Source of the DNA: an uncultured Candidatus Saccharibacteria bacterium
Lineage (GTDB): Bacteria > Patescibacteriota > Saccharimonadia > Saccharimonadales > JALRHH01
Direction: 5' to 3'
Assembly: GCA_964639295.1 (NCBI GenBank)
Contig: CAZXDT010000002.1
Span: 134,896 to 198,895, forward strand
DNA length: 64,000 nucleotides
Part shown: positions 1-64,000 of the stretch, one piece after another
Numbering within the stretch: position 1 is the stretch's first letter
Layout: the number at the start of each line of letters is the position of its first letter
Position numbers and translations under genes: made by a program
Notes under the pieces: model-generated
Seen by the model: only the letters and a program-made list of their open reading frames with translations
What the model was told of the DNA's origin: nothing
The model's database searches: none

Positions 1-34
1 TGATATTGCCGTTGCTGATGCAGCCACCGATGGG

Positions 35-862
35 GTGAAAGTAAATGTTCGTGATCTAGAAGCTCCGATTAAACATTTGTCGGTGACAGAGATGACTCCT
101 GAACAATTGGCAAAAAATGCTGCAAAATACGAGGAGATGGGCTGGGAAATCGATGAGCAGCTAGTAGAGCAAGCCAAGAATATGCTGCTGTCATTACCCC
201 TCATTCATAGGACAAGTAACGAGCGTATCCTGCGCCCTCATAAAGCAGAATTAGCAGAAACGGAAGCAGTCCCTACTCCTCAATCAATCTTGCACAGGGA
301 TGGGTTCTTAGATCGTCACGATGCGCATCATAATACCTTTCGTTTGGACCGCCAACTTGATCTTGATGAGTATGTTTTTATGGGCTGGGGTGCGCCACTG
401 GCAGAACATGATAGTTCTTTCATTGCCCAGGCTAGGGAAGGTTTACTGATTGATCCCGAGCTTCTTTTTTCTGAGGATTGTGTAGTAACCCCTATAGATC
501 TAGCGACAATGGTTGAAGGCTACGCAATGGACGGTGGAGTGACGGACAGAGAAACTGAAGATATCGCAAAGGAATATCTAGAGACAGTTGTTAGTGGGGC
601 TGCCTGGCTTGAAATCGCTGCCCGCAGGTTGGCTAAGCATATTCAGGAGAACCCTAGGCAGGCTATGGAGCTCACGCTTGAGTCCCTCGGAGAAGTTAAG
701 TTTAGGGGTAAGATGCCTCGCTCTGCCGTAATAGGTACTCTAGATTTAGATGACAAAGCCGAATACAAACTGTATGAGGATACAGTACGAGTAGAAACTG
801 GTGGGCATGTTGCTTTAAAGAGACCAAAGTTGCGCAACCGAGTTCTCAGAAAGAGACATTAG
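35..862 (+). CDS. hypothetical protein; the reading frame is open back to window position 2, so the true 5' end may lie upstream
   Basis: 275-codon ORF from a GTG. No in-frame stop between position 2 and 35. I recognise no family motif. Confidence 0.5.
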   Translation: MKVNVRDLEAPIKHLSVTEMTPEQLAKNAAKYEEMGWEIDEQLVEQAKNMLLSLPLIHRTSNERILRPHKAELAETEAVPTPQSILHRDGFLDRHDAHHNTFRLDRQLDLDEYVFMGWGAPLAEHDSSFIAQAREGLLIDPELLFSEDCVVTPIDLATMVEGYAMDGGVTDRETEDIAKEYLETVVSGAAWLEIAARRLAKHIQENPRQAMELTLESLGEVKFRGKMPRSAVIGTLDLDDKAEYKLYEDTVRVETGGHVALKRPKLRNRVLRKRH

Positions 863-865
863 AAT

Positions 866-1624
866 TTAGTAATTCGGCGCAGCAGGGAGTCCAAAGAACT
901 CTTCGAGAGTTGTAACCCCCTGTTTTTGCATTTCTGCAGATAATTCTGTGCCGATATAGCGAATGTGCCATGGTTCGGCGCGGTAGCCCGTAATAGGCTG
1001 TTTTTCTGTGGTGTAACGGATAATAAAGCCGTATTTGTAAGCATTGGCTGCCAACCATTTACCCTCGGCTGTCTTGCCAAAACAATCTTCAATGCCACAA
1101 CCTCCGCCGCCAACGTCGACGGCCCAGCCAGTCTGATGTTCGCTGGTACCAGGACGAGCACTTTCTGTGTCCGCTGTTGCTTGTCCATAGTTCTTCACCT
1201 CGTTGTTGTACACAGAAACTTGTGTGTTGTATGAACGATACCCGCTCAGGGCACTGATTGTCAGGCCTTGTTTCTTGGCATCGGCAATAAGCTTGGCAAG
1301 TGCTGTGGCAGCTTCTTTGCGCATCTGTTGACCACCACCCACAGCTGTCAAATCTGCCGGTGCGTAGTCCTTGGGGTTTAGAGGACGTGTTTTGTTGACT
1401 ACTACCCACGGGCTAGACGGCGCGTCATGGGAGTATTTGTTTTTATCAAAACTAGCAGGGACTTGCTGTTGGTTGTTTTGTTCTACGGGTTTTTGGGCAA
1501 TATCAGTTTTTAGGGGTGATGCTGGAGTGACTGGTTTGGTGCTTGGGTGCTTCCAGAGGTACACGCCAGTGCCAATGAGGAGCACAAGAATCAGTACCGA
1601 TGGTAATATCTTTTTCATATTCAT
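866..1624 (-). CDS. D-alanyl-D-alanine carboxypeptidase / peptidase M15 (VanY family), membrane-anchored
   Basis: N-terminal TM helix (ILPSVLILVLLIGTGVYLW). VanY motifs SEHQTGWAVDV and EPWHIRYIG are present. Confidence 0.85.
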   Translation of the reverse strand: MNMKKILPSVLILVLLIGTGVYLWKHPSTKPVTPASPLKTDIAQKPVEQNNQQQVPASFDKNKYSHDAPSSPWVVVNKTRPLNPKDYAPADLTAVGGGQQMRKEAATALAKLIADAKKQGLTISALSGYRSYNTQVSVYNNEVKNYGQATADTESARPGTSEHQTGWAVDVGGGGCGIEDCFGKTAEGKWLAANAYKYGFIIRYTTEKQPITGYRAEPWHIRYIGTELSAEMQKQGVTTLEEFFGLPAAPNY

Positions 1625-1699
1625 AGACCTATCGTACTACAATCGAAGAACAGAGGATAATAAGTGCTCTAATCGTATCTTTCGGGATACAATACAGTC

Positions 1700-2899
1700 A
1701 TGAAGTGGCGCCACAACTCGACGGGCAGGAGGCACATAGTAGCTGTAACTGTGGTTATCATCTGTCTGGTAACGGCAGCTTTTGGTGGTTGGATATGGCT
1801 CCATAATCGAGCAAATGGCTTGGTTACACGGACGAACCAGACGGCTCCACTACCAGCTACGGAAAAGGCAACTACTACAGTTTCTGGAAAATACTTGTTC
1901 AGTGGCACCAGTACTTGGGCTCGAGCGACAGAACGCGATGCAAAAGGTGACTATAGCCAGCCATTCAGCCAACTGAGTACATTTGGCGCATACGACGCCT
2001 GGTCTACTGATTTTGAATGCCCAATCACCAACAACGTCGTCCCATATGCCACGCAGATTAGCCAATTAGTGTTCAATTGCCGCCCAGAGTTTTTGCCCAC
2101 GGCAACTAAGTACATAAACTTGTACGATCTTGCCAACAATCACACCGATAATCAAGGTGGCAGTAAGGGTTTAGAAGAAACCAGGAGGCACTTGGATGCC
2201 GCAGGTGCTCAATATTATGGTAGTTTTGACCCGTCTGTATCAGATGATGTATGTGAAGTGATCGCTTTGCCAGTACGTCTGCAAGCAGCTGATCAGGCAG
2301 AGCAAAAAGCCACGCTACCAGTAGCATTTTGTGCTTGGCATTATTTCTACCGTAAGCCACTACCGGGTGAGCTCGATGTCATGGACCAATATGCCAAGAT
2401 AATGCCAGTGTTTGCTTTCGTTGAGGCTGGGGCAGAATATAAGCCCAAAGCTGATGGTATTCAAGAAGAAATTGCGCATCAGATAATGGACCACGAGCCA
2501 GAATTCCTGGTAGCTAATAGCCCACATTGGGTTCAGAACACAGAAGTCTACAAGGGCAAGCTTATCGTCTACTCAACAGGCAACTTCATATTTGACCAAG
2601 TGGATACTGAGACGCGTCGTGGGGCAAGTCTGGATGTCAAAGTTACTGTCAAACGTGATGCGAACATCGACAAATGGCTGGCACTTGGTGATTCATGTAA
2701 GGTCTTTAAAGACGACTGTCTGGAAAAAGCGCAACAACAAGGCCTGACCAAGCCAAAACTTACGTATACTTACGGTGTTGTTGGTAGTCAGGGTGGTGTG
2801 GGTGTGCCCACGCATAAGGCAGATGCTACAACTCAAAAGGCAATTGAAGAACGTATGAACTGGGCAGAGACGCTTAAAGCCCTTGGCCAGATTGAGTAA
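1700..2899 (+). CDS. CapA-family (poly-gamma-glutamate capsule synthesis / metallophosphatase-like) membrane-anchored protein
   Basis: N-terminal TM segment. CapA-like segments NNHTDNQG...LDAAGAQYYG and NSPHWVQNTEVYKGKLIVYSTGNFIFDQ. TACAAT lies 6 nt upstream of the ATG. Confidence 0.7.
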   Translation: MKWRHNSTGRRHIVAVTVVIICLVTAAFGGWIWLHNRANGLVTRTNQTAPLPATEKATTTVSGKYLFSGTSTWARATERDAKGDYSQPFSQLSTFGAYDAWSTDFECPITNNVVPYATQISQLVFNCRPEFLPTATKYINLYDLANNHTDNQGGSKGLEETRRHLDAAGAQYYGSFDPSVSDDVCEVIALPVRLQAADQAEQKATLPVAFCAWHYFYRKPLPGELDVMDQYAKIMPVFAFVEAGAEYKPKADGIQEEIAHQIMDHEPEFLVANSPHWVQNTEVYKGKLIVYSTGNFIFDQVDTETRRGASLDVKVTVKRDANIDKWLALGDSCKVFKDDCLEKAQQQGLTKPKLTYTYGVVGSQGGVGVPTHKADATTQKAIEERMNWAETLKALGQIE

Positions 2900-2915
2900 T
2901 GGTATACTGGGCCGT

Positions 2916-3470
2916 ATGACCGATATAGATAAAAAGGCTGTCCCGACCAAACTTCTCTGGGTTGACCTAGAAATGACCGGACTCGACGTCCAGAATGACG
3001 TGATAATTGAAGTTGCGGTGGAAGTAACCGATTTTACATTTAAGACACTCGCTAGCTACGAGGCAATCATTCACCAACCTGACGATGTTATGGCTCGCGC
3101 CAACGACTGGGCCAAGGCTCAACACGCTGCGAGTGGGCTCACCGAGCGTGTACGAACACAGGGTAGGGCAGAGCGTGATGTTGTACACGAGCTAGTTGGC
3201 TTTATCCAGGCACAGTTTGGCGACGAACCAGCTATCATGGCTGGTAACTCTATTCATAATGATCGTAACTTCGTAAAACAGTGGTGGCCAGAGGTAGATG
3301 AGCTGCTCCACTACCGTATGCTTGACGTTAGCACCCTAAAAATCCTTATGCAGGCCAAGTACAACGTTAACTTCGAGAAAAAAGAAGCCCACCGTGCCTT
3401 CGATGACATTCAGGCTTCAATTGCCGAACTCCAACACTACCTAGAGTGGTTTTCCTCTCACCCTCAATAA
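2916..3470 (+). CDS. orn: oligoribonuclease
   Basis: LLWVDLEMTGLD exonuclease motif I, HNDRNF, and AHRAFDDIQASIAELQHY. I chose ATG 2916 (TGgTATACT ends 7 nt upstream) rather than the track start 2883, which overlaps the upstream gene. Confidence 0.88.
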   Translation: MTDIDKKAVPTKLLWVDLEMTGLDVQNDVIIEVAVEVTDFTFKTLASYEAIIHQPDDVMARANDWAKAQHAASGLTERVRTQGRAERDVVHELVGFIQAQFGDEPAIMAGNSIHNDRNFVKQWWPEVDELLHYRMLDVSTLKILMQAKYNVNFEKKEAHRAFDDIQASIAELQHYLEWFSSHPQ

Positions 3471-3492
3471 TCCGTCCTTGGTATAATGGGGT

Positions 3493-4020
3493 ATGGCAGA
3501 AGTTTTAGGAACAGATACACAATATAGCATTGAGCAACTTGATGGTGAGTTAGGTTACAATGACCAACTCGTATTAGCCGGAATTTTTAAACTTTGTTAT
3601 CCAGGTGAGGGTAGTGTTCCTCTTGATGAGTTCAAAGAGGCACTTGAGCCCCACGTTGATGAAAGTGAAAAACGCGCTGTGCTGTTGGGTATGAGAGATC
3701 GTAGTACTGAAAGCTTGGTAGGGTTTGGCATATTGAGTCTTGTTCAGCATCCCTCAGATCCGCGCGTAGAGGTTGACTATATGGGCATTCATCCAAGGCT
3801 GAGAAAACAAGGCTTAGGGAGTGCTTTTGTTAGAGAAATTACCACTTTTACGGACCAACAAGGTATCCCGGTAGTGCAGTTCTCTGATGTACCCAAGTAT
3901 GTGGTTGATAGAGTTACAAAGAAGCCAATGCGCAATCCGGCACTTGGAATGCTCAGTAAAGAAGGTTTTGAACAGATAGCTCGGAACAAAATACGCTACA
4001 CAATACCTAGCAATTCGTGA
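3493..4020 (+). CDS. GNAT-family N-acetyltransferase
   Basis: Acetyl-CoA-binding motif HPRLRKQGLGSAFV. TGgTATAAT ends 5 nt upstream of the ATG. Confidence 0.7.
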   Translation: MAEVLGTDTQYSIEQLDGELGYNDQLVLAGIFKLCYPGEGSVPLDEFKEALEPHVDESEKRAVLLGMRDRSTESLVGFGILSLVQHPSDPRVEVDYMGIHPRLRKQGLGSAFVREITTFTDQQGIPVVQFSDVPKYVVDRVTKKPMRNPALGMLSKEGFEQIARNKIRYTIPSNS

Positions 4021-4063
4021 CTTGCCCATACTCGCGCAAGGGTATAAGCTTGGGATACACCGA

Positions 4064-4495
4064 ATGCATATGAAACGGTTTTCCAAGCGTACATCAATCA
4101 TCCTCACAGTCGTCACTATCCTGGCCGGCACCGGCATTTATTTTGCTTTTTTTAGTGGTGACAAATCAATCACCAGCTTCAACAATACTCCTGGGAAAGT
4201 TAATCCCCAGCCCTTATATATAGATCCTGCTTATGTATCGATCATGTCGTACGGTTTCGAGCCTAAGACAGTCAAAATCAAGCAAGGCCAAGCAATAGTG
4301 TGGACCAATAAAGATACTGCACCACACCAGGTTTCAGCAGACTCAATCCAGGGCGATAACACTACCCCGATCTTCTTCTCACAAGGTGAGTCTCCTCGGA
4401 AGGAGAGTGTGTTGTTCACTTTCTTTACGAAGGGTACGTTTACCTACCACGACCAAATAACCCCAACTTTCAAGGGTACGATCATTGTTGAATAG
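4064..4495 (+). CDS. cupredoxin-like domain protein, membrane-anchored
   Basis: TM helix SIILTVVTILAGTGIYFAFF, then a cupredoxin-like VKIKQGQAIVWTNKDTAPHQV...GTIIVE. I prefer start ATG 4064 (or 4070) over the track's TTG 4022. Confidence 0.6.
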   Translation: MHMKRFSKRTSIILTVVTILAGTGIYFAFFSGDKSITSFNNTPGKVNPQPLYIDPAYVSIMSYGFEPKTVKIKQGQAIVWTNKDTAPHQVSADSIQGDNTTPIFFSQGESPRKESVLFTFFTKGTFTYHDQITPTFKGTIIVE

Positions 4496-4519
4496 CCCAG
4501 GGGTGGTACAATCAAACAG

Positions 4520-4864
4520 ATGAATCACAAAGAAGTAGAAGAATATGTGCTCAGTATGCCAAACGCCGTGCGGGAATATCCGTTTGGCGAAGACGTTGCT
4601 GTGTACAAGGTTGACGATAAAATGTTCGCCCTCATCCCTGAAGGCAAGGACCCGGTGCGGATCAGCCTTAAGTGCGACCCGCAACTGAGTGTGCTGTTAC
4701 GTGAAAAATATGAGTCAGTCATGGGCGGCTACCACCTCAACAAGAAACATTGGAACACAATTGTGCTCAGCGGGCAGCTCCCATGGGAAGAAATCCGTGG
4801 CCTGATCCTCCACAGCTACAACCTAGTAGCGGGCATAGATACGCATGCCCCAACGGTTAAGTAA
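4520..4864 (+). CDS. MmcQ/YjbR-family DNA-binding protein
   Basis: ISLKCDP...GGYHLNKKHWNTIVL is the family signature. TGgTACAAT ends 7 nt upstream of the ATG. Confidence 0.75.
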   Translation: MNHKEVEEYVLSMPNAVREYPFGEDVAVYKVDDKMFALIPEGKDPVRISLKCDPQLSVLLREKYESVMGGYHLNKKHWNTIVLSGQLPWEEIRGLILHSYNLVAGIDTHAPTVK

Positions 4865-5437
4865 CTATTTCTTTGTAGTCAATTGCACTGCGTGTGTATA
4901 GAGGTCAGTTAGGCTGGCCTTGAGTTTTTTGCCGCTAGCTTTATCGTATGCACTCTTAAGTGTTGTCTGGTACTGCGTCAGCTCTGTTTGGATGATTTGC
5001 GTAAAGACCTCATCAAACTTATTAGATTGCTCGGCGGTGGTGAGCGCTACATCTGTTTTGTTACTTCTACCAAGAGCTAACTCTTTGCTAGTCACCTTAG
5101 TGTGGCTCAGCAAGACTGTCTGGTCTGACTGCAGTGCTAAGCTGGTGTTTATCGCCAGATTCACTGTTGCTGGGTCACGCGCCTTCTCTATACCTATCTT
5201 ACTGATCCGAATAAGTTCTGTTTGCTGTTGAGCCGCTTTGAGTAGATCCTGTTTCTCGGCATTACCGCCAGAAGATAGTAGTGTCATGGCCACAAATCCG
5301 ACAATCATCAGGACAACTAGTCCAACAATAGCCACAATAATGCGTCCCTGTTTGCCGTTGCCGGTAGGTAATAGTGACTTCTTTGCCTTGTGGTTGGTGT
5401 CATTAATAAACTGATACGGGTTTTCTTGCGGCTGCAT
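4865..5437 (-). CDS. hypothetical single-pass membrane protein
   Basis: ORF with TM helix IIVAIVGLVVLMIVGFVAMTLL. I chose the start at MQPQENPY; the track ORF extends to 5488. Confidence 0.5.
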   Translation of the reverse strand: MQPQENPYQFINDTNHKAKKSLLPTGNGKQGRIIVAIVGLVVLMIVGFVAMTLLSSGGNAEKQDLLKAAQQQTELIRISKIGIEKARDPATVNLAINTSLALQSDQTVLLSHTKVTSKELALGRSNKTDVALTTAEQSNKFDEVFTQIIQTELTQYQTTLKSAYDKASGKKLKASLTDLYTHAVQLTTKK

Positions 5438-5561
5438 AACCATAAGCATAGCGTAACAAGGGCCAAACAGGCTAGTGCACAGGACCACGTAGTTGACAAT
5501 AAAGCATAAGTATGATACTATGTTAACAATCTAGCAAAACAAAAACTAGAACAAAAAGGAA

Positions 5562-5870
5562 ATGAATATGACAGAAACAGCACACTACCAAGATACTGAT
5601 AATCAAATACTACCCCGAACAGAAGCAGATGCAATTGCAGAAGCAAACGTTGATGCTATAGAGCAAGAACGTTTTGACGCATTTGCTCCACAGCACAACA
5701 TTGAATATGAAAAGCCTGCTACTAGGATCGCTAAGCAGACTGGAGTCCGTGTGATGCACTTTGTTGAGCAGGGAACGGGTGGCAGAGGTGCTCATAGTGG
5801 TAGTTCTCGAGAACGTCGAGAGCAGGAACGCACAAAGGTTGGATTACCTCCCAAAGGTTTCTTTGATTAA
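5562..5870 (+). CDS. hypothetical protein
   Basis: 102-codon ORF with an AAAGGAAA SD upstream and a terminator hairpin downstream. Confidence 0.5.
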   Translation: MNMTETAHYQDTDNQILPRTEADAIAEANVDAIEQERFDAFAPQHNIEYEKPATRIAKQTGVRVMHFVEQGTGGRGAHSGSSRERREQERTKVGLPPKGFFD

Positions 5871-5885
5871 AAACTTATACATCTC

Positions 5886-5916
5886 AAAAAGAGCCGGAGA
5901 GATCTGGCTCTTTTTG
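5886..5916 (+). terminator. rho-independent terminator
   Basis: AAAAAGAGCC-(10 nt)-GGCTCTTTTT hairpin followed by a T-run. Confidence 0.75.
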
Positions 5917-5963
5917 GTTGTGCTTGCTTGTAATACTCTCGGGCGCCATACTATATAACAGAT

Positions 5964-7715
5964 ATGGATGCGGTAGAGGAGATTAAGTCCCGGCTCAACA
6001 TCGAAGATGTTGTGGGTGAATACGTGCAGCTCAAACGAGCTGGGCGTAATTTCAAGGGGCTCAGCCCATTTACTGCAGAGCGAACACCGAGCTTTGTAGT
6101 GAGTCCAGAAAAGGGCATTTGGCACGACTTTTCATCCGGAAAGGGCGGCAATATTTTTAGCTTCGTTATGGAGTTAGAGGGGCTAGAATTTAAAGAAGCC
6201 CTGGAACTATTGGCGCGTAAAGCCAATGTAGACCTTGAACAATTCCGGGGTAGCCGCGGTGGCGGTAACGCACAAATAAAAGAGCGCCTGTTTGCCGCAA
6301 ATGAAGCAGCAGCGCGGTTTTACCAAGTGCAATTTAGTAAGAATAAAGTCGCGCTGGAATACGTTTTTGGTACACGCAAATTCAGCAAGGAAATTGCTCT
6401 TGAATTCCGCCTGGGCTACTCCCCAAATAACGGCAGTGCCCTTATCGATCACCTGGTTAAAAAGGGTTTTACAGAGAAGGAACTAACACAAGCAGGACTA
6501 ACAGCGAGGCGTTACCGCGGCGGCATTCAGGACATGTTCCGTGGCCGTTTAATGGTGACATTGATGGACCAGCAAGGCAGAGTAATTGGGTTTACTGCTC
6601 GGCAATTAGATGACGACCCCAATGCCCCTAAATACATCAATACGCCGCAGACGATTCTGTACGACAAGTCCCGCCACGTGTACGGATTTAGCCAGGCTAA
6701 GGATGCTCTCCGCAAAGAGGGCTTTGCTGTATTGGTTGAGGGTAACCTCGATGTAATTGCTAGCCACCAAGCAGGCGTGCGTAATGTCGTAGCCACGGCT
6801 GGTACGGCGCTGACAGAAATGCATCTCAAAACAATTAGTCGGTTTACCGGTGATGTTCGCTTGGCCTTTGACCAAGACAAAGCCGGGCTTGCCGCAACCG
6901 AACGATCCATCCCGATTGCCAGCAAAGTGGGCGTCAAACTAAGTATCATTACTATTCCATCAGGAAAAGATCCCGACGAACTGATCAAAAAAGATCCCAA
7001 ACTATGGGAAGGCGCTATCAATAAACACGAATACGCCATCGACTGGGTAATCAATAAATACACCGAGCAGCTAGACCTCACTAAGGCGCCAGAAAAGCGT
7101 GAATTTAGTGATGTGACACTAGAGGTTGTACGTAAATTGCCGGACAGTGTAGAGCAAGATCACTACATGCGTAAAATTGCTGGAATATTGGGTGTAAGCC
7201 CCGACGCTATCCAGAGTAAATTGAACGAAACGCCATCCCAGCGTGCCACACGTAAGCAAACTCGTCAGCAGCCTATAGAGATTGATCAACACGCACTAGA
7301 ACGCAAGAAGAATCAAGATCAGATATTAGCCCTGGCATTAATGCGTCCGTCACTGCGTCACTGCATAGAGGGAATAGACGCTGACATGCTGCTAGAGCCC
7401 GACGCGCAGGCCCTAACCGCCTATTTACAGGCCCACCCAGACTTTGATGGTAAGCTCACTGGTGTACCCCAGTTGAAAAAGATTGCTGAATATATTAAAA
7501 TAGTATCATTACAGTACGAAACTTTGTACCAAGATCAAGACGATGTCGAACTGAGCCTAGAGGCCAAGCGACTACGGACCCGTCTCATCGAACAATACGT
7601 CAAAAGTAAAAAAGCAGAATTGGCTTACGCGTTGCAAGACGCTGACGAGTCACAAACCACCGAGTTGCTAGAACAAGCACGCGCACTCGATGCACTACTA
7701 AAGCGCTATATTTAA
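5964..7715 (+). CDS. dnaG: DNA primase
   Basis: Zinc-ribbon region ([33 protein letters not shown]) and TOPRIM region ([16 protein letters not shown]...AFDQDKAG). Confidence 0.95.
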
Positions 7716-7729
7716 GAAGGAGTACGCCC

Positions 7730-8866
7730 ATGGCTAAAGCCAAAACACCCGCGGAACCGTCATTCGATGACATTAAAAAAGACCTATTAGAAAAAGCCAA
7801 AAAAGATGGCAAGATTGATCAGCAACACATATTTACACTGATCCCTGACGTGCCAGAGAACGCCGAAGTTTTGGATGGTCTCTACACCGAACTTGCAGAA
7901 GCCAACCTGGAACTAACCGTAGATGCTGCAGTTATCCCTGGTGATATCCCAGCAATACCAAGTTCTGCTGACGCTTGGTCTGCAGAAGAGGACGAAGAAG
8001 AAATCGTTATCGACGAAAAAGTCTACATGGACGACATCGCCGATGACTCTGTCCGTCTGTACCTCCGAGAAATCGGTAAGATTCCACTGCTTAATGCAGA
8101 AGAAGAACTTGCACTAGCCAACCAAGTTGTTGCTGGTGACAAGCGCGCTAAGGACAAAATGGCAGAAGCTAACATGCGTTTAGTTGTATCTATCGCTAAG
8201 CGCTACGTAGGTCGTGGCCTAGATCTTTTGGACCTTATTCAAGAAGGTAACACTGGTCTACTGCGCGCCGTAGAAAAGTTCGACCCAGATAAGGGATTCA
8301 AATTCAGTACCTATGCAACATGGTGGATTCGCCAGGCTATTACCCGTGCTATCGCTGACCAAGCGCGTACTATTCGTATTCCGGTACACATGGTAGAAAC
8401 TATCAACAAATTGCTCCGCACACAACGTCGTTTAACTCAGGAACTCAACCGCGAGCCTACCAACGAAGAAATTGCCAAGGAAATGGAAATCGAGGTAGAG
8501 AAGGTTGAACACATCATGAAGATCAAGCAGGACATTAGCTCTCTTGATGCCTCTGTACGTGACGATGAGGAAGACTCTGTACTTGCTGACTTCATCGAAG
8601 ATGAAGATACTATCTCTCCTGAAGAATCAGCTACAGGCCAGTTGCTTAAAGAACATGTTAAAGACATGCTGGGCGCACTAACAGAACGAGAACAGAAGAT
8701 TTTGAAGCTCCGCTTTGGTCTTGAAGATGGCAAAAGCCACACTCTAGAAGAAGTAGGGCAGGAATTCTCCGTAACCCGTGAACGTATCCGTCAAATCGAG
8801 GCAAAAGCCCTCGCTAAGTTACGTAAACACAAAGACGCCAAAAAGCTCCACGACTACATTAAATAA
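7730..8866 (+). CDS. rpoD: RNA polymerase sigma factor, primary sigma-70 type
   Basis: Regions 2-4 are present: [54 protein letters not shown] and [33 protein letters not shown] upstream. Confidence 0.95.
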
Positions 8867-8883
8867 GTAGTGTTGAGATCTAG

Positions 8884-8910
8884 AAAAGGCCCGGGGAAAC
8901 CCGGGCTTTT
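8884..8910 (+). terminator. rho-independent terminator
   Basis: GCCCGGG-GAAA-CCCGGGC stem-loop followed by TTTT. Confidence 0.8.
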
Positions 8911-8928
8911 CTGATAGAATAGGACGGT

Positions 8929-9516
8929 ATGAAAATTATTGGACTATCTGGTACTAATGGTTCTGGCAAGGACACCATCGGGCATATGTTAACAGAACGG
9001 TACGGATATCTATTCGTGTCACTAACTGACATGTTGCGCAAAGAAGCTCGTTTACGCGGAGAAGAACCAACACGCGAGGTGTTGCGCACAATTAGTGCTG
9101 AATGGCGTCGTGAGAACGGCCTGGGCGTATTAGTAGACAAGGCTATTGAACATCTAGAAGAGCTTGACGCAGACTTTCGTGGCTTGGTAGTTGCAAGTCT
9201 CCGTAACCCTGGCGAAGCTGATAAGGTGCATGAACTTGGTGGAACCGTAGTCTGGACCGATGCTGACCCGCATGTTCGCTATGACCGCATCCAGTCTCAT
9301 GCTGCAGAGCGTAACCGTGTAGAAGAAGATAACAAGACCTTTGAGCAGTTTGTTGCAGAAGAGCAGGCGGAAATGACCACAACCGGTGATGCTGCAACAC
9401 TCAACATGTCTGCCGTTAAAGAACGAGCTGACATTACTATCGCAAATGACGGGAATGATATAGAGTCCTTCAAAGACGCAGCGGAGCAGGCACTTAAGCA
9501 GCACTCCATTCTGTAG
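8929..9516 (+). CDS. P-loop nucleoside/nucleotide kinase family protein (dephospho-CoA kinase / dNMP kinase-like)
   Basis: Walker A motif GLSGTNGSGKDT at the N-terminus and a kinase-like size. The substrate cannot be determined from sequence. Confidence 0.55.
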   Translation: MKIIGLSGTNGSGKDTIGHMLTERYGYLFVSLTDMLRKEARLRGEEPTREVLRTISAEWRRENGLGVLVDKAIEHLEELDADFRGLVVASLRNPGEADKVHELGGTVVWTDADPHVRYDRIQSHAAERNRVEEDNKTFEQFVAEEQAEMTTTGDAATLNMSAVKERADITIANDGNDIESFKDAAEQALKQHSIL

Positions 9517-9533
9517 AGGCGTATACTAGGAGC

Positions 9534-10640
9534 ATGTCAAAAATGACGATTACTACCGATACTGATGTTTTTACGGCCAAATTGGCCGAATATAAGCGAG
9601 TAATTGACGCTGATATTGCCACGTATAGCAAGCAGTTAGAGCGGCAGACGCTGCAGCACTTTGGTGCAAATGCTCGATTAGAGATTGACTCGTTCCTCAG
9701 CATTCTAGAACGGGGCGGTAAGCGTATCCGCGGCGCATTGACTATGCTCTCGTACGAAATGTGCGGTGGCACAGACAAACAAATGATTACGGAGGCTGCA
9801 CGGGCACTTGAAATGCTCCATGCCTATATTTTGATCATAGATGACGTGCAGGATCACTCTGGTATCCGTCGTAGTGGCCCAACTGCCCATGTCTTACTGG
9901 GTAATTATCACCGCCGCCATGAACTTGCTAACGATTCTGACCACTTTGGTGTATCAATTGCCATTAATGCAGCACTCAGCGGTGCACATGCTGCGCAGCA
10001 GGTACTGACTCAGGTCAAGGCTAATCCAGAGGTAAAACTCAAAGCCATAGAAACCATCAATAACACCATGGTTGTAACTGCACACGGCCAGACAAACGAC
10101 ATTATTAACGAAGTAGTAGCCGAAGTTACGCGCCAAGATATTGAACGTGTCCTAGAATGGAAGACAGCTCACTATACTTTCCTTAACCCACTGACAGTGG
10201 GCATGATCTTGGCCGGGGCGGACGATAGCAGCATCAAGGCGATTACCGATTACGCTATGCATGCTGGCAAAGCCTTCCAAGTGACTGACGACATTCTTGG
10301 AACCTTTGGTAGCGAGTTTGAGAGCGGCAAGAGCCCTATGGATGATATTCGTGAAGGCAAGCGGACACTGATTATTGCTCACGCACTGGAAAACACCAAT
10401 GATGACAACAAAAATTTCCTGGTACAGATGCTCGGGAATGCTCATTTAACACCGGTAGAGTTTGAGCGTTGCAAAGATATCCTGATTGAATCTGGTGCTC
10501 TTGAATATGCCCAGCAATATGCTAAAAAGCACGTTGCACAGGCTATCACTTCACTTGAAAACCACCCATCAGATTGGAATGAATCTGGTGTGCAGTTCCT
10601 TCGTGGCTTGGCTACCTACCTTCTCGGCCGTACAGCCTGA
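9534..10640 (+). CDS. polyprenyl diphosphate synthase (trans-isoprenyl diphosphate synthase family)
   Basis: First Asp-rich motif LIIDDVQDHSGIRR and second motif FQVTDDILG. Confidence 0.88.
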   Translation: MSKMTITTDTDVFTAKLAEYKRVIDADIATYSKQLERQTLQHFGANARLEIDSFLSILERGGKRIRGALTMLSYEMCGGTDKQMITEAARALEMLHAYILIIDDVQDHSGIRRSGPTAHVLLGNYHRRHELANDSDHFGVSIAINAALSGAHAAQQVLTQVKANPEVKLKAIETINNTMVVTAHGQTNDIINEVVAEVTRQDIERVLEWKTAHYTFLNPLTVGMILAGADDSSIKAITDYAMHAGKAFQVTDDILGTFGSEFESGKSPMDDIREGKRTLIIAHALENTNDDNKNFLVQMLGNAHLTPVEFERCKDILIESGALEYAQQYAKKHVAQAITSLENHPSDWNESGVQFLRGLATYLLGRTA

Positions 10641-10699
10641 GTCTTGTCATATTGCATAAGCGATTTATTCAGTAGGCTAACCAGCGTATACTGTTACTA

Positions 10700-13342
10700 A
10701 TGGCAGACGGTAGGAAAAAATTAGCAATTATTGACGGTAAGTCAGTTTTTTACCGTGGGTATTACGCTATGCCGGGACTTACTACCAAAGATGGCACTCC
10801 AACAGGGGGTGTATACGGCTTTGCAGTCATGGCCTTAGAGGTTATCAAGCGACTCAAGCCTGACTATGTCTGCGTAGCTTGGGATAAGCCTAAGACCAAC
10901 ATCCGTAGGCGTCTAGAACTGTACCCTGAATATAAAGCTGGCCGTAAACCACCTCCACCTGATTTTTATACCCAAATCCCTATGCTCCACGAGCTGCTAG
11001 AGGCTTTTGGTTGGCCGTTGTATGAGTTTGACGACTATGAGGCCGACGACATCATGGGTACGCTTGCCATGCAGGCAACTAAAGAAGACATTGAGACCCT
11101 GCTTATTACTTCTGACATGGACATGTTACAGCTTGTTGATCCACACGTGCATATGTACGCGCTTAAGAAGGGTCTGAGCAACATCGAACTCTACAGTCCA
11201 GCTAGCTTCACGGCTAAATACGGCATCCGTCCCGACCAATTCCTAGACCTTAAGGCACTCAAGGGCGACAGCTCTGATAACATCCCTGGCGTACCCGGTA
11301 TCGGTGAAAAGGGCGCCCTAGAACTACTTAAGACGTATGAAACCCTGGACGGCGTATACGATAACCTTGCACTCATTAAAGACGGCCCACGTAAGAAGTT
11401 AGAGGCAGGTAAGGATCTAGCATATCTCAGTAAACAACTTGCTGATATCTGGACCAATGCCCCCGTAACCCTGGATCTTGAAGACCTGGATGTAAACAAA
11501 TGTAACCCTGACAAAATCCGTGAATTACTACAGAAGTTTGAATTCCGCACACTGGTACGCCAGCTCCCTGAAGTCATGCAGGTCCAAGAACACCATGCCT
11601 CAAATAGTGATGGGACGGGCAGTACGCTCGGCAAAGTAGGAAATAACGTGTTCATTGATAGTGATAAAAAACTAGAAGACCTGGATTTCAAAAAAGCGAG
11701 CGAAATTATTGTTCATAGTCGTAGTGCAGGCAAGCATGGCAAGAACCCACAACTGCTCATGCTGAGTGATACACCTGGTCAAACGTATACTTTGGATCTC
11801 ACCAAGCTGTCCCACGCAAAGGTGGCCAAACAGCTAGCTGGTTTACCCGCCGTAGTTGGGTACGATGTTAAATCTACCCTAAAAGTCTTGTTAGAACTGG
11901 GCGTAGAGTTACCCCCTGTTCATCACGATGTTCTGGTCGGTGCATTTATGCTCAACGCACTCAGGCGCGAACAAACACTAACTGAACTTGCCAATGCTGA
12001 TATTGATTACGATGGCACGTTGGAGGACCTCTCAACAGAGGAGTTAGCCGAACGCGCAGCAGAAGTAACTGCAGTTATAACTGCATTGTACAAGCAGCAG
12101 ACCCTTGAACTTGCAGAGATGCCGAAGGTTATTGAACTGGGTAAAACAATTGAATGGCCAGTGATTTCCGTCCTGGCTCGTATGGAGTACGAGGGCATTA
12201 AGCTCGATACCGAATATCTCGACAAGATGTCAGAAAGCCTGGCTGATCAAATCAGTGATGTAGAGCAGCAGATTTATGGCCATGCTGACCAAGAGTTCAA
12301 TATCAGTAGTCCCGCACAATTGGCTGATATCCTGTTTGTAAAACTGCAGCTTCCAACTCAAGGAGTAAAAAAGGGCAAGACCGCGTATTCTACTGCGGCT
12401 AATGAGCTGGATAAACTTCGTGCGGTACACCCGATCATTGATCTTATTACGCAGTACCGAGAATACACCAAGCTCAAGAGTACTTATGTTGATACATTGC
12501 CGAAGATGGTTGATGAAAACTCTCGTCTCCACACTACGTTTGCACTGACCGTGGCGCAGACAGGACGACTGAGCAGTAACGATCCTAACTTGCAGAATAT
12601 CCCGGTTCGAACAGACCTCGGCAAGCAAATCCGTACTGCGTTTGTCGCAGGCAAGGACAATGTATTAGTGAGTGCGGACTATTCACAGTTTGAACTGCGT
12701 TTAGCTGCACACCTGGCTAATGATGAAGAACTGATCCAGATGTTTAATGATGGTGCAGACGTGCACACAGCCACGGCCGCACAGGTCTATAACCGTGCCC
12801 CAGATGAAGTTACTAAGCAGATGCGCCGTGATGCAAAGGTAATCAACTTTGGCGTGTTGTACGGCATGAGCCCACATGGCCTCAGCGCCGCGACCGGCAT
12901 GGATTTTGTAGCCGCTAAGCACTTTATTGATAAGTATTTCGAACTACGTAAGCCACTACTTGATTACATGAATAGCCTCAAAGAAACTGCTCGGAAAGAT
13001 GGCTATGTTGAAACGTTATTTGGTCGTCGTCGCCCGATGCCTGACATTCACTCGGCTAACTTTATTGTTCGCCAAGCTGCCGAACGCGCAGCAATCAACA
13101 TGCCAATTCAGGGGACAGAAGCTGATCTTATGAAGCTAGCCATGGTCCACATAGAAGAAAAGTTACAGGGTACAACAGCCAAACAACTGCTCCAGATCCA
13201 TGACTCAATCCTTGTAGAATGCCCAAGAGAAGACGGTGATAAAATAGCCAAGCTTCTGAAAGACACAATGGAAAACGTCTACAAACTCCCCGTAAACCTC
13301 ACGGTGGACGTCAGCATAGGCAACAACTGGGGTGAACTCTAG
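10700..13342 (+). CDS. polA: DNA polymerase I
   Basis: 5' nuclease domain (GYYAMP..., DNIPGVPGIGEKGA) and polymerase motifs (DYSQFELRLAAH, RRDAKVINFGVLYGMS, QIHDSILVE). The central 3'-5' exonuclease-like region lacks the DxE motif (IIVHSRSAG). Confidence 0.95.
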   Translation: MADGRKKLAIIDGKSVFYRGYYAMPGLTTKDGTPTGGVYGFAVMALEVIKRLKPDYVCVAWDKPKTNIRRRLELYPEYKAGRKPPPPDFYTQIPMLHELLEAFGWPLYEFDDYEADDIMGTLAMQATKEDIETLLITSDMDMLQLVDPHVHMYALKKGLSNIELYSPASFTAKYGIRPDQFLDLKALKGDSSDNIPGVPGIGEKGALELLKTYETLDGVYDNLALIKDGPRKKLEAGKDLAYLSKQLADIWTNAPVTLDLEDLDVNKCNPDKIRELLQKFEFRTLVRQLPEVMQVQEHHASNSDGTGSTLGKVGNNVFIDSDKKLEDLDFKKASEIIVHSRSAGKHGKNPQLLMLSDTPGQTYTLDLTKLSHAKVAKQLAGLPAVVGYDVKSTLKVLLELGVELPPVHHDVLVGAFMLNALRREQTLTELANADIDYDGTLEDLSTEELAERAAEVTAVITALYKQQTLELAEMPKVIELGKTIEWPVISVLARMEYEGIKLDTEYLDKMSESLADQISDVEQQIYGHADQEFNISSPAQLADILFVKLQLPTQGVKKGKTAYSTAANELDKLRAVHPIIDLITQYREYTKLKSTYVDTLPKMVDENSRLHTTFALTVAQTGRLSSNDPNLQNIPVRTDLGKQIRTAFVAGKDNVLVSADYSQFELRLAAHLANDEELIQMFNDGADVHTATAAQVYNRAPDEVTKQMRRDAKVINFGVLYGMSPHGLSAATGMDFVAAKHFIDKYFELRKPLLDYMNSLKETARKDGYVETLFGRRRPMPDIHSANFIVRQAAERAAINMPIQGTEADLMKLAMVHIEEKLQGTTAKQLLQIHDSILVECPREDGDKIAKLLKDTMENVYKLPVNLTVDVSIGNNWGEL

Positions 13343-13821
13343 TGGAACAAACGGTTAAGCGGGCAAAAGAGTTGCTACAGACCGTACGACATGCCGCTAT
13401 GGCCACCGTTAACGAAGATGGTTCGCCACACAATACTCCATACCGATTTATGATCGATGACTCACTCGAGAATGTGTACTGGGGCTCACATCCAGAGTCG
13501 AAGCACTCACGGAACATTGCGCGTACAGGCCAAGTTTTCATCGTACTCTTTGAAGCAAATCAAGGTGGTGGTTTATATATTGAAGGTAGTAATGCTCATG
13601 AGCTAAGCGGTGAAGAATTAGACTCTGCCTTAATAGTGCACAATACCTACAGAAAAATGGAGGGCAAAGAGCCAATTCCGACTGCATACTACCAAGAAAG
13701 TGAGCAGCGAATGTATAGTGCAAAGGTATCGAAACTCTGGGTAAATTATTCTGTGAAAGATGAAGAGGGGCGAGTCTCTCGTGATCTTCGCCAAGAAATC
13801 AACAAGGAGGACTTGCAATGA
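13342..13821 (+). CDS. pyridoxamine 5'-phosphate oxidase-family (FMN-binding split-barrel) protein
   Basis: The GTG start overlaps the polA stop by 1 nt. N-terminal pattern HAAMATVNEDGSPHNTPY is typical of the family. Confidence 0.6.
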   Translation: MEQTVKRAKELLQTVRHAAMATVNEDGSPHNTPYRFMIDDSLENVYWGSHPESKHSRNIARTGQVFIVLFEANQGGGLYIEGSNAHELSGEELDSALIVHNTYRKMEGKEPIPTAYYQESEQRMYSAKVSKLWVNYSVKDEEGRVSRDLRQEINKEDLQ

Positions 13822-14783
13822 GTCGTATATTTAACCTGAACAAGTTAGTACGTGACGGGATAGTTCCAAGCATGGAAGAAATGGGCCAGCAGCCCGTGCA
13901 CCGAGAGCTTGGTGACGAAGAAAAGATAGATGCTTATAAAGCAAAGATTTTAGAAGAATGTAACGAAGGGGACCTTCCTGACTTATTAGAAGTTATTGAG
14001 GCCTGGGCAGAGGCGGAAGGTATGTCGTTCGAAGAACTTCGTCGCCAACAATTAGAAAAACGAGCCAAAATTGGGAGCTTTAGTACGGGCACGTATATTA
14101 GTACACTTACATTGCAAGACGGAGATAAATGGGTGGATTACTATGCAGCAGAACCAGACCGCTTCCCCGAAACTACAACTAATCTTAGGCAGCAAACAGT
14201 TGATACTTACAATCAATCCGCCAAGGAACTTTCTGAATATTTTCAAGGCATTGGTAGTAGGGTGGAGCATATTGATGAAGCTCTCAACATGGCAGGAAAC
14301 GTAGAGAACCCACGAATACTTGAAATAGGATGCGGCGACGGTAGGGATGCAAAAGAAATTGTAGAGCGTACGAGTTCATATGTAGGTTTTGACATATCAG
14401 AAGGTCTCATAGACTACGCAAAGAAAAATGTCCCTGGTGCAGAATTTAGTGCTGCAGACGCAACTACTTTTGAATATCCAGAAAATCTTGATGTGGTCTT
14501 TGCATTTGCTTCATTACTTCATTTAGATAAAACAGAAGTAACCGAAGTCTTGTCTAAGGTTGCTCGATCACTTCGTCCTGGGGGTATATTCTATATATCT
14601 CTTAAGTACAGCTCAGACTATAAAAGCGAAATCAAGGAAGATCAATTTGGTACAAGGCTGTTTTACTTTTATAACGCAGACATAATTGCAGAATGCGGTG
14701 GTGACAGCTACGAGCTTGTGAAAAATGAAGTTGAGCACAAAGGAAATACTGATTGGGCTGAAATAGCTCTAAAAAGAACGTGA
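13818..14783 (+). CDS. fusion protein: MazG-like NTP pyrophosphohydrolase domain + class I SAM-dependent methyltransferase
   Basis: N-terminal KLVRDGIVP...EECNEG...LLEVIEAWAEAEG (MazG/PRA-PH-like). C-terminal ILEIGCGDGRDA SAM motif I. ATGA overlap with the upstream gene. Confidence 0.7.
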   Translation: MSRIFNLNKLVRDGIVPSMEEMGQQPVHRELGDEEKIDAYKAKILEECNEGDLPDLLEVIEAWAEAEGMSFEELRRQQLEKRAKIGSFSTGTYISTLTLQDGDKWVDYYAAEPDRFPETTTNLRQQTVDTYNQSAKELSEYFQGIGSRVEHIDEALNMAGNVENPRILEIGCGDGRDAKEIVERTSSYVGFDISEGLIDYAKKNVPGAEFSAADATTFEYPENLDVVFAFASLLHLDKTEVTEVLSKVARSLRPGGIFYISLKYSSDYKSEIKEDQFGTRLFYFYNADIIAECGGDSYELVKNEVEHKGNTDWAEIALKRT

Positions 14784-15126
14784 TCAGTACTTGAGAGTAT
14801 TTTCGCAGATACTTGGCTGCTATTGAGGGATACTATCCGGACAGCTAGAGATGGGAAGCGGATTATCTCTGGGGTTAGGGGGTCTGATGTCAGAAACAGA
14901 AACACTCCAAAGGTCTGATGAAGAACAACTCCTTCGGGAGATAGATACAATCCTTGACTTACCGGAGCTCATCCCGGGTGTTGGAGAGTTTGTTATAGAT
15001 CCAGATACATTTGGATATATGTCACTCGGTCAACGACACCACATCGGTCGGTTACATTAGATTTCTTGCCGCAACTACTTGCCAAGGGGCATATAATGGA
15101 AGCAGCACTTAACATGGTGGTCATTA

Positions 15127-15732
15127 ATGCATAGAGTAGCCCGAACATCATACGACACCTCAGCTGACCAGTTTAGCCAGCACTATGACCAAATTGGCCC
15201 CAGAGAGGGCGATATTGAGCTAGCCTTTGCTTTGGCAGGTAGCCCAGAACACGCCAGAGTACTAGAAATTGGCTGTGGTAATGGGCGGGATGCCCATTCC
15301 ATCGTGCAGCGCACTAATAATTATACCGGCGTAGACACCTCAGAGAAATTGCTGACAATTGCCCGCAGAAGGGTACCTCGTGGAAACTTTGTGTTATCCA
15401 GCGCGACTGATTTTGAATACGTTGGTCCGTATGATGTTGTGTTTGCGTTTGCCTTGTTCCGCCACATGGATCTTGAGGAAGTGACCGATGTTTTGAGAGA
15501 AGTCTATCGATCCTTAAGGCCCGGTGGTGTTTTTTATATCTCGTCAAATTATGGGTTGAAGTATGAGCCAATTGATCAACAAAGCCCCGTGGGTGGAACA
15601 CGCCGGATCTACACCTATAACCCGGATATTATCCGTAAACATGCACCGGCAGGGCTCAAGCATGTGTACCAAACACGGGATACAGTGGATGGTCACGAGT
15701 GGTTTGAGGTTGCACTTCAAAAGGTATTGTAA
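15127..15732 (+). CDS. class I SAM-dependent methyltransferase, paralog of the C-terminal half of 13818..14783
   Basis: VLEIGCGNGRDA, DVVFAFALFRHM and LRPGGVFYIS line up with the equivalent motifs of the upstream fusion. Confidence 0.8.
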   Translation: MHRVARTSYDTSADQFSQHYDQIGPREGDIELAFALAGSPEHARVLEIGCGNGRDAHSIVQRTNNYTGVDTSEKLLTIARRRVPRGNFVLSSATDFEYVGPYDVVFAFALFRHMDLEEVTDVLREVYRSLRPGGVFYISSNYGLKYEPIDQQSPVGGTRRIYTYNPDIIRKHAPAGLKHVYQTRDTVDGHEWFEVALQKVL

Positions 15733-15763
15733 ATCATTGACAGTTGTGTTATAATATAGGTAT

Positions 15764-16321
15764 ATGAGATATTTGATAGGTGTTCTTGGTGTTGTAGCTG
15801 TGGTATTTCTTGTTGTCGTCTTGTTCTTCGGTGGCAATGACACAGAAATCCCGGTTCAGGGTACTACTAAGATAATGAAACTAACAGACTATGCTGACAA
15901 AAACAGTACTGTTAGCCTAACAACTATCGGTAGAATGGTAGGCGAGGAAGATCGCCGCGCTGTTCGTGTGATTGTGAGCCCTAATGAGCGCCGACTTGAG
16001 ATATTGAACGGCTACGAGGAATCTGTAGCTAGCAGCCAAACGTTCTCTAACACCCCAGAAGCCTATAGTAACTTCCTGAGTGCATTAAGTAGTCTTGGGT
16101 TCACGAGTAGCCGTAAGGTAACTGCTGACCCACGTGGCGTATGCCCAACGGGCAATCGTTATATCTATGACCTCAGCGAAGATGGTAACCACTTGAGCAA
16201 TCTCTGGCAGGTGAACTGTGACATACGCGGTACCTTCGCTGGTCGCGGTACAACAACACGCCAATTATTCCAGCAGCAGATCCCTGGCTACGATACTTTG
16301 GTTCGCGGCGTCAAGCTCTAG
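15764..16321 (+). CDS. hypothetical membrane-anchored protein
   Basis: N-terminal TM helix (LIGVLGVVAVVFLVVVLFF). TGtTATAAT ends 8 nt upstream of the ATG. Confidence 0.55.
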   Translation: MRYLIGVLGVVAVVFLVVVLFFGGNDTEIPVQGTTKIMKLTDYADKNSTVSLTTIGRMVGEEDRRAVRVIVSPNERRLEILNGYEESVASSQTFSNTPEAYSNFLSALSSLGFTSSRKVTADPRGVCPTGNRYIYDLSEDGNHLSNLWQVNCDIRGTFAGRGTTTRQLFQQQIPGYDTLVRGVKL

Positions 16322-16339
16322 TACTGGTAGAATAGGAGA

Positions 16340-16915
16340 ATGATCAAGGCTATTATATTTGATTGTTTTGGGGTGCTTGCCACCGATATTTGGCTGGCAT
16401 TTATTGATTCTTTACCAAAAGGAACTGACCTCACCCAAGCCAGTGCACTGAACAAAGCTTATGACAAAGGGATCATTCCTGACGAAGATTTTATAGCTGG
16501 TATACATGAGATAACAGGCCAGGACCCGCCACTACTCAGACATTTACAGCCCGGCCAACTGGTCAAGAACGAAGCGCTGCTTGATCTGATCCGTACACTG
16601 AGACCAGACTTTGTTATGGGTGTTTTAAGCAACATATCAAGCGATTGGATTACGAGCGAATTTTTGAGTGCAGAGGAGCAAGCACTTTTTAAGACATATG
16701 TCCTGTCGTATGAAGTAGGCATGATTAAGCCCGACCCAAGGATGTACATATTGGCTTGCGAGCGACTACGTGTGGCACCACATGAGGCATTGATGGTAGA
16801 TGATCGTGAACTCTATGTTAATGGTGCCCGTGAGGCGGGTCTGAGCGGCATCTTGTACGAAGATCTTCACTCATTCAAGCAACAATTAAACGAACTATTG
16901 AATACGAATTACTAA
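16340..16915 (+). CDS. HAD-superfamily hydrolase
   Basis: Motif I IIFDCFGVL, motif II VLSN, and a C-terminal VDD motif. Confidence 0.75.
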   Translation: MIKAIIFDCFGVLATDIWLAFIDSLPKGTDLTQASALNKAYDKGIIPDEDFIAGIHEITGQDPPLLRHLQPGQLVKNEALLDLIRTLRPDFVMGVLSNISSDWITSEFLSAEEQALFKTYVLSYEVGMIKPDPRMYILACERLRVAPHEALMVDDRELYVNGAREAGLSGILYEDLHSFKQQLNELLNTNY

Positions 16916-17134
16916 ACGCTTGTCAGTCTGACAGGCGTCTTTTATTTGCACTAAGAAAGGGCGCAAGGCACCAGCAAGGGCGCTACCTTTGACCCCGATA
17001 ACTATCTGAGTTTGCCCGACGGTAATTTGTGGTTTGACCTGAAACTTAGCTTCTACAAAGTCCTGAATAATCTTAATCTCAGGCGGTTGCTCGATATTTC
17101 TATCAGCGAGTAAGTCTGCAATTGAATCGGTCAT
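16895..17134 (-). CDS. hypothetical small protein (possibly DUF721/DciA-like, tentative)
   Basis: 79-codon ORF convergent with the HAD gene. The beta-rich core ITVGQTQIVIGVKGSALAGALRPFLVQIKD only loosely resembles DUF721. Confidence 0.4.
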   Translation of the reverse strand: MTDSIADLLADRNIEQPPEIKIIQDFVEAKFQVKPQITVGQTQIVIGVKGSALAGALRPFLVQIKDACQTDKRLVIRIQ

Positions 17135-17340
17135 TAAGTACTAGTATACAGGGATTCTTAGCAGTCGTTTTAGGAGTAATCAGCACAAAAATACCAGATA
17201 TGGTAAGTATGAGCGAATTTCATGTCAGTTAAGGTTTCTTTATTGACCTCATATAGTTAGCGAGGGATATAATAAGACCTATCCATTTAGGATTTCATAA
17301 TGAATATAGTAGCCTCACACCCCACAGAAAGATAAAAACC

Positions 17341-17802
17341 ATGATAACACTACTACAAAGAGTCCCGGAAGCTGATTTGAGCTCAGATACTTCTTCTGAA
17401 AATATCCTCAAAAGTGTCCCAGAAAAAACACCAGGTCAAGTTACCCTCCGCATTGGAGGTTTTGCCGCACTCAACGCTTTTGATATGGAGTTGGGTGAAG
17501 TTGTAGTTGCCCGAAATATAGGCTACGCCGAGCCGACACCTAAGGAGGAGGCTATGGGTATGCTGAAAATTGCAACAACTGCCGACATTCAGGCAACAAT
17601 GGCCGATAAACACGAAGGGAAGTCTTATGAGTACACACTCGAAGCCGATGAAGCCGAGTTTATACAGAACGCACTTGCCAATGTGGCTGCCAACAGAAAG
17701 ACTCTCACAGGACATGGAGAGCCACTTGCAAACTATGAGTGGGTGAGCGCACTAGAAACCCCGGGATACGGTGTCTATGGCAACCAAAGCAAAGTCGCGT
17801 AA
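17341..17802 (+). CDS. hypothetical protein
   Basis: 153-codon ORF downstream of a 200-bp AT-rich intergenic region. No motif recognised. Confidence 0.5.
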   Translation: MITLLQRVPEADLSSDTSSENILKSVPEKTPGQVTLRIGGFAALNAFDMELGEVVVARNIGYAEPTPKEEAMGMLKIATTADIQATMADKHEGKSYEYTLEADEAEFIQNALANVAANRKTLTGHGEPLANYEWVSALETPGYGVYGNQSKVA

Positions 17803-17825
17803 AGCTTGCCTGATATACTCAGTGT

Positions 17826-18698
17826 ATGCCGGAGTTACCAGAAGTTGAGACTGTTCGTAGTGGTCTGAATAAACTATTGCCCAAAAAACGTGTTCAGCAC
17901 GTTACTTTCGATTGGGTAAAGGGATTTCCAAATGCCCCTGCTGACATAAAACAGTTTTTGATTGGCGCTACTATCACTGAAGTTCGTCGCCGTGCAAAGG
18001 TTCTGATGATCGATCTGGACACTGATTACACGTTGGTAATTCATCTAAAAATGACGGGGCAAATGGTATTTGTGGGTACTGAGCGGTTTGGGGCGGGGCA
18101 TCCAAACGACTCTTTGATAAATGAACTACCAGACAAATCTACTCGCGTAACCTTCGATTTTACTGATGGCTCACACTTGTACTTTAACGATCAACGCAAA
18201 TTTGGTTGGGTGAGACTGCTGCCGACTATAGAAGTGCCGAATCTCGACTTCTTCTTGAAGGTCGGTCCAGAGCCTCTCAGTGCTGATTTTACGTGGCAAG
18301 CCTTCCGCGACAGGCTACTACGACGTAAGAACAGCAATATCAAGGCAGTTCTGCTAGATCAGACTGTCGTTGCAGGCATCGGCAACATTTATGCAGACGA
18401 ATGCCTGTGGGGCGCCAAAATTCACCCAACTACGCTTGTCAGAGACCTGAAAGACACGCAAATAAAACTGCTATTCCAGGAATTACGTCAGGTACTGCAA
18501 TTGGCAATCGACAAAGGTGGTTCCAGTAATCATACTTATGTAAATGCGGAAGGCAAGCGGGGTAGCTACATGGATTTTGCCCGTGTCTTTCGTCGTGAAA
18601 ACCTTGCATGTCCTCGCTGTGGGACCACAATTATCAAAACCAAAGTAGCCGGCCGTGGCACCCACACCTGCCCATTCTGCCAAAAGGAACCGAAGTGA
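17826..18698 (+). CDS. mutM: formamidopyrimidine-DNA glycosylase
   Basis: N-terminal MPELPEVETV, H2TH region, and C-terminal zinc finger CPRCG...CPFCQ. Confidence 0.93.
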   Translation: MPELPEVETVRSGLNKLLPKKRVQHVTFDWVKGFPNAPADIKQFLIGATITEVRRRAKVLMIDLDTDYTLVIHLKMTGQMVFVGTERFGAGHPNDSLINELPDKSTRVTFDFTDGSHLYFNDQRKFGWVRLLPTIEVPNLDFFLKVGPEPLSADFTWQAFRDRLLRRKNSNIKAVLLDQTVVAGIGNIYADECLWGAKIHPTTLVRDLKDTQIKLLFQELRQVLQLAIDKGGSSNHTYVNAEGKRGSYMDFARVFRRENLACPRCGTTIIKTKVAGRGTHTCPFCQKEPK

Positions 18699-19612
18699 CA
18701 ATAGTATTGACTGGCGAGAATAGTTTTATGTTGCAGCAGGAGTTGCGGCGTATTGTTGATGGCTTTGTGGCGGAACATACTGATATGGCTTTGGAGCAGT
18801 TGGATGGGGAAGAGGCAGAGTTCGATCGTATGCGTGAAGCACTACAAAGTCTACCTTTCTTGGCGAGCAAGAAGTTAGTTGTACTGCGCCGTCCAAGTGC
18901 AAACAAGCAATTTATGGAAGCTGCAGAGAGCTTGCTAGCGGGAGCCCCAGAATCTACAGAAGTACTTATTATTGAGCCCAAACTTGATAAACGAACTGCG
19001 TATTATAAGTACCTCAAAAAGCAGCCAGGCTTTACGGAATATACTGAACCTGATACCCCAGCACTTGCCAAATGGCTGACCCAATCTGCAAAAGATAACG
19101 GGGGTAGTTTGTCGCAAAGCGATGCAACCTATTTGATCAATAGAGTGGGTATTAATCAGCAACTTGTCGGCAATGAACTTACAAAGTTATTGCAGTATGA
19201 CCCGTCAGTTACACGACAAACAATTGATCTTCTAACTGAGCGAACACCACAAAGTACCATCTTTGAACTACTTGATGCTGCATTAGCGGGCCAGAGCAAA
19301 AAGGCGCTAGAGTTATATCACGAACAACGAGCCATGAAGGTTGAGCCGCAACAAATCCTGGCGCTACTTGGCTGGCAGTTGCATGTATTAGCAGTTGTCA
19401 AAACAGCAGGTGACCGAGATCCAGGTGACATAGCCAGGGAAGCCAAGCTAAACCCGTTCGTGGTACGCAAAAGCCAAGGAATAGTCCGCCGCCTGAGCCT
19501 CTCAGAACTCAAAGAACTGATCCATAACGTCCTAATCCTAGACATCCGCTTAAAGTCGGAAAGCATAGACGCCGACGAAGCCCTCCAAAACCTCATCTTA
19601 ACCTTGAGCTAA
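18695..19612 (+). CDS. holA: DNA polymerase III subunit delta
   Basis: HolA-like N-terminus VLTGENSFMLQQEL and length. I placed the start at GTG 18695 (GTGA overlap with the mutM stop) instead of the track start 18608, which lies inside mutM. Confidence 0.75.
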   Translation: MTIVLTGENSFMLQQELRRIVDGFVAEHTDMALEQLDGEEAEFDRMREALQSLPFLASKKLVVLRRPSANKQFMEAAESLLAGAPESTEVLIIEPKLDKRTAYYKYLKKQPGFTEYTEPDTPALAKWLTQSAKDNGGSLSQSDATYLINRVGINQQLVGNELTKLLQYDPSVTRQTIDLLTERTPQSTIFELLDAALAGQSKKALELYHEQRAMKVEPQQILALLGWQLHVLAVVKTAGDRDPGDIAREAKLNPFVVRKSQGIVRRLSLSELKELIHNVLILDIRLKSESIDADEALQNLILTLS

Positions 19613-19619
19613 TAAAAAA

Positions 19620-19635
19620 GGACCGTTTCCGGTCC
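19620..19635. terminator. bidirectional terminator hairpin between the convergent holA and rpsT genes
   Basis: GGACCG-TTTC-CGGTCC, flanked by an A-run upstream and, on the minus strand, a T-run. Confidence 0.65.
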
Positions 19636-19657
19636 CTAGTTATTTAAGAAAAGATCC

Positions 19658-20032
19658 TTATTTCTTAGCTGCTGGCTTTTTAGCAGGGGCTTTCTTAGTT
19701 GCAGGCTTCTTTGCTACAACTTTTTTAGCTGGAGCAGCCTTCTTAACAGCAGGCTTAGCTACTGCTTTCTTGGTTCCGGCAGCTACTTTAACACCAGCTT
19801 TTTTAGCTGATGCTGACAGTTGACTCTTCTTACGAGCAGCCTTTTGCTTGCTCATAACACCTTTTTTAACAGCCTTGTCGATGTTGCTCTGGGCAGCAGA
19901 CTGAGCTTTAGCGCTTGGCTTGCTGATAAAGGCTTTAACAGCGGCTTTAAGTGACTTTTTAGTTTTTACGTTACGGATAGTTGCTTTACGGGCAACTTTA
20001 ACGCGCTTTTTTGCTGATTTGATAATTGGCAT
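19658..20032 (-). CDS. rpsT: 30S ribosomal protein S20 with a Lys/Ala-rich C-terminal extension
   Basis: MPIIKSAKKRVKVARKATIRNVKTKKSLKAAVK is the S20 N-terminus. The last ~40 residues are AKKPA-type repeats. Confidence 0.9.
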   Translation of the reverse strand: MPIIKSAKKRVKVARKATIRNVKTKKSLKAAVKAFISKPSAKAQSAAQSNIDKAVKKGVMSKQKAARKKSQLSASAKKAGVKVAAGTKKAVAKPAVKKAAPAKKVVAKKPATKKAPAKKPAAKK

Positions 20033-20144
20033 ATCTTAGACGATCCTTTTGATTACTATTGTTATGAATGTCGACATTGAATGTACCATCTTAGGGGATA
20101 AAAGTAAAGTAATGCTATTGCTAAGCGAAAACGATTATGGTACC

Positions 20145-22061
20145 ATGCCAACAGAGGTCAAAAAACCAAAAACAATGGAAAATCCAAAACAACAGCTTAT
20201 TGAGCGTATCAAAACAGCAAATAATGTGCTGGTAACAGTGAGCGCCAACCCAAGTGTCGACCAATTGTCGGCAGCTATTGGTTTGACGCTGATGCTCAAT
20301 AAAATGGGCAAACATGCCACCGCCGTATTTAGTGGGCAAGTGCCATCGACTATCGAATTCTTACAACCGGAGAAGACACTTGAGAAGAATACAGATTCTC
20401 TCCGAGATTTCATCATAGCCCTAGACAAGTCCAAAGCAGACAAGCTGCGTTACAAGGTAGAGGATGATCACGTAAAGATCTTCATTACCCCGTATAGGAC
20501 TTCAATTTCTGAGAAAGACCTCGACTTTAGCCAGGGTGACTTCAACGTAGAAGTTGTTGTAGCACTGGGCGTACTTGATCCTAAGGATCTAGACCAAGCA
20601 ATTACGGCTCACGGTCGTATTCTGCATGATGCAACTACTATTTCAGTGACCACTGGACAGCAAAGTGCCCTCGGTAGCATTAATTGGTCTGACAGCAATG
20701 CGAGTAGTCTATGTGAAATGGTAGCTACCACCGCTGATGCCCTACAGGCTAACCTGCTTGATGGTCAGATGGCTACAGCCCTCATGACTGGTATCGTTGC
20801 CGAAACACACCGTTTTAGTAACGAAAAGACTACGCCTACCGCTATGAGTGCCAGTGCCAAGCTTATGGCAGCTGGTGCTAACCAACAATTGGTGGCAAGT
20901 TCGCTCCAAGAACCAACAGAGCTTGGCGTGCCACTACAAGGTCAGCCATCATCACCGGCTGATACTCCTGCTTCACAAGACGGCTCACTCAGTATTGATC
21001 ATGTAGATGGTCTCGATACTGCCGATATGGCATTTGTCGGCGAGTTACCAGATGTGCAACCCGAAGAAGCTCCTGTCGAACAGGTGAGTATAGACGATAA
21101 TGGTACGGTAAATGCAGATTCTGCCGAACCAGATCATGAACAAACGAGGAGTAGTGCCATTCAAGGTGGCAGCTCACTCATCCTTGAACCACCTACACTT
21201 GGTGGGCAATTAACCGCAAACTCTGAGCCAGAACACCTTGATCCATCAACCGACCCACTAGCAGGTGGCGATCATGATAGTCCTATATTGACTCACGACT
21301 CCCCGATGCCCCCTGACGATTCACCATACGGGCCACTGCCTGACCTCAGTGGGACAGAAGATTTGCCAGGTCCAAGTATGACGTTGCCTTCCGAGGCACC
21401 GCAAGAAGAGCCAGTAACCCCTGATGAGACACCTGCAGATGCACCTCTTGAAGATGAATTCTCGCCAAAAACGCTTAGTGATATTGAACAGGCTGTAGAT
21501 AGCCCACACCTTGATGTTCCTGAAGAAGCACAAGAGCCAGCTCCACAACCTGATACCTACCAACCTCCAATGCCAACACCTCCAGCCCCGGAGCCGGAAA
21601 CTCCCGCCCAGCCAGATGAACTGGCCGCAGTTTCAGAAGCTTTGAGTGAAGTAGGTACGCATACAACGCCTGCGCCAGAACCAGATCTTGGCAGTGCGCG
21701 TGATGCCATTTCTGCTGCGCTTGCAGGCAGTAACGAGCCATTGCCGCCAATTGCTGCGCTGAATGCCCAGCCGCTCGATCTAGAAATCAAGCAAACAGGG
21801 CAGACAGGCATTCTTGATCACATTGACGAACAAACAGGCATTCCAGAGTTCAAAATGCCCGATAATCTAGTGCCACCAAACACAGATTTGCCAGTAGATA
21901 ACACTGCTACACAAACCATGGATCCGTCGGCACCACCCCCGGTTCCACCCCCGTTAATGCCCGAGTTTGACCAGAACCAGAACAGTGTTTTGCCACCAAT
22001 GCCAAGCCAAGACCAAAATCAAACGACGCAAGATAATCCCTTCGGTCTTCCGCCGGCATAA
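20145..22061 (+). CDS. degenerate DHH/DHHA1-like (NrnA-like) domain protein with a long Pro/Asp/Glu-rich low-complexity C-terminal region
   Basis: The NrnA-like layout is VLVTVSANPSVDQLSAAIGLTLML ... TGIVAETHRFSN, but the DxD and DHH catalytic motifs are replaced. The final ~390 aa are proline-rich. I chose start ATG 20145; the track starts at 20049. Confidence 0.6.
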   Translation: MPTEVKKPKTMENPKQQLIERIKTANNVLVTVSANPSVDQLSAAIGLTLMLNKMGKHATAVFSGQVPSTIEFLQPEKTLEKNTDSLRDFIIALDKSKADKLRYKVEDDHVKIFITPYRTSISEKDLDFSQGDFNVEVVVALGVLDPKDLDQAITAHGRILHDATTISVTTGQQSALGSINWSDSNASSLCEMVATTADALQANLLDGQMATALMTGIVAETHRFSNEKTTPTAMSASAKLMAAGANQQLVASSLQEPTELGVPLQGQPSSPADTPASQDGSLSIDHVDGLDTADMAFVGELPDVQPEEAPVEQVSIDDNGTVNADSAEPDHEQTRSSAIQGGSSLILEPPTLGGQLTANSEPEHLDPSTDPLAGGDHDSPILTHDSPMPPDDSPYGPLPDLSGTEDLPGPSMTLPSEAPQEEPVTPDETPADAPLEDEFSPKTLSDIEQAVDSPHLDVPEEAQEPAPQPDTYQPPMPTPPAPEPETPAQPDELAAVSEALSEVGTHTTPAPEPDLGSARDAISAALAGSNEPLPPIAALNAQPLDLEIKQTGQTGILDHIDEQTGIPEFKMPDNLVPPNTDLPVDNTATQTMDPSAPPPVPPPLMPEFDQNQNSVLPPMPSQDQNQTTQDNPFGLPPA

Positions 22062-22079
22062 CCCTGTACAATAGGGACA

Positions 22080-22772
22080 ATGCAAGGAATATTATTAGTA
22101 GATAAGCCAAAGACATGGACATCGTTCGATGTCGTAAATTTTGTGCGCAAATTTGTAGCACAGGCAGAGGGCAAGAAGCCTAAGAACACAAAAGTAGGCC
22201 ACTGTGGCACGTTAGATCCGTTGGCAACGGGTCTTTTGGTACTTGTTGTGGGCAAAGAATACACTCGTCGTGCCTCAGAATTCAGCAAGATGGATAAAAT
22301 CTACGAAGTTACCATGAAACTTGGAGAGACTAGCACGACCGGTGACGACGAAGGCGTCAAAACACCTGTATCTGACACAGTTCCAGGTGAAAAAGCCGTT
22401 CTAGAGGCTCTGGAGCACTTCACAGGCCAGATTATGCAGACTCCACCGGCTTTTTCTGCCATGAAGATCAATGGGCAACGCGCCTATAAGCTAGCCCGCG
22501 AAGGTAAAACGGTAGAAATGGAAGCCCGTCCCGTCACTATTCACTCTAACGAACTGACAAAGTATGACTACCCGTACATAGCTTTTACCAGTCATGTTAG
22601 TAGCGGCACGTATATTCGTAGTTTGGTAGAGGACTTGGGCGATAACCTCGGCGCCGGAGCCTATATGACTGACCTCCGTCGCACGCAAATAGGGCAGTTT
22701 GATATTGCAGATGCCATCAGCGTAGAAGGTCTCACTGAAGAGGTTATTAGCAACGCCCTGCAGTTACTGTAA
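22080..22772 (+). CDS. truB: tRNA pseudouridine(55) synthase
   Basis: GILLVDKP...TSFDVV and HCGTLDPLATGLLVLVVG (catalytic Asp motif). Confidence 0.93.
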   Translation: MQGILLVDKPKTWTSFDVVNFVRKFVAQAEGKKPKNTKVGHCGTLDPLATGLLVLVVGKEYTRRASEFSKMDKIYEVTMKLGETSTTGDDEGVKTPVSDTVPGEKAVLEALEHFTGQIMQTPPAFSAMKINGQRAYKLAREGKTVEMEARPVTIHSNELTKYDYPYIAFTSHVSSGTYIRSLVEDLGDNLGAGAYMTDLRRTQIGQFDIADAISVEGLTEEVISNALQLL

Positions 22773-22808
22773 GTTGACAGTGCAGGGGCGCTGGTATAAA
22801 ACGTTCAT

Positions 22809-23111
22809 ATGACAAAACAATTTTCCAAACGCTCTTTCAACACACCGCCTTATAAAAGGCCTTCAGCAAATCACCTCATAGAAGTTGGTAGTACGGTGCC
22901 TGTCGATATGATGACGGGCCGTATGGATTATGGGCCAGATCAAATGACACCTGGAACAGAGAGCCTAGACCTAAAAAGAGCAGCGGCAGGGCTTGCCTTA
23001 CTAGCAGTAGCAGCTTGTTTCCAGGGCGGACCGGGAGTTGTAGCACCAAGAATTAGTGAATCACCTGCGGTAATCCAGGCGCCCGATTTTATGCCCCGCC
23101 CCAAGCGCTAG
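22809..23111 (+). CDS. hypothetical protein with one hydrophobic segment
   Basis: 100-codon ORF. TTGACA-15 nt-TGgTATAAA promoter ending 8 nt upstream of the ATG. AAAGLALLAVAACF hydrophobic stretch. Confidence 0.45.
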   Translation: MTKQFSKRSFNTPPYKRPSANHLIEVGSTVPVDMMTGRMDYGPDQMTPGTESLDLKRAAAGLALLAVAACFQGGPGVVAPRISESPAVIQAPDFMPRPKR

Positions 23112-23176
23112 GCTGAAGCTATCCTTGACAAAATAGCAATAAAATGCTACTATGTCAGGGAAAGTTAAAAACAAAA

Positions 23177-24052
23177 ATGTCAGAAATGCTCCTTGAGCGC
23201 CCAGTAGAGGCGCAGATGTTCGCAGAAACTCTGCACCAGCCTGAAACAACCGACTTCGGGCATGCATTCCATATTGCTGAACAATCAGTAGTAGCTACTA
23301 TGGATAGTTCTGAGTTTAAACAGCTCAGTGAGAAGTGGCGCATTGATCCTACTGACCCTCGAAAGGCTGAATTCTGGCGTGTTGTAGCTCGTTGTGGTGC
23401 GGATGAGGCACAGGAAGCGAGAGAGACAGGCAACACCAGTCTTCAGGTTGATTTGAACGAGATTGCTACAGCCACACCGAACTACGTTTTTAACCAAGCT
23501 AATCTAAACTCCAATAGGTTCCATAGCCGTGAAGCACGTGAAATGGCCAAACAACAAGCAGGGCAGTACAATGCGCTCCTCCGATCATTTACAGAGAAAT
23601 ACCCTGACGCAAATGCCCGCGAAGTCTACTCTGGTTTTGCAAATGTAGCCCGTATTTGCGTGACAGATAAGCGTGTTCAGACGCAAGGTCTTGATGGAAT
23701 CTGGACTTCAATGAGGGGTGCGCGCCAGGAAGTCGACTTTGAAAAGATGCTTGGTATCCTCGGTGAAAGCTTTGAACGAGCAAGTGCCGAGGAGGACCGC
23801 AGGGGTGTTGATTACAAACTACCTAAGGGCCACCTCCGAGTTGACCTCAAATCTTCTCGCAATGACTTTCATAATCACGACAGGAATGCAGATTTTAGTA
23901 TCGAAAACGATCGTGACGGGCAGACCATAAAAGTGCTTTCGCCAATATCTAAAAAAGAACTGGGTGATACACTTGTGGCCCCAGAGGAAGTATTACGCGA
24001 AAAAGCTAAAATCCTCGGAGCCATGCTACTTCGCATAAGGCAGGAAGCATAA
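23177..24052 (+). CDS. hypothetical protein, translationally coupled to the downstream Arr-like gene
   Basis: Long ORF. I chose the start at MSEMLLERP (the track starts at 23144). Its stop TAA overlaps the next ATG by 1 nt. Confidence 0.55.
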   Translation: MSEMLLERPVEAQMFAETLHQPETTDFGHAFHIAEQSVVATMDSSEFKQLSEKWRIDPTDPRKAEFWRVVARCGADEAQEARETGNTSLQVDLNEIATATPNYVFNQANLNSNRFHSREAREMAKQQAGQYNALLRSFTEKYPDANAREVYSGFANVARICVTDKRVQTQGLDGIWTSMRGARQEVDFEKMLGILGESFERASAEEDRRGVDYKLPKGHLRVDLKSSRNDFHNHDRNADFSIENDRDGQTIKVLSPISKKELGDTLVAPEEVLREKAKILGAMLLRIRQEA

Positions 24053-24663
24053 TGTCAGTAGAAACGGGATTTAGCCCTGAACTTCTCCCAGCCGAACCCA
24101 AAGATTCATTGGATTCATTAGAGCGAGGTGTTGAGAGGGCAAGCATGAAGCAAGTACAGGATGTTGGTAGGGAGGCTGTGGAATCGTACTTTCACGGAAC
24201 GGTAGCACAACTTAAAGTTGGTGATGAAATATACCCTGGTGACTATGGAATTATTGATAACAAGGGCAAGAACCATGCCTCAGCTACCACTGTTGAAGAT
24301 GTAGCGTGGAGATATGCTGAATCTAAGGAAAGAATTGGTGGCCCAAGACCAAGAGTTTATCAGGTCGTGCCAGCTGACGGTGAGTCGGTAAAGAGGCTTG
24401 GACCACAGAGAGGCGAGGTTAATAGCCCAGCATTTAAGATAGTGGATGTTGTAGACATACAGCCAGGCATGCAGGGAACTTTTCCCGAGATTAATTGGAG
24501 CAAGTATTCACCATATATCACCGAAAATCATCCGAGAAACCCCCTTTGGACACCTGATTTTGAAGCGTCATCGTATCAGCCAGATTCTCCCGACCAGCCA
24601 GCTCTCCCAGGTCTTGAAGACAGACAGCAGTTCATACCGGAGTCTGAAAAATCGATTATGTAA
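24052..24663 (+). CDS. putative ADP-ribosyltransferase, Arr (rifampin ADP-ribosyltransferase)-like domain
   Basis: YFHGTVAQLKVGDEIYPG ... VAWRYAES ... RVYQVVPADGE ... FKIVDVVDIQ parallels, from my memory of Arr-ms, FYHGTKANLAIGDLL ... AVWGAELA ... YIYIVEPTGPFEDD ... LRIVGVVEDW. Confidence 0.45.
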   Translation: MSVETGFSPELLPAEPKDSLDSLERGVERASMKQVQDVGREAVESYFHGTVAQLKVGDEIYPGDYGIIDNKGKNHASATTVEDVAWRYAESKERIGGPRPRVYQVVPADGESVKRLGPQRGEVNSPAFKIVDVVDIQPGMQGTFPEINWSKYSPYITENHPRNPLWTPDFEASSYQPDSPDQPALPGLEDRQQFIPESEKSIM

Positions 24664-24668
24664 AAAGA

Positions 24669-24697
24669 TTGCTTAACAGGGGCGGGTGTGGTATATT
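24669..24697 (+). promoter_or_regulatory. sigma-70-type promoter of rpsO
   Basis: TTGCTT-17 nt (AACAGGGGCGGGTGTGG)-TATATT. It is followed by a ~65-nt leader containing a GCATTGT...ACAATGC hairpin, a candidate S15 autoregulatory site. Confidence 0.65.
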
Positions 24698-24763
24698 ACT
24701 CCTAACGCCATCGCATTGTTAGTATCTAGACAATGCAAACACTAAGTAAATTCAAGGATAAGA

Positions 24764-25027
24764 ATGATTTCAACAGATAAGAAAGCTAAGATCGTTGCTG
24801 ATCTACAAAAGGACAAGAAAGACACTGGTTCACCAGAGGTACAGGTTGGTATTTTGACCGCTCGTATCGCTGAAATTACTGAACACTTACAGACAAACAA
24901 GCACGACCACATGGCTCGTCGCGGTTTGCTACAACAGGTTGGTCAGCGCAAGCGCCTCCTCAAGTACATCGCATCTAAGGATGGCAAGGGCTACCTAGAG
25001 CTTAAGAAAAAATTAGGCATTCGCTAG
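24764..25027 (+). CDS. rpsO: 30S ribosomal protein S15
   Basis: GSPEVQVGILTARIAEITEHLQTNKHDHMARRGLLQQVGQRKRLLKYI is the S15 signature. Confidence 0.95.
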   Translation: MISTDKKAKIVADLQKDKKDTGSPEVQVGILTARIAEITEHLQTNKHDHMARRGLLQQVGQRKRLLKYIASKDGKGYLELKKKLGIR

Positions 25028-25117
25028 TTTTAGAATTAGACAGGTGGGCACTCATTCATTGAGCGCTCACAATCTAGGATCTACAACTAGACTCTAGTAT
25101 AGAATTTTCATTTAACA

Positions 25118-25172
25118 AGGGTGGCAGAGAGCAGGTTTCCTATAATCTAGGACGCTTGAACCTTGCTACCCT
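25118..25172 (+). promoter_or_regulatory. long hairpin in the pnp 5' leader (candidate RNase III / PNPase autoregulatory stem)
   Basis: AGGGUGGCA pairs with UGCUACCCU (one G.U), extended by AGCAGGUU/AACCUUGCU. It ends just upstream of the AAGGAAGGA SD and GTG 25189. Confidence 0.45.
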
Positions 25173-25188
25173 CTAAGGAAGGAACACT

Positions 25189-27318
25189 GTGGGAACAATT
25201 AACCCCTACGGAAAAGACGTTATTAAAGTAGAAACAGAATGGTGCGGGCGTACGCTTTCACTTGAAGTTAACCGTGTTGGTTTCCGTACCAGCGCATCTG
25301 TTATTGTGCGTTACGGTGACACCGTTGTACTCGGTACAGCTATGGTTGGCAAGAAGCCAGTTAGCATGGATTATTTCCCGCTTTCTATCGACTACGAAGA
25401 GAAGTTTTATGCAGCTGGCAAGATCAGCGGCAGCCGCTTCATCAAGCGTGAAGGTCGTCCATCTGACGATGCTATCCTCATTGGTCGTTTGATCGACCGT
25501 CCAATTCGTCCATTGTGGCCTAAGGGCTACCGTAACGAAGCGCAAGGTGTTGCATCAGTGCTTTCTATGGACCCAAGCTTCCGTCCAGACATGGTCGCAA
25601 TGGTGGCTATGAGCACGGCATTTATGCTGAGTGGTGCGCCATTTGAAGGTCCAGTTGCTGGACTACGCGTGGGTATCAACGAAGCAGGCGAGTACCAGGC
25701 ATTTATGCCTGCGGAGGAGCTTGATAAAGGTGTTCTTGACCTCGTAGTTGCTGGAATTGAAGACGGCATTATGATGGTTGAGGCCGGGGCTAACGAAGCA
25801 ACTGAAGAACAAGTTATTGGTGCTATGGAATTTGCACAGAAGAACATTCTGCCTGCGATTAAGTTGCAGCAAGAACTGATTAAAAAAGTTGGCGTGACCA
25901 AGCAAGAGTACGAATTAGTTCTGCCCGATGCATCTATCCAGGATGCTGTTGATAAGTGGGTTGATGGCAAGCTTGGCAAGAACTTGCAGGCTCCATACCC
26001 AGAACGCAATGAAGCAGTAAACACCCTCCGCGATGCTTTCCACGCTGAATTTACCGATTCAATCGAAGAATACGAGACCTTGAAGTCTGACTATGACGAG
26101 GCCTTTACTATGGCGCTCCACAAGGATGTCCGTAAGGGTATCATCAAGGACGGCACTCGTCCTGATGGCCGTAAACTTAATGAGATTCGTCCATTATCAA
26201 GCGAAGTTGGCTTCCTGCCACGCGCGCATGGTTCAAGCCTCTTTACCCGCGGTATGACCCAGGGTATGAACATCGTAACTTTGGCACCACTCAGCTATGT
26301 ACAACTCGTAGATACCATGGAACGCAACCACGAGCGTCGTTATATGCACCACTACAACGCCCCTGGCTACACTGTTGGTGAAGTACGTCGACTTGGTTCA
26401 GCTGGACGCCGCGAAATCGGTCACGGCTACCTTGCAGAGCGTGCAGTTGCAGCTGTTCTGCCAACAGAAGCAGAGTTCCCATACACTATTCGTTCAGTGA
26501 CCGAAATCATGAGTCAGAACGGTTCAACCTCTATGGCTGCAACCTGTTCTAGCGTTTTGGCGCTTATGGACGCTGGTGTGCCACTAAAGGCTCCAGTATC
26601 TGGAATTGCTATGGGTCTGATGATCGACGGCGACAAGCCATACATCATGAGTGACATCGCCGATGCAGAAGATTTTGCGGGTGACATGGACTTCAAGGTT
26701 ACCGGTACGAGTAAGGGTATTACCGCACTACAAATGGACATGAAGGTCCACGGTTTGCCAGTTTCTGTACTCAAGCAAGCGCTTGAGCAGGGTAAGCTTG
26801 GCCGCGCAGAAATTCTTGAACACATGATTACTACAATGGCTGAACCACGCAAGGAAATGAGCCCGTACGCACCTAGGGTAGAGACTATGCAGATTAACCC
26901 TGACAAGATCCGTGAAATCATCGGTAAGGGTGGTGAAACTATCCAACGTATTACTGCAGAGACCAAGACCGAAATCGACATCAAGGACGACGGTACCATT
27001 ATGATCGCCAGCCCTGATGGTGCTTCTATCGAAGCTGCCCGTCAATGGATTGCTAGTATTGTAGAAGAGCCAGAAGTCGGTAAGATCTACAAAGACCGCC
27101 TTGTTGCGACTGTAATGGACTTTGGCGCATTCGTGCAGATTCTCCCTGGTAAAGATGGCTTAGTTCACGTCAGTGAAATGTCTGAAGACCGCGTTGAGAA
27201 GCCAAGTGATGTCGTCAAAGAAGGCGATCGTGTTGATGTAAAACTTATGGCTATTGATGACCGTGGTCGGTTACAATTAAGTATGAAAGCTGCCGCTCGT
27301 GAACTGGGCAATAAATAG
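25189..27318 (+). CDS. pnp: polyribonucleotide nucleotidyltransferase (PNPase)
   Basis: Two RNase PH domains, a KH domain (IGKGGETIQRI) and an S1 domain (GAFVQILPGKDGLVHVSEM). GTG start. Confidence 0.95.
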   Translation: MGTINPYGKDVIKVETEWCGRTLSLEVNRVGFRTSASVIVRYGDTVVLGTAMVGKKPVSMDYFPLSIDYEEKFYAAGKISGSRFIKREGRPSDDAILIGRLIDRPIRPLWPKGYRNEAQGVASVLSMDPSFRPDMVAMVAMSTAFMLSGAPFEGPVAGLRVGINEAGEYQAFMPAEELDKGVLDLVVAGIEDGIMMVEAGANEATEEQVIGAMEFAQKNILPAIKLQQELIKKVGVTKQEYELVLPDASIQDAVDKWVDGKLGKNLQAPYPERNEAVNTLRDAFHAEFTDSIEEYETLKSDYDEAFTMALHKDVRKGIIKDGTRPDGRKLNEIRPLSSEVGFLPRAHGSSLFTRGMTQGMNIVTLAPLSYVQLVDTMERNHERRYMHHYNAPGYTVGEVRRLGSAGRREIGHGYLAERAVAAVLPTEAEFPYTIRSVTEIMSQNGSTSMAATCSSVLALMDAGVPLKAPVSGIAMGLMIDGDKPYIMSDIADAEDFAGDMDFKVTGTSKGITALQMDMKVHGLPVSVLKQALEQGKLGRAEILEHMITTMAEPRKEMSPYAPRVETMQINPDKIREIIGKGGETIQRITAETKTEIDIKDDGTIMIASPDGASIEAARQWIASIVEEPEVGKIYKDRLVATVMDFGAFVQILPGKDGLVHVSEMSEDRVEKPSDVVKEGDRVDVKLMAIDDRGRLQLSMKAAARELGNK

Positions 27319-27330
27319 GAGCCAAACTTA

Positions 27331-27531
27331 ATGCATAAAGTGGTCCAACGATTTCAAGACAGAGCATGGAAGCATGCGCTTTTCGGCGCAATCATCTTCA
27401 TGATCGCATATGGTCTCGCATCGTGGGCTATAGACTCCGGTCGTTTAACAGCGTATTTCTTGAGCATTGTGTTCTTTATCCTCGGCGTGAGGCAACTCAT
27501 AGGGGCAATTAAGAAGGGCTATGCCAAGTAA
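27331..27531 (+). CDS. small two-TM membrane protein, hypothetical
   Basis: 66-codon ORF with an AGGAG SD 8 nt upstream. Two hydrophobic helices. Confidence 0.5.
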   Translation: MHKVVQRFQDRAWKHALFGAIIFMIAYGLASWAIDSGRLTAYFLSIVFFILGVRQLIGAIKKGYAK

Positions 27532-28120
27532 ACAAGCAGCTCTTGATCAGATTGCGGCAGATATCGTTACTAACAATGTCTGCCCAGATCTGGCCAAGCA
27601 AGCCACTCAACTAGTGTTGGGTGACGGCAATCCAGATGCCGATATCGTATTTATCGGCGAGGCACCAGGCAAGAAGGAAGACGAACAGGGAATTCCGTTT
27701 GTCGGTGCAGCAGGCAGATTTCTAAACGAAATGCTCGCTACCATTGGGCTCGAGCGCCAGGACATTTACATAACAAACATCGTCAAATATCGGCCACCAA
27801 ACAACCGTGATCCTCTTCCCGAGGAAAAACACGCGTTTTTGCCCTATTTGCAGGCCCAGCTAGAAGTAATTAGACCCAAGATCCTCGTGACTCTAGGGCG
27901 ACATAGCACCAATTGCTTCTTGCCGGACTTGCAAATTAGTAAGATCCACGGTCAGCCAAAGCGAACTGAACTTGCTTTGCATGACGATAAGACCAAGAGT
28001 CTACCAATTGTCATTCTGCCGCTTTACCATCCGGCAGCCGCTCTATACAACGGAGGAATGCGGCAGACATTGTTAGACGACTTCGCCGAAATTCCGGCGA
28101 TTCTCAAGAAAATTAATTAA
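27521..28120 (+). CDS. uracil-DNA glycosylase, family 4
   Basis: IVFIGEAPGKKEDEQGIPFVGAAGRFL and the C-terminal HPAAALYN motif. Confidence 0.88.
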   Translation: MPSKQAALDQIAADIVTNNVCPDLAKQATQLVLGDGNPDADIVFIGEAPGKKEDEQGIPFVGAAGRFLNEMLATIGLERQDIYITNIVKYRPPNNRDPLPEEKHAFLPYLQAQLEVIRPKILVTLGRHSTNCFLPDLQISKIHGQPKRTELALHDDKTKSLPIVILPLYHPAAALYNGGMRQTLLDDFAEIPAILKKIN

Positions 28121-28148
28121 AATATTTCTCTTAATCGAAAGGAAAAAT

Positions 28149-30221
28149 ATGAATCCAGATAAAAAAGCGGGCGATCGCCCGCAAAAACCAAAAGGTGCAC
28201 CGCGCGCTGCTAAACCGCAGCAAGACAATGGTGGTGGCTCACGTGTTTCACGTGGGGCAGCTATCCGTGCTCAGCGCCGTACCCAGGAAGATGCACACCG
28301 TATTGCAAACCAATACCTTGACGCATCTGCCAAGCAAGACCCGAACACTAAACGGGCAAACTTTATAGACGACAGCCCACGCCTCAAGTTCATCGGACTT
28401 GGTGGTATGGATGGTGGTGGTTCTAAGAACACACTGCTTGTTGAATACATGAACGACGCAGTCATTATGGACTGTGGTAACGACCTTGGTGTTGATTTGC
28501 CAGGTATTAACTATGGTATCGCCGACATGACGTACCTCGAAAGTATCAAGCACAAACTCCGTGGTTACATCATTACGCATGGTCACTTGGACCACATTGG
28601 AGGACTACCTCACATCGTGCCACGTTTCCCAGCACCAATTTACGGCTCACGTTTTACCATTGGTCGCGTGGAAGAAATCTTCGAAAACTTTGGTCTGCCA
28701 ATGCCAGAAGGTTTTGAACTCAAGACCGTCATTATGAACGAAGACACCCATGAACGGCTTAAGGTCGGACCATTCTTTGTAGAGCTTGTCCGCGTGACAC
28801 ACTCTATTCCAGGTTCAACCGTGATCGTGCTCGATACACCAGTTGGTCGTTTGATTAACACCGGTGACTTCCGTCTTGACCCTAATCCGCTTGACCACGA
28901 ACGTACTGATACAGAACGTTTAATCCAGCTCGGTAACGAAGGTGTTTTGGCGCTATTGTCAGAGTCTACGACTACTGAACGTCCTGGCCGTACTCCATCA
29001 GAAAGTACTATTGAACAAAGCTTCAAGGACATTATGGATCAGGCTCCTGGCCGTATCTTTATTGGTCTATTTAGCACCAACATGAACCGTGTTCAGATGT
29101 TGATCAATGCTGCCGTCCACCACAATAAGAAAGTGGCTATGGATGGTCGTAGTATGATTTCTACGCTAGAAATGGCAGTCCGTAACGGCTTTATCCGCGT
29201 GCCCAAGGGAACTTTTGTGCCAATCGCTAGTGTCCCAACTATGAAAGACACCGATGTCGTTATTGTATGTACTGGTAGCCAGGGTGAACCAAGCTCTGCT
29301 ATGCAGCGTATGAGTAATGGTGAGCACCGCCACATCAAGCTTAAGGAACAAGACACTGTGGTTTTGAGCTCTAGCCCAATCCCGTACTCAGGTAACGACG
29401 AGAAGATTCGTTCTATGGTAGACGATTTGCACCGTAAGGGTGTGCATGTCTTCCAGCACATTACCCGTGAACTCTATGGCCATGGTCCGTTGCACGTGTC
29501 TGGTCACGCATCAGTAGACGAATACAAAGACATGATCAACTTCACCAAGCCAAAATTCTTTGTGCCTATTTATGGTGACTACACAAGTAAGCGCCAGCAC
29601 ATCGAAATTGCTGTTGAAGAAGGTATTCCACGTAAGAACACCATCAACCTTGATAATGGCCAGGTATTGGCATTTACGCCAGACACCATGGAAGTTATTG
29701 GTGAAGTACCCCACGGTACTGTACTGGTTGACCAGTCTGGTAGCATCGTGAGCAATGTCGTTATTAAAGACCGCCTCATGCTTGCTGAAGAGGGAATGGT
29801 CGCAGTAGTGTTAACCGTCGATAAAAAGAACGGTAATCTACTGACCAGCCCAGACATCATCACGCGTGGCTTTATATATATTCGTGACTCAGAAGAGCTG
29901 ATGAATGAATTCCGTATTGAGCTAAAGCGTGCTGTACAACAACGTTTCAAACGTATTGATTTGGACCGTTTCAAGGCTGAACTCAAAGACCATGTGACAC
30001 ATTTCCTGTTTGAAAAAACCGGTCGTTCACCAATCGTTATCCCTGTGGTTAATGTCATTGGTGGCGGTGGTGGCCCCCGTGGTGACAACAAGAAACAGCC
30101 AACAACGGTTAATGGCAAGCCTCAGCCAGAAAACGCGCCTGAATACTCCCCGGAGGATCAGCAGAAGCGCTTCGAACAGATGCGTGCTAAGCTCCTCGGC
30201 CAAGACGCCCGTACAGATTAA
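28149..30221 (+). CDS. rnj: ribonuclease J, with basic low-complexity N- and C-terminal extensions
   Basis: Metallo-beta-lactamase motif ITHGHLDHIGG, beta-CASP region, and HVSGHAS motif. AAAGGAAA SD upstream. Confidence 0.92.
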   Translation: MNPDKKAGDRPQKPKGAPRAAKPQQDNGGGSRVSRGAAIRAQRRTQEDAHRIANQYLDASAKQDPNTKRANFIDDSPRLKFIGLGGMDGGGSKNTLLVEYMNDAVIMDCGNDLGVDLPGINYGIADMTYLESIKHKLRGYIITHGHLDHIGGLPHIVPRFPAPIYGSRFTIGRVEEIFENFGLPMPEGFELKTVIMNEDTHERLKVGPFFVELVRVTHSIPGSTVIVLDTPVGRLINTGDFRLDPNPLDHERTDTERLIQLGNEGVLALLSESTTTERPGRTPSESTIEQSFKDIMDQAPGRIFIGLFSTNMNRVQMLINAAVHHNKKVAMDGRSMISTLEMAVRNGFIRVPKGTFVPIASVPTMKDTDVVIVCTGSQGEPSSAMQRMSNGEHRHIKLKEQDTVVLSSSPIPYSGNDEKIRSMVDDLHRKGVHVFQHITRELYGHGPLHVSGHASVDEYKDMINFTKPKFFVPIYGDYTSKRQHIEIAVEEGIPRKNTINLDNGQVLAFTPDTMEVIGEVPHGTVLVDQSGSIVSNVVIKDRLMLAEEGMVAVVLTVDKKNGNLLTSPDIITRGFIYIRDSEELMNEFRIELKRAVQQRFKRIDLDRFKAELKDHVTHFLFEKTGRSPIVIPVVNVIGGGGGPRGDNKKQPTTVNGKPQPENAPEYSPEDQQKRFEQMRAKLLGQDARTD

Positions 30222-30238
30222 TCTGTATTAGCTCGAAT

Positions 30239-30263
30239 AAAACCGCCTGAAAGGGCGGTTTTT
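30239..30263 (+). terminator. rho-independent terminator
   Basis: AACCGCC-TGAAAG-GGCGGTT followed by TTTTG. Confidence 0.8.
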
Positions 30264-30288
30264 GTTTGCCTTTTGTTCATAATTACTC

Positions 30289-30317
30289 TTGACGCTCATG
30301 CTTATTTGTGATAAAAT
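30289..30317 (+). promoter_or_regulatory. sigma-70-type promoter with extended -10, driving a leaderless transcript
   Basis: TTGACG-17 nt-TGaTAAAAT. The ATG at 30325 lies 7 nt after the -10 box. Confidence 0.7.
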
Positions 30318-30324
30318 ATACAAC

Positions 30325-30624
30325 ATGACAGAATCATCTGCACCAGACCCAAACACTGCGCCGTACCCAGAGCCAACTGAGTACTACTTGCCACAGGAGC
30401 TTGGGCTTAATGATAAAAACTCCAAGGATATGGAGTTGTATGTTCAATCAGGTGGTTTGCGTGACGCAGGAGAATTGCTGATCGAGAAACGCAAAATAAC
30501 AACTTCTTATGAGCTGGGCAATCCAGATCTACATGTTTACCACAGTATTATGAAAACTATGGATGAAGCAATCGCCCAGGTGTTTCAAGAGCACGAGCAA
30601 AGACAGCTAGACCGTAAGGGGTAA
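30325..30624 (+). CDS. hypothetical protein
   Basis: ORF starting at MTESSAPD. The track's TTG start (30289) coincides with the -35 box and is rejected. Confidence 0.5.
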   Translation: MTESSAPDPNTAPYPEPTEYYLPQELGLNDKNSKDMELYVQSGGLRDAGELLIEKRKITTSYELGNPDLHVYHSIMKTMDEAIAQVFQEHEQRQLDRKG

Positions 30625-30648
30625 GCAGAGTATAATCGGAATCAAATC

Positions 30649-32883
30649 ATGGCAAAGAAAAAACAAACCAGAAAGAAAAAAGTAGCACCAAAGGAGCAAG
30701 AACCTTCGCTCTTTTGGCCGATTGCGTGGGGAATTATCCTCATTATCCTAGCGATCTTGCTCTATATCGGTGGCTTCAACGCTGGTGGTCCTTTACCTCA
30801 GGCAATGTATGACGGTGTTTCTAGCGCATTTGGTAATGCTGCATTCGTTGTTGCTACGGCGCTACTCTACATGGGTATATTGAAGGTTGCCGATGAGGAC
30901 AAACGACTGCCTAAGGTCAAAAGTCTATTTACTGTATTGTTTGCAGTTTTCACTGCGGCCTTTTTGTATGTAGTTACTGCTGATAAGAGCGAACTTACAG
31001 GTGAATACACCGGCGGAGTAGGGGGCACAGTCGGTGCCGCTGTCGGTGGAGCATCACTTGGTATGCTGAGTACTGTTCTATCAACAGTAGTTTTGCTGAT
31101 ACTGATGGCAGTGAGTGCATGTTTGGCTACAGGTACACCGCTCAAGGTCCTACTCAAGCCATTCAAGGCGATGTTCCAGAAGCGTGAAAAGCGTGAGAAA
31201 GACACCGATATTGAGGCGCTCAAAGCAGAGAACGGCTTCAAGCGTGTAGAAGGTGTGCCAACAGTTCACCACGGGGCAGAAGCAGAGGCTGACAAGCAGC
31301 GTCCACGGCTCAGTAGTCTCAAAAATACTGCTGCCAAACTAACCCCAACAGAGAATCACGAGGCACTTACAACAGCAAGTGACCCAAACTGGCAGTTCCC
31401 GGGCATTAATTTACTAAACCAGAAACAGGACAAGGCAGATGCCGGTGACGTAGAAGGCAATGCCAATGCTATCCAGGAAACATTTGAACACTTTAATATT
31501 GCAGTAGAGATGGAAGGTGCCAATATTGGCCCGCGTGTTACACAGTACACCCTCAAGCCACCTACCGGTGTTAAATTGACCAAGATTACAGCCCTAGAAA
31601 ACAACTTAGCACTTGATCTGGCTGCAACTAGCATTCGTATGGAAGCCCCGATTCCTGGCAAACGCGCCGTTGGTATTGAAGTACCAAACGTTAAGCCAGC
31701 GATTGTTCGCATGGCAAGTTTGCTGCAATCACGTGAGTGGGCGGATATTAAGAGTCCACTGGGATTTGTGATTGGCAAAGACATCACTGGCGCGCCAGTT
31801 GTAGCTGATCTGGCCAAGATGCCTCACTTGCTCGTTGCTGGACAGACTGGTTCTGGTAAGTCCGTAATGATTAACGATATTTTGACCAGCCTGCTGTACC
31901 GCAACAGTCCGTCAGATCTTAAGCTTATTTTGGTTGATCCTAAGCAAGTAGAACTGACTCCGTACAACGATATACCGCACCTTCTAACCCCTGTTATTAA
32001 TGAGCCAGAGAAGTGTATTAGTGCGCTTAAGTGGGCAGTTGCCGAGATGGAGCGCCGTCTTAAGGCTATGAGTGAAGTTGGTCGTCGTAACATCGTCGAA
32101 TACAACAATCTGAAAAAAGAAGAAGGCATGCCGTATATCGTGATCGTAATTGATGAGTTGGCTGACCTGATGATGGTAGCTGCTCGTGATGTTGAGTCAT
32201 TGATTGTACGTTTGGCACAGAAGGCACGTGCCTCTGGTATCCACTTAGTGCTCGCAACGCAGCGTCCGTCCGTAGATGTTATTACTGGTCTTATCAAGGC
32301 TAACGTTCCTGCTCGTATTGCCTTTACGGTGGCTAGCCAGGTTGACTCACGAACCATTATTGACCAAGTTGGTGCAGAGAAATTACTTGGCCAAGGTGAC
32401 ATGCTGCTATCGACATCTGAAATGCCTAAACCTAAGCGTGTACAGGGTGCATTTATCGATGATGCTGAGACGCTAAAAGTTACTGACTTTATCCGTATGC
32501 AGCGTCCGCCACAGTACGATGACGAAATTATTAGTCAGCCAGTACAACTTAATGGCAAGGGCGGCATTGTAGCTGACTTTGGCGGCCAAGATGCAGACGA
32601 CGACATGTACAAAGATGCAGTCCGTGCAGTGATAGAAGCGCGCAAAGCAAGCACAAGCTTGCTGCAGCGCAGACTGCGCATCGGCTATGGCCGTGCAGCC
32701 CGCCTGGTTGAGACTATGGAAGAACAGGGCATCGTTGGCCCCGCAGATGGTTCACGCCCCCGAGAAGTACTAGTAAGCAGTCTAGACGAAGTATTTGGCA
32801 GCCCTGGTACATCTGACGACGTTCTCGACGAAAACTTCCCAGAGAATAAAGACGACCCCCGCGAAAACTACCTCGTCCAATAA
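30649..32883 (+). CDS. ftsK: DNA translocase FtsK
   Basis: N-terminal TM helices, motor domain with Walker A GQTGSGKS and Walker B IVIDELADL, and a C-terminal gamma domain (STSLLQRRLRIGYGRAARLVETMEEQGIV). Confidence 0.95.
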   Translation: MAKKKQTRKKKVAPKEQEPSLFWPIAWGIILIILAILLYIGGFNAGGPLPQAMYDGVSSAFGNAAFVVATALLYMGILKVADEDKRLPKVKSLFTVLFAVFTAAFLYVVTADKSELTGEYTGGVGGTVGAAVGGASLGMLSTVLSTVVLLILMAVSACLATGTPLKVLLKPFKAMFQKREKREKDTDIEALKAENGFKRVEGVPTVHHGAEAEADKQRPRLSSLKNTAAKLTPTENHEALTTASDPNWQFPGINLLNQKQDKADAGDVEGNANAIQETFEHFNIAVEMEGANIGPRVTQYTLKPPTGVKLTKITALENNLALDLAATSIRMEAPIPGKRAVGIEVPNVKPAIVRMASLLQSREWADIKSPLGFVIGKDITGAPVVADLAKMPHLLVAGQTGSGKSVMINDILTSLLYRNSPSDLKLILVDPKQVELTPYNDIPHLLTPVINEPEKCISALKWAVAEMERRLKAMSEVGRRNIVEYNNLKKEEGMPYIVIVIDELADLMMVAARDVESLIVRLAQKARASGIHLVLATQRPSVDVITGLIKANVPARIAFTVASQVDSRTIIDQVGAEKLLGQGDMLLSTSEMPKPKRVQGAFIDDAETLKVTDFIRMQRPPQYDDEIISQPVQLNGKGGIVADFGGQDADDDMYKDAVRAVIEARKASTSLLQRRLRIGYGRAARLVETMEEQGIVGPADGSRPREVLVSSLDEVFGSPGTSDDVLDENFPENKDDPRENYLVQ

Positions 32884-33043
32884 ACTACTTGCAAAGTCAA
32901 AACCGTAAGCGTTATTATGTGCTTAATATGAATACCAAAAACAAAAGGCAAGAGGGCTAACATATGAAATGGCTTGGACCAGTCGATTCTTTCGCTGGCC
33001 AACCACTGTGCCCAGTGCTTATTGTATCCAAACAGATAATTGA

Positions 33044-33073
33044 AACACCCGCTGACTCTAGAGGGTGTTTTTT
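33044..33073 (+). terminator. rho-independent terminator
   Basis: AACACCC-(12 nt)-GGGTGTT followed by TTTT. It sits 160 nt after the ftsK stop. Confidence 0.75.
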
Positions 33074-33090
33074 AGATACGGAGTTGGTGT

Positions 33091-34089
33091 GTGAGTGATA
33101 TGCCAAGAATAATTACTGCGGACTGCCCCTTTCCAAAGGAGATTGATGATGGACTGTTTGTAGAGCGCATGGATGAAGATCACGAGTTATACCGGGTAGG
33201 TGTTTGCGTTGTTGACACATCTAGCGTCTACGACGAACCAAGTGTACTTGAGCAGGCATATACCAGAACAACAGCAAAATACTGGGATATCCCCGGGGAC
33301 GAACCAGGCTATGAGCCAATGATCGATCCGTCCATAATTAAGGGCCTTGAATTTACTGCTGGAAGCGTAAGAGATGCCCTTATAGTCACGTTTCTGGTTG
33401 GCGCCAAGAAGGAGCCTAGTGATGTTTCTGTTTCATTTGGCGAGGTAGAGGTAGCACATAATATGAGTTACAAAGACTTTGCTTATTACACAAGTTATAG
33501 AAGAGGAAAAAAGTTTGCGAATGCCAGCAGGCTGATAAAAGATCATCTGGGCTATGCGGCATATGGCGACCATGCAGGTACGCGACCACAGTGGCAGGAA
33601 GGGCAGTCACTTAACACATTAGGCAGAGCCAAGCGAGGTTCCAAAATGAACGAGGCATTTATGGTAGCTACTAATCATTTAGTTGGACAAATGCTAGCCA
33701 ATGAGGACCGGCAAGGGTTAGACATCTTTCGTATTCATGACCCTAAACATGACCCGGAAGATGAGCAATATATAGAGTTTTTACCAGCAAATGTTGCGCG
33801 TTTTAGTACAGTACCAGGTTTACACGCCGGGTTGGGACTGGATCCATATTGCAGAGTTACTTCTCCTCTTAGGCGCTTGGATGATTTTGTTATGAATTAC
33901 CAGCTCAAACAACGTTTCCTTGGCGTACAGCCTACAGCCCAAGATGCCGGAAGTGTTACGCTTGCGGTGGAAAGACTTACTCAGGAACTGATTGCTTCTG
34001 CTCCTGGAGCAGCATCCCGCTTTAACAGGCAAAGTGTATTGGGCAGGGCTGCTACAGGGCAAGTATTACCAATTGCAGTCGGTCAATAG
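33091..34089 (+). CDS. stand-alone RNB-domain (RNase II/R catalytic domain-like) protein
   Basis: RNB motif I-like DCPFPKEIDDGLFVE and motif IV-like CRVTSPLRRLDDFVMNYQL. No cold-shock or S1 domains fit in 332 aa. Confidence 0.6.
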   Translation: MSDMPRIITADCPFPKEIDDGLFVERMDEDHELYRVGVCVVDTSSVYDEPSVLEQAYTRTTAKYWDIPGDEPGYEPMIDPSIIKGLEFTAGSVRDALIVTFLVGAKKEPSDVSVSFGEVEVAHNMSYKDFAYYTSYRRGKKFANASRLIKDHLGYAAYGDHAGTRPQWQEGQSLNTLGRAKRGSKMNEAFMVATNHLVGQMLANEDRQGLDIFRIHDPKHDPEDEQYIEFLPANVARFSTVPGLHAGLGLDPYCRVTSPLRRLDDFVMNYQLKQRFLGVQPTAQDAGSVTLAVERLTQELIASAPGAASRFNRQSVLGRAATGQVLPIAVGQ

Positions 34090-34097
34090 GTAGATAC

Positions 34098-34126
34098 TTG
34101 CACAACAGGGGTGGATGTAGTACAAT
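34098..34126 (+). promoter_or_regulatory. sigma-70-type promoter of rpsF-rpsR
   Basis: TTGCAC-17 nt (AACAGGGGTGGATGTAG)-TACAAT. The leader contains a GUUCGCA...UGCGGGC hairpin, a candidate S6:S18 binding site. Confidence 0.6.
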
Positions 34127-34186
34127 AATCTAGCTATTAACTCAGTTCGCATCCATTACGTGAGTGCGGGCACTAACCAAGGGAGT

Positions 34187-34585
34187 ATGTCTATGACATC
34201 ACAGTACGAAATTGCTGTTCTCTATCACCCTGACTTGGAAGTAGATCTTTCCAAGGCAGAAGAAAAGGTAACCAAGATTATCACCGATAACGGCGGTAAG
34301 ATTGTTGCTACCGACAACTGGGGTAAGCGCAAGCTGCTCTATACTATCAAGAAGCTCGACCACGCTGTCTACGTGTTTTACACCGTAGAAATGCCTGGTG
34401 AAGGCGTTAAGAAGGTAGAAGCTACACTTAACATCACTGACGAAGTTATCCGTTATTTGTTGGTTAAACCAGATCTTAAGAAGATTGCTAAGGCAGAAGC
34501 TGCCAAGGCCGAGAAAGCCGCAAAAGCAGCTGCTCGTGGTGACCACGCAAACGACGATGATAAAGAAGACGAGAGCGAGGAATAA
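34187..34585 (+). CDS. rpsF: 30S ribosomal protein S6
   Basis: [11 protein letters not shown]...[12 protein letters not shown]...AVYVFY, with an acidic C-terminal tail. I chose start ATG 34187 (34193 is an alternative); the track GTG 34160 is less likely. Confidence 0.9.
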
Positions 34586-34587
34586 TC

Positions 34588-34791
34588 ATGGCTAAGATTT
34601 TTAAGCACAAGACAGACGTTGCGTACTTTGACTACAAGGACTTCAAGACCTTGCAGCGCTACATCAACGGTTTTGGACAGATCGAATCTCGTAAGAAGAC
34701 CGGTCTTAAGGAACACGAACAGCGCCGACTCAGCATTGCTATTAAGCGTGCTCGTCACCTAGCGTTGCTACCTTTCGTAGCTAACAACTAA
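34588..34791 (+). CDS. rpsR: 30S ribosomal protein S18
   Basis: [51 protein letters not shown]. Confidence 0.93.
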
Positions 34792-34810
34792 TCCCACGCA
34801 CTTTGCGCCA

Positions 34811-34860
34811 GCCCGGCCTGCTCATGAACCTCCGTCCATGACCCGCCGGGCTTCTTGGTT
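34811..34860 (+). terminator. terminator-like hairpin after rpsR
   Basis: GCCCGGC...GCCGGGC stem enclosing an inner TCATG/CATGA hairpin, followed by TTCTTGGTTATTTT. Confidence 0.5.
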
Positions 34861-34942
34861 ATTTTGGGCTTGAATCCTTACGGTACGCGTTCACCGTATT
34901 TAAATACGGCTCTCTTGCGTTCCGCGGATTCGTACCCAAACT
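34861..34942 (+). ncRNA. unclassified extended-hairpin element, copy 1 (E1)
   Basis: Boxes ATTTTGGGCT / CACCGTATTTAAATACGGCTC / CCAAACT. Stems UUUGGG/CCCAAA, GAAUCC/GGAUUC, CGGUACGC/GCGUUCCG and an apical CCGUAU/AUACGG. Confidence 0.5.
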
Positions 34943-35028
34943 AACTCAAGCGCAAAGCACGTGTTAGCAACATGCACATGCTTGCATCTTTTATCTTAGA
35001 GACGTACGATTTATGAAAGGGAGAAATC

Positions 35029-35331
35029 ATGGCATCGCTAGAGACAAATCCATATGTGGCGGCAATACCAATAGACATGACACCTATATGGGATGGCTTT
35101 GAACCAGGTAAGTTTTATGAACAGGTTGATTTAGGGTCTCGCGCAGCTGTGGAAGGACTTGCAAGTGCTCTGACGCAAAAGTTTGCAGACCGAAGAGTCA
35201 CTGTTCCTGTTGCGACCATAGCTAATCAAATTGAATGGGTTAATTCGCTAATGCCAGGTGAGTACGTTGTTTTTACCGGCAAAGATCACTTTGAAGATGA
35301 GATTGCCCGTGTATATCAACGAGTTGATTAA
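35029..35331 (+). CDS. hypothetical protein
   Basis: 100-codon ORF with a GGGAGAA SD. It lies between element E1 and ssb. Confidence 0.5.
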   Translation: MASLETNPYVAAIPIDMTPIWDGFEPGKFYEQVDLGSRAAVEGLASALTQKFADRRVTVPVATIANQIEWVNSLMPGEYVVFTGKDHFEDEIARVYQRVD

Positions 35332-35409
35332 CTTGATCATTTATTAATTTAGCGTTACGGTAGTAGTACAAATTAAATGGACATAGATCCATACAAGGAG
35401 GAATGCCAC

Positions 35410-35883
35410 ATGGCACGTAGTTTCAACCAAGTAATATTAATGGGGAACTTGACCCGTGATCCAGAGCTTCGTCAGACACCTAACGGTCAGTCTGTGACGA
35501 GCTTTAGTTTAGCGCTGAACCGTAGTTACAAGGCTGCAGATGGCAACTGGACCGAAGCAACTGATTATATCGATGTAGTTGCGTGGGGCCCGTTAGGTGA
35601 GCGTGTAGCGCAGTACCTGACAAAAGGTCGCCCGTGTTTGGTTAATGGTCGTTTGCAATCACGTAGCTGGGAGCAAGATGGCCAAAAGCGCAGCAAGGTA
35701 GAAGTTAACGCTCAGGACGTAACCTTCCTTGGTGGCGCAGGCGGTGAAGGTGGAGCTCCACGCAGTGGCGGTGGCGAGTTTGACCAGTCAGCCAAGCCAG
35801 CTCCAGCAGCTAAGAAAAAAGACGACATTGTTATTGAAGATATTGGCGATGAGCCAATTAATTTGGACGACATCCCTTTCTAG
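35410..35883 (+). CDS. ssb: single-stranded DNA-binding protein
   Basis: FNQVILMGNLTRDPELRQTPNGQSVTSFSLA OB fold, a Gly-rich linker, and the C-terminal DDIPF tip. I chose the start at MARSFN; the track starts at 35377. Confidence 0.93.
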   Translation: MARSFNQVILMGNLTRDPELRQTPNGQSVTSFSLALNRSYKAADGNWTEATDYIDVVAWGPLGERVAQYLTKGRPCLVNGRLQSRSWEQDGQKRSKVEVNAQDVTFLGGAGGEGGAPRSGGGEFDQSAKPAPAAKKKDDIVIEDIGDEPINLDDIPF

Positions 35884-35899
35884 ACCATTTTGATTGCAC

Positions 35900-35982
35900 A
35901 TTTTGGGCTAAGGCCTGCGTCAAAAACTCTCACTGTATGTTAAATACGGCTCGTGTTTTGTGCTCGGCATTAGCTCCAAACT
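35900..35982 (+). ncRNA. unclassified extended-hairpin element, copy 2 (E2)
   Basis: It has the same three boxes as E1 at identical spacing (21 and 23 nt). The stems have different sequence but keep their pairing, including G.U pairs that work only on the + strand. Confidence 0.5.
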
Positions 35983-36021
35983 GCATTAATCAAAAAGTCC
36001 TAGAAACAGAGGTAATTTATA

Positions 36022-36351
36022 ATGAATAGTAGTTCTCCGTTTTTATTGGCGAAGCAGTTGCAGATGGATGTTCTGGGGCTGCTTTCTGGTATAGATATTA
36101 CTGATTTGAATGCTAGTGAGCAGAAGGTCTTAGCTCGGTTGAAGAGCGGGTTAGTTGATATACGGTTGGAAGTTCAAGATTATGAGCTGGCAGAAACGCG
36201 CGAGTTGCAGCTGGAAAATGCCAAAAAGGCAAAGGGATATCTGAAGCTGGTTGAGAAAACAATTTCGGATAATACGCTCAACGTCTTTGGCCCGGTTGAT
36301 GTAGCTCACCTAACAGCGTATATTGGACAGATAACGGATAGGTTGGAATAG
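36022..36351 (+). CDS. hypothetical small helical protein
   Basis: 109-codon ORF with a GAGG SD. It is the first gene of a tightly packed run ending in efp. Confidence 0.5.
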   Translation: MNSSSPFLLAKQLQMDVLGLLSGIDITDLNASEQKVLARLKSGLVDIRLEVQDYELAETRELQLENAKKAKGYLKLVEKTISDNTLNVFGPVDVAHLTAYIGQITDRLE

Positions 36352-36353
36352 TC

Positions 36354-36638
36354 ATGAGCAATCACGATTCACTACTCAAACAGGCAATGTTAGTCCAGTC
36401 CAAAACCAAGGACTATTTGGATCAGCATGGACATGAGCAGGCTCGTCGTGTTACGAACGAAATCAATGGGTTGATTAGTGATTTGCGTGGCAAAAAGCCC
36501 GGTTCTCACATAGACAATCGGCTCAAGGCAGTTATCCGTTACTTTGAGGAATTAGAAGAAGAGGTGATGGACTTCCGTCATAGTAATTTACTATCAGGCT
36601 GGTGCGAAGAAATGCGCCGTGAAACAAGGAGTTTATAG
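36354..36638 (+). CDS. hypothetical small helical protein
   Basis: 94-codon ORF starting 2 nt after the previous stop and abutting the efp start. Confidence 0.5.
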   Translation: MSNHDSLLKQAMLVQSKTKDYLDQHGHEQARRVTNEINGLISDLRGKKPGSHIDNRLKAVIRYFEELEEEVMDFRHSNLLSGWCEEMRRETRSL

Positions 36639-37205
36639 ATGGCATTAGGTGTTACAGATTTAAAAAAGGGACAAGTTTTTCAGATGGACGGCGTGCCGTA
36701 CCGCGTAGTTGAATATGGTCAAAAGGTCATGGGACGCGGTGGCTCTATTGTGAACGTCAAAATCAAAAGTCTAATTGATGGTAAAGTTTTGGCCAAAACG
36801 TTCAAAGGCAGTGAATCTATTGAACCAGCACACGTTACAAACAAGAATGTGCAGTTTTTGTATTCAGACGACGCTAACTTCTACTTCATGAACGAAGATA
36901 CATATGAGCAATTTGAGCTTTCCGCAGAAGATATGGAAGACCAAAAAGGCTTTATGAAGGAAAGTGACGTGGTTCAAGCCCAGCTGTTTGATGGCCGTGT
37001 GATTAACATTGAACTTGCTAAAAATGTGCCACTGAGAGTGACTTATACTGAAGATGTTGTTAAGGGCGACACCACCAGCTCAGTTCTAAAGGATGCTACC
37101 GTGGAAACGGGAATAACCGTTAAAGTTCCGGCATTTGTGAAGAACGGTGATCTTATTAGTGTGGACACCACAACTGGTGCTTACCGTGAGCGCGTCAAGG
37201 AATAG
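36639..37205 (+). CDS. efp: elongation factor P
   Basis: DLKKGQVFQMDGVPYRVVEYGQKVMGRGGSIVNVKIKSL, with the conserved loop and the three-domain length. Confidence 0.93.
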   Translation: MALGVTDLKKGQVFQMDGVPYRVVEYGQKVMGRGGSIVNVKIKSLIDGKVLAKTFKGSESIEPAHVTNKNVQFLYSDDANFYFMNEDTYEQFELSAEDMEDQKGFMKESDVVQAQLFDGRVINIELAKNVPLRVTYTEDVVKGDTTSSVLKDATVETGITVKVPAFVKNGDLISVDTTTGAYRERVKE

Positions 37206-37206
37206 T

Positions 37207-37746
37207 ATGGTCGAACTTACAGAAGCAAGGCTTTCAAGAACTGCTATAGTTCTTACCCCTGACGAACAAGAGCTTGGTACGCACGTGACAGAGCTACCCA
37301 GACAGCATTTGCACATTGTGCCATCATTCTTAGCCGGTACAGAAGAGGCTGATGAGCTAGCAAGACGACTTGCTTCGCCGCTTGCACAAAATGTGTTTGA
37401 GATTAGCTCTCTCGAATCTAGGATTGAACGAGGCCGTCTAGTACAGCGGTTAGGTGGCAGTGTATTGCATAACATACACGATGAGATACTTACTGTCCTC
37501 GAAGATATGAATATCCCAATTCATGCTAAGCCATTTAAAGAAGGTACTGTTCAGACATGGTACAAGGGCACTTGGAAGATTCCTGAAACTCGAACAGCTA
37601 TCGGAAGGGTTTTACTGACCCAGGAAAAACAAGGTATTGGTGGCTGGCGAAAGGTGCTTGAACGCAAGCTATCACAACCGAACCATGACTTCCGTACTGA
37701 TGTCGATACGTTACGTTATAACCAATTGATGAGTATCAAAAAGTGA
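37207..37746 (+). CDS. hypothetical protein
   Basis: ORF starting at MVELTEARL, 2 nt after the efp stop. The track start 37147 overlaps efp. Confidence 0.5.
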   Translation: MVELTEARLSRTAIVLTPDEQELGTHVTELPRQHLHIVPSFLAGTEEADELARRLASPLAQNVFEISSLESRIERGRLVQRLGGSVLHNIHDEILTVLEDMNIPIHAKPFKEGTVQTWYKGTWKIPETRTAIGRVLLTQEKQGIGGWRKVLERKLSQPNHDFRTDVDTLRYNQLMSIKK

Positions 37747-38459
37747 AGCATAGACTCGACCAAGTAATGGCCGCAAAAGGGCTTGTGTCTTCGCGGAGCC
37801 AAGCAGAGAGTTTTATACGACTTGGGCAAGTACTGGTGAATAAAAAAGTCGTGACAAAAGCCGGAACTATGGTCGGGGACACCGATGTTATTGTACTGAC
37901 TGCTACTGAACAATATGTTTCACGGGCTGGGCTTAAACTGGCGTCCGTCGCAAAAATACTGAAGGTAGATTTCCGTGGAAAAACCGTTCTCGACGTGGGA
38001 TCTAGCACTGGTGGATTCACTGATTATTCACTTAAGCATGGAGCTGAATATGTAATAGCGGTAGATGTTGGAACAAACCAGTTACACCCAACACTTCACG
38101 GTAATCCTAAGATAGAACTACATGAACAAACAGATATTAGAGACGTAAAAGAGACTTCAAAACCAATCGATATCGTGGTGATTGATGTGTCTTTTATATC
38201 GCTAAGGGAAATTTTGCCAACAGTTGCCAGACTATCAACTAAGACTACTCAAGTTGTTGCTATGGTGAAGCCACAATTCGAAGCAGGCAACAATGCCAAG
38301 CACAAAGGTGTGATCAAAAACGATCGTATGCGCAGGGATATCTTACAAGACTTCGAACAATGGGTGCGGAATAGTTTTGTCATCCAGGATAAAGCCGACA
38401 GTGAGGTTGCTGGCAGTAAAGGCAACAGAGAACGATTCTACCTCTTAAAAAAGAGCTAG
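37743..38459 (+). CDS. tlyA: TlyA-family rRNA 2'-O-methyltransferase
   Basis: S4 domain (RLDQVMAAKGLVSSRSQAESFIRLGQVLVN) followed by an FtsJ-like domain (VLDVGSSTGGFTDY). Confidence 0.88.
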   Translation: MKHRLDQVMAAKGLVSSRSQAESFIRLGQVLVNKKVVTKAGTMVGDTDVIVLTATEQYVSRAGLKLASVAKILKVDFRGKTVLDVGSSTGGFTDYSLKHGAEYVIAVDVGTNQLHPTLHGNPKIELHEQTDIRDVKETSKPIDIVVIDVSFISLREILPTVARLSTKTTQVVAMVKPQFEAGNNAKHKGVIKNDRMRRDILQDFEQWVRNSFVIQDKADSEVAGSKGNRERFYLLKKS

Positions 38460-38507
38460 ATTACATAATCCTTATGCTAAGATATAGATATGGTTAGAGC
38501 TTGCGCA

Positions 38508-38607
38508 CTTGGGTGGCCAGTGCATTTTTTTGCCGAGAAGCGCAACGAGCCGTACAAATGGTACGGTGACGAGAGCATCACAGGCAAAAAATGTGCTGGG
38601 CGCCAAG
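38508..38607 (+). ncRNA. unclassified 100-nt extended hairpin (E3)
   Basis: The ~25-bp outer helix CUUGG..CCAGUGCAUUUUUUUGCC / GGCAAAAAAUGUGCUGG..CCAAG has two wobble pairs that are valid only on the + strand. The apical hairpin is CCGUAC-AAAUG-GUACGG. Confidence 0.45.
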
Positions 38608-38665
38608 AATACCTTAATAAGAGCAGACTTGTTCTGGTCTTAGAAAGGTGTGGTGCGTAGCTCTA

Positions 38666-39367
38666 ATGTATTTTAAAAGTCGGGCAGAGGCTGGTCGGTT
38701 ACTGGCTGACAAGCTAGAACAATATAAGGCCCAGAATATTGTTGTAGTTGCCCTAGACGAAGGCTCAAGTATTGTTGCAGCACAAATTGCCATGAAGCTA
38801 CATGCCAATATGGTGCTCTATCTCATTAAGAATATTTATTTACCGGGTGAGACCCAGGCACTTGCTGGTATGAGTGCGCAAGGAACGTACTCTACAAATG
38901 ATTATTTTAGTGCCGGTCAGCTTGAGGATATGTCCACCGAGTATCACAATTATATTGATCAGCGCCGTATGGAGGCCAACCACGAGCTACACATACTACT
39001 TGGTAGGGACGGGGAAATTGATAAAAACTTGCTTCGCCACAGGGTAGTTATTGTAGTAGCAGATGGTTTGGCGAATGGCTTTTCACTGAAGGTTTGTGCT
39101 GATTTCCTCAAGACCATAGCTATCAAGAAAATGGTTGCTGTGACTCCGGTGGCTAGTGTCCCGGCGGTTGATCGTATGCATCTGATCTCTGATGAAATAT
39201 GCGTCCTATCTGTTACGGAAAACTTTATGGGTCCTGACCATTATTTTGATGATAATACGGTGCCAGAGATCGATAGCGTGCTTAAAATTATGCGTAATAT
39301 AACGCTCAGCTGGGAACGAGTGGCTCCAAAATCTCCTAGTCCAGTGCTTGACAACGGGGTAGCATAA
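38666..39367 (+). CDS. predicted phosphoribosyltransferase-family protein
   Basis: N-terminal MYFKSRAEAGRLLADKLEQY and a PRPP-loop-like VVIVVADGLANGFS. Confidence 0.65.
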   Translation: MYFKSRAEAGRLLADKLEQYKAQNIVVVALDEGSSIVAAQIAMKLHANMVLYLIKNIYLPGETQALAGMSAQGTYSTNDYFSAGQLEDMSTEYHNYIDQRRMEANHELHILLGRDGEIDKNLLRHRVVIVVADGLANGFSLKVCADFLKTIAIKKMVAVTPVASVPAVDRMHLISDEICVLSVTENFMGPDHYFDDNTVPEIDSVLKIMRNITLSWERVAPKSPSPVLDNGVA

Positions 39368-39509
39368 GCAGTAACCTGTAATCAAGCACTTTGAAAGACA
39401 AAAACATTCAAAAATCCTCACGAACCACAGCCCAAAATAAGCTGTGATTTCAAAGTACTAGATAGCTCCAAGGCACATAAAAATTTAAAATAAACAGGGT
39501 GAACGTAAC

Positions 39510-40469
39510 ATGTTTACGTATGTATCTTCTGGCGGTCGCCGTCCAGCTTATTATAAGTTGGGGCAAGCTCCGCCGGCTAAACACTGGTATCAAAAAAAGG
39601 TAGGCTGGTTCGGTCGTGCTTTTGTTGGGCTCATGATTGTGAGCCTCATTGGCGTTGGTGTTAATGGCTATGTCTCTGTTAAATCGGACAGTAAGGCACT
39701 TGCTGCAAAAAGTACTGAATCTTCCAAAATTGCCCAGGTTAACACAATTACTGAAAACGCCTCTCTTGAAAACATCGTAGACCTACAGCCAATCATCGAT
39801 ACTTGGGTTAAAGATCACCCCGGCCAAAAATGGGGTATTGTTGCCAAGAGCATGACGGGCGCGAGTTTTGATGCTCGAAGTAACCCTGATCGTCAATTTG
39901 AGTCAGCTAGTATTTATAAGTTGTTCTTAACTTTGCCCTTATTCCTGCAAATTCCCGTAGAGCAACAGGGCAACATTAACGTCAGTGTCAACGGTGGCCA
40001 GAAATCAATCGCTACTTGCGTAGACTTGATGCTCAGGTTGTCTAATAACGAATGTGGCGCTGCTATAGGTACGTACCTGAACTGGGCCAAAGCCGACGAA
40101 GCACTGAAACGTGGGGGTTTTACTCACACGAGCTTTAATCAACGGGATAGTCTCAAGACATCTGCTGGAGATACCGCAAGTTTCCTTGAGTCACTTAACG
40201 ATGACATGTTCAATCGTAACGCTAAAGAAGTTATTATGCGTTCATTACGTGAACAGCGCTTTAGGGATGGTATCCCAGCCGGTTGTCCAGGTTGTGTAAC
40301 AGCTAATAAGACAGGGCAGATCGACAATGTCATGCATGACGCTGCAATCGTGCAGTATAAGGGCGGTAGCTATATACTGGTTATTTTCTCGGAAAACGGA
40401 AACTTCAAGCAAATTGCTCAGTTAACTGGCCAAATCCAACAAAAAATCCTTGATACGACTAAGCGTTAG
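39510..40469 (+). CDS. serine hydrolase, class A beta-lactamase / penicillin-binding fold, membrane-anchored
   Basis: TM helix, then SxxK (SASIYK), SxN (SNN) and KTG (NKTGQ) motifs in the canonical order. Confidence 0.8.
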   Translation: MFTYVSSGGRRPAYYKLGQAPPAKHWYQKKVGWFGRAFVGLMIVSLIGVGVNGYVSVKSDSKALAAKSTESSKIAQVNTITENASLENIVDLQPIIDTWVKDHPGQKWGIVAKSMTGASFDARSNPDRQFESASIYKLFLTLPLFLQIPVEQQGNINVSVNGGQKSIATCVDLMLRLSNNECGAAIGTYLNWAKADEALKRGGFTHTSFNQRDSLKTSAGDTASFLESLNDDMFNRNAKEVIMRSLREQRFRDGIPAGCPGCVTANKTGQIDNVMHDAAIVQYKGGSYILVIFSENGNFKQIAQLTGQIQQKILDTTKR

Positions 40470-40532
40470 ACGTTTACACCCTCTACGTTATTTGACTTGC
40501 AAAATGTGCATGTAAAAATTACTATAAGCATT

Positions 40533-42242
40533 ATGAAGAAACAACAGGTGAAATCTAAGAGGGTAACTATGAAGAAAAAATCTAAGTCAAAGAGTAAGGC
40601 TGTTGTCAGCCGTTCATTTGGGATCAGTTCTCTACGCTCAAGCAAGGGGTGGCAGTGGGCTGGAATCGGTATATTTGCGCTCGTTGGGGCTGCATTGCTG
40701 TTCCGATCGTTTGCTAATCCAATCTATTCATCAAAGCCAAGCGACATCGTATTGCAATACGTACAGCCACATAATGACGTGTACGCCGTAGATCAATTAA
40801 GTGATGCCCATTATCCACCGTTTACTCTGTATGGTAACGGATTGCTAGTGTGTAGCGGTGACGATCATGTGTATACTGCGCCTACGCTCCCAGAAGCAGG
40901 TGCGACCCACGAACACTCCAGTGCACCTACAGCCCGAACATTAAGTAAGACAGAGATGGCTAAACTGGTACAGGGAGTACGTGACACTGGGTTCGAGAAT
41001 CTCGATTCCGAATACTTCACAATGCCAGTCGCCCAGAATGAGTACACAATACGTCTCGTTACTAAGGGAAGTGACAAAGCTGTTTTGTACTACAACGATG
41101 TGGCCGCACCAGCTGCCTACACACAGACTTTGGCACTGATGAAAGACGCTTGTGCCGCAACAACTCAGCCATACGTGTCTGCCACGGCAACCGTTCGCGC
41201 TCGACCTGATGTCAATACTACTGGTAAGGAAGTTGACCCAATTGACGGATACGACCAACAGGTCGTAGGTACGCTTAAAGATGTCATGAACAAGAGCAAG
41301 GCTTCTAAGCGTCAGAATGATGCTCAGCGTGCCGCAAATCAAGAGCCAGAGGGCGTTGACGAGGAGACGGCCGAGGTCAGTGGAGCTACTGCTCAAATCT
41401 TGCAAAAGGCAGCTAATGGCCAGGCCAAGAAGTATGTCTCTCTTGATGGCACTAACTATGCAATAAGTGTGGACCCAGACCTTCCAGCAGCAAACAACCC
41501 GATGGATATCGACTACAACAAAGTCCGGGCAGAGACAGATAAGAAAAAAGCTGAGGGTACCAAGAGTGCAAGTTCTCGGCTACTAGAGGCGCTTGATCCT
41601 ACGCAGAAGGTAGACGCTGCAACCACTGGTGGTTACCGTATTGTCGTGTTGCTTGCATCAAACGCAGGTAGTACCTCAAAGCTTGATGAAGCTCAAGCTG
41701 TTGCGTCCAAAATGAACCAGTGGACTTGTAAAGAAGTAGGTAAGTGTCCAGTATTCAAGGGTGTGACCTACATGCGTGGTTCACAGACCCAGGCTTACTA
41801 CAACGCATGCCATATTGACAGCTGTCAGGGCAACCAACTCCTCAATATTCTTTACAACGTATACTTGAAAGACGCAGGCACAATCTCTCGTACAGATGTA
41901 GCAACATTAATTGTTCCTGGTTGGAAAACAAATACTTTGAGCACTTCTGGTACTAAAGCATGTGGATGGGGCTTCCACCCAGGTAACCTTGGGGCAGTTG
42001 ACCTATATCAGACAGAACCTATCAACGGTCTAACGTGTGTTCCATTGTCTAAGGCATTCCCGCACGAGTACCTTCACAACAGGGGTCTCGGCCACATATC
42101 CTTCTGTAGCAACAGGAATCTTATGGATGGCCCTCCAGGATGTAAGTACTCAAACGGTTGTACGATCGTCCTTGGTAGAGACAACACCTGTTTACTATCT
42201 GACAACCAAGCTGACAAGCTTAAGGCTAACGCCGCATACTAG
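40533..42242 (+). CDS. secreted/membrane-anchored protein with a C-terminal metzincin-type zinc-binding motif
   Basis: Lys-rich N-terminus plus a TM helix (WAGIGIFALVGAALLF). HEYLHNRGLGH near the C-terminus matches HEXXHXXGXXH exactly. I chose start ATG 40533. Confidence 0.55.
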   Translation: MKKQQVKSKRVTMKKKSKSKSKAVVSRSFGISSLRSSKGWQWAGIGIFALVGAALLFRSFANPIYSSKPSDIVLQYVQPHNDVYAVDQLSDAHYPPFTLYGNGLLVCSGDDHVYTAPTLPEAGATHEHSSAPTARTLSKTEMAKLVQGVRDTGFENLDSEYFTMPVAQNEYTIRLVTKGSDKAVLYYNDVAAPAAYTQTLALMKDACAATTQPYVSATATVRARPDVNTTGKEVDPIDGYDQQVVGTLKDVMNKSKASKRQNDAQRAANQEPEGVDEETAEVSGATAQILQKAANGQAKKYVSLDGTNYAISVDPDLPAANNPMDIDYNKVRAETDKKKAEGTKSASSRLLEALDPTQKVDAATTGGYRIVVLLASNAGSTSKLDEAQAVASKMNQWTCKEVGKCPVFKGVTYMRGSQTQAYYNACHIDSCQGNQLLNILYNVYLKDAGTISRTDVATLIVPGWKTNTLSTSGTKACGWGFHPGNLGAVDLYQTEPINGLTCVPLSKAFPHEYLHNRGLGHISFCSNRNLMDGPPGCKYSNGCTIVLGRDNTCLLSDNQADKLKANAAY

Positions 42243-42261
42243 ATATCTAGAGCAGTGTAAT

Positions 42262-42289
42262 AAAAACGACCCCAGTTGGGGTCGTTTTT
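42262..42289. terminator. bidirectional rho-independent terminator
   Basis: AAAAACGACCCC-AGTT-GGGGTCGTTTTT lies between convergent genes. Confidence 0.85.
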
Positions 42290-43382
42290 ATTTAGAAATG
42301 TTAAATCGAAACTCGACTATATCGTCGGGTTTCATAACGTAATCTTTACCAACGGTAGCAACCTTGCCGGCTGATTTTGCAGCGGTTTCTGAGCCAGCGG
42401 CAATTAAGTCATCGTAACTGACAATTTGAGCGGCAATAAAGCCTTTCTCGAAGTCAGTGTGAATAACACCGGCCGCTTGCGGTGCAGTGTCGCCTTGGTG
42501 AATCGTCCAGGCGCGGATCTCTTTTTCACCTGCAGTCAGGTAGCTTTGCAACCCGAGTGTGTCGTAGGCAGCATGGATTAACTGTACGAGCCCAGACTCG
42601 CTCACTCCGTAACTATCAAGCAGTTCAATGCGGTCACTGTCATCAAGCCCGCGTAGCTCACTCTCCATCTTGGCGCATACAAACAAACAGCTCGCAGGAA
42701 CAACAAGGTCGATTAGCTCTTGCTGTCGTGTGGTGTTAGACAAGTCGTCCTCATCTACGTTAAATAAGTAGATAACTGGTTTCATGGTCAGTAAATGGAG
42801 ATCCTGTAGAAGCTCAGCATTCTTTGCTCGCCATTCATCACCCTTCTGGAAGAGTGGTTGGCCACTGTCGAGGCTGTCTTTGGCTTCTTTTAGGAGTTCA
42901 GCCACCGGCTTGAGCTTAGGGTCAGATTTGGCTAACTTTTCAGTTTGAGGCAGGCGTTTTTCGACAGTTTGCAGATCGGCTAGAACTAGCTCGGTGTTGA
43001 TAACATCGATGTCTTTACGCGGGTTATGCTCCTCGTCAACATGTTGGACGTTGCTGTCACTAAAGGCACGTACTACTTGAACAATTGCATTGGTGCTGCG
43101 GATGTGGCTAAGAAACTGGTTCCCCAGGCCTTCGCCCTTACTAGCACCCTCAACCAGCCCAGCGATGTCCACGAAGGTAACAGTAGCGGGGAGGATCTTT
43201 TGACTACCATATAGCTCTGCGAGCTTGCCGAGACGTTCATCGGGGATGGGTACAATACCGGTATTCGGTTCTATTGTGGCAAAAGGGTAATTAGCCGCCA
43301 ATATATTATTGTCGGTCAGGGCATTAAACAGGGTGGATTTACCAACGTTGGGCAATCCTACAATTCCAATAGATACTGACAT
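42288..43382 (-). CDS. ychF: redox-regulated ATPase YchF
   Basis: IGIVGLPNVGKSTLFNALT and a C-terminal TGS-like HTDFEKGFIAAQIV. Confidence 0.95.
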   Translation of the reverse strand: MSVSIGIVGLPNVGKSTLFNALTDNNILAANYPFATIEPNTGIVPIPDERLGKLAELYGSQKILPATVTFVDIAGLVEGASKGEGLGNQFLSHIRSTNAIVQVVRAFSDSNVQHVDEEHNPRKDIDVINTELVLADLQTVEKRLPQTEKLAKSDPKLKPVAELLKEAKDSLDSGQPLFQKGDEWRAKNAELLQDLHLLTMKPVIYLFNVDEDDLSNTTRQQELIDLVVPASCLFVCAKMESELRGLDDSDRIELLDSYGVSESGLVQLIHAAYDTLGLQSYLTAGEKEIRAWTIHQGDTAPQAAGVIHTDFEKGFIAAQIVSYDDLIAAGSETAAKSAGKVATVGKDYVMKPDDIVEFRFNISK

Positions 43383-43404
43383 CCCGTATATTTTAACAGA
43401 GGTA

Positions 43405-45369
43405 CTAACTATTTGCCATGTACCACATGGCGCCTTGGTTGCTGTTGAAGTACTGAGCAGTGTTACCAGGTAACTCTATGAGTAGCGTCGGGATGCCTAT
43501 TTTATCGTGCAGCCAGTTCTCGTACGCCCCCGTTGTGTCGTAATTGAAGGTGTTACCGAGGTTGCTTTCCGCTAATATGCCGTAACCTGTCTTTCGTCCA
43601 TATATGGTTGCAAGCGCCATGGAATCACCAGATTCGTTAGCTGTTACGAGTGAACCTTTTGCATGGTAGGTTAGCACAAGCTTTGGGCTGAGACTCTGTG
43701 TGTAGGCTGCGAGTATGGCAGACTCAGGCTCGGATAGGGGTGCCGTACCACCCCCGTTTTGCACCAACTGGCCACCAGGCACGGTTACATTGGCTTTCCA
43801 GCTGTTGGCAGGGAAGTTACGGTTCAGATCTACGTCGTGGGCATTGAGCCTACTATTATGGGCGACCCCATCAGGATTGACTGCCGGAATAACAATTATT
43901 TTGCGGTTTGCGGGTAGTTTGTAGGCGTTGGCATCGAGGTAACTAATCCAAGCATCAAGCACCAGTTTAGAACTAGTTTCGTTACCATGGGTTGCCCCGA
44001 CATAGAGCACCGTACTTGTACCTGAACCAAACTGCCATGCTGTAACAGACCTGCCTTCTACAGAGGTGCCGATTGAAAATGCTGTTCCACATGCCGCCCG
44101 GCTGCTGTAATCCCAGGCATTGTTACCGCTAATTCCGTAGCTGTTTTGCAGTTTGTCACTGACATGAAGTGCCAGCGCCTCACAGGCAGCTAGTGGTCGA
44201 GCAAGTTTGATAGTTGCCGTGTTTCCCTTAACGGAAATTGAGCCAATACCGGCATTTGATGCAGATATAAATTGGGCGATGGCGGTTGGGTTTATTGCTG
44301 TATCGAAGGTCAGTACAATAGTAGGGTTTGTGTTGATGCGGCTTTGGCCGATATTTACCCCTGTTACTTTTGGGCCACCTGAGGTGGTAAAGCTCGTTGT
44401 GAAAGCATTGGTAAGGTAGCCTTTGTCTGTAGCTGTGGTGCCATTCACTGATACTTCAAACGAAGTACTGCGGGGGAGTGGGGTGGAAAAGGTAGCTACC
44501 AACTGGCTGTCTTTTGCCGCAAGAGTATGAGGGATATCCTTGCCATTGCTTCGAATTGTTACGGTCCCTTGCTTATCAATAGCTTTGTTAAAGGTGATTG
44601 TGAATTGCTTAGGGTCGTCATAGACGGTACTTGCAGCCGGGAGGCTCGTTGCGGTGGCAATGAGGGGTTCAACAGTTACAACCTTGTGAGTAAAGATTGA
44701 TCCTGCAGGTGTCGCTTTGAGGCTGCGCTTTACCTCAAGCTCATAGTGCTTGCCCTGCGCTAAGTTGAGCGGGGTAATATTACAACTGACCTGGGCTTCC
44801 TTAGTGATGCAATTGGTGTTTTTGTCACCGGAGGACAAGCTGTAAGTAAAAGTTTCGTCAGGTTTATCAAGTGTATATATTAGCGTTTCATTGACTGCGA
44901 TAAGCGGAGGCTGTGATTGCTTAGTACTAACTTGAGGCAGTGCAGAGCCCTTGATAGTTAGGACCTGGCTTAGTGGCGTTCCAAAAACACGCATATTTGC
45001 GTGTTGGGGTGTGTCGGTTGCTAAGGGTTTTATTAAAGTAGCGCAGGTTTTCCCGGCTATAACAGGGAAATTGCCAATTTTTACCTGTTCATGTGGGGTT
45101 AACTGATATGAATCGGGCTGCCGCACGTTATGTAGGCTAGGCAGGAAGGTCGGAACGCTTGAACATGTCTCTCCGGCGTATGAGTAGGTGAGGGTACGAG
45201 GCCAGAAAAATAAAGTGGTATAGACGCTAGCAATAAGCAGGAGACAAACGGCGGCTACAGCTATATAGAAGTGGGGACCTGCAAAACGCAGCGCTAAAGC
45301 TCTCGCTCGTAGGTGAGCAACAGTGCGTTGTGGCAGGTTAGGGGCTTTTTTATCTGCTGGAGGTACCAT
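43405..45369 (-). CDS. membrane-anchored protein with Ig-like repeats and a C-terminal M14 zinc carboxypeptidase domain
   Basis: TM helix near the N-terminus. M14 motifs GATHGNETSS (HxxE), NPDG, DLNRNFP and LTYHAKGS. Confidence 0.8.
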   Translation of the reverse strand: MVPPADKKAPNLPQRTVAHLRARALALRFAGPHFYIAVAAVCLLLIASVYTTLFFWPRTLTYSYAGETCSSVPTFLPSLHNVRQPDSYQLTPHEQVKIGNFPVIAGKTCATLIKPLATDTPQHANMRVFGTPLSQVLTIKGSALPQVSTKQSQPPLIAVNETLIYTLDKPDETFTYSLSSGDKNTNCITKEAQVSCNITPLNLAQGKHYELEVKRSLKATPAGSIFTHKVVTVEPLIATATSLPAASTVYDDPKQFTITFNKAIDKQGTVTIRSNGKDIPHTLAAKDSQLVATFSTPLPRSTSFEVSVNGTTATDKGYLTNAFTTSFTTSGGPKVTGVNIGQSRINTNPTIVLTFDTAINPTAIAQFISASNAGIGSISVKGNTATIKLARPLAACEALALHVSDKLQNSYGISGNNAWDYSSRAACGTAFSIGTSVEGRSVTAWQFGSGTSTVLYVGATHGNETSSKLVLDAWISYLDANAYKLPANRKIIVIPAVNPDGVAHNSRLNAHDVDLNRNFPANSWKANVTVPGGQLVQNGGGTAPLSEPESAILAAYTQSLSPKLVLTYHAKGSLVTANESGDSMALATIYGRKTGYGILAESNLGNTFNYDTTGAYENWLHDKIGIPTLLIELPGNTAQYFNSNQGAMWYMANS

Positions 45370-45477
45370 TTTGTTGTGTAGTTTTTGTTTAATTGAACCA
45401 TGCTAATAATAGCAAAAATTAGCCAATTTGTCAAGGTTAGTACCATTGAACAATGAGTAAGTAACAGAGATGAGGTA

Positions 45478-45506
45478 TTGACAAAGGATGTATAATCGTG
45501 TAGAGT
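45478..45506 (+). promoter_or_regulatory. candidate sigma-70 promoter in native AT-rich DNA, pointing into the GC-rich island
   Basis: TTGACA-17 nt-TAGAGT. A perfect TATAAT (45491..45496) also lies inside the spacer. Confidence 0.4.
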
Positions 45507-45704
45507 ATATACTGTTTACTGTGTGAGGTATCTCCATACTGCGAGAAACCAGCTAAGTATACGAACTTTGACATGTCAGATTGTAGATAATTAGGAGGCC
45601 CTTTGGGGTGCGAACTTACCTGTGTAGCTATACACTGGTGAGCCCGCATCCCAACAAGGGGAAGTGGTACGTGGCCCTAGGCCCAAAACAGAGGAGTGAC
45701 ATCA

Positions 45705-46334
45705 ATGTCCCACCACAAACTGTCGAGGCGCCGCAGGGCTCTCGTCACCACCATCGCGACTGCAGCAGCCGCTGTCATCGCTGGCGCGTTCATGTTCATC
45801 ACGGCCGCCAACGCCGCCGACGGGGAATCCTCCCAAGGTTCCGCGGTTCTCGACTGCGAAGCCGGTGTCGTTCACGTCACCGCATCGGTGGTTCCGGTCG
45901 ACGGTCAGGTGGTTCCGGATCACTTCGTGATCACGTTCGACCCGAACGGGGCCGAGCGCGTACCACTCGATGAGGTCGACCTGCCCAACGGGGAGGACAA
46001 CACCTTCACCAAGGACTACTCGCTCGCGAGTCTTCCCAGCGGCGGTACCGTCGTCGTCGAGGCCGACAACATGACGCGTGTCGACAGCGTGAACGTGGCT
46101 ACCTGCAACAGCGATCCCGACCCCGTCGACGTCTGCCCGAATCTCGAAGGAGATCAGGCTGAGGTGCCGCCCGGCATGGTCGTGCTCGACGGAGACTGCG
46201 TCACCTACCAGCCGCCGCCGGTGGACAACGGTGACCCCGACCCCGTCGACGTTCCCAACGTCGAGGACGGTCACACCGGTCACACCAAGCCGCCGAAGAA
46301 CGGTGACTACTCGCTCCCCAAGACGGGCGCGTAG
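45705..46334 (+). CDS. Tat-signal / LPXTG-motif surface-protein gene, high-GC, truncated immediately after the sorting motif
   Basis: GAGGAG SD 9 nt upstream. SRRRRALV...ANA|AD signal peptide, a duplicated DPDPVDV motif, and an ending of ...SLPKTGA-stop with no hydrophobic anchor. Third codon positions are almost all G/C. Confidence 0.6.
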   Translation: MSHHKLSRRRRALVTTIATAAAAVIAGAFMFITAANAADGESSQGSAVLDCEAGVVHVTASVVPVDGQVVPDHFVITFDPNGAERVPLDEVDLPNGEDNTFTKDYSLASLPSGGTVVVEADNMTRVDSVNVATCNSDPDPVDVCPNLEGDQAEVPPGMVVLDGDCVTYQPPPVDNGDPDPVDVPNVEDGHTGHTKPPKNGDYSLPKTGA

Positions 46335-46344
46335 CGCGTGATCA

Positions 46345-46400
46345 CTGCTGGGTGCAGGCATGTCAGGGCAATAGCCTTCGATACTGCCTGCACCCAGCAG
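46345..46400 (+). terminator. GC-rich perfect 16-bp hairpin without a U-tract, downstream of the island gene
   Basis: CTGCTGGGTGCAGGCA-(24 nt)-TGCCTGCACCCAGCAG. Confidence 0.5.
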
Positions 46401-46585
46401 CACCCGCTCTCCCAACAATCCAATCTGACATGTCATTCCTACCTACTGTTACTTGAGATGTGGCAATAGCCACCTTGATTAGTCACAGTATCTTGGATAA
46501 GTGGATAACTAGTTGTCGTAACTAGTTGTTTTTTGTTATGATCAAGCTAATGTTTAGTACTTGAGAGGGCTTGGCTAAAAATACA

Positions 46586-47155
46586 ATGACTGATAACTCC
46601 GAATCGGACTCAAAGTTTGTCTCCCAAAGCTTTAAGAAGCGAAAACGTTTGCCAAAGGGTAAGCGACTTATTTATGCAGTAGTTATTATTTCTTTAATTT
46701 TGGTAGCAGTCGCAGCTGTCATATACAAGCGAAGTCATACAAGTAAGACTTCAGGGGATCAAGAGTTTAGTTATCAAGACCAACTGAGTCATGAATTGTC
46801 TTCAGCTCAAAAAGCTGTCGCATCCAATAAAACACCCACTGACGATAAGGCTAAAGAAAAGCAAGCCAGCGATTATGTTGCTCTAGGTAATGCCTTATTG
46901 AACAAGGATCAGCCAAAAGAAGCAATTGATGCCTTCAAGAAAGCTCTCGAGCTTTCGGGCACGGCAAAACAAGAAGCTCTCGGAGGCCTTGTGTCGGCTT
47001 ACGATGCAAACAACCAACCGTCAGAAGCAATTAAATCCGCCGAAGAACTGATTGCTTATCTCAAAACGCTTCCTCAGGATAACGCGAGTGTCTTGCAGAG
47101 GATTAGAGCTGTTCAAAATGACCTTGATAGATTAAAGAGCGGGCAAAAACTATGA
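46586..47155 (+). CDS. TPR-repeat membrane-anchored protein
   Basis: TM helix LIYAVVIISLILVAVAAVIY, then TPR-like ALGNALLNKDQPKEAIDAFKKALELS. The start is uncertain (TTG 46571 or ATG 46586). Confidence 0.6.
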   Translation: MTDNSESDSKFVSQSFKKRKRLPKGKRLIYAVVIISLILVAVAAVIYKRSHTSKTSGDQEFSYQDQLSHELSSAQKAVASNKTPTDDKAKEKQASDYVALGNALLNKDQPKEAIDAFKKALELSGTAKQEALGGLVSAYDANNQPSEAIKSAEELIAYLKTLPQDNASVLQRIRAVQNDLDRLKSGQKL

Positions 47156-49245
47156 AATTACATCGACGATTAGCATTGCTACTGGCTCTTGCATCAGCTT
47201 TTTCTCTTGTGCTTAACACGGGTGCAGCCTATGCGTTGTACTGTGATGCAGGGGGTTTTGGTCGGGCTGGTTGTCACGGGTTCTTTACTAATGGTAACGC
47301 GGATTACTATGCTGCCCATGACGGAAGCCCTGCGGACGAAGTGGATGACGTTATTGAGGCGGGTTTATTTGTTAGTAGTGCCAATGAATTCCTTACGCAA
47401 GTAAATGCCAACCTCTATGCTTCCAGTACAAGAAAGCAAATGGGCGCGGCCTTTATTATTGACGGTATGCTTGGCTATCATAACCCAACAAGCCGCACGA
47501 ACGGTATTAACTGGGCAAAAAGTCATTGGAGCCTCTTTGAACAGAGAGTGAGGCAGTACGCCAACTCTAATTCGACCAGTTATGGAGTTGACTGGAATAG
47601 GAGTACGAGCGTAGGTGGACGTAACAGCGCATACTTTGCTGCTATTAATGATGATGCCTTTCATGAGGACTCAGGCAGTGTAGCTGCGATATACTTCTAC
47701 TGGCCTGGCGGCTCGTTTGCGATCCAGCGTAACTGTGCCAACTTGATTGGGAGCTTAAATGTACCTCCACCGCGATCTTGGGACCCTGAACCAACCACCC
47801 TAATTAATAAGACAACCATGAACTTAGGTGACACAGTAACCTGGACACATAATGTAAAGAATGTCGGATCATATAAAACCAAAGACCTTGTCGGGGATGT
47901 CTATTGGCGAAGTGATAGCACGGGTGCATTACCTGCGGCTACGTTCCCATCCGCAACGTACAGAGATCTTACGAACAATAGTGTAGTTCCCAATAAGTCA
48001 TACGGCCCCATTGCGTTAGCGGCAGGTGCGAGCATCTCTGCAAGTGGAATAACGTATTCATTCAAGCCAACAGCAATAGGGAAGTATTGTCAGGCTATAT
48101 TAGTAAACTGGACATCATCATCCGATAGCACTAACCAGGTAAGTGCAGAAAAATGCGTAACAGTAACTACTCCTCCAGGGCCGAACACGGTCAAGCCTAA
48201 AGTTGAGATTATAAACACTACTCATAGCGGTGCAGACTATATTGAGCCAGGTGACAGCTTTAAGGCGGATGGGTCACTAGAGAGTACGGCGTCATCAACG
48301 GTCAAGAATACTGTCTGGGAAGTCTGGCTAGAAACTAATTCCACATCTGCCGGTGCTACGAAAGATGTAGGTGAATACAGTAGTTTTGTAACATCAGGCA
48401 CACTAGGTGCGGGGACTATAACGTTTACGGGCACCAAGCCTGCCGGTACTACCACAGGTCAGGTTACGATTGCACTAGCGAACACGGCTAATTTTGTATG
48501 TGCCAGATTAGTGACTGAAGGTGTTAGCCCAACTGACGTCGATCCTCCGGAAGGCATCATAAAGTGTCTCCCCATCCAAACCCGCCCCTTCTTCCAAGTC
48601 ACGGGTGGTGACGTTAATGCCGCAGCTGTCATGAAAAGTGGTGGGTCATGCCCAACCTCAAGCAATGGACTTCTTGCAGGATGGAACAACGGTACATCTG
48701 GAGCAAATACAAACATTGCAGCCTTTGCAGCACAGGCAATAACAGAGTTTGCATCACATAACCCACCTATTGGCCTAACATTTGCGAATACTCCGGCCAC
48801 ACCCTGGGGGGGTGAGTTTGATGAGGTATATTGTGTTGAGGGCGTGACATCCGATCCAAGCATTCCTCCTGTCTTTATTGATGCTGCTGGGACATACAAC
48901 GGCTCTGTATCTACAGCAGGTGACATTATTATTAGCAACAATGTGACAATTATTAATGGCATCTTTAAAGCTGGCGGCAATATTTACACCTGTGGTACCG
49001 CAATTGGTCCTACGCTTGCTGTAAACATGAAAACCGCCTGTAGTAACAAACTAACCGTCAATGGTAGTTTCACCGCCAACACTATATACCTCCTGCGTAC
49101 TCTTGGAAGTCTTGGCAACGGAGAACCAGCAGAACAGTTTAATTATGGCCCTGAGGTATGGCTTCCTGGAATCACGCCATCTGGCGGCGGCTCCATTGAC
49201 CTCGGTGACGCCGACTCAGTCACTAGTTTACCGCCGGTATTGTAG
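47152..49245 (+). CDS. large secreted hypothetical protein (697 aa) at the head of the pilus cluster
   Basis: Signal peptide MKLHRRLALLLALASAFSLVLNTGAAYA. ATGA overlap with the TPR gene. Thr/Ser/Gly/Asn-rich and beta-rich in appearance. Confidence 0.65.
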   Translation: MKLHRRLALLLALASAFSLVLNTGAAYALYCDAGGFGRAGCHGFFTNGNADYYAAHDGSPADEVDDVIEAGLFVSSANEFLTQVNANLYASSTRKQMGAAFIIDGMLGYHNPTSRTNGINWAKSHWSLFEQRVRQYANSNSTSYGVDWNRSTSVGGRNSAYFAAINDDAFHEDSGSVAAIYFYWPGGSFAIQRNCANLIGSLNVPPPRSWDPEPTTLINKTTMNLGDTVTWTHNVKNVGSYKTKDLVGDVYWRSDSTGALPAATFPSATYRDLTNNSVVPNKSYGPIALAAGASISASGITYSFKPTAIGKYCQAILVNWTSSSDSTNQVSAEKCVTVTTPPGPNTVKPKVEIINTTHSGADYIEPGDSFKADGSLESTASSTVKNTVWEVWLETNSTSAGATKDVGEYSSFVTSGTLGAGTITFTGTKPAGTTTGQVTIALANTANFVCARLVTEGVSPTDVDPPEGIIKCLPIQTRPFFQVTGGDVNAAAVMKSGGSCPTSSNGLLAGWNNGTSGANTNIAAFAAQAITEFASHNPPIGLTFANTPATPWGGEFDEVYCVEGVTSDPSIPPVFIDAAGTYNGSVSTAGDIIISNNVTIINGIFKAGGNIYTCGTAIGPTLAVNMKTACSNKLTVNGSFTANTIYLLRTLGSLGNGEPAEQFNYGPEVWLPGITPSGGGSIDLGDADSVTSLPPVL

Positions 49246-49302
49246 ATTCCTGTGGAAAGAAGTTGCGTAGTTGCGTAACGCTTATGCTATAATTTGCCTA
49301 AT

Positions 49303-50343
49303 ATGAGTATTCTGAGTGGGGTTGGTAATTTCTTTGGCCTAGACATAGGCACTACGGCTGTCCGTCTGGTGGAGCTATCTGGTAGTGGCCCTGTAAAAAC
49401 GTTGAGCAAGTATGCCTATGCACCTGTAGACAGTAAAGTTTCTATGAGTGACTCAAAAGCAGACCAACAAAAGTTAGCCGAGACCATTCGTGACTTAATT
49501 GCCCAAGCTCGAGTTAACACTCGTAATGTTGCAGTCGGTATACCCTCTAGCAGAGTGTTTACGACTGTGGTTGATTTTGAACGTTTATCTGAGGCAGAAC
49601 TAGGTAAATCTATTAAACTTCAGGCAGATTCACTCATCCCAACACCCTTGTCAGAATCTAAGCTCGACTGGGCTTTAATAGGCGATTCTCCTACTGATAA
49701 AACTAAACTCGAGGTTCTTATATCAAGCGTACCAAACGCTTTCATCGAGGCACGACTTGACATGCTGGAATCTATCGGGCTCAATGTTATCGCATTCGAA
49801 CCGGATAACCTTGCGCTGACTCGGGCAATGTTGGCAGTGGATGCAACCATGCCTCAAATGGTGCTGGATATAGGCAGTAAATCAACCGATCTAGTTGTAT
49901 CCATGAATGGTGCTCCGCGCCTCACGCGTTCTATCCCAACAGGATCAGAGGCTATTGTTCGTTCAGCAATGCAAAACCTCAGTATTGACGAAAAGCAGGC
50001 AGAACAATTTGTATTCAAGTTTGGTCTCAGCAAGGACAAACTAGAAGGTCAGGTACACCAAGCTATTATCGGTACAGTTGACCTGCTGACATCGGAAGTA
50101 GAGAAGTCAATTAAGTTCGTAACTAGCCGTTACCCAGACGCTAAGCTCGATCGCATTATTGTCACAGGCGGTGCTTCGGCGCTTCCAGAGTTCCCACTAT
50201 ACCTTGCTAACAAGTTTGCAGTTAATGTTGAGATTGGTAATTCATGGCGCAACATCTCTTTCCCGGCAGATAGGCAAAATGAACTACTGGCTGTGTCTAA
50301 TCACTTTGGGGTAGCAGCAGGACTTGCGGAGAGAAATGAATGA
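49303..50343 (+). CDS. pilM: type IV pilus assembly protein PilM
   Basis: FFGLDIGTTAVRLVEL is an actin-like ATPase N-terminus. TGcTATAAT ends 9 nt upstream of ATG 49303; the track's TTG 49294 abuts the -10 box. Confidence 0.85.
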   Translation: MSILSGVGNFFGLDIGTTAVRLVELSGSGPVKTLSKYAYAPVDSKVSMSDSKADQQKLAETIRDLIAQARVNTRNVAVGIPSSRVFTTVVDFERLSEAELGKSIKLQADSLIPTPLSESKLDWALIGDSPTDKTKLEVLISSVPNAFIEARLDMLESIGLNVIAFEPDNLALTRAMLAVDATMPQMVLDIGSKSTDLVVSMNGAPRLTRSIPTGSEAIVRSAMQNLSIDEKQAEQFVFKFGLSKDKLEGQVHQAIIGTVDLLTSEVEKSIKFVTSRYPDAKLDRIIVTGGASALPEFPLYLANKFAVNVEIGNSWRNISFPADRQNELLAVSNHFGVAAGLAERNE

Positions 50344-51065
50344 TCCAATTTAATCTTTTACCAGATATAAAACTTGAGTACATCAGGGCACGTCGCGTCA
50401 AGCAGACCGTTGTAATGGTAAGCACCCTAGTCGGTGGCGCAGCATTGTTCTTACTAGTTGTGTTTATACTGATTGTAAACGTATATCAGAAACAGAAAAT
50501 GAGCAGCCTCAACGATCAAATTGCCAGTGGCAAAAAGACTCTACAGGAAAAACCAGACCTGAGTAAAATACTGACAATCCAGAATCAACTTAACAGCTTA
50601 CCTGACCTCCACAAGAATAAACCAGTGGCTTCGCGTGTGTTCACATACATCCAACAAGTAGTGCCACAGAATGCCAGTGTAGCAACTCTGACGGTTAATT
50701 TTGACGACCAAACAATGAAGATAGAGGGTTCCGCTGATAGTCTTGCAACAGTCAACACGTTTGCAGATACGCTTAAGTTTACAAACTTCACGACAGTTCA
50801 GAATGGAGCTGTGGCGGCGGATGCTAAACAAACAGCAGCATTTAGTGGAGTCGTTCTATCTGACTTTAGTTTTACAACGGCTAACAAGAAAGACAAAACA
50901 AAACCTGCCAAGTACACGATTGCATTCAAATATGATAAAGCCATCTTCTCCTCAAGTAACGATATACAACTGGTAGTTGCTAGTAAGGTGACTACAAGGT
51001 CTGAGACGGAAAAACCAGAGACGTTGTTCCAGAATAATGTTCAAAATCCGGGGGTACCGCAATAA
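50340..51065 (+). CDS. pilN: type IV pilus assembly protein PilN-like
   Basis: MIQFNLLPD...RR followed by a TM helix. ATGA overlap with pilM. Confidence 0.7.
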   Translation: MIQFNLLPDIKLEYIRARRVKQTVVMVSTLVGGAALFLLVVFILIVNVYQKQKMSSLNDQIASGKKTLQEKPDLSKILTIQNQLNSLPDLHKNKPVASRVFTYIQQVVPQNASVATLTVNFDDQTMKIEGSADSLATVNTFADTLKFTNFTTVQNGAVAADAKQTAAFSGVVLSDFSFTTANKKDKTKPAKYTIAFKYDKAIFSSSNDIQLVVASKVTTRSETEKPETLFQNNVQNPGVPQ

Positions 51066-51742
51066 TGGCTGGCTTAAATCTTAATACGAAACGTGTACAA
51101 GTCGATAAAGCAAACCTTGTAGTTGTCATAGCTGTTTCGGCCGCAGCTTTCCTGACCTTCTTCTCACTTGTTGCAGTTAAGGCATTATGGACACAACGTT
51201 CATACCAGGCTCGAGTTATTCATGAGCGGCAGAAAGCAGCCGACCAAGTTGAGGCTAATATTAAAGCTGCAGACACTCTAGCAGCCTCTTACGAACAGTT
51301 TGTGTCAAACTCAGAGAATGTTATTGGGGGTAGCGCAACAGGCAGTGGCGAGCGTGATGGTGACAATGCACGGATTGTTTTGGACGCATTGCCTAGCAAG
51401 TACGATTTCCCAGCCCTGACTAGTAGCATTGTAAAGTTGGCAAGTAGCCAATCAGTAAACATTGCAAGTATTACCGGTGTTGATGATGAGATTAAGCAGG
51501 CTAAGAATGCTAATAGCCCTGTTCCTAAAGCAGTAGACATGCCGTATAAGCTTTCTGTAAGTGGTAACTATCAGTCTATACAAAACCTTATAGGTATTTT
51601 TGAACATTCGATTCGACCATTCCAGATGAAGAAACTTACCTTCACGGCAGCACAAACAGGTGATGTTACGCTTGATATGGAGGCGAAGTCGTTCTATCAG
51701 CCAGAAAAGAGTCTTCAGTTTACAAGTAAGGTAGTGAAATGA
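51065..51742 (+). CDS. pilO: type IV pilus assembly protein PilO-like
   Basis: Single TM helix, coiled-coil and position after pilN. 1-nt stop/start overlap. Confidence 0.55.
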   Translation: MAGLNLNTKRVQVDKANLVVVIAVSAAAFLTFFSLVAVKALWTQRSYQARVIHERQKAADQVEANIKAADTLAASYEQFVSNSENVIGGSATGSGERDGDNARIVLDALPSKYDFPALTSSIVKLASSQSVNIASITGVDDEIKQAKNANSPVPKAVDMPYKLSVSGNYQSIQNLIGIFEHSIRPFQMKKLTFTAAQTGDVTLDMEAKSFYQPEKSLQFTSKVVK

Positions 51743-51981
51743 AACAAAAAGATATTTTACTGATTATAGTTATTAGCTTCATGAGCATAGTGTTATCACT
51801 TGTAGCCTCAAACATAGTGTTTAACAATAAGAACAGCAAGAAGTTAAAAACTGATGTTGTGACAGCAATAACTCCAGAGTTCAAACAACCAGATACCAAG
51901 TACTTCAATGCACAATCGAATGATCCCACACAGATTATTCGTATTGGTGATAACTCAAATCAGACACCATTTAATCGATAG
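51739..51981 (+). CDS. small single-TM protein of the pilus operon
   Basis: 80-codon ORF with an ATGA overlap with the pilO-like gene. TM helix ILLIIVISFMSIVLSLVASNIVF. Confidence 0.5.
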   Translation: MKQKDILLIIVISFMSIVLSLVASNIVFNNKNSKKLKTDVVTAITPEFKQPDTKYFNAQSNDPTQIIRIGDNSNQTPFNR

Positions 51982-52001
51982 AAAAGGGGATTGGTAGCCG
52001 C

Positions 52002-53810
52002 ATGAGTGTGCTTTCGGCAACAACCCAAAAACAAGTAGAAGCAAAACTCGTCACTGACGGGCTTATTAGTGACGAGAAACTCAAGGAAGTTACCGAAAAG
52101 GCAAAGACAGACGGTAAGCCCTTATTCGCGGCGCTTGTCCAAGAAGGGTTTATCACCAATGAAGCTTTGACCAAGACAATTGCTGCAGTTACGAAAATGC
52201 CCTACGTTAATTTGCTAAATGCACAGATTGACGCTAATATTTTAGCCTTGTTACCACAAGAAGTTGCTGAGCGTTATATGGCGGTTCCTTTAGGTGAAAT
52301 GGAGCGTCGTCTTGTGGTGGCTATGCTTGATGCCGACAACGTACAAGCAGTGGATTTCTTGGCAAACAAAATTGGGCGCCCACTTAAGGTATATGCTGCA
52401 AGTGAAGAGGGCATACGCAATGTATTGAAACAATATGAGGCAAAAATAAGCTCAAATGTTGCAGCTGACTTTGCGGCTGATACTGCAGCGATCGCTGCTG
52501 CAGACAGAGACAATGGTCAACCAAGTGAGCCAAATGATAAATCCAAGTCCATTACAACAATTGTTCAAGATTCACCGATCAGTAAAGCGCTAAACACCAT
52601 TATGGAATACGCCGCTAAAAACAGAGCGAGTGATATACACATTGAACCTTTAGAGAAAGAACTTAAAATTCGTTGTCGTATAGACGGAGTAATGCGAGAA
52701 ATATTAAAGCTGCCAAAGTCGACCGAGGCACCACTTGTTTCTCGTATCAAGATTTTGTCGAATCTTAAGATTGATGAACACCGCGTTCCACAGGATGGTC
52801 AATTTAGTGTCCACGCTGCAGGCAAAGACATTGATTTACGTATCTCTATATCCCCAGTCGTATGGGGAGAGCAGGTGGTCATTCGTTTACTAGACAAGTC
52901 CGGCACGAGTTTGATGCTTGAAGATATGGGATTCAGGGGCAGGGCGCTGAGGACAATACGTACTGGTTTGGAGCGTCCAAATGGCATGATTTTGACATCC
53001 GGCCCAACAGGTTCTGGTAAGTCTACCTCGTTATATGCACTCTTAAACGAGATCAAGAACGACACGATTAACATCGTGACACTCGAGGACCCAGTTGAGT
53101 ACAAGATGGATGGCATCAACCAAATTCAAGTTAATGCTGATGTTGGGCTGACCTTTGCGGCTGGACTTCGTTCTATCTTGCGTCAAGACCCTGATGTCGT
53201 GATGGTGGGTGAAATTCGTGACAAAGAGACGGCAACTCTGGCTGTTCAGGCTGCGCTTACGGGCCACCTTGTCTTCAGTACACTCCACACCAACTCTGCT
53301 GCTGGTATTTTGCCACGTTTACTTGATATGGGTATTGAGCCATTCCTTATAGCTAGCACCGTTCATACAGTTATTGGACAACGCCTAGTGCGTCGTATTG
53401 CAGATGAGGGTAAAGAGACCTATCAATCTGATAAGGCGGAAACAACGGCAGTCCACGAGGCTCTCGGTAAGTTTTTGCCACAAGATAAAGAAGGTCTTGC
53501 CAAAGCTTGCGAGGATTTAGGGTACGAAACCTTGCCACTAGGGGGTGATACCGCTTATACTTTGACCAAGGGCAAAGATAGTCCGTCAACGCCAGGTGGG
53601 TACAAGGGGCGAATGGGATTGTACGAAGTCTTTGGAATCACTGATGAAATCCAAGACCTCATTCTCAAACGATCAACCAGTAGTGAGATCCAAGAATTGG
53701 CTCGTCAGCAAGGGATGATAACCATGCGAGAAGACGGCTACCTCAAGGCACTGGCGGGGCAGACAACGCTCACGGAAGTTAACCGAGTAGCAGCCTCTGA
53801 GGGCGCGTAA
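52002..53810 (+). CDS. pilB: type IV pilus assembly ATPase PilB (GspE family)
   Basis: Walker A GPTGSGKST, Asp box, Walker B, and a His box (LVFSTLHTNSAA). Confidence 0.93.
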   Translation: MSVLSATTQKQVEAKLVTDGLISDEKLKEVTEKAKTDGKPLFAALVQEGFITNEALTKTIAAVTKMPYVNLLNAQIDANILALLPQEVAERYMAVPLGEMERRLVVAMLDADNVQAVDFLANKIGRPLKVYAASEEGIRNVLKQYEAKISSNVAADFAADTAAIAAADRDNGQPSEPNDKSKSITTIVQDSPISKALNTIMEYAAKNRASDIHIEPLEKELKIRCRIDGVMREILKLPKSTEAPLVSRIKILSNLKIDEHRVPQDGQFSVHAAGKDIDLRISISPVVWGEQVVIRLLDKSGTSLMLEDMGFRGRALRTIRTGLERPNGMILTSGPTGSGKSTSLYALLNEIKNDTINIVTLEDPVEYKMDGINQIQVNADVGLTFAAGLRSILRQDPDVVMVGEIRDKETATLAVQAALTGHLVFSTLHTNSAAGILPRLLDMGIEPFLIASTVHTVIGQRLVRRIADEGKETYQSDKAETTAVHEALGKFLPQDKEGLAKACEDLGYETLPLGGDTAYTLTKGKDSPSTPGGYKGRMGLYEVFGITDEIQDLILKRSTSSEIQELARQQGMITMREDGYLKALAGQTTLTEVNRVAASEGA

Positions 53811-53830
53811 AGACGGATATAAGGAAAAGG

Positions 53831-54904
53831 GTGGATATGCAAGGACAACCAAGAATCGAGGTACTCCTCGAAGAAGTAATCAAAAAGAAGGCATCTGACC
53901 TTCATATTCAAGTTGGCCTCGCGCCAATGTTACGTGTCGACGGTGCACTTATACCAGTACCAAGTACTGATGTTCTGACTGAAGAAGCGGTTGAGGCACT
54001 GGTGTTTGCTATTTTGGATGAAGACCAGAAGCAGATCTTGCTTAAGGACAAGGAATTCGACTTCAGTTTTGCCTTTGGTGATCTGGGCCGCTTCCGTGTG
54101 AATGCTTTTCACGAACGTGGTAACTTAGCCGCTGCACTCCGACTTATCCCTAACGAAATCTTGACTACTGAACAGCTCGGTATGCCAGAAATTGTCAAAA
54201 AGTTTGCTGATTATCCCCGTGGTTTAGTACTTGTTACGGGACCAACAGGTTCCGGTAAGTCAACAACGCTCGCAGCACTCGTGGACAAGATTAACACCGA
54301 GAAGTCGGCACATATTGTTACTATCGAAGACCCGATTGAGTTCACGCACAAGTCAAAGAAATCAGTCATCGTACAACGTGAAGTCCACTACGATACGTAT
54401 TCATTCTCTGCTGCGCTTCGTTCATCACTCCGCCAGGACCCTGATGTCGTACTGATTGGTGAGATGCGTGACCTTGAGACCATTGCAGCCGCTATTACTA
54501 TTGCAGAAACAGGACACTTGGTCTTTGCAACACTCCACACTAACAGTGCAGCGCAGTCTATTGACCGTATGATCGATGTTTTCCCGCCGCACCAACAGCC
54601 ACAGATCCGCGCACAGCTATCTAATATCCTTATGGGGATTTGTTCACAGCGTCTCATCCCATCCATTGGTGGTGGTCGTGCGGTGGCTGCAGAGGTGCTT
54701 ATTGCTACCCCCGCAGTACGAAATATCATTCGTGAGGGCAAGAGTCACCAGCTTGAGGCAGTAATCCAGACCGGTGCAGAGTTTGGCATGCAATCAATGG
54801 ATAAACAACTGGTTACCCTTATTCATAATGGTACGATCACGTATGATGAGGCGCGCAACTACGCTGTTGACCTTGACGAGTTAGACAGGCTAATGAGGAG
54901 TTAA
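53831..54904 (+). CDS. pilT: type IV pilus retraction ATPase PilT
   Basis: ASDLHIQVG, GPTGSGKSTT, and LVFATLHTNSAAQSIDRMIDVFP. The alternative start is ATG 53837. Confidence 0.93.
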   Translation: MDMQGQPRIEVLLEEVIKKKASDLHIQVGLAPMLRVDGALIPVPSTDVLTEEAVEALVFAILDEDQKQILLKDKEFDFSFAFGDLGRFRVNAFHERGNLAAALRLIPNEILTTEQLGMPEIVKKFADYPRGLVLVTGPTGSGKSTTLAALVDKINTEKSAHIVTIEDPIEFTHKSKKSVIVQREVHYDTYSFSAALRSSLRQDPDVVLIGEMRDLETIAAAITIAETGHLVFATLHTNSAAQSIDRMIDVFPPHQQPQIRAQLSNILMGICSQRLIPSIGGGRAVAAEVLIATPAVRNIIREGKSHQLEAVIQTGAEFGMQSMDKQLVTLIHNGTITYDEARNYAVDLDELDRLMRS

Positions 54905-54913
54905 TGGGTAATT

Positions 54914-56128
54914 ATGCTTAGTTTCAAATACGTCGCACGTGATGCTGCATCAGGCCAAAAGGTTTCTGCCATTGTAGAGGCAGAAAGTGAACAGGCCGCC
55001 GCCAAACTCATTAAATCTCAAGGTCTAAGCCCAATTGAGATTACCGTAGAGGGTGGCACAAAGGGCCCAGGGAGGTTCTTTAACAAAGTTAAGGCTAAGG
55101 ACCGCATATTATTTGCTCGACAGCTGTCTACACTAATAAATGCAGGGTTGCCGTTGGTGCAGAGTCTCAGAACTGTTGGTAAACAGGCTCAAAGTAAGCC
55201 ACTCAAAGTCATTGTCAATAAAGTTGTGAGTGATGTAGAGGCAGGCCAGGCATTTAATGTTGCGCTCTCAAAGCACCCAGAAACATTCAACCAAATCTTT
55301 ATTAACCTGATAGCGGCCGGCGAAACGTCCGGTACACTGGACGCTGCATTGGAGCGCATTGCTACACAACAAGAAAAGGATGCAGAGATCCTCAGCAAGG
55401 TTCGTGGCGCTATGGTGTATCCGGTCGTCGTTATCTTTGTGATGATGGCGGTGCTCGGCTTTATGATTGTTAAAGTATTACCCCAAGTCAAGGTCTTGTA
55501 TAGTGGCTTGGGTGGCGATAACCAACTTCCGTTGGTTACAAGAGTGCTCCTGACTATATCTGATTTTACTATCAAGTATTGGTGGCTTGTAATCTTGGTA
55601 ATAGTACTCGGTGGATTCTTCACGAGCCGGTGGGCGCGGACTGGACCAGGGAAACAAGTGGTTGATAAGTTTAAAATGCGAGCATGGCCAGCAAGCAGTC
55701 TATTCATGAAGCTATACATGGCACGGTTTGCACGTACTTCACAGACGCTTATCGCTAGTGGTGTGCCATTACTCCAGGTAATGGATATTACAGCCAATTC
55801 AATCAATAATGTACATATTGAGAAATCAATCAGACAGGCTGCAGAGAAGGTTAAGGGCGGTAAATCCCTATCTGCGTCCATAGAAAACGATCCTAACTTC
55901 TTACAGCTTGTACCAGATATGCTCCGTATCGGTGAGCAATCAGGCTCTATGGAAGCTATGACTGCTAAGGTAGCGGATTATTATGAGAAAGAGGTCGATC
56001 AGCAGATTAAGACTGTATCAACCATTATAGAGCCGGTACTTATGGTAATCCTTGGTGTCGTTGCATTCATTATAGTAGCTGCAGTACTACTGCCAATCTA
56101 CGGCTTGGCGGGGAAGAGTATAGTCTAG
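54914..56128 (+). CDS. pilC: type IV pilus platform protein PilC (GspF family)
   Basis: Duplicated GspF domains (FARQLSTLINAGLPLVQSL / FARTSQTLIASGVPLLQVM) with TM helices. Confidence 0.93.
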   Translation: MLSFKYVARDAASGQKVSAIVEAESEQAAAKLIKSQGLSPIEITVEGGTKGPGRFFNKVKAKDRILFARQLSTLINAGLPLVQSLRTVGKQAQSKPLKVIVNKVVSDVEAGQAFNVALSKHPETFNQIFINLIAAGETSGTLDAALERIATQQEKDAEILSKVRGAMVYPVVVIFVMMAVLGFMIVKVLPQVKVLYSGLGGDNQLPLVTRVLLTISDFTIKYWWLVILVIVLGGFFTSRWARTGPGKQVVDKFKMRAWPASSLFMKLYMARFARTSQTLIASGVPLLQVMDITANSINNVHIEKSIRQAAEKVKGGKSLSASIENDPNFLQLVPDMLRIGEQSGSMEAMTAKVADYYEKEVDQQIKTVSTIIEPVLMVILGVVAFIIVAAVLLPIYGLAGKSIV

Positions 56129-56230
56129 CAACAGACGTAAGTCTGTGGATAAGCACTTGCTTTTTACCGGTCAGCCCTTTACTATCAGAACCATAAGCGT
56201 AAATAAGTAAGCAAAGGGGGCATTTGCCTT

Positions 56231-56689
56231 ATGTCATTACAACAACTTAAAAAGAAAACAGAAGGCTTCACTATTATCGAAGTCTTGATCGTGCTGGCTA
56301 TTGCTGGTTTGATCTTGTTGATCGTATTCTTGGCTGTTCCAGCCTTACAGCGTAACTCACGCAACACTCAGCGCACAGACGATGTTGCTAGAGTACTTGG
56401 TGCAGCGCAAGAAGTACTGAACAATAATAACGGTAGTCTTGCAGCGCTCGATGACGCTCATCTTCAGGCAGCTGTGGGTGATTCGTTAGCATACTACGAG
56501 ATTGCCAACGTTACTGTAGCTGGTAGTGGTGCCAACGGTGCGATTGATAATGTTGATGCTATTCAGATTCGTACTGGTGCATCTTGTGCTACTAATGGTG
56601 ACGCAGCGGATGGTACAACTCGTCAACTTGTAGCACAGTTTACAGTTGAAGGTGGTAATGGTACTGTGGGTCGTTGTCAATCAAGTTAA
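56231..56689 (+). CDS. pilA: major type IV pilin
   Basis: Class III signal ...KKTEG|FTIIEVLIVLAIAGLILLIVF. AAGGGGG SD upstream and a strong terminator downstream. Confidence 0.88.
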   Translation: MSLQQLKKKTEGFTIIEVLIVLAIAGLILLIVFLAVPALQRNSRNTQRTDDVARVLGAAQEVLNNNNGSLAALDDAHLQAAVGDSLAYYEIANVTVAGSGANGAIDNVDAIQIRTGASCATNGDAADGTTRQLVAQFTVEGGNGTVGRCQSS

Positions 56690-56702
56690 ACACGAACCTG
56701 TT

Positions 56703-56740
56703 AAACAAAAACACGCTGGATATCCAGCGTGTTTTTGTTT
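56703..56740 (+). terminator. rho-independent terminator (38-nt perfect palindrome)
   Basis: AAACAAAAACACGCTGGAT|ATCCAGCGTGTTTTTGTTT. Confidence 0.85.
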
Positions 56741-56753
56741 AACATAAGCTTAA

Positions 56754-57590
56754 ATGATTATAGTAGCCCTAATATTTCTTGGTCTCTGCTTAGGGAGTTT
56801 TGTAAATGCCTTGGTGTGGCGCCTGCACCAGCAGCAGTTACCTAAGAAAAAGCGGGCTGCTTCCAATAAAGAGCTGTCCATAGCTACAGGCAGGTCTATG
56901 TGCCCCCACTGCAAACATGTACTCGCTTGGTATGATCTATTACCTGTCATTAGTTGGTTAAGCGTGAGTGGTAAGTGCCGGTATTGCAGTAAGCCCATTG
57001 GCTGGCAGTACCCAATTGTGGAACTACTGACTGCAGTACTATTTGTTTGGTCATACACAGCCTGGGATGCATTTCTAAACGTAGGAGACCAGCTGCACAT
57101 TGGTTTGTTTGCGCTGTGGCTTGTGAGCCTGGTGATGCTCGTAGCGCTTACAGTATATGACTTGCGATGGATGCTACTGCCTAACCGAATTGTGTTTCCA
57201 CTATTAGGAGTCGCTGTAGTGCAAGTGCTCTTACGGTCACTAGATAACGGTGCTGATGAAATTCTGAGTTCATTTGGAGCATTGTTGGTCGCTGGCGGTA
57301 TCTTTTACATATTGTTCCAAGTATCTAGTGGTAAATGGATTGGCGGTGGTGATGTTAAGCTTGGGTTTGCTCTTGGCTTGTTACTTGGAGATCCTGTGCT
57401 GGCATTCATGATGTTGTTTACCGCATCAGTATTGGGGCTTATTGTGGCCTTGCCTGGAGTGATACTTCGTAGAACCGCTCTTTCAAGTAAAATACCGTTT
57501 GGCCCATATCTCATACTAGCCACAATTATAGTAAAACTATATGGTACAGGCGCCTGGGATTGGTACCAGGCTTATTTCCTAGGCATGTAA
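56754..57590 (+). CDS. pilD: prepilin peptidase (A24 family)
   Basis: N-terminal GSFVNALVWRL, a Cys motif (CPHC...CRYC), multiple TM helices, and GGGDVKL. Confidence 0.9.
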   Translation: MIIVALIFLGLCLGSFVNALVWRLHQQQLPKKKRAASNKELSIATGRSMCPHCKHVLAWYDLLPVISWLSVSGKCRYCSKPIGWQYPIVELLTAVLFVWSYTAWDAFLNVGDQLHIGLFALWLVSLVMLVALTVYDLRWMLLPNRIVFPLLGVAVVQVLLRSLDNGADEILSSFGALLVAGGIFYILFQVSSGKWIGGGDVKLGFALGLLLGDPVLAFMMLFTASVLGLIVALPGVILRRTALSSKIPFGPYLILATIIVKLYGTGAWDWYQAYFLGM

Positions 57591-57650
57591 ACCGTAAAAG
57601 GTGTGTATAACTCCGTTGTTGACGTGCCGCTTATGGTATACTGAGCGCAT

Positions 57651-58499
57651 ATGAACAGGGGTAGACACCCTATAGGGGTTCGGGTAGGTGGTTACACCAT
57701 TGTAGAGACGCTGATTTTCTTAGCAGTCAGTGCTGCTATGTTTGTGAGCGCTATGTTATTAGTTAACGGCCAGCAAAACAAAACGCAATTTGTAAATGCT
57801 GTTCGGGATCTAGAGACACGCCTGACGGATACTGCCAATGATATCGCCACTGGTTATTACCAGAACAGTGCTAATTTTGCGTGCGAAATTGACGGGCTTG
57901 GTAAACCATCTGTACCAGACGCCACAAGTGCTGATAAAGGTTCAAATAAAGGCTGCATGCTTGTAGGCGTTGCACTCAAATTTAATAATAATGCGGAAAC
58001 ATATGATCAATACTCTGTAGCAGGGGCTCGAACACGAGTAGGTACTGATGAGCTCACGAGTACTCTTGCCCAAGCTCAGCCACAGGTGGTTTACAAAACA
58101 GACGCAAATACTATCATTGCAGGTGCCGTGGCCAAGAACGACCTATTGTATGGTGCTACGATCAAATGCGTAAAAGCCGCTGCAGGTGACCCGTGTAATA
58201 CTACTCATGCTGCTATTGGCTTCTTCGCAAGGTTAAACGATACCGGTAATGCTGGGAGCCAAGGGAGTGGTGTACAGACCGATATTGGTGTATATCCGAC
58301 GGTAGACAGTGCCGAAGCTCAAGATCTTAGCGTCAACAAGATGAATGCCGGATTGCCAACTATCGTAAGCTCAAGCGACGGACTTATCATTTGCCTAAAG
58401 AGTGGCACGACAAATCAACATGCTTTAATACATCTTGGCGGCAACGGTGGTAATGGATCATATATAACCAGCGAAATTATTTCAGGAGATTGTTCATGA
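57651..58499 (+). CDS. minor pilin (prepilin-type N-terminal cleavage/methylation domain)
   Basis: VGG|YTIVETLIFLAVSAAMFV. Confidence 0.75.
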   Translation: MNRGRHPIGVRVGGYTIVETLIFLAVSAAMFVSAMLLVNGQQNKTQFVNAVRDLETRLTDTANDIATGYYQNSANFACEIDGLGKPSVPDATSADKGSNKGCMLVGVALKFNNNAETYDQYSVAGARTRVGTDELTSTLAQAQPQVVYKTDANTIIAGAVAKNDLLYGATIKCVKAAAGDPCNTTHAAIGFFARLNDTGNAGSQGSGVQTDIGVYPTVDSAEAQDLSVNKMNAGLPTIVSSSDGLIICLKSGTTNQHALIHLGGNGGNGSYITSEIISGDCS

Positions 58500-58906
58500 T
58501 GCGACTTATATCACACCAGCGCGGGGACACTATTGTTGAAGTTCTCATAGCAATTGCAGTAGTAAGTTCCGTGCTTGGGGGTGCGTATGCAACTGCGAAC
58601 AGGAATGTTAAGAATTCCCAACAAGCCCAGGAACAGAGTAGGGCACTTAAAGTCGCTGAGTCTCAACTAGAACAGTTAAGTAAAGTTGCCGACCCTAGTA
58701 CACTACCTCCTTCGTTCTGTATAAATGGTGGCACGCCAGATAGCAACCCAGATCATTGTAAGGTTGATGATAACGTTGGTGATGGTAGATATGCTGTGAC
58801 CGTAACCAAAGACCCTCTTGTTAGTGGTTTGTTTACTGCTAGTGTGAATTGGGACGGTGCACTTGGTACTGCCAGTAATGTAAGTTTGGTATATAGGGTA
58901 TTTTAG
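58496..58906 (+). CDS. minor pilin
   Basis: QRG|DTIVEVLIAIAVVSSVLG. AGGAG lies 7 nt upstream of ATG 58496. The gene overlaps the previous stop. Confidence 0.7.
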   Translation: MMRLISHQRGDTIVEVLIAIAVVSSVLGGAYATANRNVKNSQQAQEQSRALKVAESQLEQLSKVADPSTLPPSFCINGGTPDSNPDHCKVDDNVGDGRYAVTVTKDPLVSGLFTASVNWDGALGTASNVSLVYRVF

Positions 58907-59499
58907 TGAAACAGCTTAACAGACGCGGATTTACCATTATAGAACTACTGATCGCAACGGTAGTGTTCTCAGTTATTTTGCTCGTAATAACAGCAGCGAT
59001 TGTTCAATTTGGAAAGCTGTACTATCGGGGCATAATCCAGAATCGTGTACAAGAAACAGCTCGCACCATCAGCGAGGATATAACTCAGGCTATACAATTT
59101 TCGGGTTCTGGGTCTACTCCGCTGCGAACTTACGATCCGGTCACAAAGCGTGGGCACATATGCATCGGTGATCGGCGCTATACATTCCAGTATGATCGTC
59201 AGCTTGGCGAAGCTCCCAACAAACACGTACTTGTACAAGATCAGACAAGTGGATGTACAGGTGGTATAGATCTTGATTCGGTCCCAGCGGGCGTTACTGA
59301 TTTAATGGGTAGCGGTATGTGGTTGGCGGAGCTTGATATTACAGATGCTGGTAGTGAGCTATATCGGGTGACTGTCCGCGTTGCATATGGTCCAGAAGAC
59401 GTTTTATCTGCTGATAAGAAATCATGTGCAGTTAATGTCAGGGTTGGCGGGCAGTTTTGTGCAGTTTCGGACTTAACAACTATAGTAACAAAGCGCTAG
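58906..59499 (+). CDS. minor pilin
   Basis: RRG|FTIIELLIATVVFSVILLV. The GTG start overlaps the previous stop. Confidence 0.75.
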   Translation: MKQLNRRGFTIIELLIATVVFSVILLVITAAIVQFGKLYYRGIIQNRVQETARTISEDITQAIQFSGSGSTPLRTYDPVTKRGHICIGDRRYTFQYDRQLGEAPNKHVLVQDQTSGCTGGIDLDSVPAGVTDLMGSGMWLAELDITDAGSELYRVTVRVAYGPEDVLSADKKSCAVNVRVGGQFCAVSDLTTIVTKR

Positions 59500-59500
59500 A

Positions 59501-60541
59501 ATGAGTAACAAGCAGAGGACACACCCGATGAAGATACAGAGAAATGACCTAAAGCATAGCCAACAGGGCATGGTTGCTATTATCGTAACAGTTGTTCTTA
59601 TGATGGTCATAAGTTTGATCACCATTGCTTTCGCACAGATTACACGTCGTCAACAACGTGACACGCTTGATAGGCAACTAAGCTCACAGGCCTTCTATGC
59701 TGCCGAGTCGGGCATAAATTTGGCTAAGAAGATAGCAACCGATGAGCTTGCTAGCCCCGCACAGACGGTAACCCCAAAAACAGACTGTGCTGACACAGGC
59801 GCTTACGCTGGCAAGTACACCTTGAGTAGCTCACCGGATATTAAGATTACCTGCTTGCTCGTAACTAATAGTTTGAAATTCCTTAAGTATCCGAATGTGA
59901 GCATGCATGCTGCCGCAGCAAACCTTAAACCAGAGTCAGCTATAGATACCATTGGTGTTAGTTGGCAGTCCTCCAGTACGAGCGATCCTTCTGGTTGTAC
60001 TGGTACGGCAGAGCTTGAGAAGGTTATTGACAGAAGCTGTAAGCAGCCAGTGATAAGAGTTGACTTAGTGCCACTTGCAACTCCTGATGCAGCTCACACT
60101 ATGACGGCATTTTTATCTCCTGGTGGCAGTTCGGCGCTTGGTTTTAGCCCTGGTGTAAAAGGTGTAGTAGGTATAGGTTGTAGCGGTCCAGCTGACCCAG
60201 AGCTGAAGCAGTGTACGGCAAACATATCAGTTCCTGACGGGAAATATGCAATACGGATCATGAGTATTTATGGTAATTCCGACGTTGTCTTGTTTGCTAC
60301 CCAGGGGGGCACCTACAAGAAATTAAACGATGGGCAAATTGTTATTGATTCAACTGCTAAATCCATAGACATCCTACGCAGAGTACAAGTTCGCTTTACT
60401 CCTAAACAAAAAGTTGACACTGCTGATTTTGCATTAACGGCAACCGATGGCATCTGTAAGCGATTTGCCGTTCAAGCATCTGGTGCAACAGCTGTCCTTC
60501 CTAGTGGAGTCACCTCACCAAGTATTTGTGACCTCCCGTAA
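59501..60541 (+). CDS. PilX-like minor pilin / pilus tip-associated protein
   Basis: QQGMVAIIVTVVLMMVISLITIAF ... QAFYAAESGINLA follows the PilX N-terminal pattern. Confidence 0.65.
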   Translation: MSNKQRTHPMKIQRNDLKHSQQGMVAIIVTVVLMMVISLITIAFAQITRRQQRDTLDRQLSSQAFYAAESGINLAKKIATDELASPAQTVTPKTDCADTGAYAGKYTLSSSPDIKITCLLVTNSLKFLKYPNVSMHAAAANLKPESAIDTIGVSWQSSSTSDPSGCTGTAELEKVIDRSCKQPVIRVDLVPLATPDAAHTMTAFLSPGGSSALGFSPGVKGVVGIGCSGPADPELKQCTANISVPDGKYAIRIMSIYGNSDVVLFATQGGTYKKLNDGQIVIDSTAKSIDILRRVQVRFTPKQKVDTADFALTATDGICKRFAVQASGATAVLPSGVTSPSICDLP

Positions 60542-60551
60542 ATAGTTGGAT

Positions 60552-61487
60552 TTACTGGTTACGTTTGTGGTGGAACTTTTCGTGGACTGACTTTAGGTGG
60601 GGATCAGTGACATGGGTGTAGATCTGGGTTGTTGAGATGTTGCTGTGGCCAAGCATGGCTTGGACAGAGCGTAGGTCAGCGCCGTTCATAAGTAAGTCTG
60701 TAGCAAAGCTATGACGCAGTGTGTGCGGGCTGACATGTTTGGTTATGCCAGCTAGTAATGCGTACTTGGCCACCATTCTTTGAACACTCCGTGCAGTTAG
60801 ACGGTGAAAGTTACCGGAAGTATCAACAGTTTTCTTGCCGCTGTATCGGGCAAATAGTGGACGGGCAGTATCTGTTCGCTTTTCTAAGTATTTAGTAATC
60901 CACTCAGCTGCTTCTTCGCTAATGAAGATTGGACGGTCTTTCTGGCCCTTACCACGGACCATAAATTCACGACGTTTGCTATTAATGTGTTCGCGGTCAA
61001 GTCCGACAAGCTCTGATACACGAAGACCTGAGGAAAAAAGTAGTTCCAAGATGGCACGATCACGCAAGCCGGGGAGGGTACTAATATCAGGCTCGGCGAA
61101 TAAGCGTTCTAGTTCCTCTGGATTCAAGAAAGTCACTTGTTTGCGAACGGTTTTAGCTAACTCAATTTTATCTGCGGTTAGTGCTGGGATGTCGCGCTTG
61201 GCACAGAACTTGAGGAAGCTCCTTAAAGCAATAAGGTGATAGTTCTGGGTATTCTTCTGCAGCTCATCACTGACGTTAGTGCCCAGCCGATTGAGCCACA
61301 GTCGCCATTTACGGATAAGTTCCGGGTCGATGTCGCTAATTTTAATATCACCGGCAAAGTCACTCAGGCGTGTTAGGTAGTGATCGTAGTTCCGGATCGT
61401 CTTTTGCGAACGGTTCTGCTCGATCTCAAGGTATTCCAGGAAGTCGACTTTGGCTTTTGTGAATAACATAACCATATTGTACGACAC
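60552..61487 (-). CDS. tyrosine site-specific recombinase, XerC/XerD type
   Basis: Core-binding N-domain and a catalytic domain with GLRVSELVGL (Arg), HTLRHSFATDLL, LGHSNISTTQIYTHV (Tyr). Confidence 0.88.
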   Translation of the reverse strand: MSYNMVMLFTKAKVDFLEYLEIEQNRSQKTIRNYDHYLTRLSDFAGDIKISDIDPELIRKWRLWLNRLGTNVSDELQKNTQNYHLIALRSFLKFCAKRDIPALTADKIELAKTVRKQVTFLNPEELERLFAEPDISTLPGLRDRAILELLFSSGLRVSELVGLDREHINSKRREFMVRGKGQKDRPIFISEEAAEWITKYLEKRTDTARPLFARYSGKKTVDTSGNFHRLTARSVQRMVAKYALLAGITKHVSPHTLRHSFATDLLMNGADLRSVQAMLGHSNISTTQIYTHVTDPHLKSVHEKFHHKRNQ

Positions 61488-61545
61488 TTCACCGGCAAAG
61501 TTATATCTGTTAGAATAGTGGTAAGCAAATTAATCAAGGAAATAG

Positions 61546-62067
61546 ATGGAACGAACTTTAATTGTATTCAAGCCTGACGCTGTTCAACGGGGAATTGTTG
61601 GCGAAGTGCTCAGTCGCTTTGAAAAAGTGGGACTTAAAATTATTGGTATGAAGATGGTGAACCCAAGTGAAGAACACTACTATCACCACTACGAAACAAT
61701 CGGAAAAATGGTGTCACGCCGTGGTGAAGCTCAGTTTAAGGTTCAACTTGGTGCCATGCAGGAAGGGCCAGTTATTGCAGCCGTACTTCAGGGTGTTGAG
61801 GCCGTAGGCCTTGTGCGAAAAATGATTGGCGCAACTAACACAAGTGAAGCCGCTCCAGGCACAATCCGTGGTGATTACGCTCATGCAAGTCTTGATCACG
61901 TAAACGAACATAATGTTGCGTTGCCAACTATCTTGCATGCCTCAGGTGATGTCGATGAAGCAAAACTGGAGCTTGCACACTGGTTCCCAGACAGTGAAAT
62001 ATTTGCTGACTACCAGACAGTGCACGAATACTTCACGCAACCGCACCCAGGTAATAAAAGGAAATAA
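61546..62067 (+). CDS. ndk: nucleoside-diphosphate kinase
   Basis: MERTLIVFKPDAVQRGIVGEVLSRFEKVGLKIIGMKM ... GTIRGDYA ... NVALPTILHASG. Confidence 0.9.
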   Translation: MERTLIVFKPDAVQRGIVGEVLSRFEKVGLKIIGMKMVNPSEEHYYHHYETIGKMVSRRGEAQFKVQLGAMQEGPVIAAVLQGVEAVGLVRKMIGATNTSEAAPGTIRGDYAHASLDHVNEHNVALPTILHASGDVDEAKLELAHWFPDSEIFADYQTVHEYFTQPHPGNKRK

Positions 62068-62071
62068 CAAT

Positions 62072-62091
62072 GGCGGCAAATGCCGCCTTTT
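62072..62091 (+). terminator. rho-independent terminator of ndk
   Basis: GGCGGC-AAAT-GCCGCC followed by TTTT. Confidence 0.8.
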
Positions 62092-62109
62092 GCCTCGGTA
62101 GCTCAATGG
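62092..62109 (+). repeat. direct copy of the first 18 nt of tRNA-Arg
   Basis: GCCTCGGTAGCTCAATGG is identical to 62195..62212. Confidence 0.85.
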
Positions 62110-62137
62110 CCAAGGCGGAGCCGGTAGAATAATATAT

Positions 62138-62158
62138 CTGCTCTATCCATTGAGCTGC
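62138..62158 (-). repeat. inverted copy of the tRNA-Arg D-arm region
   Basis: The reverse complement GCAGCTCAATGGATAGAGCAG matches tRNA 62201..62221 at 20 of 21 positions. Confidence 0.85.
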
Positions 62159-62194
62159 TGTCATTGGATGGTGTAAGTTATAGTATGGTTATAT

Positions 62195-62270
62195 GCCTCG
62201 GTAGCTCAATGGATAGAGCAGTTCCGTCCTAAGGAAAAGGTTGCAGGTTCGACTCTTGCCCGGGGCACCA
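62195..62270 (+). tRNA. tRNA-Arg (anticodon CCT), CCA encoded
   Basis: Manual cloverleaf: acceptor GCCTCGG/CCGGGGC, D arm GCTC-AATGGATA-GAGC, anticodon arm GTTCC-GTCCTAA-GGAAA, T arm GCAGG-TTCGACT-CTTGC, then A73 and CCA. Length 76 nt. Confidence 0.88.
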
Positions 62271-62272
62271 GG

Positions 62273-62314
62273 AGAAAAGTAAAACCACCACAAATGTGGT
62301 GGTTTTACTTTTCT
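62273..62314. terminator. terminator hairpin with a perfect 19-bp stem, directly after the tRNA
   Basis: AGAAAAGTAAAACCACCAC-AAAT-GTGGTGGTTTTACTTTTCT. Confidence 0.8.
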
Positions 62315-62458
62315 GCTCGATACATCGAGCCAAGAGTCGATCCTCTAGGTTCGGTCATCAAAGCCGCACGCAGAAGTTTACTTCGAGTACGGCTGTAGAT
62401 GTGCACTCTCTTGCCTGAGTATTATCTGTTAAAATAAATCCTAACAAAGGAGTGACTT

Positions 62459-62986
62459 GTGGCAGGAAATGACGAATTACTAGATCTTGTAAACGAAAAA
62501 GATGAAATTATAGGGACAATTTGGCGATCCGAGTATGACAAGCTCGAGTCAGAAAACCTTGGCTATATTCGCGCTGTTGAAATGTTTATTGTTAACGATA
62601 AGAACGAGCTATGGATACCAAAACGTACGGCCCATAAAACGATAGCCCCGAATGGCTTAGATTTTAGCGTTGGCGGACACGTCAGCAGTGGTGAAACATA
62701 CCCAGAAGCCATGCTTAAAGAGACCCGTGAAGAACTTAACATGAATCTGGCCGAAGATGATCTTGAGTTTATTGAGACAATCGGCCCGGACGCCAATAGA
62801 TATATCAGAAAACTCTATATCCATCGTAGTAACCAGACACCCAAGTACAATCCTGATGATTTTGTAAGTGCAAGTTGGCTAAGTACAGGCGCAATTTTAG
62901 AGATGTTAGATGCAGGAGTACCAGCGAAGTCCTCCTTGCGAGATACGGTTGCGTTAGTCGCCGGTCGTCTCGCCACTGAACAGTAG
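62459..62986 (+). CDS. NUDIX hydrolase
   Basis: Nudix box GGHVSSGETYPEAMLKETREELNM. AAAGGAG SD and a GTG start. Confidence 0.8.
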   Translation: MAGNDELLDLVNEKDEIIGTIWRSEYDKLESENLGYIRAVEMFIVNDKNELWIPKRTAHKTIAPNGLDFSVGGHVSSGETYPEAMLKETREELNMNLAEDDLEFIETIGPDANRYIRKLYIHRSNQTPKYNPDDFVSASWLSTGAILEMLDAGVPAKSSLRDTVALVAGRLATEQ

Positions 62987-63021
62987 TACCTCTTTAATGG
63001 CCGATACTGTAAAATAAGCAT

Positions 63022-63615
63022 ATGCCCGAACCCAAACAAAAATACTTTGAAGATCAGTTCGATGACGAGGAAGTGCTCTATGTCTTCCGCAAACACCCCA
63101 TTGTAATGCGCAAGGGCATTATTATCTGGGCATTTGCCATGTTGGCTGGGCCACTCTACACGGTGTTACTAACTATGATCTATGCTAATAATCCAGAGAA
63201 ATACCCTAGTCCCAACTTCTTCTTTATTTCGCTACTGGCAAGCTTGGTGCTATCCGTTATCGTGTTTATACCATTCTGGTTGGCCTGGCACTTTAGTGTG
63301 TTTATTGTGACTGACCAGCGGTTTATCCAGATCACCCAGAAAGGGCTGTTCCACCGTAGCGTCGTTGATGTTGGGCTCAATCAAATACAAATGGTGAATT
63401 ATGAAGTAGCCGGCCTGCAGGAAACCCTGCTTGGATTTGGTACAATAATGATGCAAACATATATGGGCGAGTTGCTTATACATGACGTGCATCACCCAGC
63501 GCATATCCAGAAGAAGATGTTAAAGATTCTGCGTGATAAGGGGATTATCGCAACCGGAGCAGCAAGTTCTTTCGGGGCAACAGATACAAGTAAGGAAACT
63601 GAAACAGATGGTTAA
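63022..63615 (+). CDS. membrane protein with a bacterial PH (YdbS/YdbT-like) domain
   Basis: FEDQFDDEEVLYVFRKHPIVM, then two TM helices and a PH-like beta region (VTDQRFIQIT). Confidence 0.55.
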   Translation: MPEPKQKYFEDQFDDEEVLYVFRKHPIVMRKGIIIWAFAMLAGPLYTVLLTMIYANNPEKYPSPNFFFISLLASLVLSVIVFIPFWLAWHFSVFIVTDQRFIQITQKGLFHRSVVDVGLNQIQMVNYEVAGLQETLLGFGTIMMQTYMGELLIHDVHHPAHIQKKMLKILRDKGIIATGAASSFGATDTSKETETDG

Positions 63616-64000
63616 AAAACGAATCAAAGGCGTCCTCGGGAAGGTCAAGCGACAGGACGAGGCTGTGGTTTTGCAAAATGCTGCAGATAACGCGCCACGT
63701 ATCACCACAGAAACAGTGGCGGAACACCGAGAACAGGTACTTAGGAAAGCTCGAAAGCACATTATCCCACTGGCCCATTCCAAGCATCAAGTGGTCATTC
63801 TGACCTCTGGCTTGTTCATATTGGCGATAATTAGTTTCTTCACGTACACAACTTTGGCTTTGTACAAGTTTCAGCAGTCATCAACCTTTCTATACCGTGT
63901 AACGCAGGTGATCCCGTTCCCGGTAGCTAAGACCGGCGGGCACTTTGTTTCTTACGAGAATTACTTATTTGAGCTCCGCCACTACAAGCATTACTACGAG
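63608..64000 (+). CDS. hypothetical membrane protein, 3'-truncated by the window end (possibly a SurA/PpiC-type chaperone N-terminus)
   Basis: ATG 63608 overlaps the upstream stop. I translated 131 codons by hand with no stop up to position 64000. TM helix LTSGLFILAIISFFTYTTLAL. This ORF is not in the supplied track. Confidence 0.55.
   Translation, partial: MVKKRIKGVLGKVKRQDEAVVLQNAADNAPRITTETVAEHREQVLRKARKHIIPLAHSKHQVVILTSGLFILAIISFFTYTTLALYKFQQSSTFLYRVTQVIPFPVAKTGGHFVSYENYLFELRHYKHYYE

Follow-up and report, generated by a model that had tools for sequence, protein, structure and literature searches.

A widespread family of long, structurally conserved hairpins at gene ends in Saccharibacteria and metagenomic relatives

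Several described systems place hairpins in the space between bacterial genes. REP hairpins stabilise the mRNA upstream of them. The attC sites of integrons directly follow the ORFs of gene cassettes with a defined polarity, and it is the complement of the ORF strand that folds. The RNIE paper reportedly describes the TRIT motif of Mycobacterium tuberculosis, a lineage-specific conserved terminator-like hairpin. REP and BIME elements and REPINs of Enterobacteria and Pseudomonas are multicopy extragenic hairpin-formers often located just past genes, and REPINs persist vertically for long periods while their hairpin is kept by compensatory change (PMC3116915; bioRxiv 10.1101/2021.07.10.451892). 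Among the structured substrates of RNase R and PNPase are mRNAs that contain REP sequences (PMC12320835).

The locus presented here belongs to an apparently undescribed family. Three hairpins, designated E1, E2, and win-3, lie in the window, that is, the whole 64-kb stretch of DNA that was analysed, and are members of a widespread family of long hairpins (110-145 nt) at gene ends. Searches with Rfam 15 returned tRNA only for the whole window at the gathering threshold, one chance-level match only in 34700-36100 at E <= 10, and LSU rRNA only for fifteen element-bearing loci. The original prediction, made from the sequence of E1 and E2, had been unable to match them to an RNA family, and indeed no Rfam family matched the elements at gathering or permissive thresholds. 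Full-text literature searches found no published description of the hairpin motif. The features of the window that matter for the argument are as follows.

34588-34791, plus strand: rpsR, encoding ribosomal protein S18 (Pfam Ribosomal_S18, E = 8e-19); E1 follows its end
34801-34957, plus strand: three-way junction enclosing E1, read from the sequence and folded
34801-34808 with 34950-34957: outer stem of the junction, CTTTGCGC pairing with GCGCAAAG
34810-34852: terminator-like stem of rpsR within the junction, a short GC hairpin (AGCCCGGC / GCCGGGCT) with a T-rich tail at 34853-34865
34845-34957, plus strand: E1, in the sense orientation of the flanking genes (covariance model R2, 44.6 bits, E = 2.5e-10)
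34891-34893 with 34910-34912: internal loop A of E1, TCA / CTC
34894-34899 with 34904-34909: apical stem of E1, CCGTAT / ATACGG, with the loop TTAA
35377-35883, plus strand: ssb (Pfam SSB, E = 1.4e-35), with an intact C-terminus (...DDIPF)
35870-36013, plus strand: full hairpin of E2, found as inverted repeat I4 and by folding (R2 match at 35879-36002, 96.6 bits, E = 3e-26)
35870-35895 with 35988-36013: outer stem of E2
35930-35932 with 35950-35952: loop A of E2, TCA / CTC
35933-35938 with 35944-35949: apical stem of E2, CTGTAT / ATACGG
38501-38616, minus strand: win-3, found by an apex motif scan and matched by covariance models R1 and R2 (R2: 46.3 bits, E = 8e-11)
38547-38569: apex of win-3 as read on the plus strand, with GAG (38547-38549), CCGTAC (38550-38555), GTACGG (38561-38566), and TGA (38567-38569)

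Much of the initial description of E1 and E2 stands. The 5' box ATTTTGGGCT (34861-34870 and 35900-35909), the central box (CACCGTATTTAAATACGGCTC at 34892-34912 in E1, CACTGTATGTTAAATACGGCTC at 35931-35952 in E2), and the 3' box CCAAACT (34936-34942 and 35976-35982) are present as claimed. The gaps between them measure exactly 21 and 23 nt in E1 and E2 alike, and pairwise alignment recovers the same boxes. Both elements also fold into the stacked helix attributed to them, with z-scores of -5.4 (E1) and -4.4 (E2) relative to dinucleotide shuffles, and none of 200 shuffles folded as well as E1 or E2. The extent and number of the elements had been understated: the units of about 82 nt are real but form only the core of the longer hairpins at 34845-34957 and 35870-36013, and the two confirmed copies are joined in the window by a third. 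Likewise, the boxes do occur in E1 and E2, but the 5' and 3' boxes are not family-wide. Together they correspond to a single small internal loop that is conserved (ATT / ACT) and an adjoining stem that E1 has in common with the E2 lineage.

Each copy in the window is tied closely to its neighboring genes. The E1 junction begins 10 nt past the rpsR stop codon (TAA, 34789-34791), and a terminator-like site is marked at 34845-34859. The layout of an outer stem, a long hairpin, and a short hairpin is also found in L048, L069, and L077. At E2, the ssb stop codon (TAG, 35881-35883) lies inside the outer stem and has its partner CTA within CTAG at 36000-36003. At its 3' end the hairpin overlies AGAGG (36008-36012), a Shine-Dalgarno-like sequence of the next ORF (ATG at 36022), and only 8 nt separate the hairpin from that start codon. 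Orthologues of E2 occur immediately 3' of ssb at 10 other Saccharibacteria loci. The third copy is inverted relative to its flanking genes, which encode a TlyA-like methyltransferase (37743-38459) and a phosphoribosyltransferase (38648-39367), and L077 carries an element in the same position, upstream of the homologous gene. Model R2, with which the window was scanned, was built from metagenomic relatives alone. With filters off, the family covariance model gave exactly three matches in the 64 kb (E2, win-3, and E1), and matches of this strength imply that the likeness of E1 and E2 is not due to chance. The three copies have only the boxes in common, and their stems are unrelated.

The family is defined by architecture more than by primary sequence. 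A 6-bp apical stem, NNGTAY / RTACNN, is shared and carries a variable loop of 3-8 nt; it adjoins a 3x3 internal loop that reads TCA / CTC on the sense strand, and one or two more conserved internal loops interrupt the lower stem. The conserved boxes are GCAC..ATT / ACT..TGCA, (C)TTCGTTG / CGCCTYG, and TCA / CTC, whereas the ends are variable and simply complementary. Stem sequences are arbitrary, with pairing kept through compensatory change. Among the E2 orthologues of 11 species, compensatory double changes affect 20 of 42 pairs; in an alignment of 36 unrelated metagenomic copies, they affect 34 of 40. In the latter, 87.8% of cells are paired, compared with 56.8% after shuffling and 35-41% after sliding of the partners; the covariation score reaches 0.638, and shuffled alignments score 0.165. 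These double changes, in the E2 orthologues and in the metagenomic copies alike, support the original view of a selected single-strand structure instead of a decaying repeat. Alignment of mixed paralogues with MAFFT and RNAalifold recovered only the apical stem, since indels shift the stems out of register, a problem overcome by iterated covariance models.

The search for further homologues by covariance model, which had been proposed with the original prediction, yielded the third window copy, copies in many Saccharibacteria, and copies on at least 120 metagenome contigs spanning 29-73% GC, some of which hold genes of outer-membrane bacteria. More than 100 independent copies were found. Presence is patchy. 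The element is there or missing within the ssb leader, the three closest SSB relatives lack E2, and L003, a close relative by SSB identity without E2, has a canonical terminator in the corresponding position downstream of ssb. Genomes that carry copies differ in their gene order around ssb and rpsR. A phage origin was considered and rejected, as only one of eight pattern matches on viral contigs contained a full-length element.

All copies of the family are intergenic and lie at gene ends, many with the next ribosome-binding site within 0-20 nt. A same-sense upstream stop codon precedes loop A by 45-54 nt in 43 of 111 copies and by 35-59 nt in 58 of 111, and there is no comparable peak for convergent genes on the other side or for downstream start codons. 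Across the hairpin, pairing runs at about 0.7 starting with the stop codon and drops to about 0.35 at positions more than 4 nt inside the ORF. At its 3' end, the hairpin carries the reverse complement of the stop codon (TAA/TTA, TAG/CTA), also in the E2 orthologues. Between co-directional genes, 28 copies are in sense orientation and 5 are inverted. Upstream genes encode abundant housekeeping proteins, including EF-Tu, GroEL, L7/L12, S15, S1, RpoD, GyrB, S7, S18, SSB, and ATP synthase subunits.

We consider the best explanation, with a probability of roughly 40%, to be a REP-like RNA hairpin of the sense transcript located at gene ends. In its favour are the covariation, the polar stop-codon register, the orientation bias, the abundant housekeeping genes upstream, the canonical terminator that takes the place of E2 in L003, and the lack of a U-tract, a positioned -10 box, and a recurring mobility gene. 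On this view, the hairpin would work in cis, as RNA and through its sense strand. It would begin with the stop codon of an upstream gene, in most cases a highly expressed one, and occupy the 3' untranslated or intercistronic space. There it may shield the upstream cistron from 3' exonucleases, insulating and stabilising it, and define its 3' end, comparable to the REP hairpins of E. coli. A putative protein partner might read the conserved loops and the apical stem. Where the 3' arm lies over the next ribosome-binding site, as in E2, terminating ribosomes could open the outer stem and thereby couple the two genes. Some observations run against this sense-RNA model. In E1-type copies, a T-tailed terminator-like hairpin precedes the long hairpin, so that much transcription may stop short of it. 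Inverted copies, too, are conserved with covariation across species. In L048, L069, and L011, for example, such copies occupy the 5' leader of ssb, and in the window and L077 they precede the phosphoribosyltransferase gene; the structure is therefore maintained where the transcribed strand is the opposite one.

The evidence on the folded strand is divided. Wobble pairs had been taken to mark the plus strand, an interpretation that is not supported for E1 and E2, whose minus strands fold as well or better. Folding both strands, the refutation check named with the original prediction, gave the minus strand a slight advantage in both (-46.4 against -43.5 kcal/mol for E1 and -47.0 against -44.2 kcal/mol for E2, RNA fold energies). 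Across the family, the equivalent purine-rich strand folds better by about 10 kcal/mol in 26 of 29 copies from Saccharibacteria and in 111 of 115 from metagenomes; its folding energy is the lower one with RNA and DNA parameters alike. Unpaired or mismatched positions are almost all pyrimidine on the sense strand, with 126 Y.Y against 18 R.R mismatches in sense copies and 59 against 4 in inverted ones; the loops of functional RNAs are more often purine-rich. The purine-rich strand carries tandem G.A-type loops, GAG / UGA. In the E2 orthologues, five columns show a dominant minus-strand G.U alternating with Watson-Crick pairs, and one column only has an invariant plus-strand G.U. The better folding of the purine-rich strand, the pyrimidine bias, and the five G.U columns weigh against the sense-RNA model. 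Wobble counts are divided: a strand-neutral arm alignment gave 373 against 276 for the purine-rich strand, clustered by position, an alignment fitted to the sense strand gave 75 against 32 for the sense strand, and the orthologue columns are split. Given this division, the folded strand is not assigned from wobbles. Gene context, through the polar stop-codon register and the orientation bias, favours the plus (sense) strand. Neither strand is therefore assigned as the folded one.

The main rival, which we regard as rather unlikely, is that the family is a single-stranded DNA element similar to a REPIN or attC site. The purine-rich strand (minus for E1 and E2) would fold, and a putative recombinase or HUH-type transposase would spread or rearrange the elements. 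A strand asymmetry intrinsic to the element and independent of gene orientation, seen in purine-rich loops and bulges and lower energy, fits such a DNA site, as do the structural conservation of inverted copies, the patchy presence with E2 missing from the three closest SSB relatives, and the differing gene order. Contigs of widely differing GC and gene content suggest horizontal spread, and attC sites share the location after ORFs, the polarity, and the folding on the complementary strand. Position would be explained if gene ends were the sole tolerated or targeted insertion points in compact genomes, and the orientation bias by replication strand or by survival of copies in an inactive orientation. 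However, clustering of 350 flanking ORFs yielded housekeeping families only, with no recurring transposase, integrase, or reverse transcriptase beside the copies, and the sole recombinase in the window is of the XerC/D type (257 bits; integron-integrase score 136 against a cut-off of 265 bits). Target-site duplications are missing, the flanks being inverted repeats that include the stop codon and not direct repeats, and the attC boxes RYYYAAC / GTTRRRY are missing too. The three copies of the same genome share only their boxes, with no sign of recent copying, and E2 is fixed at one locus in 11 species with compensatory evolution. In addition, DNA insertion alone would hardly produce an exact register with the stop codons that essential genes naturally have.

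Better folding, the GAG / UGA loops, and the five G.U columns would also suit independent sRNA genes on the purine-rich strand, each producing a hairpin RNA of about 120-140 nt antisense to the 3' end of a neighbor and binding or titrating a protein. We judge this improbable. No -10-like box was found at a fixed distance upstream on that strand, a simple promoter scan of the region remained at background level, and the purine-rich strand has no U-tract. The 8 nt (E2) or about 25-30 nt (E2 orthologues, up to the rpsR start codon) between hairpin and start codon leave no room for a promoter, and the polar stop-codon register is left unexplained.

Very improbable, in our assessment, is a set of ordinary intrinsic (Rho-independent) terminators with long stems. 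The position at gene ends and the canonical terminator at the E2 site in L003 are compatible with termination, but a U-tract after the hairpin was not found in 109 copies, where the next 10 nt hold about 3 T on average, equally on both strands. Moreover, many copies lie within operons, immediately ahead of the following ribosome-binding site; normal terminators are used elsewhere in the genome, one of them directly before E1; and the conserved internal loops are foreign to intrinsic terminators. With both the U-tract and a positioned -10 box missing, neither an intrinsic terminator nor an sRNA gene with its own promoter was retained. Scarcely credible, and effectively refuted, is a double-stranded DNA operator formed by the central palindrome, such as a LexA-type SOS box CCGT-N8-ACGG on ssb (an SOS gene in some bacteria), with the other complementarity incidental: the E1 apex CCGTATTTAAATACGG is a perfect 16-bp palindrome, which we take to resemble LexA-type CTGT-N8-ACAG, yet the distance between half-sites (CCGTAY to RTACGG) varies from 3 to 8 nt, more than a dimeric DNA-binding protein would accept, covariation extends to about 40 other base pairs of the extended stem, and the copies adjoin many unrelated genes.

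Beyond the sense-RNA hairpin, a broader reading is possible but doubtful: the family could be a new cis-element shared across phyla and read by a conserved cellular factor where highly expressed genes end, either as an RNA signal or as a folded single-stranded DNA site marking gene ends. As RNA, a signal of a new kind may connect translation termination with what happens to the 3' end of the mRNA or with expression of the downstream gene; as single-stranded DNA, it may represent a new class of folded site, distinct from both REP-RAYT and integron systems. Structured motifs this large and this strongly covarying (110-145 nt, about 40 covarying pairs, three internal loops) seldom remain uncatalogued. 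The family is hosted at the stop codons of core genes (tuf, groEL, rplL, rpsG, rpsO, rpsR, ssb, and rpoD), in the ultra-small genomes of Saccharibacteria, which have little non-coding DNA, and seemingly in unrelated GC-rich bacteria as well. An RNA signal would imply a new layer of gene-end control and a new binding protein, whereas a DNA element would be a persistent hairpin replicator or a recombination site of a new type. In either case, the covariance model is ready for annotating many genomes, and the family offers a testable handle on gene expression in hard-to-grow Patescibacteria.

Comparison with known systems places the family apart from each of them. The motif GAGCCGUAY..RUACGGU resembles the AGC-containing lower helix of group II intron domain V. 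This candidate was rejected, as GAGCCGUAU..AUACGGU matches part of that lower helix only and the upper helix and bulge are missing; the family hairpin is capped directly by its variable 3-8-nt loop, unlike domain V (34 nt, 2-nt bulge, GNRA-capped upper helix). MITE-like ERIC, Correia, and bcr1-type elements are likewise intergenic, measure 100-150 bp, form RNA hairpins when co-transcribed, and exert orientation-dependent effects on mRNA. The present family differs in lacking conserved terminal inverted repeats and target-site duplication, in the high divergence of its copies, and in its anchoring to stop codons. A MITE was rejected on the inverted flanks and on the outer stems, which have no conserved sequence. 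Like the family, the TRIT motif is a hairpin of conserved sequence that is repeated after many genes in sense orientation, but the family hairpin is much longer, has three internal loops, lacks a U-tract, often lies inside operons, and occurs in distant lineages.

Similarity to attC sites is more extensive. Both are imperfect palindromes of similar size in which structure is conserved over sequence, both follow or overlap the upstream stop codon, and both are polar to the upstream ORF with the better-folding strand complementary to the coding strand, though wobble evidence in the family is split. An integron attC site was rejected all the same: the R''/R' boxes (RYYYAAC / GTTRRRY), arrays, and an integron integrase are missing. 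Family copies are dispersed next to essential housekeeping genes in conserved operons, and their apex is conserved, whereas that of attC is variable.

Relative to REP elements and REPINs, the unit is one hairpin of 110-145 nt with conserved internal loops in place of paired REPs of 20-40 nt. Copies within one genome share short boxes only, and their arms are not themselves palindromes. No gene for a RAYT (Y1 HUH transposase) recurs among the 350 copy-flanking ORFs or occurs among the ten window ORFs scanned. Furthermore, the family shows no GTAG-type foot, keeps a fixed stop-codon register, and spans contigs of 29-73% GC. It shares with REP elements and REPINs an extragenic location, several copies per genome, and a hairpin maintained by compensatory change.

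The original prediction described two hairpin elements of about 82 nt, E1 (34861-34942) and E2 (35900-35982), that share three boxes, ATTTTGGGCT, CAC[C/T]GTAT[-/G]TTAAATACGGCTC and CCAAACT, separated by 21 and 23 nt. The boxes are present as claimed. Pairwise alignment of the elements gives these three boxes again, the intervening sequence being unrelated, and each copy forms a stacked helix (z = -5.4 for E1 and -4.4 for E2), with equally good folds in 0 of 200 dinucleotide shuffles. Both belong to a family of long hairpins of 110-145 nt. An apical-motif scan and a covariance model located a third copy in opposite orientation. Built from metagenomic relatives only and run with filters off, the model returned exactly three matches in 64 kb. 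The window genes lie nearly all on the plus strand, and the three copies are arranged among them as follows.

Gene order and family hairpins around E1 and E2
30649-32883: ftsK
33091-34089: RNB-domain gene
34160-34585: rpsF
34588-34791: rpsR
34845-34957, plus strand: E1, extended hairpin inside a three-way junction (44.6 bits)
35029-35331: ORF100
35377-35883: ssb
35870-36013, plus strand: E2, full hairpin of 144 nt, of which the reported element is the inner part (96.6 bits)
36639-37205: efp, preceded by two small ORFs 3' of E2
38501-38616, minus strand: third copy (46.3 bits)

In the outer stem of E2, CTAGAAACAGAGG is the partner of the final ssb codons with their TAG stop (35881-35883). The 3' arm of this stem covers the Shine-Dalgarno-like AGAGG of the next ORF and stops 8 nt short of the next ATG. 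The junction around E1 is closed by an outer stem of CTTTGCGC (34801-34808) and GCGCAAAG (34950-34957), within which lie the long hairpin and, ahead of it, the terminator-like hairpin of rpsR (34810-34852) with a T-rich tail behind it. The third copy sits between a TlyA-like gene (37743-38459) and a phosphoribosyltransferase gene (38648-39367).

The order rpsF-rpsR-ORF100-ssb (34160-36351) is replaced in many related Saccharibacteria by ssb followed directly by rpsR, or by ssb-E2-rpsR (loci compared: L008, L010, L012, L053 and L020), and the rearranged segment around rpsR and ssb is bounded by family hairpins. ORF100 gave no match in a Pfam search. Only four homologues occur among 5.8 billion clustered proteins, all between rpsR and ssb; in loci L001 and L002 a further small ORF separates the homologue from ssb. 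The ORF with the RNB domain (RNase II/R family) has only 332 aa and a partial domain match, and may be truncated or mis-started.

The family is widespread. Among 80 loci gathered with the SSB protein, all 80 from Candidatus Saccharibacteria genomes, a relaxed apex motif and a first covariance model identified about 30 copies. E2 orthologues lie directly 3' of ssb in 10 further loci (L053, L020, L035, L063, L027, L009, L051, L006, L019 and L068). E2 was not found in the three loci whose SSB is most similar; L003, a locus without E2, carries a canonical terminator at that position after ssb. Scanning metagenome contigs with the exact pattern TCACCGTAYN{3,8}RTACGGCTC yielded at least 120 loci, and about 105 of the matches listed are long hairpins. 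Covariance-model matches span 29 to 73% GC. On viral contigs, only one of eight pattern matches was a full-length element. No Rfam family matched the hairpins in searches of the window and of element-bearing loci, and a literature search found no description of the motif. One metagenomic locus, L093, holds three family copies within 15 kb, one of which (apex 2297-2319 of 1-2370) precedes the 5' end of a 23S rRNA gene on the same strand by about 250 nt.

Members share a defined architecture. The strand reading TCA-NNGTAY-loop-RTACNN-CTC is termed the T strand and its complement (GAG...UGA) the G strand; in E1 and E2 these are the plus and minus strands, respectively. The apical stem comprises 6 bp, with two covarying outer pairs (CC/GG, CT/AG, AT/AT, TC/GA), and is closed by an unconserved loop of 3-8 nt. 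A 3x3 internal loop beside this stem, loop A, is common to the family, and most metagenomic copies add a second loop, (C)TTCGTTG / CGCCTYG. A small ATT / ACT loop is also shared; together with the neighbouring stem, it makes up the originally reported 5' and 3' boxes.

Covariation in both the E2 orthologues and the metagenomic copies supports the main interpretation first advanced for these elements, a selected structure. RNAalifold assigned 42 pairs to the 11 E2 orthologues, with compensatory double changes in 20. The outer stem also covaries and tracks the stop codon (TTTTAAC / GTTAAAA versus TTCTAG / CTAGAA). When 36 metagenomic copies were aligned to the model, 87.8% of cells were paired, compared with 56.8% after shuffling and 35-41% with partners slid. 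Double changes occurred in 34 of 40 pairs, and the covariation score was 0.638 against 0.165. This alignment was fitted to the structure and favours pairing, but the margin is large, and individual copies also fold on their own.

The most informative result is a polar stop-codon register. Loop A lies 45-54 nt past the end of the stop codon of an upstream T-strand gene in 43 of 111 copies (35-59 nt in 58 of 111). Neither convergent genes on the other side nor downstream start codons show a distance peak. Across the hairpin, pairing stands at about 0.7 from the stop codon on, 0.55-0.7 in the four preceding nucleotides and about 0.35 deeper in the ORF. The 3' foot is the reverse complement of the stop codon, and natural C-termini are intact at the hairpins (e.g., SSB ...DDIPF and S7 ...AFAHFAW). 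E2 fits the register exactly (46 nt). E1, at 99 nt, represents a minority type with a terminator-like hairpin between stop codon and long hairpin. Of the copies between co-directional genes, 28 have T orientation and 5 the reverse. Most of the upstream genes are abundant housekeeping genes, assigned by Pfam or flanking-ORF clustering (EF-Tu, GroEL, L7/L12, S15, S1, RpoD, GyrB, S7, S18, SSB) or by reading the sequences (L10, L31, SecY, ATP synthase subunits, ribonucleotide reductase). Some other contigs carry sigma-54 activator, adenylate cyclase or TonB-dependent receptor genes; judging from this gene content, the family seems to extend beyond Patescibacteria.

Inverted copies are few yet conserved. 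The ssb 5' leader of three loci (L048, L069 and L011) holds an inverted element with apex covariation (TCGTAT, CTGTAC, CCGTAC), which is absent from that leader in the window and in L020. L077 carries a counterpart of the third copy at the matching position, upstream of a homologous phosphoribosyltransferase gene. The structure is thus kept in both orientations, which weighs against a purely sense-RNA role.

Wobble pairs had been taken to mark the plus strand as the folded one. That inference fails as stated: with RNA parameters, the minus strand folds slightly better (-46.4 versus -43.5 kcal/mol for E1, -47.0 versus -44.2 for E2), and DNA parameters favour it for E1 and give equal energies for E2. 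The G strand is the more stable one family-wide, by about 10 kcal/mol (26 of 29 Saccharibacteria copies and 111 of 115 metagenomic copies), because non-Watson-Crick positions on the T strand are almost all pyrimidines (Y.Y versus R.R mismatches, 126 to 18; bulged pyrimidines versus purines, 85 to 25). G-strand loops are therefore purine-rich and the T strand C-rich (C 29.7%, G 20.8%). Copies in inverted orientation to the genes show the same bias (59 to 4 and 26 to 3), and the greater G-strand stability belongs to the element itself, independent of gene orientation. Wobble pairs do not decide the folded strand. In a strand-neutral arm alignment, the G strand had 373 G.T-type positions against 276 for the T strand, with clustering at certain sites, whereas a T-fitted alignment favoured the T strand (75 versus 32). 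E2 orthologues show five columns with dominant G.U on the G strand, alternating with Watson-Crick pairs, one invariant G.U on the T strand, and minority wobble cells favouring the T strand by 22 to 10. The apical U.G of E2 is real but a single data point; from the orthologue sequences, it looks like an intermediate between CCGTAT/ATACGG and CTGTAT/ATACAG.

Other repeats occur elsewhere in the window. The tRNA-Arg(CCT) gene (62195-62270) is embedded in dense inverted repeats (62138-62344): 62138-62156 matches the reverse complement of its 5' part (62203-62221) over all 19 nt, 62245-62258 pairs with 62331-62344, and a hairpin with 23-nt arms (62270-62317) follows directly. This region scored only 14.7 bits with model R2, the metagenomic covariance model, and is therefore not a family member. 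About 700 nt away, a 311-aa tyrosine recombinase (60552-61487, minus strand), the only recombinase in the window, is XerC/XerD-like, at 257 and 256 bits, under the equivalog cut-offs, and falls far short of the integron-integrase threshold. A perfect 46-bp palindrome without spacer (56699-56744; 23-nt arms TGTTAAACAAAAACACGCTGGAT / ATCCAGCGTGTTTTTGTTTAACA) fills the gap between ORFs 56231-56689 and 56754-57590; flanked by an A-run and a T-run on opposite sides, it resembles a two-way terminator. Two adjacent paralogous ATPase genes (52002-54904) with Walker-A-like motifs, probably PilB/PilT-type, contain direct repeats (D1, D2 and D8), stretches of 73% identity spaced by about 1240-1250 nt.

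The stop-codon register, the bias in orientation, the nature of the upstream genes and the L003 terminator together point to a role or constraint that acts on the sense transcript where genes end. On these grounds, we favour a cis-acting RNA hairpin starting at the stop codon, tentatively, with a probability of about 0.4. Such a hairpin would shield or delimit the upstream cistron in the manner of REP hairpins, and a putative protein would read the conserved loops. In E2-like cases, terminating ribosomes would open the outer stem and unmask the next ribosome-binding site. Confidence is held down by the asymmetry between the strands, the conservation of inverted copies and the terminator ahead of E1-type hairpins, all of which fit better with a REPIN- or attC-like element of single-stranded DNA. 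We regard that alternative as rather unlikely; no recurrent mobility gene was found near the copies. An antisense sRNA gene is poorly supported and improbable, and the G strand has no -10-like box at a fixed distance. A plain terminator is more doubtful still, and no U-tract follows the hairpin on either strand; a double-stranded-DNA operator can practically be set aside.

The closest known systems are REP/BIME/REPIN elements, integron attC sites, lineage-specific conserved terminator-like hairpins and ERIC- or Correia-type repeats. The family departs from each in a defining feature: REP units, attC boxes and integrase, the U-tract, and terminal repeats with target duplications, respectively. 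No RAYT gene recurred among 350 ORFs flanking copies. What it shares with all of them is an extragenic, structure-conserved hairpin.

Follow-up and report, generated by a model that had tools for sequence, protein, structure and literature searches.

Closing of an mRNA by pairing of its ends is known from the fold-back of hok (tac/fbi) and from the 5'-3' UTR pairing of icaR in Staphylococcus aureus; rRNA is flanked by RNase III processing stems. Here we compare with these systems a GC-rich, repeat-bounded cassette in the window, i.e., the whole stretch of 64,000 nucleotides (64 kb) that was analysed. As in the hok, icaR and rRNA-stem systems, complementary segments near both ends of the predicted transcript enclose the coding region, and as in end-paired mRNAs, a stable fold is predicted, in seven genomes, and the UTRs are strongly structured. 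Unlike those of hok and icaR, the arms of the cassette are 15 nt long, perfect and invariant in sequence, have a palindromic core and lie away from the ribosome-binding site. The closing stem also differs from end-paired mRNAs in being a predicted one with minimal covariation.

The GC-rich segment, regarded as an island in the original prediction, is a conserved locus of one Saccharimonadales (TM7) clade and adjoins type IV pilus genes. The cassette is inherited vertically in the chromosome of this clade, it is no recent insertion, and it would form a self-contained transcription unit. The best reading, to which we assign a probability of about 0.5, is a self-contained, structured and vertically inherited mRNA for a hypervariable host-interaction protein, with the two repeat arms pairing. 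The strong promoter outside the left arm would give, from a start near 45512 and on through IR-R, an mRNA with conserved folded hairpins in both UTRs, and the 15-nt arms, about 840 nt apart, would pair and close the message compactly with its ends sequestered. By analogy with the described systems, the closing stem and the terminal hairpins would most likely govern mRNA processing, stability or translation, and the role of the stem may be likened to that of 5'-3' fold-back mRNAs or of RNase III processing stems. The features are collected in Table 1.

Table 1. Positions of the elements of the cassette and its borders in the window.
Feature	Position	Strand	Remarks
Sigma-70-type promoter, TTGACA, 17-nt spacer, TAGAGT	45478..45506	+	outside IR-L
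Leader, promoter to IR-L	45507..45568	+	3' end ACGAACTT in nearly invariant block
Left arm IR-L, TGACATGTCAGATTG	45569..45583	+	contains palindrome TGACATGTCA; invariant in 7/7 genomes
5' UTR hairpin H1	45605..45652	+	GGGRUGCG...CGCAUCCC base, variable apical stem
5' UTR small hairpin H2	45659..45684	+	GGG...GGCC-loop-GGCC...CCC
Shine-Dalgarno sequence GAGGAG	45691..45696	+	8 nt 5' of ATG; purine-rich equivalent in all relatives
ORF	45705..46334	+	209 aa
ORF modules, N-terminal part			basic and hydrophobic signal, residues 1-37; beta-sandwich module B, residues ~44-120
ORF modules, C-terminal part			one CPNLEG Cys-bracketed repeat, residues ~138-174; Pro/Asp/His-rich tail; LPKTGA-stop
LPKTGA and TAG stop	46314..46334	+	one residue after Gly, no anchor
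3' UTR hairpin	46345..46400	+	16-bp GC-rich outer stem, inner stem-loop GGC-AAUA-GCC; no U-tract
C-rich, G-poor tract, 3' hairpin to IR-R	46401..46420	+	7/7 genomes
Right arm IR-R, CAATCTGACATGTCA	46421..46435	+	exact in 5/7 genomes; L008 and L013 differ in outer 1-2 nt
Conserved outer right block, TTCCTACCTACTGTTACTTGAGA	46436..46460	+	
Separate promoter-like site for downstream genes	46513..46542	+	TPR protein, ~700-aa protein, pilM...

The host genome was considered as possibly Saccharibacteria-like, and this holds: the named relatives of the flanking M14 peptidase are mostly Candidatus Saccharimonadales, and the window carries a type IV pilus cluster. In the window the cassette lies between the pilus cluster on one side and YchF on the other, where this genome also has the M14 peptidase. 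A homologous gene was found at one syntenic site in six further Saccharimonadales-like genomes, which gives seven with the window (L008, L009, L013, L014/15, L016/17 and L018; the datasets comprise nine different sample or contig accessions). The gene order is Pribosyltran, beta-lactamase-like and YchF on the minus strand, the cassette on the plus strand, then a small protein, a protein of about 700 aa and PilM/N/O/B; it could be read in the six genomes with available flanks. The cassette proteins are 20–64% identical, while YchF is 69–93% identical among the same seven genomes, and the 4-fold synonymous sites of the cassette gene are near saturation. Noncoding identity between genomes is 73–95% in the inner UTRs and 62–87% in the outer flanks. 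These inner and outer parts group the genomes identically, by which a repeat-bounded unit travelling separately from its flanks was rejected. The more distant Saccharimonadales L003 and L006 lack the cassette and have an intergenic region of 180–220 bp at this place.

A non-autonomous element with terminal inverted repeats had been proposed. The cassette does resemble MITE-like elements with a passenger in that a segment of distinct composition, without a transposase, lies between terminal inverted repeats. However, it occupies a single conserved site, syntenic in the six genomes with flanks, it is present as a single copy in the window, no direct repeat stands next to the arms as a target-site duplication, and the flanks outside the repeats (the promoter and the right block) are co-conserved with it. 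The proposal was therefore not borne out.

The sigma-70-like promoter was correctly placed outside the island, and it is conserved: TTGACA, the 17-nt spacer and TAAAAT or TAGAAT are kept in L008, L013, L014, L016 and L018, while the short L009 contig does not reach this region. The region round the downstream promoter-like site, GTGGATAACTAGTTG...TATGATCAAGCTAATG, is also conserved in the relatives. No intrinsic terminator was found from the stop codon to IR-R.

Both UTRs are folded, and their hairpins are present in all six relatives as in the window. In H1, five of 18 pairs are changed on both sides, with switches between A-U and G.U, and 96% of the cells are paired; H2 carries little information because its pairs are invariant. 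For the whole 5' UTR structure (24 pairs), 96.4% of the cells are paired, as compared with 29–48% in the slid controls, and its covariation exceeds that of all 500 shuffles. The GC-rich 16-bp hairpin was found as described, with arms at 46345–46360 and 46385–46400 and no T-run. The whole 3' structure has 19 pairs, four of them changed on both sides, with eight double-change cells and 97.7% of the cells paired, and its covariation is again above 500 of 500 shuffles. The UTR structures contain 26 G.U cells, each of which becomes an A.C mismatch if read on the opposite strand. From the covariation together with the many G.U pairs, the UTR hairpins are structures of the sense-strand RNA. A search of Rfam 15 gave only sub-threshold chance matches to eukaryotic miRNA, snoRNA and lncRNA models (E ≤ 1–5), and membership in a known RNA family was rejected. 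The C-rich tract behind the 3' hairpin is possibly rut-like or a spacer.

We infer that the two repeat arms pair in the RNA. IR-L pairs with IR-R in the minimum free energy fold of the full mRNA in all seven genomes, with mean pair probabilities of 0.92–0.995; for a perfect 15-bp duplex such thermodynamic pairing is expected anyway, and these values are hence not independent evidence. The pair next to the inner edge of the repeat is C:G in two genomes, U:A in two, U.G in one and mismatched in two. Of the 17 tested pairs, one shows double changes, one outer pair shifts from G-C to G.U, and 13 are invariant, which is neutral on pairing. With 65 of 500 shuffles attaining the same covariation score, the covariation of the arms is too sparse to prove the pairing. 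Masking of the ribosome-binding site by the 3' C-rich tract, as in icaR, was rejected, since its predicted partners differ from genome to genome among the seven; in this set the 3' UTR was not consistently predicted to pair with the ribosome-binding region.

The product was predicted to be a Tat-exported LPXTG surface protein that lacks an anchor. Its sequence features were found as stated, with SRRRR..., ANA|AD, the end SLPKTGA-TAG, and two DPDPVDV copies that form a 27-nt repeat at 46106–46132 and 46226–46252. The Tat label, however, was rejected for want of a supporting model: with the profiles PF10518 and TIGR01409 for the S/T-R-R-x-F-L-K consensus, there was no Pfam match at E ≤ 0.1 and no NCBIfam match at E ≤ 1. 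The N-termini of four of the seven family members are of the LRRLR type rather than RRRR.

Like LPXTG sortase-anchored proteins, the cassette protein combines a signal at its N-terminus with Ig-like modules, a Pro-rich stalk and an LPxTG motif at its C-terminus. LPKTG occupies residues 204–208 and Ala is the sole residue after Gly; the three downstream frames have neither a hydrophobic run nor a basic tail, so the absence of the anchor is confirmed. The window protein has no match to TIGR01167 at E ≤ 1, whereas the relative P0230 passes this model (23.3 against the cut-off of 15.9), and both P0230 and P0231 have the complete signal of LPNTG, hydrophobic stretch and basic tail. Judged from the full signals in these relatives, this is a protein of the sortase-substrate type, in agreement with the prediction. 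In contrast to TIGR01167 proteins, the window protein and four relatives (five of seven family members) stop one residue after the Gly, the motif being kept after loss of the anchor. This end came from a clean deletion of the anchor, which was probably deleted at least twice. The anchorless product would be either released or held by its N-terminus, with the minimal sortase recognition site kept. Sortases and sorted proteins are encoded in TM7 genomes in general (PMC3812714). A scan of 54 window ORFs of at least 150 aa, all but 62459–62986, gave no sortase domain.

The structure model has a low overall pLDDT of 53, and 58–80 in the beta-sandwich core (means of 10-residue blocks). Structural matches of this low-confidence model are generic Ig-like ones only (E > 0.009), and an assignment of function from structure was rejected on both grounds. 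There is a weak profile match to the 'adhesion exoprotein' domain 2KYW (E = 0.007). In the structured-mRNA reading, the ORF product is a secreted, modular, Ig-like surface protein. Its rate of evolution, far above that of the neighbouring housekeeping genes, would fit a role in host attachment beside the pilus genes.

The sharp compositional break that first drew attention to the segment is real, and its edges match the repeats. The island (45584–46420) has a GC content of 0.63 against 0.466 for the window, and the ORF has 0.65 with a GC3 of 0.81 (C3 0.55, G3 0.27), whereas the remaining 55 ORFs of the window have a mean GC3 of 0.435 (sd 0.046, maximum 0.519; z = 8.25 for the cassette ORF). 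In all seven genomes, GC rises in steps from 0.35–0.44 in the outer flanks to 0.50–0.60 in the inner UTRs and 0.56–0.65 in the ORF. With respect to the proposed foreign origin, the sister genomes carry the gene at a high GC3 of 0.67–0.83 and not at native GC, despite the near-saturated synonymous divergence. Amelioration should erase such a GC3 after saturating divergence, and origin alone therefore cannot account for the present composition. The closing-stem mRNA model gives no account of why GC3 stays near 0.8 either. A high GC for RNA structure in the ORF was rejected, as the coding sequence compared with shuffles gave z = −1.46 in the sense and −0.34 in the antisense direction.

This composition bears on an ancient capture, in which the ancestor of the clade would have taken up, once and upstream of the pilus cluster, a repeat-bounded module that came ultimately from a high-GC Gram-positive donor, e.g., an actinobacterial host, and domesticated it, the repeats being relics or co-opted sites. 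The compositional boundary falls at the repeats in all seven genomes and the codons are G/C-ending throughout; an LAxTG-like motif (AETG) is present in L009, the sole word-level homologue outside the family, P0002, is an LAETG-anchored protein, and the distant relatives mentioned above lack the cassette. Like horizontally acquired islets, the cassette deviates strongly in GC and GC3 with sharp boundaries; unlike them, its deviation is stable across saturated divergence, and it has no identifiable donor and no mobility genes. Among 1.84 billion representatives, no homologue of full length came from outside the seven genomes, outside matches covering only the widespread CPNLEG repeat, and neither tblastn nor blastn gave a plasmid or phage match to the cassette. 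Together with the missing target-site duplication and the expected amelioration, these results make the capture unlikely; it concerns origin, and is hence compatible with the structured-mRNA reading. A plasmid or phage origin was itself rejected: the 17-mer repeat arm has three matches in viral contigs, all of them single arms without a partner and likely due to chance.

The arms were described as perfect 15-bp inverted repeats, and IR-R is indeed the exact reverse complement of IR-L, with no further exact copies in the window. One such repeat within 1 kb is expected by chance in about 7% of cases (3 of 40 shuffled windows), so that the repeat alone is not significant and its conservation in six other genomes is decisive. 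On either side of the cassette, the core TGACATGTCA forms a perfect 10-bp palindrome. The nearly invariant block that continues into IR-L reads ACGAAY or ACGATC + TTTGACATGTCAGATTG in 7/7 genomes, and the invariant 23-bp block around IR-L reaches 8 nt past the paired part. The RNA stem alone does not account for this conserved extension and the palindrome; the length of the block and the palindromic core, as read from the sequences, suggest that a protein recognises the site, possibly in the DNA. An imperfect repeat inside and outside the island had also been noted. Both copies of GGCAATAGCC are present (46367 and 46462), but the outer one is missing from all relatives, so the pair is incidental and was rejected as functional. 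The cassette as a DGR target was rejected as well, since no part of the island has a second, template-like copy in the window and the scanned ORFs include no RT.

The properties of the arms would also suit an invertible DNA switch for phase variation, with the repeats as recombinase sites and a flip parting the gene from the outside promoter (OFF). The inverted junctions would then read ACGAACTTTGACATGTCAGATTG joined to GATTGTTGGGAGAGC, or TGACATGTCAGATTG joined to GATTGTTGGG. Repeats that are exact, inverted and invariant across genomes are as expected for protein-recognised sites, the palindromic core suits dimer binding, the promoter is outside with the gene and the ribosome-binding site inside, the cargo is a variable surface protein, and exchange between the arms would also preserve their identity. 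In addition, the window has a gene for an XerC/D-like tyrosine recombinase at 60552–61487, 14 kb from the cassette. Short exact inverted repeats, a variable surface structure and a promoter parted from its gene by a repeat are shared with invertons such as fimS, hin and the Bacteroides invertible regions. In contrast to these invertons, the whole gene and not a promoter lies between the repeats, and no recombinase adjoins the cassette at any locus. All 10 cassette-bearing contigs, from 10 samples, were in the ON orientation; the exact-protein look-ups that retrieved them are blind to orientation (contigs listed for this count: L001, L002, L004, L008, L009 and L013–L018), and a rare inversion could escape in assembled contigs. 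Logan contigs are unbroken at the repeat boundaries, where orientation polymorphism would break them. Furthermore, in L008 and L013 IR-R is short of its outer 1–2 nt and the right palindrome is broken, while L013 has gained inner complementarity. A switch is an improbable account of the locus.

It is a quite doubtful proposal that the repeats bound local diversification or replacement, by GC-biased conversion or targeted mutagenesis, and that the anchorless variants are substrates of the host's sortase. If diversification were true, it would act only between the repeats, keep GC3 at about 0.8 against a genomic GC of 46% and drive a rapid turnover of a host-attachment protein. If the host-sortase part were true, LPxTG-X-COOH variants would be released and grafted onto the actinobacterial wall by the host's sortase, where they would serve the adjacent type IV pilus system as a mark or an installed receptor.

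Paired operators, in which a dimeric DNA-binding regulator acts on TGACATGTCA at both gene ends by roadblock or looping, perhaps extending to read-through into the pilus operon, are very unlikely. They would explain the perfect palindrome at both ends, the conservation of the IR-L block past the paired region, and the position of one site in the transcribed leader and the other just upstream of the next promoter. An operator, however, needs neither the non-palindromic GATTG extension, which is conserved inverted on both sides, nor the covariation at the next position; in L008 and L013 the palindrome on the right is broken, the 64 kb and about 40 kb of related loci contain it at no other place, and no regulator gene is adjacent.

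A recent transfer of an actinobacterial surface-protein fragment from host to epibiont, or a chimera co-assembled with host reads, is hardly tenable: the GC3 outlier, the actinobacterial-looking protein features and the apparently truncated C-terminus prompted it, but six other genomes share the gene, frame, composition, locus and architecture at near-saturated synonymous sites, the truncation is common to five of seven members, no donor-like full-length homologue was found among the 1.84 billion representatives, and the junctions recur with 100% identity in three independent assemblies, L001 and L002 (SRR8931241/42) spanning both and L004 (SRR8931239) the left one, by which the chimera was rejected.

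The structured-mRNA reading brings together elements that, to the extent of the RNA family library searched, are undescribed: an inverted repeat that is long-range and invariant, a pair of covarying UTR hairpins and a C-rich tract are combined at one locus as putative cis elements. A GC3 near 0.8 kept through saturating divergence in a 46% GC genome is contrary to ordinary amelioration and points to strong locus-specific mRNA selection, biased conversion or recurrent replacement, any of which would be informative on how the genomes of reduced symbionts evolve. In Saccharibacteria, which live attached to the cells of Actinobacteria, host recognition and attachment are, to our knowledge, poorly understood so far. 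Genetic tools are available for a tractable Saccharibacterium (PMC10633639). The locus heads a type IV pilus cluster, and its fast-evolving protein with a surviving sortase motif is a testable candidate for host interaction.

The original prediction described a GC-rich island bounded by perfect inverted repeats, and this description held: exact 15-bp repeats flank the island on the left (IR-L) and right (IR-R), the hairpin behind the ORF lacks a T-run, and the promoter lies outside the left repeat. TGACATGTCAGATTG and its reverse complement had no further exact copies in the 64-kb window. Because about 7% of shuffled windows contain a perfect 15-bp inverted repeat inside 1 kb, the repeat owes its significance to being conserved, and this window by itself would not provide it. 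The GC content of the 837 bp between the repeats was 0.63, versus 0.466 for the window, and the GC3 of the surface-protein ORF was 8.25 SD over the other 55 ORFs (mean 0.435, maximum 0.519), confirming the proposed sharp compositional break. An antisense ORF of 244 aa (45702-46436, minus strand) begins within IR-R and covers the island; an ORF of this kind is to be expected on the strand opposite a GC3-rich gene, and this one is not conserved, since its counterpart in the related contig L013 has other ends.

Features of the island and its surroundings (window coordinates unless a contig is named)
Feature	Position	Strand	Remark
IR-L TGACATGTCAGATTG	45569-45583	+	sequence
IR-R, exact reverse complement of TGACATGTCAGATTG	46421-46435	+	sequence
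Cassette ORF	45705-46334	+	GC3 0.81
16-bp hairpin	46345-46400	+	sequence; no T-run
Promoter TTGACA-17-TAGAGT	45478-45506	+	outside left repeat
581-aa DUF6438-like protein	40497-42242		extra gene vs L008, L013, L014, L016
M14 peptidase / Big_5 protein	43405-45369		extra gene between YchF and cassette
Own divergent promoter of M14 peptidase	45434-45406	-	
~700-aa protein	47152-49245; L014 8045-10249; L016 3696-6035; L018 3067-5271; L003 47-2374		cassette-pilM interval
Perfect 46-bp palindrome (23+23, no spacer)	56699-56744		directly after pilin gene 56231-56689
XerC/D-like tyrosine recombinase	60552-61487	-	right after pilus cluster

Housekeeping genes are present in the window (DnaG, RpoD, PolA, PNPase, RNase J, FtsK, SSB and EF-P), and the named relatives of the flanking M14 peptidase are mostly Candidatus Saccharimonadales (nearest species representative, 42% identity). 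Directly 3' of the island are a TPR protein, the ~700-aa protein, PilM/N/O, PilB, PilT, PilC, pilins and a prepilin peptidase; no sortase was found among the scanned window ORFs. The ~700-aa protein has native GC and no Pfam domain, and its C-terminus (...SLPPVL / SLPPIL) is conserved between the window and the L003 homologue. Both the 581-aa gene and the M14 peptidase gene are extra in the conserved block of this genome relative to L008, L013, L014 and L016. The 46-bp palindrome is probably a bidirectional terminator, and a similar one (42259-42292) separates the 581-aa gene from YchF, which is convergent with it. About 650 bp beyond the recombinase gene, the 5' part of tRNA-Arg(CCT) (62195-62270) is copied perfectly over 19 bp in inverted orientation (62138-62156), just upstream of the tRNA itself; this copy may be the remnant of an integration event there. 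Two adjacent SAM-methyltransferase paralogues (13818-14783 and 15127-15732) have identical Pfam domain sets. Another long-range inverted repeat of 15 bp, likewise perfect, is formed by CTAACAATGTCTGCC (27570-27584) and GGCAGACATTGTTAG (28062-28076), 477 nt apart, within a UDG-family ORF (27521-28120); with a chance of ~0.075 per shuffled window, two in one window is odd.

An exhaustive HMMER search gave only P0112 and P0199 as full-length relatives of the cassette protein, the remaining matches being to the short Cys-bracketed CPNLEG repeat only, and four more family members were obtained by profile search and one DNA-pattern scan. Seven distinct genomes were compared (the window and contigs L008, L009, L013, L014/15, L016/17 and L018). 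Wherever flanks were available, the gene order at the locus was the same: Pribosyltran, beta-lactamase-like and YchF (minus strand), the cassette (plus strand), then a small protein, the ~700-aa protein and PilM. All seven share an outside promoter (in L009, whose contig is short, its region lies beyond the contig end), the block ACGAAYTTTGACATGTCAGATTG, the 5' hairpin H1, the small hairpin H2, a Shine-Dalgarno sequence, the GC-rich ORF, a 3' hairpin with the inner loop GGC-NNNN-GCC, a C-rich tract, IR-R and a conserved right block; IR-L was invariant in all of them and IR-R exact in five. The cassette is missing from the more distant relatives L003 and L006. YchF of L018 (693-1787) was called as a pair of ORFs (215 and 130 aa), owing to either a frameshift or a contig assembly error.

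Identity between genomes was 69-93% for YchF (five genomes), 20-64% for the cassette protein, 73-95% for the inner UTR and 62-87% for the outer flank; the ~700-aa protein is also hypervariable (25-32%, where YchF is 82-93%). The genomes fall into the same groups whether inner or outer noncoding parts are compared, which is not the look of a unit hopping between genomes. Judged from these comparisons, frame and cargo are vertically co-inherited and the cargo evolves very fast. An invertible switch between the repeats is unlikely: a Xer-like gene is present in the window, but all 10 contigs have a single orientation and no recombinase is adjacent to the cassette. Equally doubtful is an ancient capture of the repeat-bounded unit from a high-GC donor, which concerns origin and is compatible with the reading favoured below. 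No plasmid or phage relative of the cassette was found, and no DGR-like template.

RNA structures were predicted on the same seven-sequence alignments as used for the covariation counts. In the 5' UTR structure, 96.4% of cells were paired (29-48% in slid controls), five pairs had changes on both sides, A-U and G.U were interchanged, and covariation exceeded all 500 shuffles. The 3' hairpin had 97.7% of cells paired, eight double-change cells and covariation above all shuffles. Since the 26 G.U cells in the UTR hairpins are mismatches if read on the other strand, these hairpins are sense-strand RNA structures; Rfam gave no match. IR-L:IR-R pairing was inside the minimum-energy fold of the whole mRNA (820-1165 nt) in all seven genomes, with mean pair probabilities of 0.92-0.995. 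At the pair directly interior to the repeat, two genomes have C:G, two have U:A, one has U.G and two have a mismatch; L008 has G.U at one of the outer pairs. With 13 pairs invariant and a covariation score that 65 of 500 shuffles matched, the predicted pairing is plausible but unproven. The invariant arms, the palindromic core and an extra invariant 8 nt left of IR-L suggest sequence-specific recognition as well. That the repeats are paired operators is improbable. No fetched locus has a second copy of the palindrome. The 17-mer TTTGACATGTCAGATTG has single matches in three IMG/VR viral contigs (L010 1420-1436, L011 4056-4072 and L012 2616-2632), most likely by chance, as none has a partner arm nearby.

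The cassette ORFs of all seven genomes have GC 0.56-0.65 and GC3 0.67-0.83 (contig GC 0.43-0.47); the ORF RNA showed no unusual degree of structure. For 4-fold sites at which the amino acid is identical, the fraction of identical third bases served as the measure of synonymous saturation. The observed values, 0.31-0.42 for YchF (composition expectation 0.27-0.28) and 0.28-0.55 for the cassette (0.29-0.38), are near expectation, so that synonymous sites are close to saturation; despite this, those of the cassette remain G/C-ending. The GC anomaly is being maintained, not left over from a recent transfer. The exact cassette protein was found in two Logan assemblies (SRR8931241 and SRR8931242), whose contigs cross both junctions at 100% identity, and a contig of a third assembly, SRR8931239, connects the M14 peptidase gene with the island through the left junction. 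An assembly artefact is therefore rejected, and recent transfer or a co-assembly chimera is very improbable.

The window protein reads MSHHKLSRRRR...ANA/AD...DPDPVDV (twice)...SLPKTGA-stop as described, with no anchor in any downstream frame; the Tat assignment of its N-terminal signal was unsupported. The beta-sandwich model is restricted to residues ~44-120 (pLDDT 58-80 per 10-residue block; overall 53), its fold matches are of a generic Ig-like kind, and a profile comparison weakly matched an adhesion exoprotein domain. The family is modular, with N-terminal signals of the MSxHKLxRRRR or MFRYLLRRLR type. Modules A and B, both Cys-bracketed, are combined with a tail rich in Pro and His and, optionally, a CPNLEG repeat, and every member has a C-terminal LPxTG or AETG motif. 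The Cys-bracketed motif DVCPNLEGDQAEVPPGMVVLDGDCV (46116-46226, residues ~138-174) has no Pfam model, and most of 292 matches in a representative library contain it as a repeat, with as many as 13 copies in one protein; some carriers end in LPxTG/LAETG anchors, others in ...APNTGAGG-type tails. Two family members retain 34-35 residues of hydrophobic and basic anchor beyond the Gly, and one of them (P0230) passes TIGR01167. Five stop exactly one residue past the Gly (...TGA-stop in three, ...TGK-stop in two), and in these the 3' hairpin begins 9-16 nt beyond the stop. The anchor looks to have been lost by clean in-frame deletion, with the LPxTG-type motif retained, and probably at least twice, as the loss occurs in both architectural groups. 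The best supported reading, to which we give a probability of about 0.5, is that the cassette is a conserved, self-contained, structured mRNA unit, in which the repeats would form a 5'-3' closing stem, and that it would encode a hypervariable host-interaction surface protein.
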